DNA from: Methanolobus sp.
GTDB lineage: Archaea; Halobacteriota; Methanosarcinia; Methanosarcinales; Methanosarcinaceae
DNA: 64,000 nucleotides
Assembly (NCBI RefSeq): GCF_016278365.1
Contig: NZ_JADQBZ010000011.1
Location: 78,469-142,468 of the forward strand
Direction: 5' to 3'
This document shows, one piece after another, positions 1-64,000 of this stretch. The first letter of the stretch is position 1. Each line of letters opens with the position of its first letter. Under the pieces are notes generated by a model. It saw only the letters and a program-made list of their open reading frames with translations. It had not been told where the DNA came from and made no database searches. Made by a program: the position numbers and the translations under genes.

Positions 1-2
1 CA

Positions 3-530
3 CGCGAGGGAGTGCTTGAACACGGGCTTGGAAAATTTGTAAAAAAAGCCTTTACAGGAGAAGGAGTATCCCTCACAAAGGCCGAAGGAACTGGTAAAGT
101 GTATCTGGCCGATACCGGAAAGAAGATATCCATTATCAATCTGAATAATGAGTCCATCTTTGTCAACGGTAATGACCTGCTTGCCTTTGAGGAAAGTGTC
201 AGCTGGGATATCAAGCTTATGAAGAAAATGGCAAGTATGATGTCAGGAGGTCTTTTCAATGTCAGGCTGGAAGGAACGGGAATGGTTGCAATAACTACCC
301 ACTATGATCCCCTGACACTCAGAGTTACCAGTGACCAGCCGGTATACACCGACCCAAATGCCACTGTGGCCTGGTCCGGAAACCTTGCCCCTGAGCTTAA
401 GACCGACATATCCCTGAAGACGCTTGTCGGAAGATCAAGCGGCGAGAGCGTACAGATGGCTTTCAGAGGAGAGGGATTTGTCGTAGTGCAGCCCTTTGAA
501 GAGATTATGTACGTTACGACAACAGCCTGA
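3..530 (+). CDS. AIM24-family (TIGR00266-like) protein, 5'-partial at window edge
   Basis: The reading frame is open back to the window edge, with no stop upstream of position 12. The beta-rich sequence ([50 protein letters not shown]) matches my recollection of the AIM24/DUF124 family. This is a memory-based call. Confidence 0.55.
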
Positions 531-568
531 AACAGAGACCGGAATTCTTGCAGGTATTCACCTGCAAC

Positions 569-1282
569 TCATCCTTTTGTGATGCAGTCGTAATCCACAT
601 TGACCCTTGTCAATGGAGGGACCTCGCCCCAGAGGCCCAGATAGTCACCTTGTATCACTATGGCGCCTTTTATCCCGGATGCATCCTTTACAACATCAAA
701 GGAAGCTTCAACAGCATCCCTCCCTACAGCGGTTGCATTTCCCAGAGCAGTAGCAGCGGAGTCAGCTAGCGGAACATTATCCGAGAAAACAACTGCCGCA
801 TCAGCCATCCCAAAACTTATGGAAGGCCCTACTGTCCCTGATGACGTACAAATACCAGTGATTATATCCCTCTCTTTCAAAGTGAAACCAAGATTCTTCA
901 GGGAAGATTCTCCTGCATAGATACCCATCACTACCGGCCGGTCATTAATGATTGCGATGTCGCCCCCGTTATCTACAATAGCAAAGGTGGCTCCTGCATC
1001 AACCATTGCTTCGACTGCAAAAGCGGAGATAGTGCCTGCAACAGCGCTCATAGGACCGATACCCATGGTAGTAGCTGCCTCTGTCATCCTTCTTATGATC
1101 AGAGGAGCTTCACCTTTTATGCCATAGGGTTCAAGGCTTGTCCTGAAGAAAGGATCAAAGGAAATATATCTTTCAAGCTCCATCCTCTGGCAGATGATCT
1201 CCGCTTTGGCTGCTTCTATGTAGGAGCGCTCATCCGCCTGGATAGTCACTATGGTTTCCTTCAACCGATAATATTCTTTCAT
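569..1282 (-). CDS. UPF0280 / ApbE-like protein (COG2122; MA1715-type, linked to sulfide-dependent Cys/Hcy biosynthesis)
   Basis: A 237-aa ORF, last in a same-strand run with the NIL-ferredoxin and COG1900 genes. The sequence resembles the Methanosarcina UPF0280 family. Confidence 0.7.
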
Positions 1283-1314
1283 GCTGAGAAAATAGTATTA
1301 CCTATGAACCGGGT

Positions 1315-1707
1315 TCACTTGTTGTTCAGCAAGGTAAGGGCCCTGTGGGGACACATTTCAATACATGTGCCGCATTGGATGCATTTTGCCTGGTCTACCT
1401 TAAGACTGTAATCTTCATCCAGAGAGAATACCCTGGTAGGACATACGGATATGCATGCGCCGCATTCGACACATTCATCCTCGTCCCATTCGATAGGAGC
1501 GTCGAGTCTCCTGACGCGCGCACCTCTCGATGTTAATGCATGGTATATCTTTTCATAATGTTCTTCCAATACATCAGCTACGACTTCTCCATGGGAACGG
1601 TCAAAATGTGCCTGCGAGACGTTCAGAAGAACCCCGGTCTCTATAATCGACTCCGCGAGAATAGGCCTTACAACAGTTTCACTTGAAATGTTGATCTTGA
1701 TCTTCAT
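1315..1707 (-). CDS. NIL-domain protein fused to a 2x[4Fe-4S] ferredoxin domain (MA1822-type)
   Basis: It has an N-terminal NIL-like domain and two cluster motifs, CVECGACISVCP and CIQCGTCIEMCP. Its start lies 1 nt after the stop of the upstream COG1900 gene. Confidence 0.8.
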   Translation of the reverse strand: MKIKINISSETVVRPILAESIIETGVLLNVSQAHFDRSHGEVVADVLEEHYEKIYHALTSRGARVRRLDAPIEWDEDECVECGACISVCPTRVFSLDEDYSLKVDQAKCIQCGTCIEMCPHRALTLLNNK

Positions 1708-1708
1708 T

Positions 1709-3211
1709 TCAGTGCCTCCTTGCGAATAATTTACTTATGTCATCACTTGTGATGATTGCCACAACCTGGTTCATACTGTTGATCACAGGGAGAGCAGACA
1801 CGCCATGCTGGTCAAGACGCCTGGCAACAACAGCAACCTGCTCATCAGCCTGGGCAGTGATCACTTTACGTGTCATAATATCCTCTACAAGATCAAACTT
1901 ATTCTGGGAAACTGCTTTTGAAATATCCCAGGCTGTGACTATGCCAGCCAGCGTATTATCCTTGTTGACCACCGGCAGGTGATTGAAAGCCGTCTCCATT
2001 ATGATCTTTGCTGCTTTGTAGACACTTGCATCTTTATCTATGGTCACGATGGTGTTTGACATGATATCAGACACAAAAGAAAGACCTTCGGTCTCTTTCA
2101 TCGGACGGGACACTGTGTTTTCAGGCAGCCTCTCAACAGGCATGCTCATAAGGAAGTCGCCCCTGGAGATCCAGTCCTTAAGTTCAGAAGCTATTACCCG
2201 GGCCTTCTTGAAGCTCGAGAGTGAAGAGGTTGCAACATCCCTGCCGTCAAGCTCCACATGACCTGAGCGCAATTCCTCATATGTGACCTTGCGCAAAGCC
2301 GGGCGGTCGCGGCTGGGAACAGAATAGTCAAGAATATTGGTTGTAATATCAGCATCTCTCACAGCAGTAGCCTGCGCGATCCTTTCGTTAAGCACCGGTA
2401 TAGGTATGCCCATTCCCACATAAAGGGAGGTACCGTATCCCGTGAAATTAGCAGCCCTTATGTACTCAGGATCCATGTTCTTAAGATCCCCCTGTACCAT
2501 GAGAGTACCAAACATGCCAGCTGAGGCATGCTGCGTACCCGGTCCGACAACATATCCCTGAGCGCCCCCGAGAAAGATACGCGTACCGGTACCGATGGTC
2601 AGATATTCCGGATCATTGGACAGGGGAGACAGGACACCCGCACCTGAATAGGTGACATTGCCAAATCTTGGCAGCAGAGAGCCCATATAAGTATGGATTG
2701 TCTGTTTGGAACTATTGGTCGCTGCATTATACCTCTGGTATGCGTTGCGGGGATTGCTCATTAATGCCTGGTTCATGTCCTCAAGAGTAAGAGAAGTATC
2801 CAGAACTTTACGTGGATAACAATCGGTTCCATGAGATGTCGCATGCACATCTACGGACTTGCCCCGCAGTAGATCCTCGATGACATGTGCACCACCATAG
2901 TCCATACCCATGGATTCGGAAAGCTGCGTGGCGCCCATATATGCATCCACAGCTGCTACGCCCGTGTAAGCCTCAACGTCATTCATCCATACCTTCTGCA
3001 TCTTTATAGGAGGCTCCGAATGGCCTAAATTGAACCAGACACCTGAAGAACACATTGCACCGAAGGTACCTGTAGTAACCACATCCACTTCCTGTGCCGC
3101 GCCTTCCGGACCGAGTTCCGCTACGATACTTACCATTTCTTCGGCTGTGACAACATTCACACTTCCGTCCCTGATCTTAGCGTTTATTTCGTGAATTGTT
3201 TTTTTGACCAT
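1709..3211 (-). CDS. COG1900/DUF39 homocysteine biosynthesis protein with C-terminal tandem CBS domains (MA1821-type, aspartate-semialdehyde sulfurtransferase)
   Basis: A 500-aa ORF. The N-terminal ~380 aa are typical of COG1900. The C-terminal ~120 aa carry a CBS pair (IVTIDKDASVYKAAKIM..., VITAQADEQVAVVARRL...). Confidence 0.8.
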   Translation of the reverse strand: MVKKTIHEINAKIRDGSVNVVTAEEMVSIVAELGPEGAAQEVDVVTTGTFGAMCSSGVWFNLGHSEPPIKMQKVWMNDVEAYTGVAAVDAYMGATQLSESMGMDYGGAHVIEDLLRGKSVDVHATSHGTDCYPRKVLDTSLTLEDMNQALMSNPRNAYQRYNAATNSSKQTIHTYMGSLLPRFGNVTYSGAGVLSPLSNDPEYLTIGTGTRIFLGGAQGYVVGPGTQHASAGMFGTLMVQGDLKNMDPEYIRAANFTGYGTSLYVGMGIPIPVLNERIAQATAVRDADITTNILDYSVPSRDRPALRKVTYEELRSGHVELDGRDVATSSLSSFKKARVIASELKDWISRGDFLMSMPVERLPENTVSRPMKETEGLSFVSDIMSNTIVTIDKDASVYKAAKIIMETAFNHLPVVNKDNTLAGIVTAWDISKAVSQNKFDLVEDIMTRKVITAQADEQVAVVARRLDQHGVSALPVINSMNQVVAIITSDDISKLFARRH

Positions 3212-3421
3212 GCGTTATACCTTCGGGATTCTGAAAATTAATAATTTTGTCTACTATAAATTACTTATGGTAATTTCAACCGGACATTGTCTTCTTTATA
3301 GTACTCCAACAGAACAATCTGAAATACTGATGAGATGTATCAGGATAAACTGATGAATGAATAAACCTTAAAAAAACGCGTAAAAATGTAAGAGAATACA
3401 AAAAAGAGGCCACCTATAGCA

Positions 3422-3949
3422 TTAATCTATCCTGACTGGCCTCTGTATCCCGAACTCTTTTTTAGCCAGGACTACCTCAAGCACTCCGTTCCTGTAAGCA
3501 GCTTTTGCACTGTCAGGGTCCACACCGGTAGGAAGCTCGATCTCCTCAGTATACTTCTGCTCTTTACCGGATGCTTTAAGCTGCATAGAGTTTTCTGTTA
3601 CATGAAGTTCGATCTCTTCTTTCTCTATACCGGGCAGTTCTGCAGTAACATATACATTATCATCGATCTCACATACATCTATCAATGGTTTTCTTTCATC
3701 CACGCGTATCTGCTGCCTTCCGGAACGGTTCTCATCAGGTGAAGGTACATTGCCAAACTCACTTATCTCAGGTTCTTCACCCGGACGCTGCGAGATAGAG
3801 AAACCATAGACAAACGGCTGTTTTGAAAGATCATCCACGTCTACACCGAACCTTTCCATCATATGCTCGATGATATCTTCAATATCACTGAAGTCCTCAT
3901 CATCCAGGATATCTTCAAAAAAACTTCGCTTCTTTCTTTTATCGGACAT
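3422..3949 (-). CDS. hsp20: Hsp20/alpha-crystallin family small heat-shock protein
   Basis: The C-terminal alpha-crystallin domain (VDVCEIDDNVYVTAELPGIEKEEIELHV...AAYRNGVLEVVLAK) follows an acidic N-terminal region. I chose the ATG at 3949 (MSDKRKK) rather than the longer ORF-track start. Confidence 0.8.
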   Translation of the reverse strand: MSDKRKKRSFFEDILDDEDFSDIEDIIEHMMERFGVDVDDLSKQPFVYGFSISQRPGEEPEISEFGNVPSPDENRSGRQQIRVDERKPLIDVCEIDDNVYVTAELPGIEKEEIELHVTENSMQLKASGKEQKYTEEIELPTGVDPDSAKAAYRNGVLEVVLAKKEFGIQRPVRID

Positions 3950-4097
3950 TGATAAACACCACTTTGATAATCGGAATGGTCTACAATAGACAATACACAC
4001 TAAATAGGTATGCATTCTTAACTATTTTGCTTTGATCGCCTGCCAATCAAAACAGTAATACCATAATATATAACTGTTTGAGCAAGTTATTAGTATA

Positions 4098-5423
4098 ATG
4101 ACATTGAGTTCCATGAACTCCACAGCCGGTCAAAAAGCATTATTTCCCCTGTATACCGTCACATTCATCGGGACCCTGGGTTTTGGAATAATCCTGACAT
4201 TCCTTGTTTTTCTTGTGACAGATTATGGAGGTAATGCACTTGTATATGGCCTGCTTGCCTCCACATATCCTGCATTCCAGCTTATCGGGGCCCCGGTACT
4301 CGGAAAGTGGTCCGACATCTACGGAAGGAAGAAGGTTTTACTTCTTAGCCAGTTAGGAACAGTAGCCGCATGGATCATATTCCTTATAGCACTTTTTATC
4401 CCGGTAACTCCTTTAATTCAGATCGAATCCAGCCTCCTTGGTTCATTTATGGTAACTCTTCCTTTGGTAGTTATCTTCTTTGCAAGAGCGCTCGATGGCC
4501 TCACAGGAGGTAACGTATCTGTTGCTAATGCATATCTGGCAGACCTGACATCCGAAGAGGAGAGAAATAAGAACTACGGACAAATGTCAATAGCATCCAA
4601 TCTTGGATATGTCATTGGCCCCGCACTTGCAGGCATCCTGGGAACTACGGCGTATGGAGAAACCCTTCCAGTCTTAGCAGCTTTGACAATATCAATTATT
4701 GGAGCCCTGATAATAATATTATATCTCCCCAATCCCTCTGCCTGCATTAGCAAAGAACCACCCCCACCAAGAGGTATTGCAAAAGTGATTGGCCAGGAGC
4801 ACAAGGAATGTTACGCACCCGAAGAAGGAAAAAAGATTGCCCTTAAAGAGGTGTTCAAGATCGAGAATGTTCCCTTCATGATACTGGTCTACTTTTTAAT
4901 TTTCCTGGGATTCAATATATACTACACAGCATTCCCAATCTTTGCTGCTGTCGCTCTTGAATGGAGCCCGGCGGAACTCGGGATCTATTTTTCCATCATC
5001 AGTGCTTTGATGGCTTTTGTCCAGGGACCGGTGCTTGCCAGACTTGCAACAAGGTACACAGAATCAATACTGATCGTTACCGGTGGTTTTATTCTTGGGA
5101 TGCAGTTCCTTCTCATAATACCCGGTAATATGTTCTTAATATATGTAGCAGCACTTTTCTTTGCATTTGGCAACGGAGTGATGTGGCCCTGCATCCTCTC
5201 AGTCCTTTCTAAATTTGCAGGAAAGATCTACCAGGGTTCAGTGCAGGGTTTTGCCATGAGCGCCGGTAGCCTTGCAAGCATACTGGGACTTCTTGCAGGC
5301 GGATTGCTATACACGCAGTTAAGGACAACTACGTTTCTTATAGCAGCCCTGATAATATTTTCTGTTGTCATTTTGTCATTCAGGTTGATTGGAATGGATA
5401 TAAAAGGAGGAAAAGAGGAATAA
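4098..5423 (+). CDS. MFS transporter
   Basis: A 441-aa ORF with about 12 predicted hydrophobic helices. It carries the MFS loop motif GKWSDIYGRKK between TM2 and TM3. Confidence 0.8.
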   Translation: MTLSSMNSTAGQKALFPLYTVTFIGTLGFGIILTFLVFLVTDYGGNALVYGLLASTYPAFQLIGAPVLGKWSDIYGRKKVLLLSQLGTVAAWIIFLIALFIPVTPLIQIESSLLGSFMVTLPLVVIFFARALDGLTGGNVSVANAYLADLTSEEERNKNYGQMSIASNLGYVIGPALAGILGTTAYGETLPVLAALTISIIGALIIILYLPNPSACISKEPPPPRGIAKVIGQEHKECYAPEEGKKIALKEVFKIENVPFMILVYFLIFLGFNIYYTAFPIFAAVALEWSPAELGIYFSIISALMAFVQGPVLARLATRYTESILIVTGGFILGMQFLLIIPGNMFLIYVAALFFAFGNGVMWPCILSVLSKFAGKIYQGSVQGFAMSAGSLASILGLLAGGLLYTQLRTTTFLIAALIIFSVVILSFRLIGMDIKGGKEE

Positions 5424-5512
5424 ATACTCCATATCACAACAATATAGTAAGAGCAATAAGATAAGAGCAAGAACAGGAAATAAGGCAGGTACAAATATTA
5501 GGAGGCATTTAT

Positions 5513-5815
5513 ATGGGAAATCTGAAAGAATTGTTCATGAAAGAGAACGTAGGAGGTCTCGACCTCATATTAAGGGCGCTTTTTGGGTCACTTGCGATAT
5601 CTGCTCTGGCAGTTGGCATCGCAAAGCATAGTAAATGGAAGTGGGTACTGGCAATTATAGGTTTTACCGGAATATTTTCATCTCTCACACGCCATTGTAC
5701 CCCCTACGTGTTGCTCGGGATCAATACCGCGAATACCGGAGAAAACAAAGAGATATATCCTGAGAGAAGCAAAAAGGCAATCACTGGAGAAGGAACAGTT
5801 GAGGAAATTTTGTGA
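5513..5815 (+). CDS. small membrane protein, DUF2892 (YgaP-like) type
   Basis: A 100-aa ORF with two hydrophobic helices and a conserved-looking Cys (LTRHCTPY) as in DUF2892 proteins. The family call is tentative. Confidence 0.5.
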   Translation: MGNLKELFMKENVGGLDLILRALFGSLAISALAVGIAKHSKWKWVLAIIGFTGIFSSLTRHCTPYVLLGINTANTGENKEIYPERSKKAITGEGTVEEIL

Positions 5816-5856
5816 GGCTACACATATTATCCACTAATAATCCATTGGATAAAGAC

Positions 5857-7347
5857 TTATTTAGGAACAGTATGTCCGTCCTCAGCATATAATGGGAGTG
5901 ATACGTGAACTTTCGTACCAACCCCTTCTCTGCTCTCCACCCAGATATTTCCTTTATGTACATCTACAATGTTCTTAGCAAGATAGAGTCCCAGACCATT
6001 GCCTCCATAGTTACGGGTCATTGAGCCATCTACCTGGTAGAATCTTTCAAAGATTTTAGATATATGGTTCTCTGGTATCCCTATCCCGTTATCAGATACT
6101 TCAGCATGCATGATTCCGCTTTCCTCGTAAGCGCAGATTCCGATTCGGCCCCCTTTAGGTGAGAATTTGACTGCATTATCTATAAGGTAGATAAAAAGCT
6201 GTTTCAGTAGTTCAGTATTGCCATATATGAAATGCATACGTTTATCATAAGAAGCATTAAGAAGTAGCCCTTTTTCCTCTACTTTAAATGACAGGCTCTT
6301 CATAGCGTTATCCATGACATCGACCATGCTTAGGGGAGAAAAGACATGCTGCTTTTTGAACTGGAGGGCATTCATATGCAGGAGCGATTCTATCAACCGG
6401 CTCAGGCGCTCGGAGTTGGAGACAATGACTTTTAGTCCTTGTTTTTGTTTCTCGTTCAGATCACCGAGCATGCCCTCATATATTATCTCACTGTAACCCT
6501 TAATGGAGATAAGAGGGGTCTTTAGCTCGTGAGTAACATTGGATACGAATTCATCTTTCATTTTTTCAAGCGACTTCAGTTCCTCATAAGCTTTAGTAGT
6601 CTTTTCCAGTAGCTGTATGTTCTCGACCGTTATTCCGGCAAGTTTACCCACACTTTCAAGTACGTAGGAATCATCTTCATTGAGCTTCAGCTGCTTTTTC
6701 AGGGAAAACATGAAAAAACCGGTCACCTCATTTCTTGCCACCATTGGGATAGCAATAATATTGTCCATGCCCAATTCCGGGAAGATATCAGATTTCACTT
6801 CAAGAACATGTGCTTTCTCAGTCTTTCGAGAAAGGCTGTTCATTTCAATTATGCTCACTATGAGAGGATGATCAAGAGGAATACTTGTAAGACCTTTTTT
6901 CAGCAGGACAGGCGTTTCAGCATCTACAAACATTACTGCGTTGTCAGAATCCTGCTTTATCAGGTGGATGAATCCATAGTTTGCATTCAGATATGAAAGA
7001 AGTTCGTTCAGAACATTCTCTAAAAAATCGTGGACATCATAGGAGCTGGCAGATACAGAGGCGGCAGAATGAAGAATTAGCAGCTCTCGGTCTTTTTTGC
7101 TCACCTTCCTCTCAGCATTCTGGCATTGCACTGTTAACTGGGAAAGAGTAACCCCTGAAAGCAGGAATACAATAACTATGAAAGAGTGAAGGTAGAGTTC
7201 CCGCCCAGGGAAATACGCAAGCAATCCAGAGATAAATGCATCATTGATAAAAAGGAAGTCTATAAATGGATCCTGGGTCAGAGCCAAGAGGCAGAAAAAT
7301 AGAATTATACATAGTGTAATACTTGTAAAGAATAGATTGTTTCTCAT
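5857..7347 (-). CDS. membrane sensor histidine kinase (TM - GAF - HisKA - HATPase_c), no adjacent response regulator
   Basis: It has the H-box THELKTPL and N/G-box motifs (DNAVKFSP, DNGIGIP, GGNGLGL), plus N-terminal hydrophobic helices. I chose the ATG at 7347; a TTG at 7374 is the alternative start. Confidence 0.8.
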   Translation of the reverse strand: MRNNLFFTSITLCIILFFCLLALTQDPFIDFLFINDAFISGLLAYFPGRELYLHSFIVIVFLLSGVTLSQLTVQCQNAERKVSKKDRELLILHSAASVSASSYDVHDFLENVLNELLSYLNANYGFIHLIKQDSDNAVMFVDAETPVLLKKGLTSIPLDHPLIVSIIEMNSLSRKTEKAHVLEVKSDIFPELGMDNIIAIPMVARNEVTGFFMFSLKKQLKLNEDDSYVLESVGKLAGITVENIQLLEKTTKAYEELKSLEKMKDEFVSNVTHELKTPLISIKGYSEIIYEGMLGDLNEKQKQGLKVIVSNSERLSRLIESLLHMNALQFKKQHVFSPLSMVDVMDNAMKSLSFKVEEKGLLLNASYDKRMHFIYGNTELLKQLFIYLIDNAVKFSPKGGRIGICAYEESGIMHAEVSDNGIGIPENHISKIFERFYQVDGSMTRNYGGNGLGLYLAKNIVDVHKGNIWVESREGVGTKVHVSLPLYAEDGHTVPK

Positions 7348-7744
7348 AGACCACCAATAACTGCCTGTAACCAATCGTTCCTACGATATTACATATAGGC
7401 ATGAAGCACAAATATATAAAACTTCACACATACAATGCATATAAATCCAGAGTGTATTCAAACAAATTGTAAATGATCATAAAATCAATCCAATAGTAGT
7501 TCTGAGTCATTAGTAAAAATTATGCTTAGATGAGAAAAGCAAGTAAACGCTTACTCAATGCTTAAGTTTTTAAGCAGTTATACGTATGTAGGTTGCGCGC
7601 CTGGAAGACCAGGCAGATAAAACGTAATTACTATGCAGATGTTGGAGACAATTATAAAATGTATGCTGCAGTTCTATACTATAAACTGCACATATGTACC
7701 ATAAATATTATAGTATAATCACATTGATCCATGGAGCAAATAAC

Positions 7745-9316
7745 ATGAGAATATTAGTCAGCGACCCATTATCTGAACAGGGATTGGCAATACTCAGTCA
7801 ACAATTTACAGTGGATGTATTAACCAAGCTTTCCGAAGAAGAACTCATAGAGAAGATACGTGACTATGATGCTCTAGTCATCCGTAGTGGGACACAGGTC
7901 ACAAGGAAAGTGATAGAAGCGGCCGGTAAAATGAAAATAATCGGCAGGGCAGGCGTGGGCGTTGACAATATTGATGTTGAGGCGGCTACAGAAAAGGGGA
8001 TTATTGTTACTAATGCACCTGAAGGCAATATGTTATCAGCTGCCGAGCATACTATTGCAATGATGATGGGGCTTGCAAGAAATATACCACAGGCTAACGC
8101 CTCCCTTAAATCCAAAAAATGGGAGCGCAATAAGTTCATGGGCGTGGAGGTCAATGGCAAGATATTGGGAGTCATCGGCCTTGGACGCATCGGAGCTGAA
8201 GTTGCTAAGAGAGCCCAGGGACTTAATATGGACATTCTTGCATACGATCCGTTCATCTCAGAGGATAAGGCAAGCGAACTAGGCGTCAGGCTCAGGTCAG
8301 TGCATGAGATTGTAAAGGAAGCAGACTTCATTACAGTACACACACCACTCACAAAGGAAACAAGGAATATCATCGACAAGAGAGAGTTTGAGATGATGAA
8401 GAGCAACGTTAGAATAATCAACTGCGCCCGTGGAGGTATAATAAATGAAGAAGCACTCGCCCAAGCCCTTAAGTCTGGCAGGATCGCTGGCGCTGCAGTA
8501 GATGTATTCGTGAACGAACCTCCTTTTGACAGCCCTATGCTCGAATGTGAAAATCTGGTAGCAACTCCCCATCTGGGTGCATCCACCGAAGAGGCGCAGA
8601 TCAATGTCGCGGTATCAGTTGCAGAAGAGGTAGTCTCGGTATTGAATGGAGGTGTTTCCAAGAATGCTATCAATATACCATCTGTCAAGCCCGAGGTCAT
8701 GTCCGTACTTGCACCGTATATCCAGCTTGCTGAAACGATGAGCAAAGCCTGCGCACAGCTGCTTGGAAAGAACTATGAGAAGATCGAGATCTCGTACCAT
8801 GGCGAAATTGCAGGAAAAGATACAAGGCCTGTAACCGTTGCTGCTGTGAAGGGTATGCTCCAGGTGGCACTTGGTTCAGCCGTCAACTATGTTAATGCAA
8901 ACAGCCTCGCAAAGTCCAGAAAGGTAGAGGTTATCGAGAGCAAATCACAGACCTCGGATGAATACGCTTCCATTGTCAAGATAAAAATCACAAAGGGTAA
9001 TGAGGACCAGTCCATTACAGGTACTGTCGTTGGCAATGCTGCCAAGATAATCGGCATCAATGGCGAGAATGTAGATCTGGCGCCAGCCGGATACATAATT
9101 GTGGCAACCCATATCAATAAGCCTAATGTGATAGGACCCTGCTGTATCGTACTGGGGAAAAACAATATCAATATATCAGGAATGCAGGTTGGCAGAGTGC
9201 CAATCGGAGAAGTAACTATTATGGCATTGAATGTCGATTCCGAAGTCCCGGAGCCCATTCTTAAAGAGATGAGGTCCGTGGAAGGGATCATTGATGCCAA
9301 GCTTATTAAACTCTGA
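7745..9316 (+). CDS. serA: D-3-phosphoglycerate dehydrogenase
   Basis: The protein starts MRILVSDPLSEQGL. It has the NAD-binding motif GVIGLGRIGAEVA, the catalytic region HLGASTEEAQ and a C-terminal ACT domain. The start was trimmed to the ATG at 7745. Confidence 0.9.
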   Translation: MRILVSDPLSEQGLAILSQQFTVDVLTKLSEEELIEKIRDYDALVIRSGTQVTRKVIEAAGKMKIIGRAGVGVDNIDVEAATEKGIIVTNAPEGNMLSAAEHTIAMMMGLARNIPQANASLKSKKWERNKFMGVEVNGKILGVIGLGRIGAEVAKRAQGLNMDILAYDPFISEDKASELGVRLRSVHEIVKEADFITVHTPLTKETRNIIDKREFEMMKSNVRIINCARGGIINEEALAQALKSGRIAGAAVDVFVNEPPFDSPMLECENLVATPHLGASTEEAQINVAVSVAEEVVSVLNGGVSKNAINIPSVKPEVMSVLAPYIQLAETMSKACAQLLGKNYEKIEISYHGEIAGKDTRPVTVAAVKGMLQVALGSAVNYVNANSLAKSRKVEVIESKSQTSDEYASIVKIKITKGNEDQSITGTVVGNAAKIIGINGENVDLAPAGYIIVATHINKPNVIGPCCIVLGKNNINISGMQVGRVPIGEVTIMALNVDSEVPEPILKEMRSVEGIIDAKLIKL

Positions 9317-9324
9317 GTTATAAA

Positions 9325-9834
9325 ATGAAACTGGCGGAAGACGATCAGCCAATGATGAGGAAGCGAATATATCACCGGTTCCCCCATAGGGAAGTGGAAT
9401 TCGAACAAAAGTACCGATATCATTCGGACTTACCTTTTTTTACGAGGGTAATGGCTAACATGGATGGGAAGTTCGGTATGTTCGTCACCGAATCCATCAC
9501 CCAGAGAGGTCACAGGATACAAGCCAAACGAGAGATACGTGTGGAGATCGTCACTAATGGAGTCGACTTCGGCTCACTGAGTTATGAAAACGTCGATGAG
9601 ATCGTTGAGAGTATTGAGAAGGAAGGGATCCTGGATTTCAGAGTCCAGTTGCACTACAGTTATCTTGACGGGAAGTACAACCGAGTGGCTTTCAGAGGCG
9701 ATGTGTACCTTGTGCGCGCCATCCTTGAGAATGAACTTCTTGTGCTTCATATCAACCATATCGACGGCCAGAAAAGAACAGAATGCGGCAGGGTTGCAGA
9801 CACTATTATTGATGAACTCAGACGTGGGTCATAA
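9325..9834 (+). CDS. conserved archaeal hypothetical protein
   Basis: A 169-aa ORF that begins 8 nt after the serA stop. Its stop overlaps the next ORF's ATG (TAATG). I recognised no motif. Confidence 0.45.
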   Translation: MKLAEDDQPMMRKRIYHRFPHREVEFEQKYRYHSDLPFFTRVMANMDGKFGMFVTESITQRGHRIQAKREIRVEIVTNGVDFGSLSYENVDEIVESIEKEGILDFRVQLHYSYLDGKYNRVAFRGDVYLVRAILENELLVLHINHIDGQKRTECGRVADTIIDELRRGS

Positions 9835-10307
9835 TGGATGATGAACTGAAACTTGTTGTTGCCACTCCTTTTAAGAAAAAGGCGACAACATCACTTTCAA
9901 TAAAGGACTTTGAATTTGCGCTTTCCTTTGACCTCAAATGGATGGCTCCCCCATTAGCTTCAAAAGCAAGGGACAAGGCAATAAGTTCCGGGCTTTTAAA
10001 GCTTGAAGGAAGCAAGCTAATACCTACCTTTGATGTTGCACACATAGAACTGCCAAACGGGTTCAAGCCCTCAGGTAACCTTTTTGCAGAAAAGTTACTC
10101 TTGGAAGAACTAATATCCACGATAGTAGCAAAGACAGACAAGAGTGAAAAGGACGTGGTAGCCCGGATAAATGGCAAGCAGGAGCAACTTGGAAACCTTG
10201 TAGATATCGAAATTGTCGGACTGATAGTCGCAAAAGATATGGGATGCGACACAGGAGGCATCTATGAGAAGGTCCATACTAGAATATTCCATCGCACTAG
10301 CACATAA
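9834..10307 (+). CDS. conserved archaeal hypothetical protein (possibly DUF2240-like)
   Basis: A 157-aa ORF translationally coupled to the preceding ORF, sitting upstream of the rpl18e cluster. The family is suggested from memory only. Confidence 0.45.
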   Translation: MDDELKLVVATPFKKKATTSLSIKDFEFALSFDLKWMAPPLASKARDKAISSGLLKLEGSKLIPTFDVAHIELPNGFKPSGNLFAEKLLLEELISTIVAKTDKSEKDVVARINGKQEQLGNLVDIEIVGLIVAKDMGCDTGGIYEKVHTRIFHRTST

Positions 10308-10445
10308 CATTTATGTACTAGTAATGTTATTGAAAGGACGAATCTATGAAATATAGATTTATCATGTTCTTACTTTATTGGCACCTAATGGATGTTCGAA
10401 CGCATATTGATGCGTGAGTGAGACATAATCTTGCGGAGGAACATT

Positions 10446-10826
10446 ATGAGCAAGAGTACACGAGCTAAAATCACTAGAAAGACAAACCCAAGGATCCCGC
10501 AGCTGATCAATGATCTGAAGCAGGGTTCCCGTGATAACGATGTCATGGTCTGGAGAGACATAGCCAAGAGGCTTGAAGCACCTAAGCAGAACTACGCTGA
10601 AGTAAACCTTAGTAAGATCAGCAGGTACGCACAGGACAATGAGACAGTCCTTATACCAGGCAAGGTACTTGGTTCCGGCCTTATAGGCAAAGCAGTCAAT
10701 GTGGCAGCATTAAGCTTCAGCACTACTGCAAAGGACAAGATCACCGGCCTTGGTGGAAAGTGCATGACCATAGAACAACTCCTTGCAGAGAATCCCAAGG
10801 GCTCCAGAGTAAGGATTTTACAGTAG
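10446..10826 (+). CDS. rpl18e: 50S ribosomal protein L18e
   Basis: The N-terminus MSKSTRAKITRKTNPRIPQLINDLK is typical of L18e. It occupies the conserved position ahead of rpl13-rps9-rpoN. Confidence 0.9.
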   Translation: MSKSTRAKITRKTNPRIPQLINDLKQGSRDNDVMVWRDIAKRLEAPKQNYAEVNLSKISRYAQDNETVLIPGKVLGSGLIGKAVNVAALSFSTTAKDKITGLGGKCMTIEQLLAENPKGSRVRILQ

Positions 10827-10835
10827 GTGACCAGA

Positions 10836-11255
10836 ATGACAGTTATAGATGCAGAAGGGCTCATTATGGGAAGGCTTGCCAGTGTTGTTGCAAAGATGCT
10901 ACTCACAGGCGATAAAATAGACATAGTGAATGCTGAGAAGGCAGTCATATCCGGCTCCAAGGCAACCACCTTGCAGGAATATGATGAGTCGATCACCAGA
11001 GGTTCAAGAGAATTCGGCCCTCATTTCCCGAAGAGACCTGACAGGATACTTAAGAGGACGATCAGGGGAATGATCCCCCATAAGCGCATGAGAGGACGAG
11101 ATGCAATGGGACGCCTGAAGGTGTATGTCGGAGTTCCTATAGAGTTAAGAAGCGCAGAGATCACAAAGGTTGCAGAAGCAGACATGAACCGCCTTAGCTC
11201 TAACAAATACCTGACTCTTGGAGATGTCAGTACTAAACTGGGTTCAAAGTTCTGA
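10836..11255 (+). CDS. rpl13: 50S ribosomal protein L13
   Basis: The N-terminus [20 protein letters not shown] is typical of archaeal L13. The ATG at 10836 is preferred over the GTG at 10827. Confidence 0.9.
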
Positions 11256-11265
11256 GGAGATTAAA

Positions 11266-11676
11266 ATGACTACTACTAATAAGGTTGTAACTTCATCCGG
11301 GAAGAAGAAGACAGCAGTCGCCCGTGCAACTGTGAAGAAGGGAACCGGCAGGGTGCGAATCAACAAAAAGCCACTCGAGATATACGACCCCGAATTCATA
11401 AAGCTAAAAATAGATGAAGCAGTCCTTCTTGCAGGAGATGCTGTAACCAGCATTGACATTGACGTCACTGTAAACGGAGGAGGCATCATGGGTCAGGCAA
11501 GCGCTGTCAGGACAGCCATTGCAAGAGGCATTGTAGACTGGACCAATGATACCGAGCTTCGTGATGCATATATGGCATACGACCGTAACCTCCTGGTCAA
11601 CGATTCCAGACAGAAGGAAACCAAGAAGTTCGGCGGACCTGGTGCACGTTCCAGATATCAGAAATCCTACAGGTAA
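11266..11676 (+). CDS. rps9: 30S ribosomal protein S9
   Basis: It contains [23 protein letters not shown] and ends in the ...RYQKSYR tail typical of S9. The start was trimmed to the ATG at 11266. Confidence 0.9.
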
Positions 11677-11681
11677 GCGAA

Positions 11682-11870
11682 ATGATTCCAGTTCGTTGTT
11701 TCACCTGCGGAAAAGTTGTCTCAAGCTGCTGGGAAGAATTCAATAGGCGCGTTAACGAAGGCGAAGAGCCTGCCAAGGTACTTGATGACCTTGGCGTTAC
11801 TCGCTATTGTTGCCGCAGAATGATCCTTTCCCATGTGGAACTTGTAGATGTATTGGCACCATATCAGTAA
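11682..11870 (+). CDS. rpoN: DNA-directed RNA polymerase subunit N (Rpb10 homologue)
   Basis: The motifs [11 protein letters not shown]...YCCRRM form the RpoN zinc-binding signature. The ORF is 62 aa. Confidence 0.9.
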
Positions 11871-11871
11871 A

Positions 11872-11967
11872 GGGACCGTAGGGTAGCTTGGTCCATCCTT
11901 CGGCGTTCGGGACATGGTGTTCCATGCGGATTACGCCGGAACCTGAGTTCAAATCTCAGCGGTCCCA
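11872..11967 (+). tRNA. tRNA-Pro (anticodon CGG) with a 21-nt intron (11912-11932) at the canonical 37/38 position
   Basis: I folded the cloverleaf by hand. The acceptor is GGGACCG/CGGTCCC, the anticodon stem CGGCG/CGCCG, the loop TTCGGGA and the T arm CTGAG-TTCAAAT-CTCAG. The intron forms a textbook bulge-helix-bulge: [TTCG](GGA)[CATGG]TGTT[CCATG][CGGA](TTA). No CCA is encoded. Confidence 0.9.
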
Positions 11968-12175
11968 TACACCCTTCCGGTTAATACCGGAAGAATGCTG
12001 GTATAGGCAGACGACCACTTTCGGAGGGATTCCGAATACACCAAATTCAAGGTAATGCATAAAACCATAGTACAGGCTATTCATTAAAATGTGCTGCTTT
12101 ATACCAATAGAAGCAACTATGGTCAAGCTATTTTATTGTTATCTTAATATAGGGAATTTTACGTTAGGTGATCTA

Positions 12176-12352
12176 TTGAACACAGAACATTACACAAGAT
12201 ATGAAAAAGCAAGGATCATTGGAGCAAGGTCACTGCAGATATCAATGGGAGCGCCAGTGCTCATAGATGACCCAAGTACAAATTCATTATATCTTGCTAA
12301 AAGGGAATTCGAACTGGGAGCTACTCCCATCACTGTCAAAAGAAAGAAGTAG
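12176..12352 (+). CDS. rpoK: DNA-directed RNA polymerase subunit K (Rpb6 homologue), probable TTG start
   Basis: The conserved core is [28 protein letters not shown]. The TTG at 12176 sits 5 nt after an AGGTGA Shine-Dalgarno-like element and gives a ~58-aa protein of typical RpoK size. The longer ORF from 12089 adds a non-conserved-looking extension. Confidence 0.7.
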
Positions 12353-12375
12353 ATTATAATAATCAAGGTGATTGA

Positions 12376-13029
12376 ATGGATACAACTGAAGATATTAAGT
12401 TCACTGAGACTGAAACAGCAGAAACGACTGAAAACAGCGAGGAGCAGAAATCAACGTCACTGGTCCCCATAGATGAATATCTGGCAGCAGGAGTACACAT
12501 AGGTACCCAGCAAAAGACAGAGAACATGATGAAATTCGTGTACCGTGTCAGGACTGACGGACTTTATGTGCTTGACATCCAGGCAACAGACGAAAGGATA
12601 AGGATGGCTGCTAAATTCCTGTCCGAATACGATCCGGCAAGAATACTTGTAGTATCCGCCAGGCAATACGGTCAATTCCCTGCAAAAATGTTCGCAAAAG
12701 CCATCGGTGCAAGATCAATGGTAGGAAGGTTCATCCCGGGAACACTCACAAACCCAACAGTAGAACATTTCTTTGAGCCCGATGTGATCATTGTCACAGA
12801 CCCTACAGGAGACGCACAGGTAATTAGGGAAGCGGTTGACATCAGCATACCAGTAGTTGCACTCTGCGACACCAACAACATGACATCTGACGTTGATCTT
12901 GTAATCCCTACTAACAACAAGGGAAGAAAAGCGTTATCACTCGTATACTGGCTTCTGGCAAGAGAGATATCAAAGGCTAACAATTCAGTTTTCAACTACG
13001 AGCTTGAGAGCTTTGAGGCAGGCGTCTGA
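12376..13029 (+). CDS. rps2: 30S ribosomal protein S2
   Basis: It contains [13 protein letters not shown]...DGLYVLDI...VVSARQYG...LCDTNN, typical of archaeal S2. Confidence 0.9.
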
Positions 13030-13095
13030 GGCCCTTATCTGTACGAGCATACTACAAATACCAAAAACCCGTACTAATATAGGGTGATTAGTAGT

Positions 13096-13893
13096 ATGAG
13101 ACAGACAACTGTTGCGGGCCAGTTCTATCCAAGGAGTCCAAAAGACCTGAAGAAGGAACTGAGCCGATGTTTTAAAGACACAGACATCAAGCCAAGGAAC
13201 ATAACAGGCGCGGTGGTGCCTCATGCCGGATACATTTACTCCGGAGAGGTTGCAGCCCACGCATATGCCCTGCTTCCCGAAGCGGACACCTACGTGTTCT
13301 TTGGCCCGAACCATACAGGCTACGGGTCTGCTGTAGCCTTATCCCAGGACACATGGATCACACCTCTTGGCGAGGTCGAAGCCGACAGAGAGATTGGAAA
13401 GCTCCTTGCCGGAAGTATAGTGGACTATGACGAGGTAGCCCATCGATTCGAACACTCCATCGAAGTGCAGATACCTTTTCTTCAGCATAGGTTTACGGAA
13501 GGTTTTAAGATACTTCCTATCTGCATGGGACTTCAGGACGAAGAAACTGCAGTAGAAGTCGGGCTGGAAGTTGCACGTGCAGTCAAGGCATCTGGAAAAA
13601 GAGTTGTATTTATAGCATCCAGCGACTTCACACATTACCAGCCTGCAGAGAAAGCATCCGATAATGATCACTATCTTATTGATCCCGTTATCACGATGGA
13701 TATTCCTGAATTCTACAGGAGAAGAGAGGAAAGAAATATCACTGCCTGTGGATTTGGCCCGATAGCAGCTACGATAGCTGCGTCAAGAGAACATGGAGCC
13801 GGAAAGGCAAGCCTTCTGAAGTATGCAACCAGCGGGGACGTAACTGGCGACCGGTCGCAGGTTGTGGGATATGCAGCCATAGTCTTTGAATGA
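13096..13893 (+). CDS. MEMO1-family protein (AmmeMemoRadiSam system protein B-like)
   Basis: It contains AGQFYP....VVPHAGYIYSG...HSIEVQIPFLQ, which are MEMO/dioxygenase-B-like signatures. The start was trimmed to the ATG at 13096. Confidence 0.8.
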   Translation: MRQTTVAGQFYPRSPKDLKKELSRCFKDTDIKPRNITGAVVPHAGYIYSGEVAAHAYALLPEADTYVFFGPNHTGYGSAVALSQDTWITPLGEVEADREIGKLLAGSIVDYDEVAHRFEHSIEVQIPFLQHRFTEGFKILPICMGLQDEETAVEVGLEVARAVKASGKRVVFIASSDFTHYQPAEKASDNDHYLIDPVITMDIPEFYRRREERNITACGFGPIAATIAASREHGAGKASLLKYATSGDVTGDRSQVVGYAAIVFE

Positions 13894-13934
13894 AATATAC
13901 AGATATATAATCAGTTAACAATCAGGAGTCACAA

Positions 13935-14843
13935 ATGATAACATGTTCTGCACCTGGAAAAATCTACCTTTTTGGGGAGCATGCGGTTGTCTACGGGCAC
14001 AGCGCCATCTGCTGCGCGATAGATATTCGCACCCGGGTACAGGCAGAGATATGTGACTCCATAATTATTGAATCCGTGCTTGGCAGGACAGGTATTGATC
14101 ATGATATCCACCCTTATGTTTCAAGAGTAATAGAAAAGATGCAGGACTACACACGTATAAGGGGTGTCAAGATCAAGGTGGATTCAAGACTTCCTGTTGG
14201 TTCCGGCCTTGGATCATCAGCTGCTGTTACGGTTGCAGCGATCCAGGCATTGAGCCATCTGTTTGGGTGCAACCTTCAACTTGAAGAGATAGCAACTATC
14301 GGGCACGAAATAGAAAAAGAGGTACAGGGTAACGCCAGTCCTACGGACACATATGTCAGTACCATGGGAGGCATTGCCATGATACCCCAACGCAGAAAAC
14401 TGCAGGCCCTCGACTGCACGATCGTCGTCGGCAACACTGGCCGATTCTCATCGACCAGGGAGCTTGTGGCAAGTGTCGCAAGGCTGAAAAGGGAATTCCC
14501 GAATGTGATAGATCCCATACTTGCAGACATAGGGACCATGTCTCAGATCGCTGAAGAGTACGTCAGCAAGAAAGACTATGCAACCATTGGCAAGCTCATG
14601 AATGTGAACCACGGCCTGCTAGATGCTATTGGTGTGGGGAGTGCTGAACTCTCGGCACTGGTATATGCTGCACGGAACAATGGAGCTTTTGCAGCCAAGA
14701 TAACAGGAGCTGGTGGCGGAGGATGCATGGTCGCACTTGCTGACGAGCCAAACGCACAGTTAATAGCAAAAGCCATCCGTGACCTGGGTGCTGAATCCAT
14801 AATAACAAAGAACACGCATGAGGGTGTCCGGCGGGAGCCATAG
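13935..14843 (+). CDS. mvk: mevalonate kinase
   Basis: GHMP kinase motifs are present: APGKIYLFGEHAVVYG, PVGSGLGSSAAV and KITGAGGGGCM. Confidence 0.9.
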   Translation: MITCSAPGKIYLFGEHAVVYGHSAICCAIDIRTRVQAEICDSIIIESVLGRTGIDHDIHPYVSRVIEKMQDYTRIRGVKIKVDSRLPVGSGLGSSAAVTVAAIQALSHLFGCNLQLEEIATIGHEIEKEVQGNASPTDTYVSTMGGIAMIPQRRKLQALDCTIVVGNTGRFSSTRELVASVARLKREFPNVIDPILADIGTMSQIAEEYVSKKDYATIGKLMNVNHGLLDAIGVGSAELSALVYAARNNGAFAAKITGAGGGGCMVALADEPNAQLIAKAIRDLGAESIITKNTHEGVRREP

Positions 14844-14845
14844 AA

Positions 14846-15637
14846 ATGACAACAAGTCACCAAAGTCTTACTGTACTCAAGATAGGCGGAAGTGTAATCA
14901 CAGACAAAAGCACGAATGAAGGCACTGCCCGGGTAAAAGACATCAGGCGTATTGCCAGTGAAGTCGCCCTTTCGGATTCACGGCTTGTGATCGTTCACGG
15001 TGCAGGTTCATTCGGCCACCCTCAGGCAAAGCGCTATGGCCTTACGGGTAAATTTGACCCACTTGGCTCTATCATAACTCACGCATCAGTCAAAGAGCTG
15101 AACAGGATAGTTGTTGAGATCCTCAATGATGCTGGTGTGAAAGCTGTGGGAGTCCATCCTATGAATTGCATTATTTGCAATAACGGCAGGATTAAGGACA
15201 TGTTCCTTGAACAGATACACTTAATGCTGGACAATGGTTTTGTACCAGTATTACATGGTGATGTTGTAATGGATACGGCACTTGGGACATGCGTCCTCTC
15301 AGGCGACCGGATAGTACCATACATTGCATCAGAACTGGGTGCAGAACGCATAGGCATAGGAAGTGCTGAGAACGGAGTTCTTGACGGGAACGGCGACACG
15401 ATCAAGGTTATCAGTGCTACCAACTTTGAACATATCAAACAGTTCATCGGCGGTTCTGCAAATACTGACGTGACCGGAGGCATGCTGGGAAAGGTACTTG
15501 AGCTTCTAGAACTTAGTGATACATCAGATATAACTTCATATATATTCAACGCAGGTTATGCAGGGAACACTGCAGGCTTCCTCCGTGGAGAGAATATAGG
15601 AACTGCGATCTCCAAAGCAGAACATCCAGGAGCATGA
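14846..15637 (+). CDS. ipk: isopentenyl phosphate kinase
   Basis: Amino-acid-kinase fold motifs are present: LKIGGSVITDK and VHGAGSFGH. It lies between mvk and idi2, as in other archaea. Confidence 0.85.
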   Translation: MTTSHQSLTVLKIGGSVITDKSTNEGTARVKDIRRIASEVALSDSRLVIVHGAGSFGHPQAKRYGLTGKFDPLGSIITHASVKELNRIVVEILNDAGVKAVGVHPMNCIICNNGRIKDMFLEQIHLMLDNGFVPVLHGDVVMDTALGTCVLSGDRIVPYIASELGAERIGIGSAENGVLDGNGDTIKVISATNFEHIKQFIGGSANTDVTGGMLGKVLELLELSDTSDITSYIFNAGYAGNTAGFLRGENIGTAISKAEHPGA

Positions 15638-16743
15638 TTATGAGCACCTCCCAGAGAAAGATAGAACACCTCCAGTTATGTGCGGCAAGCCCGGTGGAAT
15701 CAAGAAAGATTAAAGCCGGATTTGAAGATATCATGCTTGTGCACCGGGCACTCCCGGAAATGGGAATGGATGACATTGACCTTTCCGCAGAGTTTCTTGG
15801 AAGGAAGATGAATGCGCCGTTCATGATAGCTTCTATTACAGGGGGTCATCCCGATACGACACCCATCAATGCAGCTCTTGCAAGGGCGGCAGAAGAGCTT
15901 GGCATTGGAATAGGAGTAGGTAGCCAGAGGGCCGCCATTGAGGATCCTTCACAAGAAGCTTCTTTCAGAATTGTCAGAGACGAGGCACCGGATGCTTTTG
16001 TATATGGCAATATCGGTGCTGCCCAGATCAAGCAGTATGGCGTTGAAGGCGTGGAAAAACTAATAGAGATGATAGACGCCGATGCTATGGCAATACATCT
16101 TAATTTCCTTCAGGAAGCTATACAACCGGAAGGGGACAGGAACGCATCCGGTGCGCTTGAAAGCATCAAGGAGATATGCTCTCTCAAGACACCCATAATT
16201 GTTAAAGAGACTGGTGCCGGCATCTCACATGAAGACGCCCTGCTTCTAAAGAAAGCAGGAGTCTCAGCCATAGATGTAGGAGGCGTCGGTGGGACTACAT
16301 GGTCAGGTGTAGAAGTATACCGTGCCAGGGCAAGAGAGGATACACGCTCTGAACTGATTGGAGAATTATTCTGGGATTTTGGAATACCCACCATACCTAG
16401 CATAGTAGAATGCAGTGTATCCCTACCTGTTATTGCAACCGGCGGTATAAGGTCAGGGCTGGACATCGCTAAATCGATTGCCATGGGCGCCTGTGTGGCA
16501 AGCGCTGCGTTACCGTTCGTAGCACCGGCAATGAAAGGGGAAGAAGAAGTCATTGAAAGCATCTCACTTATGATCGATGAGCTTAAGGTGGCTATGTTCC
16601 TTTGCGGTTGCAAGGATGTAAAAAAGCTGCACTCTGCACCAGCGATAGTGACCGGGTGGACCAGAGAATATATAGAATTACGGGGTTTTGACGCAAAAGA
16701 ACTCGCACTCAGATCTGAGAGCAGTGATCTCCAGATCATTTAA
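15634..16743 (+). CDS. fni: type 2 isopentenyl-diphosphate delta-isomerase (FMN-dependent)
   Basis: It begins with QRKIEHL. TIM-barrel FMN motifs are present (VKETGAGIS, ATGGIRSGLDIAKS). Its ATG overlaps the ipk stop (ATGA). Confidence 0.9.
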   Translation: MIMSTSQRKIEHLQLCAASPVESRKIKAGFEDIMLVHRALPEMGMDDIDLSAEFLGRKMNAPFMIASITGGHPDTTPINAALARAAEELGIGIGVGSQRAAIEDPSQEASFRIVRDEAPDAFVYGNIGAAQIKQYGVEGVEKLIEMIDADAMAIHLNFLQEAIQPEGDRNASGALESIKEICSLKTPIIVKETGAGISHEDALLLKKAGVSAIDVGGVGGTTWSGVEVYRARAREDTRSELIGELFWDFGIPTIPSIVECSVSLPVIATGGIRSGLDIAKSIAMGACVASAALPFVAPAMKGEEEVIESISLMIDELKVAMFLCGCKDVKKLHSAPAIVTGWTREYIELRGFDAKELALRSESSDLQII

Positions 16744-16810
16744 CTGTCATTTAGTATAGCATGATACATAGATGCAAAATTGGATTTATAGAAATAACAG
16801 AGGATAATAT

Positions 16811-18157
16811 ATGACTGAAATAGGTATAATAGCAGTTGGCGGATACAACGAAATGGGCCGCAATATGACTGCGATCAGAGTAAACGAAGATATAATAATC
16901 ATCGACATGGGTATTCGCCTGGATAGGGTCCAGATCCATGAAGATGTGGACACCGACAGGATGCACTCACTTGAACTGATAGAAATGGGAGCAATCCCGG
17001 ATGACACAATTATGAATGAGGTCAACGGTAACGTGCGTGCCATCGTCTGTACACACGGCCACCTGGACCACATTGGTGCTATCCCCAAGCTTGCTCATCG
17101 CTACGCAGCACCAATAATAGCAACCCCTTACACTACTGCTTTGATAAAGCATCAGATAGACTCTGAGAGGAAATTCGGTGTCAAGAACAATATTGTTGCA
17201 TTGAAAGCAGGCGAGACACTGGAGATAACAAAAGACATCACTATCGAATTCATCAATGCCCAACATAGTATAATCGATACAGTGTTCGTGGCCATACACA
17301 CACCAAGCGGCGCTGTTGTATATGCATGTGACTTCAAGTTCGACAGGACACCCACTCTTGGAGAGATCCCAGACTTCGATAGGCTGAAAGAACTTGGGAA
17401 AGAAGGAGTTATTGCACTCATCACCGAGAGTACTAATGCGGGAAGGAATGGAAAGACACCTTCGGAACTTATCGCACACATGATGCTCAGGGATGTCCTG
17501 CTCGGTACGGAGGAATCTGCTGTCGGTATGATAGTCACCACTTTTGCATCCCATATAGCTCGTATGAATTCTATCGTGCAGTTCGCGAAAGAGATGGGAA
17601 GGATACCAGTGCTCCTGGGAAGGTCCATGGAGAGGTATGTTGGTACTGCGTATCAGCTGGGATACATAGATCTCCCGGAAAACGTGGAGATATATGGCAC
17701 ACGCCGCGACATCGACAATGCGCTGAAAAAGATAATGGAAGGTGGCAAGGACAAGTACCTGCCCGTCATGACCGGACATCAGGGTGAGCCCGGGGCTGTA
17801 CTTGGCAGGATAGCAAATGGTGAAACTCCGTTTAAGATAGAAACCGGAGACAGGATCATATTCTCAGCAAATGTGATACCAAACCCAATGACCCAGGCAA
17901 ACCGCTATGCACTTGAGACAAAGCTCAAGATGAAAGGAGCAAGGATATATGATAATGTACATGTATCGGGACACGCATACAGGGAAGACCACTGGGAACT
18001 ACTCAGAATGCTGAAACCGGAACATGTCATTCCAGCGCATGGGACGATACAGATGCACAGCGAGTACATCCAGATGGCAGAAGATGCAGGTTACTCACTT
18101 GGCGATACTCTGCACCTGTTGAGGAATGGCGAAGAACTCTATATCGAAGAAGATTAA
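16811..18157 (+). CDS. rnj: archaeal RNase J (metallo-beta-lactamase / beta-CASP ribonuclease)
   Basis: It has the THGHLDHIGA (HxHxDH) motif and is 448 aa. The beta-CASP C-terminal His motif HVSGHA is present. Confidence 0.85.
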   Translation: MTEIGIIAVGGYNEMGRNMTAIRVNEDIIIIDMGIRLDRVQIHEDVDTDRMHSLELIEMGAIPDDTIMNEVNGNVRAIVCTHGHLDHIGAIPKLAHRYAAPIIATPYTTALIKHQIDSERKFGVKNNIVALKAGETLEITKDITIEFINAQHSIIDTVFVAIHTPSGAVVYACDFKFDRTPTLGEIPDFDRLKELGKEGVIALITESTNAGRNGKTPSELIAHMMLRDVLLGTEESAVGMIVTTFASHIARMNSIVQFAKEMGRIPVLLGRSMERYVGTAYQLGYIDLPENVEIYGTRRDIDNALKKIMEGGKDKYLPVMTGHQGEPGAVLGRIANGETPFKIETGDRIIFSANVIPNPMTQANRYALETKLKMKGARIYDNVHVSGHAYREDHWELLRMLKPEHVIPAHGTIQMHSEYIQMAEDAGYSLGDTLHLLRNGEELYIEED

Positions 18158-18192
18158 GAGTTAAAAGTTAAGGAAAAACAGCGTGATAAACT

Positions 18193-19158
18193 ATGGATCT
18201 GATAGGAGAGATTAAAAAAAGGTCTGTCCGCGTCGATAAGGGCATTGAGGACTATCTCCCGGTGTCCAGGCCGACAGAATTGTATAAGGCCGCCCGCTAC
18301 CTGCCAGATGCCGGTGGGAAAAGGCTCAGGCCCGCCATTGTGATCTTGACAGCTGAGGCCGTGGGATGTGAACCTGAAAAGGTTCTTCCTGCTGCTGTTG
18401 CCGTAGAGCTCGTACATAATTTCACACTTGTCCATGATGACATCATGGACAGGGATGATATCCGCAGGGGAATGCCAGCCGTCCATGTAAAGTGGGGAGA
18501 GGCAGGCGCCATCCTGGCAGGCGATACGTTATACTCAAAAGCTTTTGAGATAATGACACGTGCCGAAGGCTGTCCCGAGAACCTCCTGAAGTGTGTTGAT
18601 ATACTGTCCAAGACTTGCAGGGATATCTGCGAAGGTCAATGGATGGATGTCGAATTCGAAGACCGCACGGATGTCACCGAGGAAGAATACCTCGACATGA
18701 TAGAGAAAAAGACAGGAGTGCTCTATGCTGCCGCATGCAAGATCGGTGCCATACTTGGCGGCGCATCTGATGAGACAGCAGACACCCTTTACGAATTCGG
18801 TCGGCTCATTGGCATTGCTTTCCAGATATATGATGATGTCATAGATATGATCACTCCTGAAGAAGTGCTCGGCAAGGTAAGAGGAAGCGACCTCATGGAA
18901 GGGAAAAAGACGCTCATTGCTATTCATGCACTGAACAATGGCGTTGAACTGGACATATTTGGCAAAGGAGAAGCCAGTATACAAGAGATAAATGATGCTG
19001 TCCGCCTGCTGGAAGATTCCGGCTCGATAAATTATGCCAGGGACCTTGCAGTGTCATATATCACAAAAGGTAAAGGGCTTCTTGATATCCTTGAGGACAG
19101 TGAGTCAAAAGATATACTTCTTGCAATTGCAGATTATATGATTCAGAGATCACATTAA
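18193..19158 (+). CDS. idsA: geranylgeranyl diphosphate synthase (short-chain trans-prenyl diphosphate synthase)
   Basis: The first and second Asp-rich motifs, LVHDDIMDRDD and IYDDVIDM, are present. Confidence 0.85.
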   Translation: MDLIGEIKKRSVRVDKGIEDYLPVSRPTELYKAARYLPDAGGKRLRPAIVILTAEAVGCEPEKVLPAAVAVELVHNFTLVHDDIMDRDDIRRGMPAVHVKWGEAGAILAGDTLYSKAFEIMTRAEGCPENLLKCVDILSKTCRDICEGQWMDVEFEDRTDVTEEEYLDMIEKKTGVLYAAACKIGAILGGASDETADTLYEFGRLIGIAFQIYDDVIDMITPEEVLGKVRGSDLMEGKKTLIAIHALNNGVELDIFGKGEASIQEINDAVRLLEDSGSINYARDLAVSYITKGKGLLDILEDSESKDILLAIADYMIQRSH

Positions 19159-19192
19159 TTTTTTTGAATAAGAGCTTTGCTCTTCTGTTTTT
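19159..19192 (+). terminator. oligo-T tracts plus small hairpin after idsA
   Basis: A T7 run follows the stop directly (19159-19165). It is followed by the hairpin AAGAGC-TTTG-CTCTT and a T5 run (19188-19192). Confidence 0.45.
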
Positions 19193-19376
19193 ATATAGAT
19201 ATCACCCATACTCATATCTGGGTACTCTTGTTATAGGGTTTCATTGATTTTTGAAACAAGCCTGTTTTTGATTTTTGCTCATGATATCTGGATATCCATA
19301 TCCAGAGATATCAGCAAGTCTGACAGAATAATAAAGTATGTGTATCAAAAAAGTGATACGGGACCAGGCCCGTATA

Positions 19377-22049
19377 TTACTGTAGAGATTTGCCTTCGTC
19401 CTCAAGGACTGCCTGTGCGGCAGCAAGTCTGGCGATAGGCACACGGAATGGTGAGCAGCTCACGTAATCAAGCCCGGCCCTGTAGCCGAACTTTACGGAG
19501 CTTGGTTCTCCCCCATGTTCACCACATATACCGATCTTGAGATCAGGTCTTGTAGAGCGGCCTTTTTCAATACCGATCTTTACAAGTTCACCAACACCTT
19601 CCTGATCAAGCACTGCAAAGGGATCGTTTCCAAGGATACTATCGGCAACATAGCAGGGAAGGAACTTGCCCGCATCATCCCTGCTGAAACCAAAGGTTGT
19701 CTGAGTCAGGTCATTGGTACCGAAGGAAAAGAACTCAGCCTCGCGGGCGATCTGGTCTGCCGTCAGGGCCGCTCTTGGAAGCTCTATCATTGTACCTATC
19801 AGGTAATCCATCTTCACCTTTTTCTCAGCCAGCACAGATTCAATAACATTGATAACATGCTTTTTCACTGCTTTGAGCTCGTTCACATGACATATGAGAG
19901 GGATCATGATCTCAGGCACGACATCAATGCCTTCGGCCTTAAGCTGACAGGCAGCCTCGACAATCGCCTGCACCTGCATGTCATAGATCTCCGGATAAGT
20001 TATGCCAAGGCGACATCCCCTGTGGCCGAGCATCGGATTGATCTCTGTCAGAGACTCAACGCGCTCCATTATGATCTTTAGACCTATAAGCTCATCTGCA
20101 TTACTTGCGAGCATCTCGGCTTCAAGGAGACGGAATTTTTCTGCCAGTTCTTCTTGCTTTGGCAGAAACTCATGAAGTGGAGGGTCAAGCAGGCGTATTG
20201 TCACAGGATATCCTTGCATGGCACGGAAGATACCGATGAAGTCTTCCCTCTGCATCGGCAGTAGCTTGTTAAGGGCTTCCTTCCTTGAGTACTCGTCCTC
20301 TGCCAGTATCATTTCCCTGACAACAGGTATCCTGTCGTCTCCAAAGAACATGTGCTCTGTCCTGCAAAGACCAATCCCCTCTGCACCGAAGTCCCTTGCT
20401 ACGGCCGCATCGTGAGGAGTGTCGGCATTTGTCCTGACGTTCATTTTTCTTACTTCATCAGCCCAGAAAAGCAGGGTTTTGAGTTCTTCACTGACACCTG
20501 GTGTGATGAGCGAGACCTTTCCGAGGATGACACACCCGGTTGCACCATCGATTGAGATGTATTCACCTTCCTTTATATGAAGGTCGTTAACTGTGAATAC
20601 TTTTTCATGGATATCAATGCTGATAGCTCCGCAACCTGCGACACAGGGCTTGCCCATTCCCCTGGCAACCACAGCGGCATGAGATGTCATTCCCCCCCTT
20701 ACTGTAAGTATGCCCTGAGCAGCATCCATGCCCCCTATGTCTTCAGGTGATGTCTCTGCTCTGACGAGAATCACTTTCTTGTTAAGTGCAGCCATCTCCT
20801 CGGCATGCTCGGCTGTGAAGACAACCTTCCCCACAGCTGCACCTGGAGAGGCAGGCAGACCTGTGGCAATAACCTCGTACTTTGCACTTGAGTCTATCGT
20901 CGGGTGCAGTAACTGGTCTATCTGCTCCGGCCTGACCCTCATAAGTGCTGTCTTCTTATCTATCAGGCCCTCAGTGACCATATCAACAGCAATATTAAGA
21001 GCAGCTGCTGCAGTACGTTTACCATTGCGGGTCTGCAACATGTAGAGCTTGCCTTCCTCAATAGTGAACTCGATGTCCTGCATATCCTTGAAATGGTTCT
21101 CAAGCTTCTGGCAGATGTCTACAAGCTGTGAATAAGCTCCGGGCATCTTCTGTGCAAGGGTGGTAATAGTCAGAGGAGTCCTGATACCCGCTACTACATC
21201 CTCACCCTGTGCATTCATAAGATACTCGCCAAAGAACTCCTTTTTACCTGTCCCGGGGTCCCTTGTGAAAGCGACACCGGTACCGGAGGTTTCACCCATA
21301 TTACCATAGACCATTGTCTGCACGTTGACGGCAGTACCCCAGTCCATTGGAATATTGTTGAGTTTCCTGTACCTGATAGCACGTTGGTTGTTCCATGAAT
21401 TGAAAACAGCCTCAATGGACATCTGGAGCTGTTTACGTGGATCCTGAGGGAATTCAGAGCCGGTTTTCTTCTTTATGATCTCCTTGAACGTTTTAGCCAG
21501 CTGTTTTAAGGCACCTGCATTGAGCTGTGTATCCTGCCTGACACCAAGCTCGTTTTTCTTTGCCTCTATAGCAGATTCAAAATATTCGTGCTTGATATCC
21601 AGTACCACATCTCCGAACATCATCAAAAACCTGCGATAACTGTCATAGGCAAATCTTTCATTACCGGTCTTTTTTGCCAGGCCTTCAACAGAAACGTCGT
21701 TCAGACCCAGATTCAGGACAGTATCCATCATGCCGGGCATCGAAACACGCGCACCCGACCTGACTGAAAGCAGCAGAGGGTCCTTCAGATCCCCGAATTT
21801 CTTGCCATTCACCTTTTCGAGTTTCTCGATCGCAGCGTCTATCTGATCAAGGATCCCATCAGGATATGACCCGTTTTCAAGATAGAGCACACAAACTTCA
21901 GTTGTGATGGTGAACCCGGGTGGGACCGGTATTCCCAGATTAGCCATTTCCGCGAGGTTGGCACCTTTGCCACCAAGCAGGTCTTTCATACTATTTTTAC
22001 CTTCAGTTTCTTCTTTCCCGAAAAAGTATACGAATTTTCTATCTGCCAC
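19377..22049 (-). CDS. ppdK: pyruvate, phosphate dikinase
   Basis: An 890-aa ORF with an ATP-grasp N-terminus (GGKGANLAEM), the phosphohistidine motif GGMTSHAAVVARG and a PEP-utilising C-terminal TIM domain. Confidence 0.95.
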   Translation of the reverse strand: MADRKFVYFFGKEETEGKNSMKDLLGGKGANLAEMANLGIPVPPGFTITTEVCVLYLENGSYPDGILDQIDAAIEKLEKVNGKKFGDLKDPLLLSVRSGARVSMPGMMDTVLNLGLNDVSVEGLAKKTGNERFAYDSYRRFLMMFGDVVLDIKHEYFESAIEAKKNELGVRQDTQLNAGALKQLAKTFKEIIKKKTGSEFPQDPRKQLQMSIEAVFNSWNNQRAIRYRKLNNIPMDWGTAVNVQTMVYGNMGETSGTGVAFTRDPGTGKKEFFGEYLMNAQGEDVVAGIRTPLTITTLAQKMPGAYSQLVDICQKLENHFKDMQDIEFTIEEGKLYMLQTRNGKRTAAAALNIAVDMVTEGLIDKKTALMRVRPEQIDQLLHPTIDSSAKYEVIATGLPASPGAAVGKVVFTAEHAEEMAALNKKVILVRAETSPEDIGGMDAAQGILTVRGGMTSHAAVVARGMGKPCVAGCGAISIDIHEKVFTVNDLHIKEGEYISIDGATGCVILGKVSLITPGVSEELKTLLFWADEVRKMNVRTNADTPHDAAVARDFGAEGIGLCRTEHMFFGDDRIPVVREMILAEDEYSRKEALNKLLPMQREDFIGIFRAMQGYPVTIRLLDPPLHEFLPKQEELAEKFRLLEAEMLASNADELIGLKIIMERVESLTEINPMLGHRGCRLGITYPEIYDMQVQAIVEAACQLKAEGIDVVPEIMIPLICHVNELKAVKKHVINVIESVLAEKKVKMDYLIGTMIELPRAALTADQIAREAEFFSFGTNDLTQTTFGFSRDDAGKFLPCYVADSILGNDPFAVLDQEGVGELVKIGIEKGRSTRPDLKIGICGEHGGEPSSVKFGYRAGLDYVSCSPFRVPIARLAAAQAVLEDEGKSLQ

Positions 22050-22349
22050 CGGATTTCCTCCACGCCTAAAATAGATGATGGATAGTTAATTATAAAGTCA
22101 TTATAGAGATGTTATGAATCACAATAAAGTCGTGCCAAAATAGTCCTGTTATAACTTTAAGGTTGTGGTCTGCGAAGAGATAGCACGGTCACTACTTAGC
22201 GTTAGGTATAAAAACACATGCAATTTATTCCCAGAATCAACGATATCTTTTTGTATGGAAAAATGACGGTATTAATACCTCTGCATAAACTATATATAAC
22301 ATAAGCGCGAGATTAGCTACAAATAAAAAAAGTAGAACCTGCACAAAAT

Positions 22350-22610
22350 ATGAAACGACTTGGTAAAGTATTGCATCTTTCGAAACAGGATGATCTGATC
22401 ATCAGAGGGGAGACGAAGAAGTTTTCCGGATCTATGAAGGAAATGCCTAGAATACATTCTTTTGTTCTTGATAAGTCGATTAAGAGAATAGGGAAGGTTA
22501 CCGGTGTTTTCGGACCTGTTGACTGGCCCTATTACATTGTGAAACCGAACAAGGGAATTGCTGGTTCTGAACTTCAAAAAATGATAAATGAACGAGTATA
22601 CGTTCAGTGA
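22350..22610 (+). CDS. gar1: H/ACA RNP component Gar1
   Basis: An 86-aa ORF containing MKRLGKVLHLSKQDDLIIRG...IGKVTGVFGPVDWPYYIVKP, typical of archaeal Gar1. It occupies the conserved position upstream of tfb. Confidence 0.85.
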   Translation: MKRLGKVLHLSKQDDLIIRGETKKFSGSMKEMPRIHSFVLDKSIKRIGKVTGVFGPVDWPYYIVKPNKGIAGSELQKMINERVYVQ

Positions 22611-22705
22611 ATACATGAGCCTTTTAGATTGTTGTTGTGAGCTGTGGTTGACTGAGAGAGACTGAAGGAATATATTTTCTGTTTATAGAGATAAGGTGAT
22701 TGAAA

Positions 22706-23719
22706 ATGGTCGAAGTTGAAAGGGTACGGTATTCCGATACTTCCGAAAGGGAGAAGATACGTGCAATGATCAAGGCACGCAAGGAAAAAGAGAAAGACAT
22801 GGACGTTGAGAAAGCCAAGGTCCAGTGTCCTGAGTGCGGTAGCCGAAGCCTTGTACAGGACTATGAGAGAGCAGAACTTGTCTGTTCGGACTGCGGACTT
22901 GTGGTAGACGCTGAATTCGTAGATGAAGGCCCCGAATGGCGTGCATTTGACCACGACCAGAGAATGAAACGTTCCCGTGTAGGTGCGCCGATGACCTACA
23001 CTATACATGACAAAGGTCTCTCCACGATGATTGACTGGAGAAACCGCGATTCATACGGGAAATCTATTTCCTCCAAGAACAGGGCGCAACTGTACAGGCT
23101 GAGAAAATGGCAACGTAGGATACGCGTTAGTAACGCTACCGAAAGGAACCTGGCTTTTGCACTGTCAGAACTTGACCGTATGGCATCAGCCCTCGGTCTG
23201 CCAAGGACAGTGCGTGAGACCGCGGCAGTGGTCTACAGGAAAGCCGTTGACAAGAACCTCATCCGCGGAAGGAGCATTGAAGGTGTTGCCGCAGCAGCAT
23301 TGTATGCAGCATGCCGCCAGTGCAGTGTCCCAAGGACGCTTGACGAGATAGGTGAAGTATCAAGGGTAAGCAGGAAAGAGATAGGCAGGACATACCGCTT
23401 CATCTCAAGGGAACTGTCCCTCAAGCTCATGCCTACATCACCAATAGATTATGTCCCAAGGTTCTGTTCAGGACTTAACCTGAAAGGTGAAGTGCAGTCC
23501 AGAGGTGTTGAGATCCTGAGACAGGCTTCCGAGAAAGAGCTTACCAGCGGCCGTGGCCCGACAGGTGTAGCTGCAGCAGCCATCTACATCGCATCCATCC
23601 TGTGCGGTGAGCGCAGGACACAGCGCGAGGTCGCTGATGTTGCAGGTGTGACCGAGGTCACTATCCGTAACAGGTACAAGGAACTCGCAGAAGAGCTCGA
23701 TATCGAGATCATTCTCTGA
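22706..23719 (+). CDS. tfb: transcription initiation factor IIB (TFB)
   Basis: It has the zinc ribbon CPECGS...CSDCG, a B-reader and two cyclin repeats. The ATG at 22706 follows an AAGGTGA element. Confidence 0.95.
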
Positions 23720-23836
23720 GTACGCAATAGATATAGAAACATAATCAAACAAAGGAAGAATCTTCAGCTACTTCCTTTGTAAATATCCTTTTTGGCAAAT
23801 CTGTTTTAACACTTGAACTGGTAGTGAGTGTAAACT

Positions 23837-24448
23837 ATGATCGGACTACTGGAAATGCTGACCATGGGATTCGCTGTGGGGATGACAGGTGCACTTGTGC
23901 CCGGACCAATGCTTTTTGCCACAATAGACACCTCCCTGAAAAGGGGATGGCAGGCAGGTCCGGAAATATTCATCGGCCACGCAGCCTTAGAATTCATAGT
24001 TTGCATGCTGATAATATACGGCATCACAGCAGTAAGTGACAACACTGTTATGGCAATATCCATCATAGGAGGAGTCACGCTGGTTATCTTCGGCATCCTC
24101 ACGATCAGGAATGCAAATGGTGCGGCAGGCTCAATGCATGAGCACAGGACCAATTGTTCGAACCCAGTATTGGCAGGAATACTAGCTTCTGCCTCGAATC
24201 CATATTTCTGGCTGTGGTGGCTTGCCGCAGGAAGCGCCCTTGTGCTGAAAGGGCTTGAGATTAGTATGCTTGCAGCAGCACTGTTCGTTATAGGACACTG
24301 GATTGCAGACCTTAGTTATTTCACAGTTGTTTCCACATCATTCAGCCGGGGAAAGAAGCTTATGTCCCCAAAACTTTATGAAAGGGTATTGATGTCATGT
24401 GGTCTGTTCCTTGTCCTGTTCGGGTCATGGTTTATCGTAGGTACATGA
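23837..24448 (+). CDS. LysE-family amino-acid exporter
   Basis: A 203-aa ORF with about 6 TM helices and the N-terminal motif G(M)TGALVPGPMLF typical of LysE/RhtB. Confidence 0.7.
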   Translation: MIGLLEMLTMGFAVGMTGALVPGPMLFATIDTSLKRGWQAGPEIFIGHAALEFIVCMLIIYGITAVSDNTVMAISIIGGVTLVIFGILTIRNANGAAGSMHEHRTNCSNPVLAGILASASNPYFWLWWLAAGSALVLKGLEISMLAAALFVIGHWIADLSYFTVVSTSFSRGKKLMSPKLYERVLMSCGLFLVLFGSWFIVGT

Positions 24449-25452
24449 ATATGAGAAAAAGTTGCATCCGGATTTTGAAGAAGAATGGCGAGCCTATACG
24501 AAGGGCACTTCTTGATATGGATCTGCTGGACAATGCTTCCAGGATCTGCTCGGAAGGTGACTTCCTTTACCTGCCCCTCACAGCAGAACCGCAGGATACA
24601 GAACTTAAGCTGCTGCCGGGAGATTTTGAGCTCACAGAGCAGGATTTTGAAGAGCATAAGGGACAACTGAAGCTTGAAGATCTTATGGAGGAAGTGCCGC
24701 ATTTTGAAGTTATAGGAGATATCGCGCTAATCGAAGATGACGTGGCGCAGCCCGAAATGGTCGCTGAGGCCATCATGAAAGTCAAGGGCAATGTTAAAAC
24801 GGTGCTTGCCGCCCTGGGACCTGTAGAGGGCGAGTTCAGAACCCGCAGGTTCAGGAGAATCGCAGGCGAGGAGAAGACCTCCACCATCCATAAGGAGTAC
24901 GGCTGCAGATACTACATCGACCTTGAAAAAGCATACTTTACTCCCCGCCTTGCAACGGAGCGCTCGCGTATCCTGGCACAAGTCAGAGAAGGACAGACCG
25001 TCGTGGACATGTTCGCAGGTGTCGGCCCCTATAGCATAATGATAGCAAAAAAGAGTAATTGCATACGCGTAATCGCTATCGATAAGAATCCAGATGCTGT
25101 TGGATTCCTGCGGCGTAATATAGAACTCAATTCCGCGACTAACGTTGAGGCAATTGAAGGCGACGCAAACTTGTTAGCAGAGAGATTCCCGGGCCTTGCG
25201 GATCATGTCATAATGAATCTCCCCCACAACGCCCACGAGTTCCTTGATGCTGCAATCAGGCTGTGCGCATCTGGTGCTGTCATTCATTACTACGACATCA
25301 CCTCCGAGAATGATCTATTCGGAAGTTCCCTGAAACTTATAGAAGGGGCTGCATGCAAAGCAAACCGGGAAACCGAAGTTATTAATACAAGGGTCGTCCG
25401 TTCCTATGCCCCGCACCAGTTCAACGTATGTATAGAAGTGAAAGTAATATAA
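24445..25452 (+). CDS. trm5: Trm5-family tRNA (guanine37-N1)-methyltransferase (Trm5/Taw22-like)
   Basis: It has the class I SAM motif VVDMFAGVGPYSI and the catalytic NLPH motif (VIMNLPHNAHEF). Its ATG overlaps the LysE stop (ATGA). Confidence 0.75.
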   Translation: MNMRKSCIRILKKNGEPIRRALLDMDLLDNASRICSEGDFLYLPLTAEPQDTELKLLPGDFELTEQDFEEHKGQLKLEDLMEEVPHFEVIGDIALIEDDVAQPEMVAEAIMKVKGNVKTVLAALGPVEGEFRTRRFRRIAGEEKTSTIHKEYGCRYYIDLEKAYFTPRLATERSRILAQVREGQTVVDMFAGVGPYSIMIAKKSNCIRVIAIDKNPDAVGFLRRNIELNSATNVEAIEGDANLLAERFPGLADHVIMNLPHNAHEFLDAAIRLCASGAVIHYYDITSENDLFGSSLKLIEGAACKANRETEVINTRVVRSYAPHQFNVCIEVKVI

Positions 25453-25517
25453 TAGAACATGACCATATAAGCGAAATCATTAAATCACTACATACGATTA
25501 TAAGGTCATCCACATCT

Positions 25518-25589
25518 GCCTCTGTGGCTTAGCGGTATAGCGGCTGATTCGTAATCAGCAGGTCGGGGGTTCAAATCCCCCCGGAGGCT
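25518..25589 (+). tRNA. tRNA-Thr (anticodon CGT)
   Basis: I folded it by hand. The acceptor is GCCTCTG/CGGAGGC, the anticodon arm GCTGA-TTCGTAA-TCAGC and the T arm GGGGG-TTCAAAT-CCCCC. No CCA is encoded. Confidence 0.9.
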
Positions 25590-25822
25590 TTTAAACCATG
25601 ATTCTAAACCTGCAGGCCGGATATTATTTAACCTTGTGATGATCGAAGGAAAAAAGAATCTTGAAAGGCATAGAACTCACAGAATCAAATAGATATATTT
25701 TTATATGAATTAATATAATTATAAGCTAGGCCGGGTTCATATCGTACCACCAACTTCAACCAACCAACAACCACCAACTTTTCATCCGGCCACTCTTTTC
25801 TCATGTTCCCACCAGACCGGAA

Positions 25823-26770
25823 TCACTTAACCTGCATCAGAGTCAAAATTCCATGACAATTGCAGGTGGTTGCGATAAAAAAGGAGCTCTCTTTGATTCC
25901 TCCATGCTCCTGTGGGCTTTGCCTGATGGCGCGAACATGCCTCATGATAGAAACCAGATTGCGCCTTAGATCACTACCCCTGATGCCGCCTATGCCTGGC
26001 TTCATCTGATAACTTTCAAAAACCTGACCAGGATAACTCGAAGTCAGATCACGGACATAGCTTGTAATGGTACGGGGTTTCTTTCTGGCAAAAGTGCGGC
26101 AATAACTTTCCTGGCCGGGGCAGTTGTCAGGACATATTTCTCCTGGCTGCGCGTATGAGAAAAATATGGCGCCATGTTCAGGATAGTTTCCTGCAACAAT
26201 GTCTTTTGGAAAAGTAGTGACAATATTCTCAAAATAGGTTCTCTTTTCAATTTCCCCATCATTCCCGCTTATAGAAAGCTTGCTCACAAGTCTACCCTGC
26301 CCGAAGTCCATGGCACAGGCCACTATATCCGCAGCAGCATGTGAAGGCACGGCAGGTATCACAAATTCAGGCAGCCCGTGGGTCAGGAGAGAAAAGACAT
26401 CATTCACATCCATCCGGTGAAAATAAAAACGTGGCTCAGCAAATCCTCCCATCACCCCTGCTTTTCCCGCATCATTTTCTTCATTTTGAGAAGACTTTTT
26501 TAGTTTATCGTTTCCCTGAGTGATAGCCATGGATTTGATAATACCAACAATATGCCCCATGTCACTCACAACATCTGAATTCAATGAAGCTGGTGCATTG
26601 GCATCAGCATCGATCACAAGAACAAATGGGAAACGCGCTTTCTTTAAATACCTGAGAAAAGAGTCCCCTATCTTCCCGCCACCCAGGACCAGGTAGTATC
26701 CCCTGACAACAGGCAAAGACCCTACGAGGCGTATCCGTGAACTAATCAGTTCTACCAGAGCAGGACACAT
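25823..26770 (-). CDS. hypothetical protein with N-terminal Rossmann-like GGGKIG motif and Cys-rich C-terminal half
   Basis: A 315-aa ORF. It contains LVLGGGKIGDSFL followed by VIDAD (a dinucleotide-binding-like pattern), then IPAVPSHAAA. The C-terminal cysteines are CPDNCPG...C...CNCH. I do not recognise the family. Confidence 0.55.
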   Translation of the reverse strand: MCPALVELISSRIRLVGSLPVVRGYYLVLGGGKIGDSFLRYLKKARFPFVLVIDADANAPASLNSDVVSDMGHIVGIIKSMAITQGNDKLKKSSQNEENDAGKAGVMGGFAEPRFYFHRMDVNDVFSLLTHGLPEFVIPAVPSHAAADIVACAMDFGQGRLVSKLSISGNDGEIEKRTYFENIVTTFPKDIVAGNYPEHGAIFFSYAQPGEICPDNCPGQESYCRTFARKKPRTITSYVRDLTSSYPGQVFESYQMKPGIGGIRGSDLRRNLVSIMRHVRAIRQSPQEHGGIKESSFFIATTCNCHGILTLMQVK

Positions 26771-26802
26771 TACATAAAGTATGGACCAGGCTTTTAAAGA
26801 AG

Positions 26803-27600
26803 TTACCCTTTACATTGAAGCTTAAGGACAGAGTCCATGTACTTACTCAAATGAGCGCGAATAGCTGCCACATTATTATCATGCGGAAGCCTTTCCACTA
26901 TCATATCGATGTAGCCCCGCTCTTTGACAAGGCGCAAGGTCTCGGGAAAGTTGAGATCAAACACCCATGAGAGCCTCGTAAGCCGCATGTCGTTGCAGGT
27001 CCGTACATTTGCGGTGCTTGCTATCCGGCAATTGAAGATATCATCCAGCAGATGATGCGAGTATTCAGGGACATCAGGAAGGCCCATATCAAGTGCAGGG
27101 TTCGGAAAGGAATCCTTTTCAGCATAGTAATCGGTCAAAACCTTGAGAATATCCAGTTTATCCGCATCTCTCACAAGCTTTGAATGAAAAAGGCATTTAC
27201 TGTCGAGACCATCGGGAATTCTGTACATGTTATGATTCCCGATCGACCGATAGATGAGCTCCTGCTGCTCAGGAGACAAAACCGAGAGTATTCCCCCTGA
27301 ACGCAGGACCTTTACACCCAGCAGTGCATGGTCCTCAGATTCGGAATCCTTGAAAGTCCTGTATCTGGATACCTGCTCAAAGCGGCCGATATCATGGAAA
27401 AGTGCAATAGTCATGGCAAGGTAATGATCTTCACAGTCCAGCTTTTCAGAAGCCGAGATTAATGAGGCATTCTTGCATACTCTCAGACTATGCCCTTCCT
27501 TGAGCTTGATGTTGCGGAGGATGAAACTGTCTTTCGAGTAGAAAGAACGTGCGTATTCCAGAAACCTCTTTTCAAGATCAGGGAACTCATCTTCTATCAT
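26803..27600 (-). CDS. HD-domain phosphohydrolase-family protein
   Basis: It has the HD motif LFHDIGRFEQ and a downstream Asp (RDADKLD). The ATG at 27600 (MIEDEFPDLEK) is preferred over the longer ORF-track start. Confidence 0.7.
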   Translation of the reverse strand: MIEDEFPDLEKRFLEYARSFYSKDSFILRNIKLKEGHSLRVCKNASLISASEKLDCEDHYLAMTIALFHDIGRFEQVSRYRTFKDSESEDHALLGVKVLRSGGILSVLSPEQQELIYRSIGNHNMYRIPDGLDSKCLFHSKLVRDADKLDILKVLTDYYAEKDSFPNPALDMGLPDVPEYSHHLLDDIFNCRIASTANVRTCNDMRLTRLSWVFDLNFPETLRLVKERGYIDMIVERLPHDNNVAAIRAHLSKYMDSVLKLQCKG

Positions 27601-27812
27601 CTGGTAGTGATTAACGTCTCGATCAGTATTGGATTTTTCTATGAAAAGTGATTGCCAATTTAATTGCACAGTATGTTTAAATAAGAGCAATAACAAAATT
27701 TGATATGTGGATTGAGTGTGATGCCTTCCTTATAGGAGCATCCATTTGTGTGGTTCCAATGCAGCAGATTTAAAGTGTGTTTATCATGCTGCATTTGAAA
27801 GGAGGAAATAAC

Positions 27813-28736
27813 ATGGTTGAAACAGCGATAATGAATAGTGTATATGGCCTGATAAACGCGTTAATCGCTTTTATCCCGCTTTTGATAGCCGTAATACTGC
27901 TAATAATCATAGGCTGGATAGCAGGAAGAGCCCTTGGAAAGATAGGGTCGCAGATTCTTGATAAAATCGGGTTGGATGACCTTATAAACAGAACATCCCT
28001 CGGGAGAATGATAGAAAGAACAGAGTTTACTATTGTGCAATTATTTGACGCAGTTATAAGATGGTTCGTTTATCTGATCTTTGCAGTCATTATCATAGAC
28101 CTTTTGCAGATACAGGTTGTAGCAGCTTTTATAACAAGCATAATCCTATATATCCCGTTAATACTATCAGCGCTGGCAGTTTTGATAATAGGCTTGCTTC
28201 TTGTCGATTTCCTGGCAGGCCTTGTTAAAAATATCATTATTGCGACCGGCATTGATGAACGTCTGGAACGAACATCCATCGGAAGTGGGATGAGAACCAG
28301 CGGAATGACATTTTCAGGGTTGATAGCTGGCATTGTGAAGATCTTTGGTTATCTGGTTTTCATAATGGCTGCATTGGACATACTCAACCTGACGCTCATC
28401 GCAGGCATTGTTGCAGCCATGATAGCATACTTGCCAAGCCTGTTTGCAGGAGTCCTGATACTGGTCATTGGGCTTCTTGCGATAGACCTGTTCATGGATT
28501 ATATTGGCAGCTTTATGAAGAACATGAGTGTCGAAGGCAGTGAGATATGGATGCCCGCTCTTCGGGGTTTCCTTGCATTGGTAGTAATCCTGCTTGCCCT
28601 TGATGCAATGCTCATAGATACGAGCATATTTTATATTCTCCTCAACCCGCTTGCCTGGGGAGTTGCAATCGTGGTTGCATTCAAGTGGGGCATAAAGGAT
28701 GCCATTGTGGCTTATGCGAGAGAGAAAAAACAGTAG
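27813..28736 (+). CDS. multi-pass membrane protein (repeated conserved-TM-helix type, MscS-N-terminal-like)
   Basis: The ORF is about 307 aa and almost entirely hydrophobic helices with an internally repeated pattern. The ATG at 27813 follows an AAAGGAGGA element. Confidence 0.6.
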   Translation: MVETAIMNSVYGLINALIAFIPLLIAVILLIIIGWIAGRALGKIGSQILDKIGLDDLINRTSLGRMIERTEFTIVQLFDAVIRWFVYLIFAVIIIDLLQIQVVAAFITSIILYIPLILSALAVLIIGLLLVDFLAGLVKNIIIATGIDERLERTSIGSGMRTSGMTFSGLIAGIVKIFGYLVFIMAALDILNLTLIAGIVAAMIAYLPSLFAGVLILVIGLLAIDLFMDYIGSFMKNMSVEGSEIWMPALRGFLALVVILLALDAMLIDTSIFYILLNPLAWGVAIVVAFKWGIKDAIVAYAREKKQ

Positions 28737-28787
28737 AGCCAATTATAGATGAGGGAGTAAAAGTGTAACATCGATGAAAGACCTTGA

Positions 28788-28814
28788 CCCGGCTCATCGA
28801 AGCCGGGCTTTTTT
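28788..28814 (+). terminator. hairpin plus T6 tract after the membrane-protein gene
   Basis: The stem-loop CCCGGCT-CATCGA-AGCCGGG is followed by C-TTTTTT. Confidence 0.5.
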
Positions 28815-28910
28815 CTTAATCTTTAGCCAGTCCTGACAGAACCAGGATAGAAACTTTTTTATTAACATACTCTTTCCTGCTATTATAGAGAAGGCAGGGA
28901 CCCGATCATA

Positions 28911-30062
28911 ATGAATGTAAGTTTGTCTGAAAGAGCAGTAAATATGCCGCCATTCCATGTTATGGAAGTACTTGAAAGGGCACAGGAACTAGAGAGAGAA
29001 GGCAGAGACATAATCCATCTTGAAATTGGGGAGCCGGACTTTCCTACCGCTCCGCATATATGTGAAGCTGCTGCTTCAGCGATGTGTTCAGGGAACACGA
29101 AGTACACTCACAGTCAGGGCATCCCGCAACTCCGGGAAGCTATAACCGAGAATTACAGATATAAATTTGGAGTTGATATCAGCCCCGAGCAGGTGATAAT
29201 AACATCGGGAACAAGTCCTGCCATGCTTTTGCTGTTCATCGCATTAATTGATCCATACGACGAAGTGATAATGTCAAACCCGCATTATGCGTGCTATCCT
29301 AACTTTGTGAGGGCAGTTAGCGGAGTTCCGGACTTCATTTATACCGGCAGAGAAAGCGGTTTTATATTACAACCGGAACAGGTTGCTTCGAGGATAAACA
29401 AAAAAACAAAGGCAATACTTATCAACTCACCCTCCAATCCTACCGGCCATGTAATGCCACAGGAAACACTCAGGGGGCTGGCAGATGTTGCAGGGGATGT
29501 GCCCATAATATCCGATGAGATATACCAGGGACTGATATACGAAGGAGAGGACCACACCATTCTTGAGTTCACCGATAATGCCTTTGTGCTGAATGGATTC
29601 TCTAAACTGTATGCAATGACAGGATGGAGGTTAGGTTACCTGATCGCCCCTAAAGCACATATTCGCACCTTGCAAAAGGTACAGCAGAACTTATTCATAT
29701 CCACGAACGCCTTTGTGCAACATGCTGGTATCGCCGCTCTCCGGGGTCCGCAGGAGATGGTGAGGGAGATGATATCAACTTACGACGAGAGAAGGCGCTA
29801 TATGCTGAAGCGCCTGAGGGGAATGGGATTTGAGATTGAAGGCGAGCCAGGAGGAGCATACTATATACTTGCCGATGCCCGCCGATTCTCAGATGATTCA
29901 CTGGAGTTGAGCCGAAGAATACTTGAGGATACGGGAGTTGCAGTCACTCCGGGGATCGATTTCGGTGACGGTGCTGAAGGGTACCTGCGTTTTTCCTATG
30001 CCAACAGTCTAAATAAGATAAAAGATGGGATGGACAGACTTCAGACATACCTTGCAGATTAA
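28911..30062 (+). CDS. pyridoxal-phosphate-dependent aminotransferase, class I (aspartate aminotransferase-like)
   Basis: Class I signatures are present: HLEIGEPDFPT, INSPSNPTG and the SKLYAMTGWRLGY lysine motif. Confidence 0.85.
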   Translation: MNVSLSERAVNMPPFHVMEVLERAQELEREGRDIIHLEIGEPDFPTAPHICEAAASAMCSGNTKYTHSQGIPQLREAITENYRYKFGVDISPEQVIITSGTSPAMLLLFIALIDPYDEVIMSNPHYACYPNFVRAVSGVPDFIYTGRESGFILQPEQVASRINKKTKAILINSPSNPTGHVMPQETLRGLADVAGDVPIISDEIYQGLIYEGEDHTILEFTDNAFVLNGFSKLYAMTGWRLGYLIAPKAHIRTLQKVQQNLFISTNAFVQHAGIAALRGPQEMVREMISTYDERRRYMLKRLRGMGFEIEGEPGGAYYILADARRFSDDSLELSRRILEDTGVAVTPGIDFGDGAEGYLRFSYANSLNKIKDGMDRLQTYLAD

Positions 30063-30136
30063 AACCGATACATCTATATAAGATAACATCGCCCATCATT
30101 ACATACAATAGCTAATCCGAAAAACGGTAGGTTTTT

Positions 30137-30622
30137 ATGACAACTGAAAGAACTGAAGATTACCTGAAAGCCATAGAAAAAGTTGTGGAGAGAAAAGGTT
30201 ATGCCCAGGTAAAAGATGTTTCACGGGAACTGGAGCTCAGTTCACCAAGTGTTACCGGGATGTTCAAAAAACTTACCAAGCTAGGATACATCAACTATGA
30301 GAAATATGGCGGTGTCACACTTACCGAAGAAGGAGAGAGAATCGCCAAATGCACCATGGAGAAACACGGTGTCATCAGGGACTTCCTCTTACTACTTGGA
30401 CTTGACGAGGAAAATGCCAATCTTGACGCATGCAAAATAGAGCATGTACTTGCACCCGAAACATTTGAGATCCTGACAAAGTTCGTCGAGTTCATTGATA
30501 TGAGAAGTGAATGGCCATACTGGCTGGACCACTTCAGGCACTTTTACACTACAGGCGAATACATTGATTGCAAGCCTTCCCAGAAAGAAGATTGCCCGAT
30601 ACACAAGAATAATAAAAAGTAA
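30137..30622 (+). CDS. DtxR/MntR-family metal-dependent transcriptional repressor
   Basis: It begins TEDYLKAIEKVVERKGYAQVKDVSRELELSSPSVTGMFKKL (wHTH). Metal-site residues follow in the dimerisation domain. The C-terminal tail is Cys/His-containing (CKPSQKEDCPIH). Confidence 0.85.
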   Translation: MTTERTEDYLKAIEKVVERKGYAQVKDVSRELELSSPSVTGMFKKLTKLGYINYEKYGGVTLTEEGERIAKCTMEKHGVIRDFLLLLGLDEENANLDACKIEHVLAPETFEILTKFVEFIDMRSEWPYWLDHFRHFYTTGEYIDCKPSQKEDCPIHKNNKK

Positions 30623-30726
30623 GTATTAACTGCAAAGTGTATCAATAATGCATTGAAGGCTATGTTACTGACAGTTGCAAAGAGTGCACAGTCGATTCAT
30701 TCCGGTTGTTTTGCATGCAGAAACAT

Positions 30727-30742
30727 ATTAGCTATCGCGATA
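30727..30742. promoter_or_regulatory. candidate operator upstream of feoA (ATTAGCTAT overlapping the perfect palindrome TATCGCGATA)
   Basis: The 10-bp perfect palindrome spans 30733-30742. It abuts a TATA-like CTATATATC about 60 nt upstream of the feoA ATG. The reverse complement of ATTAGCTAT (ATAGCTAAT) recurs at 30108-30116 upstream of the dtxR-like gene. Confidence 0.35.
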
Positions 30743-30807
30743 TTGCTATATATCAAAAGTAGGATTACCGTATCAGAGATTTTGATAGTAAGAAGGAACT
30801 GCTTAAA

Positions 30808-31044
30808 ATGTCCGAGATCACGCTTGACACGCTTAAACCGGGAGACATGGCAAGGATAACCAAAGTACGTGTAAAAGGTCCTGCCAGAAGGAAGCTGTTA
30901 GATATGGGGATGGTCGCGGGTTCAGAAGTGGAACTTGTAAGAAAAGCACCATTAGGAGACCCGATAGAGTTCCAGATAAAAGGATATCATCTGTCGATAA
31001 GGAAAGAAGAAGCAAGCCAGATATTTGTCCAGAAGATAGAATAA
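30808..31044 (+). CDS. feoA: FeoA-family ferrous iron transport protein
   Basis: A 78-aa SH3-like protein containing LKPGDMARITKV...RRKLLDMGMVAGSEVELVRKAPLGDPIEF. Confidence 0.9.
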   Translation: MSEITLDTLKPGDMARITKVRVKGPARRKLLDMGMVAGSEVELVRKAPLGDPIEFQIKGYHLSIRKEEASQIFVQKIE

Positions 31045-31103
31045 AGAAACGGCCTTCAATATAAGACTTGCATATCGTATTTACATTAATGAGTGAGGAA
31101 CCT

Positions 31104-33101
31104 ATGGGAAACACGAAGATCAGAGTTGCTCTTGCAGGCAACCCAAATGTGGGAAAGACCACATTGTTCAACGCAATAACCGGGTCCCGACAACATGTGG
31201 GCAACTGGCCCGGTGTTACGGTTGAGAAGAAAACCGGAGTGAAGACCTACAGGGGATACGACATAGAGATCACCGACCTCCCTGGCACCTACAGCCTCAC
31301 AGCATACTCAATGGATGAGATAGTTGCAAGAGATTATATTATAGAAGAAAAACCGGACATTGTTATCCAGATAGTCGACGCTTCGAACCTTGAGAGAAAC
31401 CTCTACCTTACAACACAGTTAATGGAGCTTGAAACAGAGATGATCATAGCCCTTAACATGTGTGATCTCGCTCTGGAAAGAGGTGATAAGCTCTATATCG
31501 ACAGGATGCAGGAAATCCTGGCAGCTCCTATCGTGCAGACTGTAGCAAGCCGTGATATCGGCATCGATGAGCTTCTCGACAGAGTTATCGAGCAGAAACA
31601 GGATGATAAGTACCACGGACGTGAGATTGGTTACGGCGACGTTATTGAGAGCAAGGTCCTTGAAATAGAGAAAATCCTGCTGACAGACCCAAGTCTCCAA
31701 AAGAAGTACCCTCTGCGCTGGATGAGTATAAGATTGCTTGAAGGGGACGGCAATGTTAAGGCAAAGGTGGAGAAAAGCCCGGTGTCAAAGGCCATCAATC
31801 AATTGCTTGCTTCTATTGACCAGGAAGAGTATGAGGCGGAGATAGCAGACAAAAGATATGTTGCCATCAATGCTATTTTTCCGCAGATATGCACCAGATG
31901 TAATGTCAGGCTGACAAAATCAGACATGATCGACCGAGTCCTGACAAACAAATACTTAGGAATACCAATATTCCTGGCCCTGATGTGGGGTGCTTTTGAA
32001 CTTACCTTTGCATTCGCCACACCTTTCACCGACATGATAGAAAGGGTCTTTGTATGGCTGGCGGTCAATGTAAGCTCCGGCCTGGAGCCGCAATGGCTGG
32101 CCTCCCTGATAGGGGATGGTATCATCGGTGGAGTCGGAGCTGTGCTTACATTCGTTCCGAACATATTCATTTTGTTCTTTCTCCTGTCCCTGCTCGAAGG
32201 TAGCGGATATCTTGCCAGAGCAGCATTCATAATGGACAGGCTCATGTATAAGATAGGCATGCATGGAAAATCATTTATCCCATTGCTCATGGGATTCGGG
32301 TGCAATGTCCCTGCCATCATGGCCGCGCGCAGTATAGAGGATGAGAAGGACAGGCTTATTACTATATTAGTAGTGCCATTCGTATCCTGCGGAGCAAGGC
32401 TTCCGATATATATACTTCTGGCCGGGGCATTCTTTGGAAGACAAGCAGGAACCGTTGTGTTCTTCATGTATGTTCTTGGCATAGTTGTGGCAGTCATATC
32501 TGCCAAACTCCTCAGATCAACGATCGTGAAAGGTAAGCCTGCACCATTCATCATGGAAATGCCACCTTACCGCGTGCCTACGCTCAGGACGAGCATTGTG
32601 CACATGTGGGATAACGGGGCGATGTACATCAAAAAAGCAGGAACCATCATACTGCTTGGCGTAGTAATAATATGGTCCCTCGCGTCGTTCCCATGGGGAA
32701 TAGAATATGGGAGTGAAGGAAGTTACGTAGGCATGATAGGTCACTTCTTTGCACCCCTACTTGAGCCCCTCGGTTTTGACTGGAAGATGACCGTAGCCCT
32801 TGTGTTTGGTTTAGTGGCAAAGGAAATAGTTGTGGCATCAATGGGAGTGCTATACGGAGTAGGAGACAACCCTGCAGCTCTGACCACAAGCCTGATCGCT
32901 GACCCATCCATAACCGCCCTTAGTGCACTCAGTCTCATGGTATTCAGTCTGCTGTATATGCCATGTGTGGCAACCCTGGGAGTTATTAAAAAAGAGACCG
33001 GCTCCTGGAAATGGGCGATTTTTGCCCTTATTTACGGGATTGTAGTTGCATGGCTAATAGCTTTCCTGGTATACCAGGGAGGAAAACTGCTTGGATACTG
33101 A
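31104..33101 (+). CDS. feoB: ferrous iron transporter FeoB
   Basis: It has an N-terminal G domain (GNPNVGKTTLFN, DLPGTYS, NMCD) and a polytopic membrane domain. The start was trimmed to the ATG at 31104. Confidence 0.95.
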   Translation: MGNTKIRVALAGNPNVGKTTLFNAITGSRQHVGNWPGVTVEKKTGVKTYRGYDIEITDLPGTYSLTAYSMDEIVARDYIIEEKPDIVIQIVDASNLERNLYLTTQLMELETEMIIALNMCDLALERGDKLYIDRMQEILAAPIVQTVASRDIGIDELLDRVIEQKQDDKYHGREIGYGDVIESKVLEIEKILLTDPSLQKKYPLRWMSIRLLEGDGNVKAKVEKSPVSKAINQLLASIDQEEYEAEIADKRYVAINAIFPQICTRCNVRLTKSDMIDRVLTNKYLGIPIFLALMWGAFELTFAFATPFTDMIERVFVWLAVNVSSGLEPQWLASLIGDGIIGGVGAVLTFVPNIFILFFLLSLLEGSGYLARAAFIMDRLMYKIGMHGKSFIPLLMGFGCNVPAIMAARSIEDEKDRLITILVVPFVSCGARLPIYILLAGAFFGRQAGTVVFFMYVLGIVVAVISAKLLRSTIVKGKPAPFIMEMPPYRVPTLRTSIVHMWDNGAMYIKKAGTIILLGVVIIWSLASFPWGIEYGSEGSYVGMIGHFFAPLLEPLGFDWKMTVALVFGLVAKEIVVASMGVLYGVGDNPAALTTSLIADPSITALSALSLMVFSLLYMPCVATLGVIKKETGSWKWAIFALIYGIVVAWLIAFLVYQGGKLLGY

Positions 33102-33115
33102 ACAGAGGTTATAAG

Positions 33116-33583
33116 ATGAGCACTACAGACAAAATGCTGTTCGCCCTTATTATGGGATGTAGCTACATCCTTATTGGAATGGTCCAGTTGATAACAGGCG
33201 CCTTAAAAGCCCTGTCAGAAGCCAGCATGACAGAGTATGCAGGACATGTGATAGCAGACGGTCTGTTCATCCCGCCGGATATTATTGCAGGGATGATCCT
33301 CATGCTTATAGGATGCGTATTCCTGTATGGGGCATCAGAGATACACTCCGGAGTACACGAAGGAGTTGCATATGTTTATGTGGGAATCCTGCTTTCCCTT
33401 ATATTTGCAGGAATATATGTGCTTGCAGCGACAGGCGACTTGCTTGAGGCCCATCTGCTAAAGAATGAGGAGTATGCCGGCTGGTCGATCCTTGATGCAC
33501 TCAGGCCTGAGATATATCTGGGAGTGTTGTCGTTGCTCACATATCTTAAGTGGAAGGACAGCTTTGAAGTTGCAGAGAATTGA
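33116..33583 (+). CDS. uncharacterised 4-TM membrane protein inside the feo operon
   Basis: A 155-aa ORF that starts 14 nt after the feoB stop and ends 9 nt before the FeoC-like gene. It has four hydrophobic helices and no motif I recognise. Confidence 0.55.
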   Translation: MSTTDKMLFALIMGCSYILIGMVQLITGALKALSEASMTEYAGHVIADGLFIPPDIIAGMILMLIGCVFLYGASEIHSGVHEGVAYVYVGILLSLIFAGIYVLAATGDLLEAHLLKNEEYAGWSILDALRPEIYLGVLSLLTYLKWKDSFEVAEN

Positions 33584-33592
33584 GTTGATATA

Positions 33593-33871
33593 ATGCTTAA
33601 AGAGGTATTGAAAGGCCTTTACCTTGAGAACCTTTCATACGGAGAGGTTGCGCAACGGTTTAACATCAGCCCCGATACGCTGAAGGGAGTTATGCAGAAT
33701 ATGGAGCATATGGGCTACATCAGGGAGATTTGCGATGACGGCGAGCCAGCTGCCGGACAAGAGTGTTGCACCTGTCCTTCATCACCAGCGTGCCATAAAT
33801 GGAAGTCCTACCACAACGGTAAAAAGTATGTCCTGACTGAAAAAGGAGATAGGATGATCAGCAAGGAATGA
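33593..33871 (+). CDS. FeoC-like winged-helix protein with Cys-rich tail
   Basis: It has a wHTH-like region (LSYGEVAQRFNISPDTLKGVMQNMEHMGYIREI). A Cys cluster follows (CDDG...ECCTCPSSPACH). Confidence 0.6.
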   Translation: MLKEVLKGLYLENLSYGEVAQRFNISPDTLKGVMQNMEHMGYIREICDDGEPAAGQECCTCPSSPACHKWKSYHNGKKYVLTEKGDRMISKE

Positions 33872-33945
33872 TTATTTAGTTCTTACGCTGTTTCTCACAG
33901 GATACAAATCCAATTGACTTGAGATACGTGTTTTTATTCGATTAC

Positions 33946-34020
33946 TGTACTGCCATTTTTCATAAATAATATAAGTACTTCAATCAATTTAAATAGTACT
34001 GCCTTCAAACATCAGTACTG
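33946..34020. promoter_or_regulatory. array of (A/T)GTACT(G/T) motifs upstream of the ramA-like gene
   Basis: The copies are TGTACTG at 33946, AGTACTT at 33974, AGTACTG at 33995 and AGTACTG at 34014. All four fall within 75 bp, 70-145 nt upstream of the ATG at 34090. Confidence 0.35.
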
Positions 34021-34089
34021 TAGCATATACTTTTTAAGTTAGGACCTAATAGTAACTTACTAAATTTACAAAAAATTCAAGGGATACAC

Positions 34090-35712
34090 ATGAGAACAGG
34101 AGTTGCAATCGACCTAGGAACTAGTGGTATTAGAGCACAGAAGATAGACCTGGATAGCGGAGAAATAAAAAAGACAGTTATTACTCTTCGTAACCCGCTT
34201 CCGGGAGCTAATGTGATGGACCACCTTGACTTTGCTATTACATACGGACTGGAACTTGCTCACGGACTTCACGTGAATGCGGTAAGAAAGGTCATTGAGG
34301 CTTTGGGAATAGTGCCTGGAGAACTACAAAGAATGGCCATCTGTGGAAACCCGATACAGCTTTCCATATTCCAGGGAATCCCGATAGACGATCTTGCATA
34401 TGCAGGGGAAAGGAAAAAAGAGAAGCTCAACATTAAGGAATCTGACAGGAGTGCACGTGTTGTCAATTGTTCCGAGGTCACCGGGCTTGAGGTTTATCCA
34501 AATGCAAAACTCGTGGTACCGCCCGCCATCAGACATGAAGTTGGAGCAGACGCACTTGCGCTTATTATAAAGTCCGGCTTCCTCGATACCCAGGAAACTG
34601 CTATTGCCACGGACTATGGTACCAACGCAGAAATGGCACTTATACACAATGGGACCATCTATACAGGTTCCGCTGCCGCTGGTCCTGCACTTGAAGGGCA
34701 GCAGATAAAGCACGGTAAACTGGCATCACCGTTTGTCATCGCAGATGTGGAATTTGAGAACGGCAACCTGCGCAACTACGTGCTTGATGCTGAAATGAAT
34801 ACGATAAAGGCAAAGCTTGTAGACCCAAAGAACGGAGAAGTATTAGAGGACAGCGAGCTTACTGCAAAAGGCATAACAGGTACCGGAGTTATTGCTATAA
34901 TTGACGCCGGGATGAAGAACGGCATCATACAGCTTCCCAAGATAAACACGCCAGATCATATACTCTACCTGCAGGACAAGGTCAAGTTCTTTGAGAACGA
35001 TGTCCAGGAAGCAGGTCTTGCTATTGGCGCCATAAGAGCCGGCCACCTTGCATTATGCAATGCAGCCGGTATAGAAGTCAGTGAAGTAAAGAAAGCATAC
35101 ATGTCAGGAGCTGCAGGCACCTACATGGATGCAGTAAAAGCACACCAGATAGGCATGGTGCCCTACAATGTAGATGAAGTGATCCAGATAGGCAATACAT
35201 CACTCATTGTGGCAAGGGAGATCTTGCTCTCGGAAGAGAGGCTATGGGAACTTCAGGAAATCGCAAAGAAGATCCTAAGCAATCATATAATGTTTGCGAC
35301 CGACCAGGGATTCAAAGATGCATATATCCAGGAGATATCCTACTGGACAGAAGGTATGCCCTTTAAGATGCTGAAGAAATTCCTCAAGAAGAAAGGGCTC
35401 CCCCAGATAGACCTCCCGGAACACATCGCAAGGGTCGATAAACGCGTAGTCAGAGATATTCCGGTGCTTGGCGATGAAGGGCTTGAGGTGCTGGAAAAAG
35501 TAGGCACGTTCCTTACCATGAAAGTAGACTGCCCCGAGTGCAAGAAGTGTGCCAAGGTTTGCCCCACAGACGCACTCACTATCGATGACGAAGGTGTGGT
35601 CATGATAAGTTCAGACCTCTGCGACGGTGCAAACTGTAAAAGGTGCATCAATGCATGCCCGAAAGATAAATTCAAGTGGGAAAATCTAGAAGTGCTGGAA
35701 ATCCCAGCATGA
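34090..35712 (+). CDS. ramA: RamA-family corrinoid-protein reductive activase (ASKHA ATPase + C-terminal 2x[4Fe-4S] domain)
   Basis: A 540-aa ORF with the N-terminal motif AIDLGTSGIRAQ. C-terminal cluster motifs are CPECKKCAKVCP and CDGANCKRCINACP. This architecture matches Methanosarcina barkeri RamA (COG3894). Confidence 0.8.
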   Translation: MRTGVAIDLGTSGIRAQKIDLDSGEIKKTVITLRNPLPGANVMDHLDFAITYGLELAHGLHVNAVRKVIEALGIVPGELQRMAICGNPIQLSIFQGIPIDDLAYAGERKKEKLNIKESDRSARVVNCSEVTGLEVYPNAKLVVPPAIRHEVGADALALIIKSGFLDTQETAIATDYGTNAEMALIHNGTIYTGSAAAGPALEGQQIKHGKLASPFVIADVEFENGNLRNYVLDAEMNTIKAKLVDPKNGEVLEDSELTAKGITGTGVIAIIDAGMKNGIIQLPKINTPDHILYLQDKVKFFENDVQEAGLAIGAIRAGHLALCNAAGIEVSEVKKAYMSGAAGTYMDAVKAHQIGMVPYNVDEVIQIGNTSLIVAREILLSEERLWELQEIAKKILSNHIMFATDQGFKDAYIQEISYWTEGMPFKMLKKFLKKKGLPQIDLPEHIARVDKRVVRDIPVLGDEGLEVLEKVGTFLTMKVDCPECKKCAKVCPTDALTIDDEGVVMISSDLCDGANCKRCINACPKDKFKWENLEVLEIPA

Positions 35713-35741
35713 TCATTTTTTAGAGAAGGAGCATCATTTTT

Positions 35742-36833
35742 ATGAAAGTATTAGTAATTGGTGGTTTTCTAGGCAGCGGTAAAACCACCACCATTTTGAG
35801 ACTTGGACGGGACTTCAGCAATGCAGGAAAGAAAGTTGCTATTATAGTCAATGAAATAGGCGAGGTAGGGATTGATGGGGATGTGATATCCAAATACGGC
35901 CTCCAGACAACCGAGCTGACAAGCGGATGTATCTGCTGTTCATTGAAAGTGAACATGAAGACAACAATTAGCCTCCTGATCAGAGACTATAAGCCGGATA
36001 TATTGCTCATTGAACCTACAGGTATTGCTTTCCCCCAGATTATCAAGAATGAGATTAACCTCATGGACCTGAAGGACACCACTATCCAGCCACTTGTAAC
36101 GCTTATAGACGGAAGCAGGTTCAAGCAGTTGATGAAGGAAGTAAAACACTTCGCCATGAGGCAGATAATAGACGCAGAAGTATTAGGCATTAACAAACTT
36201 GACCTGATTGACAAGATACGGATTCCCATCATCGAAACTTCTGTCCACCAGTTGAACCCAAAAGCTAAAGTAGTTCCGCTTTCTGCCACATACGAAGACG
36301 AACACTGGCATGATTTTGTGAAATTGTTGTTTGGTGAAGGTGACGATGAGATGCTAAGAGAAAGAAGTCACGATGAACTGAAGACAGTCCTTCCGGGCAT
36401 CCAGATGGTAGATAAAGCGACTGGTAAGCCACTCGAATATGAGATGAATTCCATCAATGCTTCAGGGATCACCAGTTATGCTACCGAGTACAGCATAGGC
36501 GATATCTCCACAGATAATGCAAAGTCAGTTGTCCAGGACCTGATAGAAAATATCAAAGCCGAAGTTATAAAGTCCAGTCCGGAATTTGTAGGGCACATCA
36601 AACTGTTCATGGAATCAGAAACGGATACTGTGAAGGCAAATCTGACAGCATTTGATATGGATATTACGTATGAGCTCATCCCATCTGGAAATGAGCATAC
36701 CCGCAAACTAAAGATACTTTCAGCTGTATCCAACATCAAGCGTGAGAGACTGATCACTATTGTCAACAATGCCATTGAGGAACGGCTCAAAGGCGAAGGC
36801 ATCGGTTTCACACATAAATTAAATGCACATTGA
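35742..36833 (+). CDS. COG0523 (CobW/HypB/UreG-type) G3E GTPase metallochaperone with long C-terminal extension
   Basis: It has the P-loop GGFLGSGKTT, the CxCC motif GCICCS and INKLD (NKxD). At 363 aa, its C-terminal ~150 aa are acidic and show no motif I recognise. Confidence 0.8.
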   Translation: MKVLVIGGFLGSGKTTTILRLGRDFSNAGKKVAIIVNEIGEVGIDGDVISKYGLQTTELTSGCICCSLKVNMKTTISLLIRDYKPDILLIEPTGIAFPQIIKNEINLMDLKDTTIQPLVTLIDGSRFKQLMKEVKHFAMRQIIDAEVLGINKLDLIDKIRIPIIETSVHQLNPKAKVVPLSATYEDEHWHDFVKLLFGEGDDEMLRERSHDELKTVLPGIQMVDKATGKPLEYEMNSINASGITSYATEYSIGDISTDNAKSVVQDLIENIKAEVIKSSPEFVGHIKLFMESETDTVKANLTAFDMDITYELIPSGNEHTRKLKILSAVSNIKRERLITIVNNAIEERLKGEGIGFTHKLNAH

Positions 36834-37705
36834 AAAGCACTTCAAAGGTGCTTACCCATTCGTCATAACCCCGTAGATCTTAATCCTATCTATTCTGGGA
36901 AGTTCCACAGGTTATGATTTATTTTCATGTTGATTACTTGTGCAGTGCCTGAAATGGTTACATTATCGGGTAAAAGGCGCAAGCTGAAATCGTTACTATT
37001 TAAGTATAACGCACACATGACTCGAAGTGATTTGTATGAATCAGTGCAAAGAAACATACACACGTCCTAAAATGTCAACAAAGTAACACTTTTACTTAAA
37101 GCAAGCGGTAAACAAAAGATCAGAGCAATGCAACATAAATAGAAAAGTAATACTGTTTTAATTAAAGATGCTATTTACAAGGCAGAAAAATATGAAAAAG
37201 GCAAGAAAAATTGCAGTTTTCTAAGTAATATATATAATAAGTTAAAGCGCCCAAATAAAGTATTCTTGATATAAATCAATATTAGTTGATTCAATTGAAA
37301 GAGATATAAGAAGCTATCCCCTAAAATGCAGAACTGTATACATTTAATAAATAAGTGAATGCACGACTTCTAAAATATAATGACTCCGAAGGCCACTTTT
37401 TTGTCGAAAAAAATGTTATCAAGAGAGACATTAGAAAAATATATACCCGTGATTTATTCAAATAGTAATATAAATAATCAAAACCGCTAGGTTTATATAC
37501 AAACTTAGATTAAGTGGTTGTGTGGAAAGATGAAGTTGGCCACAGGCTGATAATCGCTGCAAAAGAATTGTGGAGATTCTTACGCGGCAAAGAGTGCCTG
37601 AGACCGGCTGAAATCCATCTGCTGCTCTGATCGTGAATGTTTTGAGCGATAGAGTAGCACAAAATTGATTGAAAGATCAATCTAGATACTAAGGAGGTAG
37701 AATAG
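36834..37705 (+). promoter_or_regulatory. 872-bp intergenic region: AT-rich upstream zone, TATA-like TTTATATA (37491-37498) and a GC-richer putative ~185-nt mtaCB leader
   Basis: No credible ORF is present. Composition switches abruptly from very AT-rich to coding-like near 37515. A strong SD (AAGGAGGT) lies at 37691-37698, before the mtaC ATG. Confidence 0.5.
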
Positions 37706-38467
37706 ATGGATATAGACCCAACCAAAATTTTAGTCAGGTACAATGTGCAGAAAGAGAAAGCACAGTCACCTGAACAGATGGCAACCGAAATGTTCCCAAA
37801 AGCAGAGCCTGCAAGATCAGTCGCTAAGGCTATATTTGAGGGAGAAGAGGACGACGTTATCGAGGCCCTGGAGAAGGCAATCGAGAATGGTGCAAACCCA
37901 ATAGCACTTATTGACGACGTACTCATGCCTGGAATGAAGATCGTAACCGACTTATATGACCAGGGTGTAATTTTCCTGCCAAACGTTATGATGGCAGCCG
38001 ATGCAATGCTCGAAGGTATCGAATATTGTAAAGAGACAGCAGGCACATCACCAAAGCCAAAGGGCACAGTTGTATGCCACGTAGCAGAAGGCGATGTACA
38101 CGACATAGGAAAGACAATCGTAGCAGCACTCCTCAGAGCTGCAGGATTCACAGTTGTCGACCTCGGCCGTGATGTCCCAGTCGATGAAGTCATTGCAGCT
38201 GTAAAGAAGGAGAGCCCAATGATGCTCACCGGTACAGCATTGATGACAACAACCATGTATGCATTCAAGGAAATAAACGACAGACTCCTCGAAGCAGGCA
38301 TAAAGATACCATTCCAGTGCGGTGGCGGAGCAGTCAATCAGGACTTCGTCGCATCCTACGAGCTTGGAATATATGGCGAAGAAGCTGCAGATGCACCAAA
38401 GATGGCAAGCGCAATACTGGCAGGCAAGGGCCTTGCACAGTTGAAGGATCAGTTCCACAAGCACTAA
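37706..38467 (+). CDS. mtaC: methanol corrinoid protein MtaC
   Basis: It has the B12-binding DxHxxG motif (GDVHDIGK), a Rossmann-like domain (MLTGTALMTTT) and an N-terminal helical cap. It is followed by mtaB. Confidence 0.9.
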   Translation: MDIDPTKILVRYNVQKEKAQSPEQMATEMFPKAEPARSVAKAIFEGEEDDVIEALEKAIENGANPIALIDDVLMPGMKIVTDLYDQGVIFLPNVMMAADAMLEGIEYCKETAGTSPKPKGTVVCHVAEGDVHDIGKTIVAALLRAAGFTVVDLGRDVPVDEVIAAVKKESPMMLTGTALMTTTMYAFKEINDRLLEAGIKIPFQCGGGAVNQDFVASYELGIYGEEAADAPKMASAILAGKGLAQLKDQFHKH

Positions 38468-38482
38468 GGAGAGGTGAAGCAA

Positions 38483-39871
38483 ATGGTTAAAAGATACACT
38501 TCCATGGCATACAAGAATGCCGATGATATGATTTTCGGAACTGCTGTTCACCCGGTAAAAGCTGAACTCGGATTAGAGGTCGGAGCCGGATACGTTACAG
38601 CAGAAGTAAACTACGCACCAAGGCCAGAAGCCGGTGTCTCCAAGGAGAAACTTATTTCTGAATACCGCAAACTGACAACTGACATTCTCGCAAGAGCTGT
38701 ACAGATCGGTTTCCCAGCAGTATCACTTGAGACAGAACACGTAGAGCAGATGACCAACAACCCAACATGGGGAGGAGAAATAGCTCACGTACAGAAGACA
38801 ATCCTCGAAGAATACCACGAAGAATATGGCATAAAGTGTGGTCTCAGGCACACCCCTGGTGACATACGTGAAGACCGTGACCTTCTTGCACTGATCGGTG
38901 GCAAATATGACAAACTCATGGAGTCATTCGAAGCAGTAGCAGATGGTGGAGCAGACTTCCTGTCAATCGAGACAATGGGTGGAAAGGAAATCCTCGACTA
39001 CTCAATCCTCAGGAACGATGTACCTGGTATGATCTACGCAATCGGCTGCCTCGGCGGAATCGATATGGAAATGATCTGGACCGACATCAAGAAGATCGCA
39101 GACAAGAAGGGCAGAATTGCAGCCGGTGACACAGACTGTGCACAGGCAAACACTGCAATGTTCATTGCCGGTGGTCTCCTTGACAAGAACCTCGCACACA
39201 CCCTCGCAATCCTTGCAAGAGTGCTGGCTGGTTCAAGGACACTTGTAGGATATGAAGCAGGCGCACAGGGCCCAGGAAAGGACTGTGGTTATGAGAACAC
39301 CATAATCAAGGCCATCACCGGATGCCCAATCGCCCAGGAAGGAAAGACCGCAACCTGCGCACACGCAGATGTTATGGGTAACCTGACAATGCAGGTTTGT
39401 GACCTGTGGTCCAACGAGTCTGTCGAATACCACGGTGAGTTCGGTGGTACAAGCGTACAGTGCTGGTCCCAGACCCTGAACATGGATGCAGCTCTTATGA
39501 ACACTGCAATCCAGACCGGAAATGCAAAAGTGCTCCGTGACATGATGTGCCTCTCTGACAAGTACAGAGACCCACAGGGCTACATCCTTGCATACGACAA
39601 CGCATTCAAGGTAGGTCAGGCAATCGTCAAGGACGGAAACGACCTGTACCTCCGTGCAAAGAACGCTGTCGTCGAGACCATCAAGATTCTGGAAGCATCC
39701 AAGAAGGAAGGCAAACTCTTAATGTCCCGCTTTGAGCAGAATGCACTTGCAGACGCAAAGGCAGCTGTCGAAGCACTGACCAACGAGTCCGACTCCTTCA
39801 TGAGCGACAGTCTCGCGAAGTACAAGGCAGAAGAACCAAGGTTCAAGCCAGAAGCTAACTACAAGTTCTAA
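38483..39871 (+). CDS. mtaB: methanol:corrinoid methyltransferase MtaB
   Basis: It begins MVKRYTSMAYKNADDMIFG and has the ~460-aa length typical of MtaB. The ATG at 38483 lies 8 nt after GGAGAGG; a GTG at 38474 is the alternative start. Confidence 0.9.
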   Translation: MVKRYTSMAYKNADDMIFGTAVHPVKAELGLEVGAGYVTAEVNYAPRPEAGVSKEKLISEYRKLTTDILARAVQIGFPAVSLETEHVEQMTNNPTWGGEIAHVQKTILEEYHEEYGIKCGLRHTPGDIREDRDLLALIGGKYDKLMESFEAVADGGADFLSIETMGGKEILDYSILRNDVPGMIYAIGCLGGIDMEMIWTDIKKIADKKGRIAAGDTDCAQANTAMFIAGGLLDKNLAHTLAILARVLAGSRTLVGYEAGAQGPGKDCGYENTIIKAITGCPIAQEGKTATCAHADVMGNLTMQVCDLWSNESVEYHGEFGGTSVQCWSQTLNMDAALMNTAIQTGNAKVLRDMMCLSDKYRDPQGYILAYDNAFKVGQAIVKDGNDLYLRAKNAVVETIKILEASKKEGKLLMSRFEQNALADAKAAVEALTNESDSFMSDSLAKYKAEEPRFKPEANYKF

Positions 39872-39886
39872 ATCTAGAACTTGTAC

Positions 39887-39899
39887 TTTTTCTTTTTTT
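39887..39899 (+). terminator. oligo-T terminator tract after mtaB
   Basis: The tract TTTTTCTTTTTTT begins 16 nt after the stop codon. Confidence 0.5.
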
Positions 39900-40003
39900 A
39901 ATTCTATTACTAACACATTGTTCTTTTACGATAATCGATTATTTGCTAATGATTACTTGCAAAGTTAAGTCAATTCAAGATATATAATGCAGGCAGTCCA
40001 ATC

Positions 40004-40675
40004 TTAATGTAAGCGTACCCTTAGGTCCTTGGGATAACCTACACCTACAACTATCAGTTTTGTTTCCAGCGGGTCGTATTTCCAGCCCTCGGGAGAGTAA
40101 CTCATATGAGTGACCTCCACCTCTAGGTTCTCTTTACTTACCCCGCAGTCACCCATATATTCGGTAACCATTTTTTTCCCAAGCTCTTTTGAAGAATTGA
40201 CTGCTTCACCATAAGTCCTGAACTCTCCCCTGCCAAGAGGAGAGAAAGCGTAGAATCCGGCATCCGGTTCAGCCACAGAGATCATCCTTATGATAAACTC
40301 GATCCTTTTGATCCCCTTACCAAAAAGTGCACCTGCAGCGTTTCCGACCTCAGCATAGTCCGGAACAATGATGTCAGCATCGATAACACTAGCAAGTTCC
40401 TGAGTGAGAGCCCTTACCGGGCCCCCCAGCAATACTACAGGAACATCCACTTTGAATCTTGCAGGAAACTGTCCGTCCACTATCCTCTTAACCCCTGACC
40501 TTTCGACATCCGGTAATAGAAATGACATCAGGTTAAAGGCCATGTTCTTTGCAACCATATTCTTGACCATAGAACTGAACTCCGATTTATCCATCTTGTT
40601 CATGCGTCCAAGTTTTTCAGCTCCGAGAGCTGAAGCTTCAGCATCCCAGCGGACATAGTCACCAAGAACATGCAA
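40004..40675 (-). CDS. hydantoinase/oxoprolinase-like protein, C-terminal fragment (probably the 3' part of one frameshifted gene with 40708-41943)
   Basis: The frame is open upstream to 40729 and there encodes ...QPVGFTPTDALHVLGDY. No ATG or GTG precedes this conserved-looking motif; the only start is a TTG at 40675, inside it. Confidence 0.5.
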   Translation of the reverse strand: MHVLGDYVRWDAEASALGAEKLGRMNKMDKSEFSSMVKNMVAKNMAFNLMSFLLPDVERSGVKRIVDGQFPARFKVDVPVVLLGGPVRALTQELASVIDADIIVPDYAEVGNAAGALFGKGIKRIEFIIRMISVAEPDAGFYAFSPLGRGEFRTYGEAVNSSKELGKKMVTEYMGDCGVSKENLEVEVTHMSYSPEGWKYDPLETKLIVVGVGYPKDLRVRLH

Positions 40676-40707
40676 CGCATCAGTAGGCGTGAAACCTACT
40701 GGCTGAA

Positions 40708-41943
40708 TTAACCGTTTCTGTATAGAGAATCAAGAACAATACTTGAAGGATACTTCTTTGAAAGTGAGATTATTTCATCCAGGGGCATTGGTTCATAACC
40801 AAGCACATCCAGTACTGCAATCTCGGACTCATTAAGGTCGGAAGCATTAAAGCCGGATCTCATGAAGAACTTAGTCGGCTGAACGTTCCAGTCGAGCATG
40901 TGTCTTGGAGGAGTCACACTCTTTTGCAGTTTCTCCAGGAAAGAAGGATATCGGGTAGCAGCAATGCAGAGTGGAATAACTCTCCTTGGACCGATGAATA
41001 TCTTTTTTGATCGCGTCCATACATGACTGTCACCACCCATGGCAGAGGTTTCCATCCTTGTTGCCCGGACCCGCGTTCTCCACCCGCCGACCATGGCACC
41101 GGCATCCGTGAGTTCAGGAACACCATCATATACAGCCGAAACATCCGTACTGGTCCCACCAACATCTATTACAGCACAGGTATCACAATGAGAAAGGTAA
41201 GATGCACCCACAAGGCTTGCAGCAGGGCCGGAAAATATAGATTCTACAGGTTTTTCCAGAGCCTCTTTCAATCCAACGACTGTACCATCACACTTCAACA
41301 TGAGTAACTTTGCATTAATATTCCTTCGCTTGATTTCATCCATCACTGATTTGATAAAGTGATTGGAAATGGGCAACAACTGCGCATTCAGTGCTGCAGT
41401 TACAGCCCTTTCGTATGCACCCAGCTCCTGGGAAAGTTCATGCCCGCATACAACCGGCATTCCGGTCAATTCATGAACAAGAGTACGTATGACAATTTCA
41501 TGTTCAGGGTTACGGATACTGAAAAAAGCGGAAACTGCAAACGCAGCAACTTCGTTTTTAACCTTCAAGGCAAAATTCCGGACCATTTCAACATCCAATG
41601 GCAGAACTTCCTCGCCATTGAAAGTGTGGCCGCCATCTACAATAACAGTATGCTTTGCAGGAAAATCTCCTTTTATTGGATGCTCACCGACCAGGATAAG
41701 AGCAACCGGACTGCCTGTGCCCTCAAGCACAGTATTTGTGGCAAGAGTTGTTGAAACCGATACAAGGCTTACCTTTCCGATATCCTCTTGCTTCAGGCCA
41801 TCAATCGCATCCCTTATACCGTTTATGAGATCAGGGTATGTTGTAAGTGCCTTGCTTGAACTTACAATAGAACTATCAGAATTTCTGACCAAAATTGCAT
41901 CAGTATAAGTACCCCCTGCATCTATTCCAAGGCTGAACTGCAT
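40708..41943 (-). CDS. hydantoinase/oxoprolinase-like ASKHA ATPase, N-terminal fragment
   Basis: It contains LGIDAGGTYTDAILV (phosphate-1), AVIDVGGTSTDVSAV (phosphate-2) and SAMGGDSHVW. Its stop at 40708 overlaps the open frame of the next ORF by 22 nt. Confidence 0.75.
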   Translation of the reverse strand: MQFSLGIDAGGTYTDAILVRNSDSSIVSSSKALTTYPDLINGIRDAIDGLKQEDIGKVSLVSVSTTLATNTVLEGTGSPVALILVGEHPIKGDFPAKHTVIVDGGHTFNGEEVLPLDVEMVRNFALKVKNEVAAFAVSAFFSIRNPEHEIVIRTLVHELTGMPVVCGHELSQELGAYERAVTAALNAQLLPISNHFIKSVMDEIKRRNINAKLLMLKCDGTVVGLKEALEKPVESIFSGPAASLVGASYLSHCDTCAVIDVGGTSTDVSAVYDGVPELTDAGAMVGGWRTRVRATRMETSAMGGDSHVWTRSKKIFIGPRRVIPLCIAATRYPSFLEKLQKSVTPPRHMLDWNVQPTKFFMRSGFNASDLNESEIAVLDVLGYEPMPLDEIISLSKKYPSSIVLDSLYRNG

Positions 41944-42126
41944 GATATTGAACTCCTATAATATCCGGACCTAGCTGTGCCTGTAAGATCAGAATAAAGC
42001 ACTATGCTAAGTAGAACAACGTGTACTAAAACCTTTACAAAAACATAAACCGCTAAAGCAAAGCAATCGAAAAAAGAAAGAAAGTGACATGGCATAGATA
42101 AACTATGTCATGCCAGAGAATTCAAT

Positions 42127-43137
42127 TTATGCGAAGAATTCGTCTCTTGCTGCAACCATTGCCCTGATGTTGGAGCATGGTGTGTCCGGTGCAATTCCAC
42201 AGCCCGGAGCAAGTACGTCAACACCGTCTTCAAGAGCCCTCTTGGAGTCTGCCTTGACCTTTGCCTCGTCACCTGAAAGCAGAGTGAACGGACTTGAAAC
42301 ATTACCACAGATAGTTACTTTGCCGGCAACCTTTGCCTTTGCTCCCTTGAGGTCCTTGACCTTCTCCTCAATGCTGATTGATGTGAAGTGGCAGTCTGCC
42401 ATCATTTCAAGGATCGGGGACACATCGCCACATACGTGGAGAATCATTGGTGCATTGACACCATCTGCAAATCTCTGCAGTACTGGCTTGAGGATGGTAC
42501 CGAATGTCTCAGGAGCCAGAAGGTCAGGGGACGCTACCGGATCTGGTACACTGATAACATCTGCGCCTGCTTCTACAAGGGCGTTTGCGTACTGTATGCA
42601 TGCGTCACATGAAAAGTCGAGAATTGTCTGGAAAGCCTCTTGGTCCTTTATGGACCATTTCATGAACTTCTTGACGCTTGCAAGGTCAGATGCGAGAGTT
42701 ACCGGACCTTCCATACCGGCTATTAAAGGAACCTCATCTCCGAGCTTTGCTCTGAGAATCTTCATAGTTTCAAGAACTACAGGTATCCTGCCCTGTGCAA
42801 GAAGGTTCTCAGGCATCTGAAGGTTTTCAACACCCTTGGGGTATGGGTGGTCTGTAACAGATGGCTGTCTGTTCTTTGTACCCATGTTGACGGTACAGCC
42901 CATTGCTTCTGCGAGAACTGTAAGGCAGTATGGAGCTCTTACACCCTCGAGACCGCATTCTGTGTGTGATGCCATTGCAAGGTCGGCCATTTTCTGTGCA
43001 TCGCTGTGTGCCTCAGGCCATGCAGCGCCAGTCTTATCCATAAGTTCAACGATGGCGGTCTGTGTTACAGATACGACCGGAACTTTATCGACTTCTTCAC
43101 CTTTCAATGCTTTGATAAACCTTTCTTTCATGTTCAT
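42127..43137 (-). CDS. mtaA: methylcobamide:CoM methyltransferase (MtaA/MtbA family, uroporphyrinogen-decarboxylase fold)
   Basis: It begins MNMKERFIKALKGEEVDKVPVVSVTQ. The zinc-ligand region LHVCGDV is present and the ORF is 336 aa. I call it mtaA by context with mtaCB; it could be mtbA. Confidence 0.85.
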   Translation of the reverse strand: MNMKERFIKALKGEEVDKVPVVSVTQTAIVELMDKTGAAWPEAHSDAQKMADLAMASHTECGLEGVRAPYCLTVLAEAMGCTVNMGTKNRQPSVTDHPYPKGVENLQMPENLLAQGRIPVVLETMKILRAKLGDEVPLIAGMEGPVTLASDLASVKKFMKWSIKDQEAFQTILDFSCDACIQYANALVEAGADVISVPDPVASPDLLAPETFGTILKPVLQRFADGVNAPMILHVCGDVSPILEMMADCHFTSISIEEKVKDLKGAKAKVAGKVTICGNVSSPFTLLSGDEAKVKADSKRALEDGVDVLAPGCGIAPDTPCSNIRAMVAARDEFFA

Positions 43138-43313
43138 AATGAATCCTTCTCTATTGAGTAGATTTTAGTCATCCTGATTTGCGTTACATCAGATATAAAA
43201 CTATTGGATTGAAGCCGCTTTCACTTACTTATACATGAAAATCGCAGGAAGAAAGCATACAGCGGAGGAATGGAACCACACAAAGTACTGGAAAGTATGC
43301 AAAAAACCAAGCT

Positions 43314-46145
43314 TTAGCCCCAGAATCTCTTGTTCTTGGCATAGTTTCGCTCTGCTACAAGGATATCACGATAAAAAGTTTCCTCATCCTGTCGCATTTT
43401 TTGTATGACCCGTGTCGCCATTTCAGGACCGACACCCCTGCTTGCAAGGGCAATAACAGCCTGCTTCCCATGAGTCATAACGATATTGGCATTCCGATAC
43501 ACTTTCCTGACACGTTTAAGTTCTTCTCCGGAACTCACGTTCTCCTGCTTCTGCACCAGTTTGATCTCTTCTTCTTCCCAGGGCTTCAGGGATGCGATCA
43601 TCCTGGAATCACACACAGGACAAATAATAGTTTCCGGAACGTTCTTTACCTGTCTGCGCGAGGTCCATTTCTTACAGTGAACGCAGAAGAGTATCACCCT
43701 GTCGTTCATGATCCTATCCTTAAGTGCCATTACAATAGATCTGTCAGCCTTCTCAGGAGCCACCAGATCTCTTTTCATGGAAAAGCCCGCTCTGCCCAGA
43801 GGAGTAGAAGGACTAATCATAGCCTGTATCCTGCCAGCCGAAACACCTTCCAGCACTTCAGAAGCCCGCTTCACATCCAGCATGTTGTGGAATATTTCTC
43901 TGATGACTTCATCATACATCGCCGTATCCCTGTAGATATCAAGCAGTTTCTTCATGCTTATCCGGTCATAATCGATATCCTTGCTCAGTGCACCAAATTT
44001 CCTGGCTACATGCACCATTTTCCATTTCATCAGAGAAGTGTTCTTCAGGGTCATCTCAATGATAGGCTCGATATGTTCCGGCTTTATTTCCATAAGAAGG
44101 TCAAAGATCTCTTTCGCTTTTATCCTTCGCGGAAGCTGCAATCTTATCCTGTAGGGGTCTATCTCCTGGGACACACTGCTCCCGTATCTTGCAGCGAGCA
44201 GGGACGTCAGCACCTTCGCAAGAGTCTCATTGACATTATGCCCAAAACATGCATTGATAAGAACAGCATCCCCATCATTCTCTATCACGAGCATACCTGC
44301 ATGCGGGACCGGAAATCCGGCTTCAACGTGCTCCCTGACAAGGGACACTAGTGTTTCTGCACCTGTAACATCCACAGGGTAGGCTTCACGCATAAGATCA
44401 ACTATCTCACCATCCTCCAGGCCTTCAAGCACCTTCGTACCAATAACCTGGCGGATCAGGCCCACCTCTCCGGCAACCTCGAAGGGCACAGGTATCTCCT
44501 CACCCACCCAGCTTGGTATCTCTCCCATTCCACGCACCGGCTCGACCTTTATTCTGTCCCGGTCACTGCTCATCTCAATTACCCGCCACATATCGCCCTT
44601 GGTTATGAAGACCGCACCCGGGGAAACAAAATTGATCACAAAGGCTTCGTCAAGCACACCCACTGGTCTACCGGTGACGATATCGAATATCTCGTATTTC
44701 TTTTCATCCGGTATCATGGACAGGTTATCATAGTAATACTGCCAGCTCTTCTTCCGGCGTGAAAGGATATCTGACCCCTCCTCATTCCAGACCATGCGGT
44801 AATCATTGATCTGTGAGATCACTTTTCGGAGGGTTCGCTCGCTAAGGTCCTTGAATGGATATGCGCGCTTAAAGATAGTGAACACCTTTTCAATATCCAC
44901 GTCGCCGAAATCTATTACCAGGCCCGATATCTGGTTTGCCAGCACGTCAAGGGAATTCATGTGAGGAGATATCGCCTCCACCTTCCCGTTCATTGCGAGC
45001 CTGCATATAGCCATGCTCTCAGCCACATCATCAGACCCGATAGTCAGGATAGTACCTCTGGAGATCTCATGTATCCTGTGGCCGGCACGCCCGACACGCT
45101 GCAGGAGCCGGGACACCTGTCTTGGAGAACCATACTGTACAACATGGTCGACATTACCAATGTCTATGCCCAGCTCCATTGATGACGTGCATATCAGGCC
45201 CCGGAGGTCGCCGCTCTTGAAAGATTCCTCAGCCTCAATGCGGGAGTCTACTGACAGGGAACCGTGATGCACGCCGATGGGCAGGCCAAGCATCTTAAAA
45301 CCAGCCGCTAATGCCTCAGCACTTTGGCGGGTGTTCACAAAGACAAGCGTAGAGATGTTATTCTCAACGATGTCCCGGATACACCGCAGCTGGGATGCAA
45401 ACTCTGCTTCCGAGCCAACCTTGCCTCCGATCACAATGTCTTCATCAGTCACTGAAGGGCTCACTACATTAAATTCAAGCAATTTAAGCATGGATACGGA
45501 CACAACAGTGGCCTTGCGGTCCGTGCCTGCCAGGAACTTTGCGACCTCTTCCGGATTGCCCACCGTTGCCGAGAGCCCGATCCTCTGGAACTCACCTGAC
45601 AGTTCCACAAGCCTCTCAAGACCAACAGCAAGTTGGGTACCACGTTTTGAAGATGCCATCTCATGTATCTCATCCACTACAACATGGGTCACCGACTGCA
45701 AATTCTTGCGCAGACGGGAGCCTGTGAACATGGCCTGAAGGGTTTCAGGAGTCGTTATCAGGAAATCCGGCGGTTTGCGTGATTGTTTCTGCCTTTCGTA
45801 CTGGGAAGTATCCCCATGGCGGACCTGCACATCGATGCCCAGCTCAGCTCCCCACCATTGTATACGGGAAAGCATGTCCCGATTGAGTGCCCTTAGGGGT
45901 GTAATATAGAGTGCCGAGATGCCGGCACGCTGCTCCTGACTCTTGGCAAGGATGGCGTTAAATATTGGAAGCACTGCGGATTCGGTCTTACCGGAGCCTG
46001 TGGGAGCTACCAGGAAAGTGTGATCTCCCCTTAGAATAAATGGGAGAACCTTTTCCTGAGGTTCCGTGGGCGCTTCAAAACCTTGTTTTCTGAGAGCCTC
46101 CTGTATCCGTGGGTCCAGTGTATTAAAAATATTCCCAAAACTCAT
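43314..46145 (-). CDS. lhr: Lhr-family ATP-dependent DEAH-box helicase (Lhr-core plus C-terminal zinc-ribbon extension)
   Basis: Helicase motifs are present: [16 protein letters not shown] and QRVGRAGH. The winged-helix/domain-4-like middle region is typical of Lhr. The C-terminus carries CVHCKK...CPVCDS. Confidence 0.85.
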
Positions 46146-46987
46146 TTTTTAACCACCTTCCTTTTACGCTTTCCAGTTCCGGGCCGGCTCTCCACCAGTT
46201 TACGGACATGCCTGAGAGCCCCAAGGCAGGTCCCATCGAGAAGATAGACCTGCGCATTATCGATATCCACAGCGCCCGAAGAGAATATCGGACCCAGAAG
46301 GTCGTCATCAAGGGATTCATTGAACGCTACGCCTCCGCACAGCTCGTTGAATGAAGGAATGATGATAAGTTCAGGCACATCCTTGCCTTTACGCAGCTGC
46401 ATCCCGGAATCCCGGAAATGTTCCCCCAGAACATCCATATTGAGCTTTGTCCTGATCCAGCTTTGCTCTGTTACCGAGTAGCCGAGAGAATCAGTGAAAC
46501 GGATGGTAGGATGATTATGAGCTGTAACGATGTACTGTGCACTAAGCAGGGAAGGATCCGGCCAGGTATGACCATGGAAGTAAGCAACTCCTTCTATGAC
46601 AGAGCCACGCACAGGATGGATTCGGATGTCCGGCCTCCGGGGAACCAGATGCTCAATACCTCCGTCATGATTTCCCGGAAAGATGTCTATCGGAGCATAT
46701 TCTGCAAGGGATTCCAGGAAATAGGGAATCTCATCTCTCTCCTGCCATGATATCTGGGGCACGTTATGCTTGAGGTCCCCCAGCAGGATAATCCTGTCAG
46801 GAGATTTCTGCCTGATGTATCCGAGTATACGCTCAAGTCCGTGCTTCATACGGCTGGGAATTGATATCCCGCTCCGATATAGATCCCATTCTATCCCCAG
46901 ATGTATATCCCCGACTACAAGTGCCGTTGTCGTACTTCTGACAATAAGTGCAGGCTCATCAACCACAGGTTCAAGTTCTATTACCAT
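46142..46987 (-). CDS. calcineurin-like metallophosphoesterase (Lhr-associated MPE, SbcD-related archaeal type)
   Basis: Phosphoesterase motifs are present: VGDIHLG, LGDLKH, GNHD and GHTW/AHNH. Its stop overlaps the lhr ATG (ATGA). The ATG at 46987 is preferred over the TTG at 46996. Confidence 0.8.
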
Positions 46988-46999
46988 TTCAACCAAAGA

Positions 47000-47410
47000 T
47001 CACTTCCGTTCTTCAGCCATTGCTTCCACTTTCTCGGAAAGCGATTCGACGGTGGCTCTCATCTCGCGGAGTTCCTTTTGCATTTCCAGTATAGTATTAT
47101 ACATAGGACTGCGGTCATCCTTAATAGCCTGCTCCTGAGAGAACTTCTGTTTGCTCGGGAAAACATAGACATAAGTCAGCCACATCCCGATGAATGCGAC
47201 TGCTGATAGACCTATAAGGAACAGCAGATAGTTGGGAAACAGCAGCCTGAAGAAATTATCCCCCGAACTGTAGTACTGTAACCTTGTAATCATAAGAAAG
47301 TTCAGTATCGAGAACAGGAACATGGTCTCACCCACAATGATGAGTAAACCGCCAAGCTGGGTGGACATCTTCCTCTGCCGCGGAATAAGTCTGGAAAGAA
47401 TTGAATTCAT
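47000..47410 (-). CDS. small membrane protein (3 TM helices + C-terminal coiled-coil), first gene of the MPE-lhr run
   Basis: A 136-aa ORF that ends 12 nt before the MPE ATG. It has hydrophobic helices followed by the helical tail NTILEMQKELREMRATVESLSEKVEAMAEERK. Confidence 0.5.
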   Translation of the reverse strand: MNSILSRLIPRQRKMSTQLGGLLIIVGETMFLFSILNFLMITRLQYYSSGDNFFRLLFPNYLLFLIGLSAVAFIGMWLTYVYVFPSKQKFSQEQAIKDDRSPMYNTILEMQKELREMRATVESLSEKVEAMAEERK

Positions 47411-47591
47411 TACAGATTATATGTAATTTATGCATTATTTAAATTGTGCAGTCAGCCTGAAAGACCATATTTAAGATACTGCCTGCCTCGAAGAGCATCA
47501 TTGTCTTGAAACTGGTCTTGAAGCTGAAGAAGAAACCTTAAAGAAGAAGGCTGCCATAGAACCAACAAAACAGAGATAGAGATGATAGTAA

Positions 47592-48542
47592 ATGGAACAT
47601 CATTCACCTGAGGAAAAACTCCAGCACCCGATAAACCAGGCAAGGATCACAGAGGGTATGGATGTTGACTCGCTTGTCCAGGCTATGTGCGGATGCGCTT
47701 TCGGAGCAGGAAAACTAGCTGATGCTGTGGATATCTACCATGAGATGCTGGCCGGGGGCTCCACCAGCTTTTTCGGACTTGCCGGCGCCATGGTGCCTGC
47801 CGGCATGCGTTGCATTGTGGCGGACCTGATAAAGGACGGCTACATCGACGTGCTTGTTACCACCGGAGCCAACATGGTGCACGAGATCGTGGAATCCATG
47901 GGACTGCACCACTACAAAGGATGTTCGCAGTGCGATGACATCGAGCTCAAACATGAAGAGATCAACAGGATATATGACGTTTACCTCCCTGAGCCATATT
48001 TTGTGGATTTTGAGGAAAAGATGCAGGCCATCTTCTCCGATATGGGCAGCGAACCCATATCCATCAGGCAGATGATGACGCATATCGGCAATCACATCGA
48101 TGACAAGGATTCCATACTGAAAGTAGCAGCCGATATGAATGTGCCCGTTTTCTGCCCGGCTATCCAGGACTCCATGATAGGACTGCAGGCCTGGCTTTAC
48201 AAGCAGAAGAATCCCCTGAAAGTTGACGCCTTTGAGGATATGCGGGAGATCATAGATCTGTGCTACGAGGCAAAGAGGGCCGGAGCATTGCTCATAGGAG
48301 GCGGCGTCCCCAAGAACTACATCTTCCAGTCAATGCTCATCACGCACCAGGAATTCGAGTATGCCATCCAGCTGACCATGGACACACCTGAGACCGGTGG
48401 CCTGAGCGGTGCAACCCTGGACGAGGCGCGCTCATGGGGTAAAGTAAGCGAAACCGCACGATCAGTTACTGTGCATTCTGACGCCACGATTACCCTCCCG
48501 ATACTCGTTGCAGCTGCAAGGAGCAGGCTTGCAAAAGAATAG
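47592..48542 (+). CDS. dys: deoxyhypusine synthase
   Basis: A 316-aa ORF with DHS signatures: VTTGANMVHE, DSMIG and GGGVPKNY. Confidence 0.9.
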   Translation: MEHHSPEEKLQHPINQARITEGMDVDSLVQAMCGCAFGAGKLADAVDIYHEMLAGGSTSFFGLAGAMVPAGMRCIVADLIKDGYIDVLVTTGANMVHEIVESMGLHHYKGCSQCDDIELKHEEINRIYDVYLPEPYFVDFEEKMQAIFSDMGSEPISIRQMMTHIGNHIDDKDSILKVAADMNVPVFCPAIQDSMIGLQAWLYKQKNPLKVDAFEDMREIIDLCYEAKRAGALLIGGGVPKNYIFQSMLITHQEFEYAIQLTMDTPETGGLSGATLDEARSWGKVSETARSVTVHSDATITLPILVAAARSRLAKE

Positions 48543-48614
48543 AATAAAAAGATTAGAATCATAAGTAGTTCCGCTGAATAAGAACAGGCACATGGAGCAT
48601 AAAGGAATACACTC

Positions 48615-49268
48615 ATGGAAAAGAACACACGACTTATACTCGCGCTGGACGTGCTGGACGGCGATGAAGCTCTGAGGATATCCGGGGATGTGGCAGGATA
48701 CGTGGACGCCATCAAGGTCGGCTATCCCCTTATACTGGCGACCGGACTCGGGATAATAACAGAGTTGTCAAAGTATGCACCCATCATCGCAGATTTCAAA
48801 GTTGCGGACATCCCCAACACCAACCGCCTTATCTGCGAGCAGGTCTTCCGGGCCGGTGCAGATGCCGTGATCATACAGGGTTTTACAGGGCATGACAGCC
48901 TCAGAAGCTGTGTGGAACTGGCAAAGAGCAGCAACAAGGATATTTTCGTGGTCACCGAGATGAGCCATCCGGGTGCACTTGACTTCATGCAGGCTGCAGG
49001 CGGAGCTATTGCGAAGATGGCTGCAGATGAGAAAGCTTCCGGCGTGGTTGCTCCTGCAACACGCCCCGAGAGAGTAAGGAAGATCAGGGAGATAATAGGT
49101 AATGAACTGACAATAATCTCACCAGGGGTAGGTGCGCAGGGAGGAAGCGCTTCCGATGCCATCAAGGCTGGTGCCGACTGGGTAATTGTGGGCAGGAGCA
49201 TCTACCTGGCAGAAGAACCGGCGAGAGCTGCAGCAGACATCGTTGCCGATATAAAGACCGGGATCTGA
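48615..49268 (+). CDS. pyrF: orotidine 5'-phosphate decarboxylase
   Basis: It contains LILALDV, the [10 protein letters not shown] catalytic lysine motif and [10 protein letters not shown]. Confidence 0.9.
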
Positions 49269-49444
49269 AAAGAGAACATGTCCGCAATTGCGACAAAACA
49301 AGATCAAAAGTAAAGAAGGACTAAAGAAAGATGTGCCTGTGATGAGAAAATCGTTCTGATCTATGATGAACCCTATGAGTACTGAGGCACATTTTAGTAC
49401 TTACGCTTATTACTACTTTCTGACCGCTTATATATTTCTTATAT

Positions 49445-51259
49445 TCACCCTGAGAGTTCCATATTCATTTTAAGTATATGGGAAAACATCTCTTGTTTCC
49501 TTGCATCTGACATGGCGTCTTCAAGGGTCCTTTGCATTTCTTTCAGGGAATCCTCAAGGCTTTTAATGTAGACGGACTGTTGCTCAAGTCTTGTGTTCAC
49601 TTTCCGGATGTCCAGATGCTGGCGATGGAGAGTGATATGTGCTCCAATCTCCTTCTCAGTGGTTCCCAAAAGGTCTTCAAGCTCCCTGCGACGGGACTCA
49701 AGTTCATTGAAGCCCGATTCAAGGTCACTTTCCAGCTTAGAGGTGTCTTCACGTTTCAGACGAATATTCTCAAGCTCCGATTCCAGTGAAGCTTTTTCGG
49801 ACTCGATCTCACTCCTCCACGAAACGATTTTAGTCTCCTCTGATTCAAGTTTACTCTTATTGGAATCTATCTCAGATTGCTTTTGCTTGATAACATCTTC
49901 TTCATAGGATATGGAAAGCTTTTGTTCTTCGAGTGCTGCACGTCTCTCCTCAAAGGACCTGAACTCTTCCTCGTACAAAGAAGTTGAAGCTTGCAGTTTA
50001 TTATTGTTCTCTGTATAGATACGGAGGTTTTCCTCATACTCAAGGATGTTCTGCTGGTAAACCTCGATGTCTTTCTCAAAGGCACATACTTTTTCCTGGA
50101 ACTCCACAGACCTTGAATTGATCCTGGCAATCTCAATATCCACGAGTTTGCGGGATTCATATGCTGCAAGCTTCCTTTTGCCAAGTGCATACTCTTTTTT
50201 TGCCTGCTCGGTCAGGAACTCTTCAAGTTCATGTTGTTGCTGCCGGAAAAGAGCGTAATCGGCATCATACTTTTGAGTAAGTTGTGCAAGTGTCCGCTCA
50301 TTCTCCTCATGAACACGGACCATGTTATCGTGGGCCTCCATAGCAGCCTCAAGTTCTGCGGTCTGCGGTATCAGTCTGGAGAATTCGCTCTGGACCTGCT
50401 CTTTTATTTCCATGATACTGGAACTTTTAGCATTGAGCAATGATTCTTCATTCTCCAGTTCCTCCCTGAGTGTACCAAGATCAGCACGCTTGCGGTTAAG
50501 TTCCTTCAATTCTGAGTAATACCGGGATTTGACAAGGTCTATGGCAGTGCCGCAGTTCAATCCTTCAATGTTCATTGAAAGATCATTTCCTGAAGCAAGC
50601 TGCTCCTCGAGAGAATGCGCTTTTTCCTCCAGCTCTTTCTGTTTATCAAGATACTCCTGCATCCCTTCTTCGTAGCTGGACATCAGGCAAGAAAGCTCCG
50701 TATTTTTATTTTCGAGCAAAGCAAAACGCTGTTCATAGTCCTTTTGTGATGTTTCGAACTCTTCCACCTGCCTTTCAAATTCAGCTTTGTCCTTCTCAAA
50801 AACAGAACGTTTCTCTTCGAGCTCTTTAACCTGTGCAGCAGGAATAGACTCTTCAGCTTTCAGCACCACAGATTTAAGTATGGTGCATTTGCGACCGAGC
50901 AACTCTTCCTGTCTGGACATATCCTCTTTTAGTGCTTCAAGATGCTTTTGCTTTTCCTCGTATTCTTTCATCTGGGAATTATATCTTTCCTTCACATCAG
51001 TAAGTACAGCTTCCTTTTCCCTGTACTCCTTTATTTGTGCTTCATATTGTTCCCGCAACTGCTCAAGATCGAACTCAAGAGTTTTAACTATGGTCTTCTG
51101 ATTATAGATACCGGGACTTTCCGGGGTATGAGAATCAGAGTCCTTATCACGGCTTTCCTCGTTAATAACAGGCTTACGATATATATTAGGAGTAAAATCA
51201 GGATTTGGACGGCTTTTCGCACTCGGTTTGGAATTTTTTGACCAGTTTAATGAACTCAT
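49445..51259 (-). CDS. large (~600 aa) coiled-coil protein, partner of the upstream actin-fold ATPase
   Basis: The N-terminal ~60 aa are S/P/K/N-rich. The rest is almost uninterrupted E/K/L/Q-rich sequence with recurring [YF]E[EK] units (KEYREKE, KEYEEKQ, QEYLDKQ, LEYEENL, VEFQEKV). No TM helix or enzymatic motif is present. The ATG at 51259 lies 10 nt after the upstream stop; a GTG at 51268 is the alternative. Confidence 0.7.
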   Translation of the reverse strand: MSSLNWSKNSKPSAKSRPNPDFTPNIYRKPVINEESRDKDSDSHTPESPGIYNQKTIVKTLEFDLEQLREQYEAQIKEYREKEAVLTDVKERYNSQMKEYEEKQKHLEALKEDMSRQEELLGRKCTILKSVVLKAEESIPAAQVKELEEKRSVFEKDKAEFERQVEEFETSQKDYEQRFALLENKNTELSCLMSSYEEGMQEYLDKQKELEEKAHSLEEQLASGNDLSMNIEGLNCGTAIDLVKSRYYSELKELNRKRADLGTLREELENEESLLNAKSSSIMEIKEQVQSEFSRLIPQTAELEAAMEAHDNMVRVHEENERTLAQLTQKYDADYALFRQQQHELEEFLTEQAKKEYALGKRKLAAYESRKLVDIEIARINSRSVEFQEKVCAFEKDIEVYQQNILEYEENLRIYTENNNKLQASTSLYEEEFRSFEERRAALEEQKLSISYEEDVIKQKQSEIDSNKSKLESEETKIVSWRSEIESEKASLESELENIRLKREDTSKLESDLESGFNELESRRRELEDLLGTTEKEIGAHITLHRQHLDIRKVNTRLEQQSVYIKSLEDSLKEMQRTLEDAMSDARKQEMFSHILKMNMELSG

Positions 51260-51269
51260 AAATATCACT

Positions 51270-52364
51270 TCAGATCGTTTTCAGATTATCACAGTTATTC
51301 AGCCTCTCCCAGAATTCCCCGGGCATTTTTTCTGCAAGCCTGCACGCCCCGTAAGCTCCGGCAAACTCGGGATCATCTATGAGGAAAACCCTGCCGCCAC
51401 CAAATCCTTTTAACTCGTTTTCGATAAAGCTGCGCACGTTCCTTATCTTGCTGCCACCTCCACATAGACAGATATTGTTCCTTAAAGCCTCACGGAAGTG
51501 TGGTTCTGCACCGGAAACCATCTTTATGATCCCTGAAACTATATCCGGAATTATAGACTCACAAGCAAGCCTTAATTCTTCAGTAATGATCATTTCTTGG
51601 GATGAATCACTCAGGGGCAGTGCTACTTTGTACTCCTCATCCACATCTCCTACAAAACCATAGGATTCTTTCCACCCATTTGCAAGTTCCGGTGTTGCTT
51701 TTAAGCCGTCGTATTTTTCTGCCAGCAGATCAACAAGTTCCTTGTCAACATCTTCACCGGCAACAGAGATACTGAGATAATCCTCTTCTTCTGGAATGTT
51801 GCTTTTTATGCGACATATATCCGTTTTACTTGTGCCCATATCGATGATCAGAGAGCCTTCAAACTTCTGACTTCCGTATGCAACGCAGAAGAGCCCGTTT
51901 GCTATCATCACACCTCTGAAGAGATGCCGCGCCGCTTCCAGCACCGTTCGTTTATAGGATGCGCTGGCAACTGAAGGTACACTTATCATAGCATACATCT
52001 GCCCTGGATCGGCAGAAACACCAGCAGCCTGGATACAATGCTCCAGCAATATTTTCAGGCAACCCGGCCCTACTGCATCCTCATCTTTGATCAAGTCCCT
52101 TACAGGCCACTTTCTTTCGAGGTCCGTTCTCTCAAAGATTGACTTTCCGAAAAATATCTCATCTCCGTCACCGATTTGAGAGAAATCTCCATCACTGTGG
52201 GCAATGAGACTATGTTCTGAGAACATGATCCCATCATTAGTACATATCTTTATCTTCGAAGTGCCCAGGTCAATCCCCAGATAAATAATATTCTCATTAT
52301 CTTCAGGCACAACGGAGTCGTCAACAATATCAATTCCGTCTTGGAAATTTTCAGGGGTAACCAC
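51270..52364 (-). CDS. actin-fold (ASKHA superfamily) ATPase, MreB/FtsA/ParM/Hsp70-NBD-like, subfamily unassigned
   Basis: It carries GIDLGTSKIKI (phosphate-1), IIDMGTSKTDI (phosphate-2) and LCGGGSKIRNV (adenosine motif). The ORF is 364 aa. It appears to start at a GTG at 52364, 7 nt after GAGG; no ATG lies upstream of the first motif. Confidence 0.75.
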   Translation of the reverse strand: MVTPENFQDGIDIVDDSVVPEDNENIIYLGIDLGTSKIKICTNDGIMFSEHSLIAHSDGDFSQIGDGDEIFFGKSIFERTDLERKWPVRDLIKDEDAVGPGCLKILLEHCIQAAGVSADPGQMYAMISVPSVASASYKRTVLEAARHLFRGVMIANGLFCVAYGSQKFEGSLIIDMGTSKTDICRIKSNIPEEEDYLSISVAGEDVDKELVDLLAEKYDGLKATPELANGWKESYGFVGDVDEEYKVALPLSDSSQEMIITEELRLACESIIPDIVSGIIKMVSGAEPHFREALRNNICLCGGGSKIRNVRSFIENELKGFGGGRVFLIDDPEFAGAYGACRLAEKMPGEFWERLNNCDNLKTI

Positions 52365-52433
52365 AGTAATGCCTCATAACTTTACATATTGATAATAAAA
52401 AGGCTATACAAATCAGTATATATATATTATGGA

Positions 52434-52452
52434 CATAGAATCGAATTCTATG
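52434..52452. promoter_or_regulatory. perfect 8-bp-stem palindrome CATAGAAT-CGA-ATTCTATG next to a TATA-like (TA)n tract upstream of the actin-like gene
   Basis: I read it directly from the sequence. It lies 70-88 nt upstream of the GTG at 52364, and the TATATATATA tract spans about 52419-52430. Confidence 0.3.
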
Positions 52453-52627
52453 GCGATAGCGCTGACCTTCAAATAAAAAAAAGCATGAGTCATTCATAGT
52501 ATTATTATTCTACTAACATAGATATATTACAAACCAGCACTAGACGTCAGCCCTGTTGTGCTTGAATCCCGGTCCATTACTTGTTCTCGAATGAATAAAG
52601 TTGTGTAAGGTGATTATTTCTGAGAAT

Positions 52628-53230
52628 TCAAACGCACAACTTGCGGTACAACTGTGCGTTTGCAACAACCGGTTCAAAATGGCTCTCAAGAACTTCAGGC
52701 ATCTTCTGGGTCTGCTCCGTTGCAAAATATCCTTCGTCCAGAGAATCATGGAACATCCTTATAACATCGACACGTTCCTGCTCATTGAAATGCAGGAGCA
52801 CATTCTTGCACATGATCAGATTCAAGCCTGACCTTATGGGTTTCATGCTCAGGAGATCATGCTTTGTAAATGAGACACTTTTCCGGATTTCCTCTGAAAT
52901 TGTATAATGGCCAGGCTCTTCTGCAGGAGAAAAGTATTTTTCAAATATCGGCCCGGGTATCCTCTGCACCTGTTCTAATGGGTATGTACCTTTTTTGATG
53001 ATATCTCCGAATAGATTGCTGCCATCGATATCTGTTGCGTGGATCTTCACGTTCCTGAATATCATGCCCATATTCTCCCGCAGCACTATAGCCAGCGAAT
53101 ATGGCTCGGGTCCCATTGCACAGCCTGCATCCCATATGTGGATGTACCTGCGCGTTCTCAGACCCGGGATAACATAGTCGCGAATCATCTCAAGGGTCTG
53201 CATATCTCTGAAAAAATAAGTGAAAGCCAT
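52628..53230 (-). CDS. cheR: CheR-type SAM-dependent protein-glutamate methyltransferase, short form lacking the N-terminal helical domain
   Basis: It starts at the TYFFRD motif that opens the CheR catalytic domain. The SAM motif IWDAGCAMGPEPYS is present. It is 200 aa, whereas canonical CheR is larger. Confidence 0.75.
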   Translation of the reverse strand: MAFTYFFRDMQTLEMIRDYVIPGLRTRRYIHIWDAGCAMGPEPYSLAIVLRENMGMIFRNVKIHATDIDGSNLFGDIIKKGTYPLEQVQRIPGPIFEKYFSPAEEPGHYTISEEIRKSVSFTKHDLLSMKPIRSGLNLIMCKNVLLHFNEQERVDVIRMFHDSLDEGYFATEQTQKMPEVLESHFEPVVANAQLYRKLCV

Positions 53231-53256
53231 GATAATGGGAAAAGAGATCTTGCCGT

Positions 53257-53748
53257 TCAGGCAAGATTTGTTATCTCAGTTATCTCTTCAACTGTCAGGA
53301 CCCTGCCAAGATCAAGAAGTATGAGCAACCGTTTATCGATCTTTCCGACACCTTTCAGGTAGTTCCTGCTGACTTTGGACATAACAAGTTCGGGAGCAGG
53401 TTCGACACTGGATACAGGTATCCGCAGCACCTCATTCACCGAGTCCACGATCATGCCGACAACAGTGGTTCCGATTTCCACTACTATTATCCTTGAATTT
53501 TCATCGGCTACCCTGGAATGCAGATTAAAACGTTTGCTGAGGTTCACAACCACAATTATCCTGCCTCTGAGGTTTATCACACCCTCTACAAAATCAGGAG
53601 ACTGAGGAATCTGAGTCAGCTCAGGCATCCTTATTATCTCCTGTACGTTCATGATCTCCACACCGAACTCTTCGCCGCCCAGCTCAAAAACAACTAATTG
53701 CAGCAGATCTGCTGCATTACTTTTTCCTTCGAATGAATTGTCAACCAT
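53257..53748 (-). CDS. cheW: chemotaxis coupling protein CheW
   Basis: A 163-aa ORF containing LVVFELGGEEFGVEI...VINLRGRIIVVVNL...RIIVVEIG...GVGKIDKRLLILLDL. Confidence 0.9.
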   Translation of the reverse strand: MVDNSFEGKSNAADLLQLVVFELGGEEFGVEIMNVQEIIRMPELTQIPQSPDFVEGVINLRGRIIVVVNLSKRFNLHSRVADENSRIIVVEIGTTVVGMIVDSVNEVLRIPVSSVEPAPELVMSKVSRNYLKGVGKIDKRLLILLDLGRVLTVEEITEITNLA

Positions 53749-53767
53749 GTTATAGGTCCCCTAAATA

Positions 53768-56605
53768 TTATAGAAGGGCATGTCCCTTGCGTTTACTACC
53801 TGTGGATATGGAGCCTTGTTTGTTCTTTGGGGAATCTATTTGCTGCGCCGGAGCAATGCCTGTTGTTTCATCAAGGAGGAATTTATCAACTACACTCTGC
53901 ATTTCTCCGGCAACATGTGCCAGATCCTCTGCTGACTTTGAGAGTTCCTGCATAGTAGCTGTCTGCTCCTGGACAGCAGCTGAAGCTTCTTCAGTACCGG
54001 CTGCAGACTCCTCTGAAACTGCTGATACTTCTTCAACAGAAGATGTAACCTCTTCAATAGATGCTGACTGCTCCTGGGCTGCCGCTGCGATATCCTGAAC
54101 CATGTGAGCTATTGTGTCCCCGGCCTTTACGACTTTTTCTATTACAGCTGCAGCTTCATTGAGAGCTGCGGCACCTGTGGAAACCTCTACAGCACCCTGC
54201 TGCATAGTTGTCACGGCATTGGATGTACCTGCCTGTATCTGGTGTATAAGACCAGCTATCTGCTTGGCTGCATTACCGGAATCCTCGGCCAGTTTCCTTA
54301 CCTCATCTGCAACTACAGCGAACCCACGACCATGCTCTCCTGCCCTTGCAGCTTCTATTGCTGCATTGAGAGCAAGCAAGTTGGTCTGGTCAGCGATGCT
54401 TGTTATAAGACTCACTATCTCACCGATCTGTTTGGATTTACCGTCAAGTTCCATTATAGCTGAAGAGGAATCTGAAGATGCATCTTTGATGCCTTCCATC
54501 TTTTTAAGCAGGTCCTTTGTGATAACACCCAGATCATGAAGAAGTTCATTGGACTCCTTGGCAGTTTCTGCGGCCTTCTGGGAGTTTGTCGCGACTTCCT
54601 GGACAGTCATGGTCATATCAACCATCGCGCGGGAAACTTCCTCGGTCTTAGACGCCTGATTCTGCGCTCCTTTGGATATCTCTGAGACCGTATCTGCTAT
54701 CTGGTAGGATGAAGAGGTCAGCTCTTCCACAGATGCAGACATCTCTTCTGCGGTTGCAGCTACATTCTTGGAGGTGCCCTGCACCATGGAAACGACATCA
54801 TTCAGGGATTTTCGGGTGTTCTCGATACCGTCTGTGAGCAACTTGAACTCACCAACACCTTCCACCTGCACTGCACGTGTCAGGTTGTTGTCTGACATGG
54901 CACTGAGCACCTCGCTGGAATCATCAATGATTGCCTGAAGACTCTCTCCAAAGTTGTCAAGAGCACTGGCAAATATCTTGAAATCTCCCTGTGTTTCAAA
55001 GCTTACCCTGACACCCAAGTTACCTTCCGAGTATTCATTGACTATTCTGATAGCTTCATTCAGGGGTGTCACAAGCGCATCAATGGCACTATTGACGGTA
55101 TTGATGGCTTCCTGGAAAGCACCTTCATAAGCAGACCCGTCAGCCCTGTAATCAAGATTTCCGGCCTCGCTGGCATGACCCAGTTTTATGAACTCATCAA
55201 CAATGCCCTCGATGTTGCTCATCATTGCAATGTAGCAGGGTATCAGTTCGTCGTTCTCAGAACGCTTGCCCACTTTTTTAAGGTTCTGGAGGTCACTGAG
55301 GTCACCTACAGCGATCTTCTTGTTGACTGACATAACTGTGCGTATTCTGTCACGGACAGAGTTTGTAGCAGTACCCATATCTGCAAAGATACCCTGATAG
55401 TGCCCCTCTACCCTGCGAGTGTGGTCGTTCTCTGCCATAAGCTGCAATACTTCGTTGCTCTCCTGAAGTCCTGCGAGACCATCGATACAGGCATTGATGT
55501 TATTTTTGATAACATTGAAATCACCTTTATAGTCGTCAGTGATCTTTTCCGGAACCTCTCCCCGGGATATGCTCTCGACATACTCTGCTGTCAGGTTCAG
55601 AGGATTAATAACTGCATCAAATGCCTTGTTTACGGTCACAATAGCTTCATTGAACAGGCCATCAAACCCGGAAGCATCTGTCCTGTGTGCCAGATTGCCC
55701 TCTTCGGCAGCTTTGCCCAGCACAATGAACTCATCTGCCATGCCTTTGACTTTTTCCATCACTGCTATTGTGTTTGGAAGGAGCTTGTCGTTCTCAGAAC
55801 GTTTGCCTACTTTCCTGTACTTCTCAAGATCATCGAAGTTCCCTACAGCCATATACTCGAATGTGCGCTCGATGTTGAGCAACCTGTTACGAACCTCATT
55901 CACAGCGTATGCATTATCCTTGAAGATGCCTGGATATTCGCCGGTCACACCATCTTCAAAGTCATTTACCGCCAGCTTTAGGAGAATGGATGTACTCTCA
56001 TTGAGAGGCTTTGATATCGCATCGAGATTGCTGTTCATGCTCTCAATTATCGTTCTGAAATCACCGCCATGTTGAGAAGCATCCACACGCACATCAACCT
56101 TACCTGCGGCAGTTGCTTCTGCAAGCTTTGCGGAATCTACCATGAGGGCATTTATCGCATCCACACATGTATTGAGATTGTTCCTCAGGTCATTGAAAGA
56201 GCCCTTGAATTCCTTTGTACTCTTTGGAGGAATGTCACCCTTGGAAAGCCTTTCTACAAACTTTGATGCAGCCATGAAAGGTTTTACCATCGAGTCCATC
56301 AGGCTGTTCACATCATCTGCAAGTCCTTTTGCATCAGCATCAAATTTATCTGCATTTACGCGGGCATCAAGTTGTCCTTCCTGTACACACTTTTTCAATT
56401 TATCAACTTCAACTGTGACAGCTACCTGAGAGTCTGCAGTTTTTTTCCATTGCATGGCATTGTCAAGGAAAACATTGAATGCTTCAGCAGTTTCTTTGTC
56501 CTTGCCGGTCAGTTCTGCGTTTATACGTGTGTTAAGATTGCCATTACTAACGCTTTCAAGCACACGATCGATCTCTTTATTCAGTTTGTTGTTAATTCCA
56601 AGCAT
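53768..56605 (-). CDS. soluble methyl-accepting chemotaxis protein with multiple HAMP-like modules (no TM helix seen)
   Basis: The C-terminal signalling domain has the conserved hairpin ([38 protein letters not shown]). The N-terminal ~600 aa are helical repeats without hydrophobic segments. Confidence 0.9.
55251..55810 (-). repeat. internal tandem duplication within the MCP gene (period 537 nt = 179 codons)
   Basis: A 23-nt segment, TCGTTCTCAGAACG(C/T)TTGCC(C/T)AC, occurs at 55251 and 55788 with 21/23 identical. It encodes the two KVGKRSEND(K/E)L(L/I)P copies. The flanking protein sequence also aligns ([32 protein letters not shown] vs [32 protein letters not shown]). Confidence 0.7.
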
Positions 56606-56886
56606 TTTAAACCCTCATCAATTGCATATATTAGAAAGTTCAATCGAGGTTAGGCAAATAGCAAAGTACCTTCATAAATATAATATTAATATTATAGATT
56701 AAAGTACTAATATAAAAATATATGACATTATATATTTTGTAATACTATATTTAAGAGTATTCTAGAGATTAGATCTTGTCTAGAACTGTAACGCATAAAA
56801 TAGCAGCTGAATTATCCTTGTACTACATCGGTAACAATCTGAATGTATAATAAAAAATAGAAAAAGATAAGACGTATGCTGTAAAG

Positions 56887-57237
56887 TTATGCGGGAATAG
56901 CACCCGTGTTTTCCAACTGACCTATTTGCTTTTTTTGTTCCTGAGTGAATATCTTATCGATATCTAACAAGATGAGCAGCCTTTCATCGATCTTACCTAC
57001 ACCCTGGATGTACCTCTCAGTGATCTTTGAGGTTATGATCTCAGGTGCAGACTCAATATTCTCACTCGATATTCTTAGTACTTCAGTAACTGCGTCAACG
57101 ACCATTCCTGCGACCATATTTCCAATCTCCACAACTATTATACGGGAATCATCACTTATTTCTTCATGGGCAAGATTGATAAGTGGAGTTACACTGCAAC
57201 AGAAGTTGATGATGACTGTGACGTGATTTCTGTAAAG
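56887..57237 (-). pseudogene. 5'-truncated cheW paralogue (relic or N-terminally shortened CheW-like ORF)
   Basis: The open frame after the stop at 57238-57240 reads ...NHVTVIINF...SDDSRIIVVEIGNMVAGMVVDAVTEVLRI...GVGKIDERLLILLDI. This aligns with residues ~60-163 of the intact CheW. The N-terminal ~55 residues and any ATG before that point are missing. Confidence 0.5.
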
Positions 57238-57392
57238 CTAACGTATTATACATTATATAAGCACTCACCAGAAACTACATAAAAGAACGTGATATATAAG
57301 ATAAGAATTCACCTGAGACCAGGTACCAGATGACTCCATAGATCGTAGTATTCGCACTGATACTATAATATAGGAGTTCCCGGAGGATTTCC

Positions 57393-59129
57393 ATGAAAGT
57401 CAAAATCACAGAAACCATTCTTCGAGATGCGCATCAGTCTCTCATAGCCACTCGCATGCGCACCCGCAGCATGCTGCCAATCGTTGACAAGCTGGACGAA
57501 GTTGGATACTTTTCACTTGAGATGTGGGGCGGTGCGACATTTGACAGTTCCATCAGATATCTTAATGAAGATCCCTGGGAGCGGCTAAAAGAACTTAAAA
57601 AGCATATGAAGAACACGCCTGCACAGATGCTTCTGCGCGGGCAGAACCTTGTAGGCTACAGGCATTATTCGGATGATGTTGTAGAGAAGTTTGTGAAGAA
57701 AGCCCATGAGAACGGCATAGATATCTTCAGGGTATTTGATGCTGTTAACGACATCCGCAACATGGAGAAGGCTATCACTGTTGCCAAAAAGGAAGGAGCA
57801 CACGTTCAGGGTACTATCTGCTATACCATTAGCCCGGTGCACACTATTGATAAATATGTTGAGCTTGCAACAGGACTTGCAGAACTAGAATGTGATTCTA
57901 TCTGCATAAAGGATATGGCTGGTCTCATATCCCCGCAACAGGCATATGACCTTGTGAAAGCACTCAAGTCTGCAGTCAACCTTCCCATAGACCTGCACAG
58001 CCATTGTACTTCAGGCATGGCCCCGATGAGTTATATGGCAGCCTGCAGGGCCGGTGTCGACATACTTGACACGGCACTGTCCCCATTCGCATGGGGAACC
58101 TCACAGCCTCCAACCGAATCTATCATTGCTGCACTTGCCGAAAGCAGGCGTGCAACAGGTCTGGACCTGGAGCTTATCTCAGAGATCTCTACTTACTTCA
58201 AGGAGATGAAAGAGGAATACAGGTGCATCCTTAACCCTATATCTGAACAGATAGACACTAATGTCCTACTCTACCAGATTCCGGGTGGCATGCTCTCAAA
58301 CCTTGTATCCCAGCTCCAGGAGCAGAATGCACTGGACAAGTACAAAGATGTGCTTGCAGAGATGCCAAGAGTGAGAGCGGATCTGGGATACCCGCCTCTT
58401 GTGACACCTACCAGCCAGATAGTGGGCACCCAGGCAGTGCTTAATGTCCTGATGGGAGAAAGATACAAAGTAATTCCCAAAGAAGTAAAGGATTATGTAC
58501 GCGGACTCTACGGAAGGCCGCCACAGAAGATAGACGCTGCAATTGTCGGAAAGATAATCGGTAATGAAGAACCCATATCATGCAGACCTGCAGATCTCCT
58601 CGAGCCTGAATACGAGAAGATGAAGGCAGAAGCTGAGAAAATGGGCCTTGTAAAGAAAGAAGAAGATATATTGACCTACATCCTTTATCCTGCAATAGCT
58701 CCTGCGTTCCTCAAGGGAGAAGCAAAGGAAGAGGAACTTGTGCCCATTAAAACCCAGCAGCAACAATCTGCTTCCGCTGCCAACATGACCTCTATTCCAA
58801 CCGAGTTCAAGGTAGAGGTGGACGGGGAAATGTTCAACGTCAAGGTTAATCCGGTAGGAGGATCGGTCACTGTTTCAGAAGCTAAGGGCGCATCCAAACC
58901 TGATGCTGCCTCACTGACCGGAGCGGTCACCAGCCATATGCAGGGTATGGTGCTGTCTGTAAAGGTTGATGTAGGAGATAGCATCTGTGAAGGAGACATT
59001 GTATGTGTTATTGAAGCCATGAAAATGGAAAATGCCATACATGCACCTCATGATGGTGTTGTCAAGGAGATCTTCATCGCTGAGGGTGATGCTGTAAGTT
59101 CCGGCCACGTTCTTTTGTGCATAGACTAA
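57393..59129 (+). CDS. pycB: pyruvate carboxylase subunit B (carboxyltransferase + biotinyl carrier domain)
   Basis: It has an HMGL-like/oxaloacetate-decarboxylase-alpha-like TIM domain ([13 protein letters not shown]). The C-terminal biotin attachment motif is EAMKMEN. Confidence 0.9.
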
Positions 59130-59142
59130 TGGAGATCTGCAA

Positions 59143-60624
59143 ATGTTCAAGAAAGTACTTGTCGCAAACCGTGGCGAAATAGCCATCAGGGCCATGCGTG
59201 CCTGCAGGGAGCTGGGAGTAGTAACAGTAGCAGTATACTCGGAAGCTGACAGGAACGCTCTTTTTGCAATGTATGCAGACGAGGCATACTATATCGGCCC
59301 TGCACCTTCAAGCCAGAGCTACCTGAACATGGACAGGATAATTGAAGTAGCCCTGGAATGTGGAGCAGATGGGATTCACCCAGGCTATGGGTTCCTTTCA
59401 GAGAACAGCGTGTTTGCAAAAAAGTGCGAAGATGCAGGCATCGTATTCATCGGCCCTCCCAGCCATGCCATCGAGCAGATGGGAAGTAAGATAGCAGCAA
59501 GGAACGCCATGGTTAAGGCCGGCGTTCCCGTGGTACCAGGCACCAATAAGGCGGTTGCCAATGAAGAAGAAGCTATAGAAATAGCTAACTCTATAGGGTA
59601 TCCTGTGATCATTAAAGCGTCCGCCGGAGGAGGCGGGATCGGCATGAAGATAGTCCACTCCAGTGACGGATTCAAAAACGCACTCCAATCCATCCAGTCT
59701 GTGGCTGCGTCTGCCTTCGGGGACCCGACCGTATTCATAGAGAAATACGTTGAAGAACCACGACACATAGAGTTCCAGATACTTGCGGACAAATATGGAA
59801 ATGCCGTTTATGCTATGGAAAGGGAATGTTCCATCCAGCGCAGACACCAGAAACTCATAGAAGAGGCCCCTTCGCCCGTAATGACACCTGAACTGCGTAA
59901 ACAGATGGGAGAGACTGCCGTCAGGGCCGCAAAGGCAATAGGTTATGAGAATGCAGGGACCGTCGAGTTTCTTTACTCCAAAGGTAATTTCTATTTCCTG
60001 GAAATGAATACCAGATTACAGGTCGAGCACACTATAACTGAAATGATAACAGGTATTGATCTTGCAAAACAGCAGCTGCGCATTGCATGCGGAGAAAAAC
60101 TGGCTTTTGAGCAGGAAGATATATCCATACACGGATGGGCCATCGAGTGCCGTATTAATGCGGAAGATCCGCTTAACGATTTTGCACCTTCACCCGGCAA
60201 GATAAAGAGATACCGCTCAGCCGGAGGGCCTGGTATACGCGTGGACAGCGGAGTGCACATGGGATATACAATATCTCCTTACTATGATTCCATGATCTCA
60301 AAACTGTCCGCATGGGGACAGACCCGGGAAGAGGCAATAGACCGAATGAAGCGGGCACTCTATGAATATGTAGTTGTTGGCGTGACCACAAATATCCCCT
60401 TCCACAAGGCGGTACTACGCAACCCGGCGTTCCGTGAAGGCAAACTTACAACACATTTTATTGATGATTATAAGATCATTGAAGATGTAAAAAGGGTAGT
60501 TATTGAAGATTCTGCAAAGGGAGCAACTCTGGCATCAGCACTTGAGAACAAGGAGCAGAAAATTGCGGCTATCACTGCAGCAGTAGGCTCCTACATGAGC
60601 AACGCCCAAAAGCAGACGAAATAA
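59143..60624 (+). CDS. pycA: pyruvate carboxylase subunit A (biotin carboxylase)
   Basis: It begins [16 protein letters not shown]. The ATP-grasp motif GGGGIGM and the [10 protein letters not shown] motif are present. Confidence 0.9.
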
Positions 60625-60679
60625 TTAAACCTGTGAGTATGATATACAATAGTGAACTAATATTCACTGGTGAGTATCT

Positions 60680-61654
60680 GTGAATGACAACAAAATCGAA
60701 ATAATCAGGATACTTAAAGCTGCGGGAAATAAGGCAGTGTCGGGGCAGGAGATTGGGGCAAAACTCGGGATCACAAGGGCAATGGTCTGGAAGTATGTCA
60801 GGGACATTAAAAAAGAAGGATACGATATCCAGTCCTCTCCAAAGATCGGATATACGCTCCTATCCACCCCGGACATGCTTTATCCTGAGCAGATCAAGAT
60901 AGGGCTCGAAACAGGTCTTTTCGGAAAAGAGATCCTGTATTACGATGAAGTCGAGTCCACGAACAGCATCGCAAAGGATATCGCAGCCAGATATCCCGAA
61001 GGAACTATAGTTATTGCAGAAACACAGAAAAAAGGTCGTGGCCGTCTGGGCAGCGAGTGGCAGTCTACTCCCGGAGGTATCTGGTTCTCCCTCATCCTGA
61101 AGCCATCCATACCTCTTGAATATACCCCAAGGATCACATTGGTGGCGGGCCTTGCTGTTACCAAAACACTACGCAGGCTGGGAGTTGATGCCCGTATAAA
61201 ATGGCCAAATGACGTACTCATCAATGGGAAAAAGGTCTGCGGCATACTTACCGAAGTGGATGCGGAAGTAGAAAAGGTTGACTATCTGGTAGTGGGAATA
61301 GGCATCAATGCAAATGTGAAACTGAAGGATTTCAGGGAAGATGTCAAAGAAAGTTCTACAAGTCTTGAGACTGAGCTTGGAAAGCCTGTCAACAGGATAG
61401 AACTGATCAAAGACCTGCTTTATGAACTCGAGCAGCAGTACATAAAATTCAAAACCCAGCAATTCTCGAACATTGTCAGTGAATGGATAGCCCTTTCTGA
61501 TACGATAGGGAAGGAGATAACGGTTACCACTCCCATGAAGATCATCGAAGGAAAGGCAGTGGGTATTACTGATAAGGGAGCGCTGCTTGTAAAAACCAAA
61601 AACAATGCAAGGGAAGAAGTGATTGCCGGGCGCTGCAGGTATGCAAAGACATGA
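60680..61654 (+). CDS. birA: bifunctional biotin-[acetyl-CoA-carboxylase] ligase / biotin operon repressor BirA
   Basis: It has an N-terminal wHTH (ILKAAGNKAVSGQEIGAKLGITRAMVWKYV), the GRGRLGSEW motif and KWPNDV. It starts at a GTG. Confidence 0.9.
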   Translation: MNDNKIEIIRILKAAGNKAVSGQEIGAKLGITRAMVWKYVRDIKKEGYDIQSSPKIGYTLLSTPDMLYPEQIKIGLETGLFGKEILYYDEVESTNSIAKDIAARYPEGTIVIAETQKKGRGRLGSEWQSTPGGIWFSLILKPSIPLEYTPRITLVAGLAVTKTLRRLGVDARIKWPNDVLINGKKVCGILTEVDAEVEKVDYLVVGIGINANVKLKDFREDVKESSTSLETELGKPVNRIELIKDLLYELEQQYIKFKTQQFSNIVSEWIALSDTIGKEITVTTPMKIIEGKAVGITDKGALLVKTKNNAREEVIAGRCRYAKT

Positions 61655-62255
61655 AACATTAATATGGCCGGTGTCCAGAGGACCTGCAACTAAACTCCTG
61701 ATAGCTCTGCTTCTGCTATGCAGCTCATTATTGCCCGTTGCATCAGGATCACAGGATACAGTCCTGATGGACGGGACAGGAATATTCCTCACTACAGGCG
61801 AACCATGGACATTTGAACAAGGATATACCCTTACCGTAAAAAGCGTTAATCAGGGAACCAATGAAGTCTGGCTGGAACTATCACTTAACGAGAACATTCT
61901 GCGTGAAGGCATATTCCGTGAGAAGGATACTCTGGTTTATTCCCGCGAAGAAGAGGTTCTAAATATTACTGTGGACACAGTATATTCAAGCCCCACAGGT
62001 GAACTGGTCACGTTCATGCCTGTTTACCAGTACCTCGATCCACAGCTTTCTGCACCTGAAGCTCAGGATAACGGACAGGACGGGCAATCCGGGGAACATG
62101 GTTCCCAGACACCAGTTGAAGAAGATGATATTTTCTCCACGCCAGGATTTGGCATTTTGTGGGCGCTTGCCGGAGTTATATTTGCAGGATTTGCAGATAT
62201 TGTTCCCGCAGAAAAAATAAATAAAAAAATAAATAGAATTAAAAAAAGGGCTTAG
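61641..62255 (+). CDS. small secreted protein with signal peptide, acidic linker and PGF-CTERM-like C-terminal anchor
   Basis: The signal-like N-terminus is KLLIALLLLCSSLLPVASG. A ~110-aa domain follows, then an acidic/Gly/Gln linker, then TPGFGILWALAGVIFAGF and a Lys-rich tail. Its start overlaps the birA 3' end by 14 nt. Confidence 0.6.
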   Translation: MQRHETLIWPVSRGPATKLLIALLLLCSSLLPVASGSQDTVLMDGTGIFLTTGEPWTFEQGYTLTVKSVNQGTNEVWLELSLNENILREGIFREKDTLVYSREEEVLNITVDTVYSSPTGELVTFMPVYQYLDPQLSAPEAQDNGQDGQSGEHGSQTPVEEDDIFSTPGFGILWALAGVIFAGFADIVPAEKINKKINRIKKRA

Positions 62256-63169
62256 AACTTAAGATTGCCCTTCTCCATGAGAACTTTAAGGTCTTCAAGG
62301 CTCATTCTTGCATTCTTATCAAGCTTTTCCTTTGCCACGACCAGATGTTCTTCCTGCTTTTTCTCATCTTTTTCAAGATGTATATCTTCCAGCTTCCCGA
62401 GGTAGATACCAAGCTCATCCCTGAGGAGTGTCATTTTTGCCTTGATCGGATCGATCCTCTCCCGAAGAGGAGCAGTGACAGCTATCTTTGAGGATATCTC
62501 TGAGTGTGCGAGGTCAGCTTGCTTGCGTAGTTCGTCCACCTGTTTGTAGAGATCGATCATCTCAAGGTGATACTTCTGTGATTGTTCTGCGAGTTGGTGT
62601 ATCTCCCCACCCAGATCATCCCTGGAAGCAAAGACTTCCTTTGAATTCTCATAGGCTTCCACGAGTTTCTTATGAACCTCATTTGCATCAAAAGCCGCAT
62701 CAAGACGTTCTTTCATAAAGACAAGTCTCTCGAAGAGATCTATTTCATGCTTTAGAGGAATATCCGCATTCAAGAAAGTATCAACATCTGCAAAATACGC
62801 CCTTGAAAGGGTTTCAACGCTGCCCTTTGAGAGACTGTTCAGGCTGTCACGCTTGTTCTTAAGATCTGAAATCTCGCCTGAACACTGGCGTTTTTTATCC
62901 TCTACCTCATTCCTCGAGGATTTGAGCGAGGAGATCCGTGCATTTAAAGAGTCCCTCTTTGACTTTGCATCACGAGCTTTTGCAACCAGACCCTTTACCC
63001 TGGAATTGAGTTCATCACGCTTGGCCTTTGTGTCATCCATGTTAGTGCGGTGAAGCTTTAATTGCTTATAGATGGATTTTAATTCACGGTCAAGATGACT
63101 TAGCTCGGTACGAAGCTCATCAGCTTTGTTCTTAAGCTCCTTTTCAGTCATTGTTGAAACGTCAGTCAT
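62252..63169 (-). CDS. archaeal coiled-coil protein (COG1340-like)
   Basis: A 305-aa ORF rich in K/E/L/D/R heptad-like sequence throughout, with no TM helix. Its ATG overlaps the stop of the upstream coiled-coil ORF (ATGA). Confidence 0.65.
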   Translation of the reverse strand: MTDVSTMTEKELKNKADELRTELSHLDRELKSIYKQLKLHRTNMDDTKAKRDELNSRVKGLVAKARDAKSKRDSLNARISSLKSSRNEVEDKKRQCSGEISDLKNKRDSLNSLSKGSVETLSRAYFADVDTFLNADIPLKHEIDLFERLVFMKERLDAAFDANEVHKKLVEAYENSKEVFASRDDLGGEIHQLAEQSQKYHLEMIDLYKQVDELRKQADLAHSEISSKIAVTAPLRERIDPIKAKMTLLRDELGIYLGKLEDIHLEKDEKKQEEHLVVAKEKLDKNARMSLEDLKVLMEKGNLKF

Positions 63170-63849
63170 GCTTTCACCCCTGTTTCTTCTACCGGGCTCA
63201 CTGAGATATTTTCCCAGTAGGCAAGCGCCTCAGTATGACTGCTTATCCTGTTCTCAAGCCATTTACACTTGAGATTTAGTTCACCCAGTTCTTTTTCAAT
63301 GTCCGCCTGGACTTTATCGAAATCCTCTTCAGGATTTTTCAGGAGGGCAAGTTCGGTGTTCGCCGCAACAGCATCGTGTATCCTTGCCCTGAAAGAATCT
63401 ATGGACCCATGGGCTTTGGGAAGCCTTGAGTACATAAGAGAAATGTTCACTAAAATTGGATCTAGCAACTTTCCCTCGTCTTCAGGTGAGAAAGTATTTT
63501 TCACTTTAGGGAATTCCTCAGCTACATTCCTCAATTCCTTTTGAACGGCGATATCATCATCATATGCTGAAACGAATTCATCAAGCAATTTCTCAGCCTG
63601 ATGATAGAATAATTGTCTTTTTTCAGCCAGAACTTCAGTCCGGGTAGTAGCCTGTTCCTTTTTATCTTTATAGGAGGAAATCTGTTCGTCCAATGAACGG
63701 ACTTTTTTACCAATTTCATCGAACTGTACATTATACTCATCTAAAAGCCGTCTATGCTTATCAATCACCTTATTAAGGAGTTCATTCCTTTCATAAGTCC
63801 TGAAAGATGTATTACTGTCATTCTGGTTCTCACCTTCGCTCATAAACAA
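63166..63849 (-). CDS. coiled-coil protein, paired with 62252-63169
   Basis: A 227-aa predicted helical/coiled-coil ORF. Its ATG lies 13 nt after the stop of an upstream partial ORF and follows GGTGAGG. Confidence 0.6.
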   Translation of the reverse strand: MFMSEGENQNDSNTSFRTYERNELLNKVIDKHRRLLDEYNVQFDEIGKKVRSLDEQISSYKDKKEQATTRTEVLAEKRQLFYHQAEKLLDEFVSAYDDDIAVQKELRNVAEEFPKVKNTFSPEDEGKLLDPILVNISLMYSRLPKAHGSIDSFRARIHDAVAANTELALLKNPEEDFDKVQADIEKELGELNLKCKWLENRISSHTEALAYWENISVSPVEETGVKA

Positions 63850-63862
63850 ACCTCACCGGAGT

Positions 63863-64000
63863 CTATACTCTAAATACTTGGGCATGTGCCACACCATCAA
63901 TAATCTTTACAGAAGAGGGATTCACAATACCACACTTTATAGCGCAGGATACGGCCTTCTCACCAAAGAGATTGAGATTACCTGCTTTGGAGATGATCCC
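63863..64000 (-). CDS. 3' end of an unidentified ORF running off the window edge
   Basis: The frame is open from the window edge and reads ...GEKAVSCAIKCGIVNPSSVKIIDGVAHAQVFRV* (45 codons). It sits in an operon-like position ahead of the coiled-coil pair. I recognise no family. Confidence 0.3.
   Translation of the reverse strand, partial: GIISKAGNLNLFGEKAVSCAIKCGIVNPSSVKIIDGVAHAQVFRV

What the first reader, a model, noticed from the sequence alone, without database searches (positions are those of the whole stretch)
49445..52364. Translationally coupled actin-fold ATPase plus ~600-aa coiled-coil protein: candidate uncharacterised archaeal filament or positioning module
Seen in the sequence:
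- The 364-aa ORF carries the three ASKHA nucleotide-binding signatures in the right order and spacing: GIDLGTSKIKI, IIDMGTSKTDI and LCGGGSKIRNV.
- It is the size of a bare actin/MreB/ParM/FtsA-type core with no extra domains, and it seems to use a GTG start.
- Its stop is 1-10 nt from the start of a ~600-aa ORF. That ORF has a disordered-looking S/P/K/N-rich head followed by about 540 residues of near-continuous coiled coil with recurring [YF]E[EK] units. It has no TM segment and no catalytic motif.

Established knowledge: actin-like filaments usually work with dedicated adaptor or partner proteins (ParM/ParR, MamK/MamJ, FtsA/FtsZ). Archaeal actin families are patchily distributed and only partly characterised.

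Inference: this could be a two-component cytoskeletal or cargo-positioning system in a methanogen. I cannot place the ATPase in a named actin subfamily by eye.
Basis: partly seen in the sequence, partly recalled or inferred. Interest (0 to 1): 0.7.

Follow-up and report, generated by a model that had tools for sequence, protein, structure and literature searches.

The report
Archaeal MamK-like actin with coiled-coil partner
A Methanolobus methanogen carries a two-gene operon for a divergent relative of the bacterial magnetosome actin MamK and a 604-residue coiled-coil partner; the pair recurs in every archaeal locus examined and has not been characterised, and in related archaea the partner carries an archaellum-motor (FlaD/E) domain.

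Summary
Two minus-strand genes, 51270-52364 (364 aa) and 49445-51259 (604 aa), lie 10 nt apart behind their own conserved promoter.

The first protein is not an unplaced actin. It belongs to the MamK family (PDB MamK E 7e-51; Foldseek TM 0.84-0.88), but it is a divergent archaeal branch with no magnetosome genes nearby. In this sub-lineage the catalytic Glu (MamK E143) is Gly157, so I infer slow ATP hydrolysis and stable filaments.

The second protein has a disordered 54-residue head followed by about 550 helical residues. It has no SMC head or hinge domain, no Walker A motif and no TM segment.

The pairing is conserved in all 36 archaeal loci I examined:
- 10 Methanolobus loci carry the long partner.
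- 1 Methanosarcinaceae MAG carries a long partner with an N-terminal FlaD/E domain.
- 25 Methanoperedens-type loci carry a roughly 200-aa partner with FlaD/E domain plus coiled coil.
- None of 20 bacterial MamK-like loci has it.

All partner forms share a 63-residue C-terminal tail. The heads differ.

Best reading: an actin-like filament with a dedicated adaptor, where the tail is the shared end (filament binding or oligomerisation) and the head is the cargo end. The ancestral cargo was plausibly the archaellum switch complex. The function is untested. I rate it a new variant of a known kind, of moderately high interest.

The parts
52410..52437 (-). Conserved promoter block (TATGTCCATAATATATATATACTGATTT) containing a TATA-like box, 46 nt upstream of the GTG start.
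   Evidence: It is nearly invariant upstream of the actin-like gene in all 9 aligned Methanolobus loci, whatever the upstream neighbour. It occurs once in the window against 0 expected. It occurs once in each of the 10 Methanolobus loci and in none of the Methanoperedens-type loci, bacterial loci or loci of the tail paralogue.
52428..52458 (.). Imperfect inverted repeat (14-nt arms, 3-nt spacer) overlapping the upstream edge of the promoter block; a possible operator.
   Evidence: Repeat I14. The outer GCCAT...ATG positions are invariant in the alignment. A regulatory role is inferred, not shown.
52372..52375 (-). Shine-Dalgarno-like GAGG, 7 nt upstream of the GTG start.
   Evidence: Read from the sequence. 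GAGG or GGGG is conserved at this position in 7 of 9 loci.
51270..52364 (-). Divergent MamK-family actin-like protein, 364 aa, with a disordered acidic N-terminus (residues 1-22).
   Evidence: NCBIfam MamK gives E 6.4e-72 and 242 bits over the full length. PDB MamK 5ljw gives E 7e-51. The AlphaFold2 model has pLDDT 84.8 and pTM 0.84. Foldseek's top hits are MamK, with TM 0.84-0.88.
51894..51896 (-). Codon GGG for Gly157, at the position of the catalytic Glu of MamK (E143).
   Evidence: Alignment. Glu is kept in every bacterial MamK relative aligned but one (P0065, Ser), in MreB, in Methanoperedens and in some Methanolobus. It is Gly in the window and 11 close relatives (P0002-P0012). Mutation of E143 or D161 abolishes ATPase activity and filament dynamics (PMC5059902).
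49445..51259 (-). Coiled-coil partner, 604 aa (607 aa if translation starts at the GTG at 51268).
   Evidence: The family is very narrow: 10 clusters with E <= 1e-10 among 1.84 billion representative proteins.
51167..51199 (-). Conserved head motif DFTPNIYRKPV (residues 21-31) inside the disordered head (residues 1-54, 51098-51259).
   Evidence: TPNIYRKP is invariant across 9 Methanolobus partners. The region has pLDDT below 50.
49448..49639 (-). Conserved C-terminal tail (residues 541-604: HITLHRQHLDI...LEQQSVYIKSLE...KQEMFSHILKMNMEL).
   Evidence: It is shared with the Methanoperedens short partners (hhalign probability 88.7%, E 2.6e-6). It is also shared with the L011 long partner and with stand-alone 283-287-aa paralogues.

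Best explanation
This is a self-contained two-gene cytoskeletal module.

The first gene encodes a divergent archaeal member of the MamK family of actin-like proteins. I infer that it polymerises into filaments. In the window's sub-lineage the catalytic glutamate is replaced by glycine, so I further infer that ATP hydrolysis is slow and the filaments are long-lived scaffolds rather than treadmilling polymers.

The second gene is co-transcribed and probably translationally coupled. It encodes a rod-like coiled-coil adaptor with about 550 helical residues, which would span up to about 80 nm if fully extended.

The partner's conserved 63-residue C-terminal tail is the one element common to every partner form. 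It is therefore the likeliest filament-binding or self-association end. The variable N-terminal head is the likeliest cargo end.

In Methanoperedenaceae and in one Methanosarcinaceae lineage the head is a FlaD/E (ArlD/E) domain. This domain builds the archaellar switch complex. The ancestral cargo was therefore plausibly the archaellum motor or switch complex, or its polar anchoring structure. Methanolobus replaced that domain with a short conserved peptide (TPNIYRKP) whose target is unknown.

Shown: family placement, fold, loss of the Glu, coiled-coil architecture, conserved pairing, shared tail, FlaD/E heads in relatives, and an own promoter.

Inferred: polymerisation, static filaments, which end binds what, and the cargo. 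I put the module architecture at about 0.85, the tail-to-filament and head-to-cargo polarity at about 0.5, and the archaellum or taxis link at about 0.3.
For: MamK-family placement:
- NCBIfam MamK gives 242 bits, against MreB 53 and salactin 30.
- PDB MamK gives E 7e-51.
- Foldseek's top hits are MamK filament and monomer structures.
- The Methanoperedens and L011 orthologues score 395 and 381 bits, just under the cut-off of 400.

Glu to Gly: shown, with the functional meaning taken from PMC5059902. Purifying selection on both genes is shown.

Partner architecture.

Pairing: present in 36 of 36 archaeal loci and 0 of 20 bacterial loci. Gaps between the two genes run from a 4-nt overlap to 29 nt. 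In Methanoperedens loci such as L012 the start directly follows the stop.

Shared tail: hhalign E 2.6e-6. L011 is an intermediate form, with a FlaD/E head plus a long rod that is 28% identical over 520 aa (E 2e-39).

FlaD/E domain: E 3e-19 to 5e-13 in Methanoperedens partners.

Archaellum background: ArlD and ArlCE dock on ArlH, recruit CheF, and also bind an unidentified polar factor (PMC7534055). Methanoperedenaceae have archaellum genes and upregulate them in planktonic cells (PMC13046784).

Gene neighbours: MCP-CheW-CheR genes lie directly upstream in the window, L006 and L010. Two archaeal type IV pilin genes lie downstream in L011.

Precedent: MamK works with coiled-coil Mad proteins in Desulfovibrio magneticus (PMC12748827).
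Against: - No polymerisation, interaction or localisation data exist for any member of this clade.
- The window's own partner lacks the FlaD/E domain, and its head shows no detectable remnant of it (hhalign probability 0.1%).
- No archaellum genes lie in the 64-kb window.
- Adjacency to che genes holds in only 3 of 10 Methanolobus loci. Five others have a polyphosphate cluster upstream instead.
- The pair has its own conserved promoter, which weakens any inference from neighbouring genes.
- The shared tail could be an oligomerisation element rather than an actin-binding one. Stand-alone paralogues with the same tail exist away from any actin gene.
- The Gly157 change could also mean that the protein is no longer a nucleotide-dependent polymer at all.
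Confidence: 0.55

Rival explanations
1. The filament and adaptor position storage granules, such as polyphosphate in Methanolobus, in the way MamK positions magnetosomes.
For: In 5 of 10 Methanolobus loci (L007, L008/ZRKC2, L009/ZRKC3, L059/WCC4, L060) the pair lies about 200 nt downstream of CHAD-PPK1-PPX genes, on the same strand. MamK is itself an organelle-positioning actin. The related salactin shows a phenotype only under low phosphate (PMC10746226).
Against: The five loci belong to one genus and share ancestry, so they amount to roughly one observation. The window, L006 and L010 have che genes upstream instead, and L005 has a transposase-like gene. The Methanoperedens loci show no polyphosphate genes next to the pair. 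The pair has its own promoter. Nothing in the partner resembles a CHAD or other polyphosphate-binding domain.
Confidence: 0.12
2. The partner is itself an intermediate-filament-like polymer. Together with the actin-like protein it forms a static cortical scaffold for cell shape, division or envelope organisation, with no specific cargo.
For: The rod is long and continuous, with aromatic residues recurring at 7-residue spacing. Loss of the catalytic Glu favours a static structure. A paralogue with the same tail could co-assemble. Methanoperedens has a pleomorphic life cycle (cited in PMC13046784).
Against: Methanoperedens partners are only about 200 aa, with a rod of about 90 residues, which is too short for a typical intermediate-filament-like protein. 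The heads look like interaction modules: a FlaD/E domain or a conserved peptide. By my own recollection, not checked here, Methanolobus cells are irregular cocci with no obvious need for a shape determinant. The pair was found in only 6 of the Methanolobus species representatives scanned (the number scanned was not determined), so its distribution may be patchy.
Confidence: 0.15
3. It is a DNA-segregation system of the ParM/ParR or salactin type, in which the partner links DNA to the filament.
For: Actin plus an adjacent adaptor gene is the ParMR and AlfAB layout. Salactin, whose closest family is MamK, affects DNA partitioning (PMC10746226). The partner's head is basic.
Against: No iterated centromere-like repeats lie upstream or nearby. 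No DNA-binding domain is detected. The locus is in a core chromosomal position with conserved flanks, not on a plasmid or mobile element. The salactin model scores only 29.7 bits against a cut-off of 400.
Confidence: 0.08
4. The actin-like protein no longer polymerises. It is a pseudo-enzyme or regulator that binds the coiled-coil protein one-to-one.
For: The catalytic Glu is replaced by Gly and the phosphate-2 loop is altered (DIGAGTTD becomes DMGTSKTD). The branch is long and the MamK model score is low, at 218-245 bits. In the window versus L005 comparison the actin-like gene has dN 0.143 and dN/dS 0.21, against dN 0.080 and dN/dS 0.16 for the partner.
Against: The whole fold is confidently MamK-like, and the top structural match includes the filament form. 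Mutating D161 in MamK gives stabilised filaments, and the same paper groups E143 with D161 as ATPase-abolishing (PMC5059902). Sister Methanolobus lineages and Methanoperedens keep the Glu.
Confidence: 0.06

Closest known systems
MamK with its accessory proteins (MamJ/LimJ, McaAB, and the coiled-coil Mad20/23/25/26 network of Desulfovibrio magneticus)
   Same: The actin-like protein belongs to the same sequence and structural family. It is also a filament-forming actin working with dedicated coiled-coil or adaptor proteins (PMC12748827; PMC13170167).
   Different: The host is an archaeon. No magnetosome genes lie in the 64 kb. The score is below the curated MamK cut-off (242 against 400). The catalytic Glu is lost. 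The partner matches no Pfam or NCBIfam family; it was not compared directly with MamJ or Mad protein sequences.
ArlD/ArlE/ArlCE (FlaD/E) archaellar switch-complex proteins
   Same: The orthologous partners in Methanoperedenaceae and in the L011 MAG carry the Arch_fla_DE domain followed by a coiled coil. NCBI names some of them FlaD/FlaE family proteins.
   Different: They are encoded next to an actin-like gene rather than within the stretch of locus inspected for archaellum genes. They carry the family-specific C-terminal tail. The window's partner lacks the domain altogether.
Crenactin and the arcadins (arcade cluster of Pyrobaculum)
   Same: An archaeal actin homologue is encoded with dedicated partners. 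[quoted passage not shown] Another binds through a terminal peptide (arcadin-2) (PMC5173319).
   Different: It is a different actin family: crenactin is close to eukaryotic actin, and no crenactin match was found for the window protein. The host phylum is different, and the partners gave no match to SMC or Rad50 head or hinge domains.
ParM/ParR and AlfA/AlfB plasmid-segregation systems
   Same: An actin-like gene is immediately followed by its adaptor gene. The adaptor-to-filament contact may likewise be made by a terminal peptide or helix.
   Different: The locus is chromosomal. There are no centromere repeats and no detected DNA-binding domain. ParM models are barely matched.
Salactin (Haloarchaea and other Methanotecta)
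   Same: It is an archaeal actin homologue whose nearest family is MamK (PMC10746226).
   Different: The salactin model scores 28-49 bits for all proteins of this clade, against 218-395 bits for the MamK model. Salactin has poor synteny and no reported fixed partner.
BeeR and MreB
   Same: These are the second and third best structural and HMM matches.
   Different: BeeR scores 106 bits against a cut-off of 530, and MreB 53 bits against 293. No mreCD genes were seen among the neighbouring genes. The public annotation of this protein as 'rod shape-determining protein MreB' is misleading.

Membership tests
MamK family (NCBIfam NF040964) | Full-length HMM score above the curated cut-off of 400 bits. 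| tested here: not met
   The window protein scores 242.4 bits. This is by far its best family and the match is full length, but it is below the cut-off. For comparison: Magnetofaba MamK 545, Hydrogenedentota 427, Methanoperedens 395, L011 381, other Methanolobus 218-245.
MamK family | Actin fold closest to solved MamK structures. | tested here: met
   Foldseek ranks 1-3 are MamK 5ljw and 5ljv, with E about 1e-30 and TM 0.84-0.88 normalised by target. phmmer against PDB gives E 7e-51.
MamK family | Catalytic residues E143 and D161. | tested here: not met
   D161 is kept as D175. E143 is Gly157. The Glu is kept in sister archaeal lineages.
MamK family | Encoded within a magnetosome gene cluster (mamAB-type genes, with MamJ or Mad partners). 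| tested here: not met
   Pfam annotation of the whole 64-kb window and its flanks shows only housekeeping, methylotrophy, che and Feo genes.
MamK family | ATP-dependent polymerisation into double filaments. | not testable with these tools
   This needs biochemistry or imaging.
MreB | HMM score above the cut-off, with mreC/mreD context. | tested here: not met
   53 bits against 293, and 41 against 366. No mreCD genes were seen among the called neighbours.
Salactin (NF053533) | HMM score above the cut-off of 400 bits. | tested here: not met
   29.7 bits, covering the C-terminal half only.
Non-polymerising ASKHA proteins (Hsp70 NBD, EutJ, sugar kinases) | Best sequence or structural match to these families. 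| tested here: not met
   EutJ scores 13.6 bits against 182. No Hsp70 match was found. The listed top 50 Foldseek hits are dominated by MamK, BeeR, MreB, actin and Arp structures, with no Hsp70, EutJ or sugar kinase among them.
ParMRC-type segregation locus | Centromere-like iterated repeats and a DNA-binding adaptor. | tested here: not met
   There are no repeat arrays in 49200-53300, only one small inverted repeat in the promoter. The partner has no DNA-binding domain match.
SMC/Rad50/MukB | ABC ATPase head (Walker A/B) and a hinge or zinc hook flanking the coiled coil. | tested here: not met
   Only weak matches to the coiled-coil arm: SMC 32.8 bits against 567, Rad50 19.7 against 1087, JetC 23 bits. 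There is no Walker A motif and no Pfam family.
FlaD/E (ArlD/E) family, Pfam PF04659 | Presence of the Arch_fla_DE domain. | tested here: not met
   It is absent from the window partner and no remnant is found in its head. It is present in the homologous partners of L011 (30.5 bits) and Methanoperedens (49-69 bits), against a cut-off of 21.
New partner family (this work) | C-terminal tail of about 63 residues (HRQ...LEQQ..YI..L...KN..F..IL..N..L), encoded directly downstream of an archaeal MamK-like gene. | tested here: met
   Stand-alone paralogues with the same tail also exist.

The most novel reading that the evidence does not exclude
The archaeal MamK-like filament and its FlaD/E-headed coiled-coil adaptor form an actin-based anchoring system for the archaellum motor and switch complex, and perhaps for chemosensory arrays. 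It would be a Methanosarcinales counterpart, or a component, of the still unidentified euryarchaeal 'polar cap'. In Methanolobus the system has evolved into a static scaffold that hydrolyses ATP poorly, with a new peptide head.
Probability: 0.2. Interest if true: 0.85.

Novelty: new variant of a known kind. Interest (0 to 1): 0.62.

Why it matters
Archaeal cytoskeletons are poorly charted. MamK has been treated as the magnetosome actin of bacteria.

This locus defines an archaeal branch of that family, in methanogens and in nitrate- and metal-dependent methane oxidisers. It comes with an obligate and previously undescribed adaptor family.

The FlaD/E domain on the adaptor gives a concrete, testable link between an actin-like filament and the archaellum switch complex. 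Published work reports that ArlD and ArlCE bind an unknown polar factor and that the composition of the polar cap is unknown.

The natural Glu-to-Gly replacement also offers a ready-made comparison between dynamic and static actin-like filaments within one genus.

Finally, public annotations of these genes ('MreB', 'hypothetical', 'FlaD/FlaE') hide the relationship between them.

Tried and rejected
2. I tested whether the Methanolobus head motif (W...FTPNIYRKPV) is a remnant of the last helix of the FlaD/E domain (SW...LFIEKLQGKPV). hhalign gave probability 0.1%, so I rejected the idea.
3. MamK A278, where A278D prevents polymerisation, aligns to Glu292 here. That position is variable, and often acidic, across genuine MamK relatives, so it is not informative.
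4. Magnetosome context: none in the window.
5. Defence-system models (PADLOC): none for the actin, and only coiled-coil noise for the partner.
6. ParC-like repeats: none.
7. The sigma-70 promoter and intrinsic-terminator scans were no better than shuffles and are irrelevant for an archaeon.
8. The exhaustive profile search for remote partner homologues found only about 10 true clusters. Below E 1e-10 the hits are generic coiled coils.
9. A homologue search with the Methanoperedens short partner returned only its own orthologues.
10. The NJ tree did not resolve whether the two archaeal groups form one clade. Methanolobus sits on a long branch. The shared partner tail is the better argument for common origin.
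11. The first bootstrap script timed out.
12. A literature search found no paper on MamK-like or actin-like proteins in Methanolobus or Methanoperedens.


Full report
**What is there**

The window is a core chromosomal stretch of a methylotrophic Methanolobus. It is identical to JGI contig Ga0326300_100017 and encodes MtaB/MtaC, ribosomal proteins, mevalonate-pathway genes and FeoAB.

Two ORFs lie on the minus strand at the reported coordinates: 51270-52364 (364 aa, GTG start) and 49445-51268.

- The stop codon of the first is 1 nt from a GTG and 10 nt from the ATG at 51259.
- The ATG is the start used in public gene calls (604 aa), and all orthologues begin MSSL or MNSL there.
- An SD-like GAAGTGAT spans the upstream stop codon.
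- In other species the gap between the two genes runs from a 4-nt overlap to 29 nt. In Methanoperedens loci such as L012 the start directly follows the stop.
- Translational coupling is therefore plausible.

The three nucleotide-binding motifs, the size, the GTG start, the disordered head, the coiled coil, the enrichment of [YF]E[EK] (8 observed against 1.7 +/- 1.25 expected) and the absence of a TM segment or Walker A motif are all confirmed.

**The actin-like protein**

It can be placed in a named family.

- Its best NCBIfam model is MamK: E 6.4e-72, 242 bits, full length.
- It scores far lower on BeeR (106 bits), MreB (53), salactin (30), FtsA (21) and EutJ (14).
- Against PDB sequences the top hits are the three MamK entries, with E about 1e-50 and roughly 30-34% identity. 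MreB is at 1e-9.
- An AlphaFold2 model built on 23 archaeal relatives is confident (pLDDT 84.8, pTM 0.84), with only residues 1-22 disordered.
- Its best structural matches are the MamK monomer and filament (TM 0.84-0.88), followed by BeeR, MreB and actin. No Hsp70, EutJ or kinase structure appears among the top 50.

It is, however, a divergent member.

- The score is well below the curated MamK cut-off of 400.
- On the same model a real magnetotactic MamK scores 545, a Hydrogenedentota relative 427, Methanoperedens 395, the L011 MAG 381 and other Methanolobus 218-245.
- An NJ tree puts Methanolobus (99.5% bootstrap) on a long branch. Both archaeal groups fall outside the bacterial MamK clade, far from MreB.

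There are no magnetosome genes anywhere in the window.

**A lost catalytic residue**

The glutamate in the near-universal SEPF motif (MamK E143) is Gly157 here (MIANGLF).

- Gly occurs in the window and 11 close relatives.
- Asp occurs in ZRKC3.
- Glu is retained in ZRKC2, M. halotolerans, WCC4, L060, L011, all Methanoperedens sequences, every bacterial MamK relative aligned but one (P0065, Ser), and MreB.

D161 is kept as D175. The phosphate-2 loop has changed from DIGAGTTD to DMGTSKTD.

Toro-Nahuelpan et al. state that mutating D161 or E143 abolishes ATPase activity and filament dynamics. They show that the D161A mutant gives stabilised filaments (PMC5059902).

Both genes remain under purifying selection, with dN/dS 0.10-0.21. 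I therefore infer a functional protein that forms long-lived filaments rather than dynamic ones. This is an inference, not a demonstration.

**The partner**

AlphaFold2 predicts a disordered head (residues 1-54) and four long helices (55-137, 141-222, 236-380, 396-603).

The heptad signal is about 10 SD above shuffles. Aromatic residues recur at 7-residue spacing.

It matches no Pfam family. It gives only weak hits to the arms of SMC, Rad50 and JetC, far below their cut-offs. Pfam finds no family, so no head or hinge domain, and there is no Walker A motif. It is therefore not an SMC fragment.

The family is very narrow. A word-indexed search found 7 clusters, all Methanolobus. An exhaustive profile search of 1.84 billion representatives found 10 clusters at E <= 1e-10.

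The most conserved parts are a head motif, (D/V)FTPNIYRKP(V/I), and a C-terminal tail of about 65 residues.

**Conservation of the pair**

A scan of one genome per species found the actin-like gene in three groups:

- 6 Methanolobus species
- 1 other Methanosarcinaceae MAG (L011)
- about 24 Methanoperedens or Methanoperedenaceae genomes

Bacterial relatives (Planctomycetota, Syntrophia, Rhodothermales and others) follow at 27-36% identity.

Every Methanolobus locus has the long partner immediately downstream. This includes two further complete genomes found through the partner.

L011 has a 630-aa partner that is 28% identical over 520 residues (E 2e-39). Its first approximately 80 residues are an Arch_fla_DE (FlaD/E, or ArlD/E) domain.

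All 25 Methanoperedens-type loci have a 177-209-aa gene directly after the actin-like gene. It encodes an Arch_fla_DE domain (E 3e-19 to 5e-13) followed by about 90 residues of coiled coil.

Profile-profile comparison aligns the last 63 residues of the long and short partners at probability 88.7% and E 2.6e-6.

None of the 20 bacterial loci has such a gene.

The partners thus form one family with three parts:

- a constant tail
- a rod of variable length (about 90 to 550 residues)
- interchangeable heads

Methanolobus also has stand-alone paralogues of 283-287 aa that carry the tail but no head. They lie elsewhere in the genome, for example in ZRKC3.

**Regulation and neighbours**

A 28-nt block with a TATA-like box, preceded by a small dyad, is almost invariant upstream of the pair in all aligned Methanolobus loci, although the encoded proteins are only 37-59% identical. 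It is unique in the window and occurs once in each Methanolobus locus. The pair is therefore its own transcription unit.

The downstream neighbours are conserved: OMP decarboxylase and deoxyhypusine synthase, in convergent orientation.

The upstream neighbours differ:

- MCP-CheW-CheR in the window, L006 and L010
- a CHAD-PPK1-PPX polyphosphate cluster in five loci
- a TnpB-like gene in L005

In Methanoperedens only the pair itself is constant. L011 has two archaeal type IV pilin genes downstream.

**How it most likely works**

By analogy with MamK, ParM and crenactin, the actin-like protein should form filaments and the co-encoded protein should be its adaptor.

The tail is the only element common to all partners, and the actin is the only common neighbour. 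The tail is therefore the best candidate for the filament-binding or self-association end, and the head for the cargo-binding end.

The head of the Methanoperedens and L011 forms is the domain that builds the archaellar switch complex. ArlD and ArlCE form an interdependent complex, dock on ArlH, recruit CheF, and also bind an unidentified polar factor. The composition of the polar cap is unknown (PMC7534055).

Methanoperedenaceae possess archaellum genes and upregulate them in planktonic cells (PMC13046784).

This makes tethering or positioning of the archaellum motor or switch complex the best-supported specific function. I put it at only about 0.3, for four reasons:

- The window's own partner has swapped the domain for a peptide.
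- No remnant of the domain is detectable in that head.
- There are no arl genes nearby.
- Gene-neighbour evidence is weak, given the dedicated promoter.

The rival explanations are polyphosphate or other granule positioning, a static cortical scaffold, DNA segregation, and a non-polymerising pseudo-enzyme. They are listed with their evidence in the rivals section.

**Comparison and novelty**

The module works like known actin-plus-adaptor systems: MamK with MamJ or the coiled-coil Mad proteins (PMC12748827), ParM/ParR, and crenactin with the arcadins (PMC5173319).

By membership, the actin is a sub-threshold, Glu-less archaeal offshoot of the MamK family. The partner is a new family that, in relatives, is fused to a FlaD/E domain.

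I found no paper describing MamK-like or actin-like proteins in Methanolobus or Methanoperedens. Public annotations call the genes MreB, hypothetical or FlaD/FlaE.

I rate it a new variant of a known kind. The interest is moderately high, mainly because it offers a testable link between an actin-like cytoskeleton and the archaeal motility machinery.

Noticed in passing
window 52628-57132 (minus strand): A chemotaxis mini-cluster lies directly upstream of the pair. It has a truncated CheW (81 aa, matching only the C-terminal half of the domain), a 945-aa MCP with HAMP_2 repeats, a full CheW (163 aa), and a 200-aa CheR that has only the SAM-binding domain and lacks the N-terminal CheR domain. 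No CheA or CheY is nearby.
   Followed up: partly
window 52410-52458; also L005-L010, L059 and L060 upstream of the actin-like gene: A promoter block (CATGTYCATAATAYATAWATACTGATTT) with an adjacent GCCAT...ATG dyad is very strongly conserved across Methanolobus species whose proteins have diverged to about 40% identity. This suggests a dedicated regulator. The block is absent upstream of the tail paralogue and in Methanoperedens.
   Followed up: partly
L007, L008, L009, L059, L060 (about 200 nt upstream of the pair): A polyphosphate gene cluster (ferredoxin, CHAD, PPK1, PPX, sometimes PPK2) directly precedes the pair in five Methanolobus genomes. In the window's lineage che genes occupy that position instead.
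   Followed up: partly
L063:6001-6852 (Methanolobus sp. ZRKC3) and L061/L062: Stand-alone paralogues of 283-287 aa carry the partner's mid-rod motif and C-terminal tail but have no head. They are followed by a conserved 122-125-aa gene of unknown function and lie far from the actin-like gene.
   Followed up: partly
L045:6812-7984, L050:6617-8029, L048:6878-7975: In non-magnetotactic bacteria (Thermodesulfovibrionia, Syntrophobacteraceae, Rhodothermales) the MamK-family gene is immediately preceded by an Amidase_3 (N-acetylmuramoyl-L-alanine amidase) gene that shares an N-terminal motif. In L044 and L053 a coiled-coil protein sits upstream instead. MamK relatives outside magnetotactic bacteria therefore seem to have their own recurring partners.
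   Followed up: partly
L011:5184-6064: Two tandem archaeal type IV pilin genes (Pilin_N, PF07790) lie about 730 nt downstream of the FlaD/E-headed long partner in the Methanosarcinaceae MAG.
   Followed up: no
L012:9600-10967 and related Methanoperedens loci: In some Methanoperedens loci a multihaem cytochrome with a PGF-CTERM anchor lies just downstream of the pair. It is followed by an HTH_3 protein and a 759-760-aa gene whose N-terminal sequence looks like PEP synthase (not scanned against Pfam). This arrangement is not conserved across the family.
   Followed up: no
window about 30100-33900 (plus strand): An iron-uptake cluster (iron-dependent repressor, FeoA, FeoB, an MJ0565-like protein, FeoC) lies about 17 kb from the MamK-like gene. 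There is no other sign of a biomineralisation link.
   Followed up: no
L005:493-1611: A 372-aa gene replaces the che or polyphosphate genes upstream of the pair in one Methanolobus MAG. By eye its N-terminal sequence looks like TnpB/IS605 OrfB (not scanned against any family library). This marks the position as a rearrangement hotspot.
   Followed up: no
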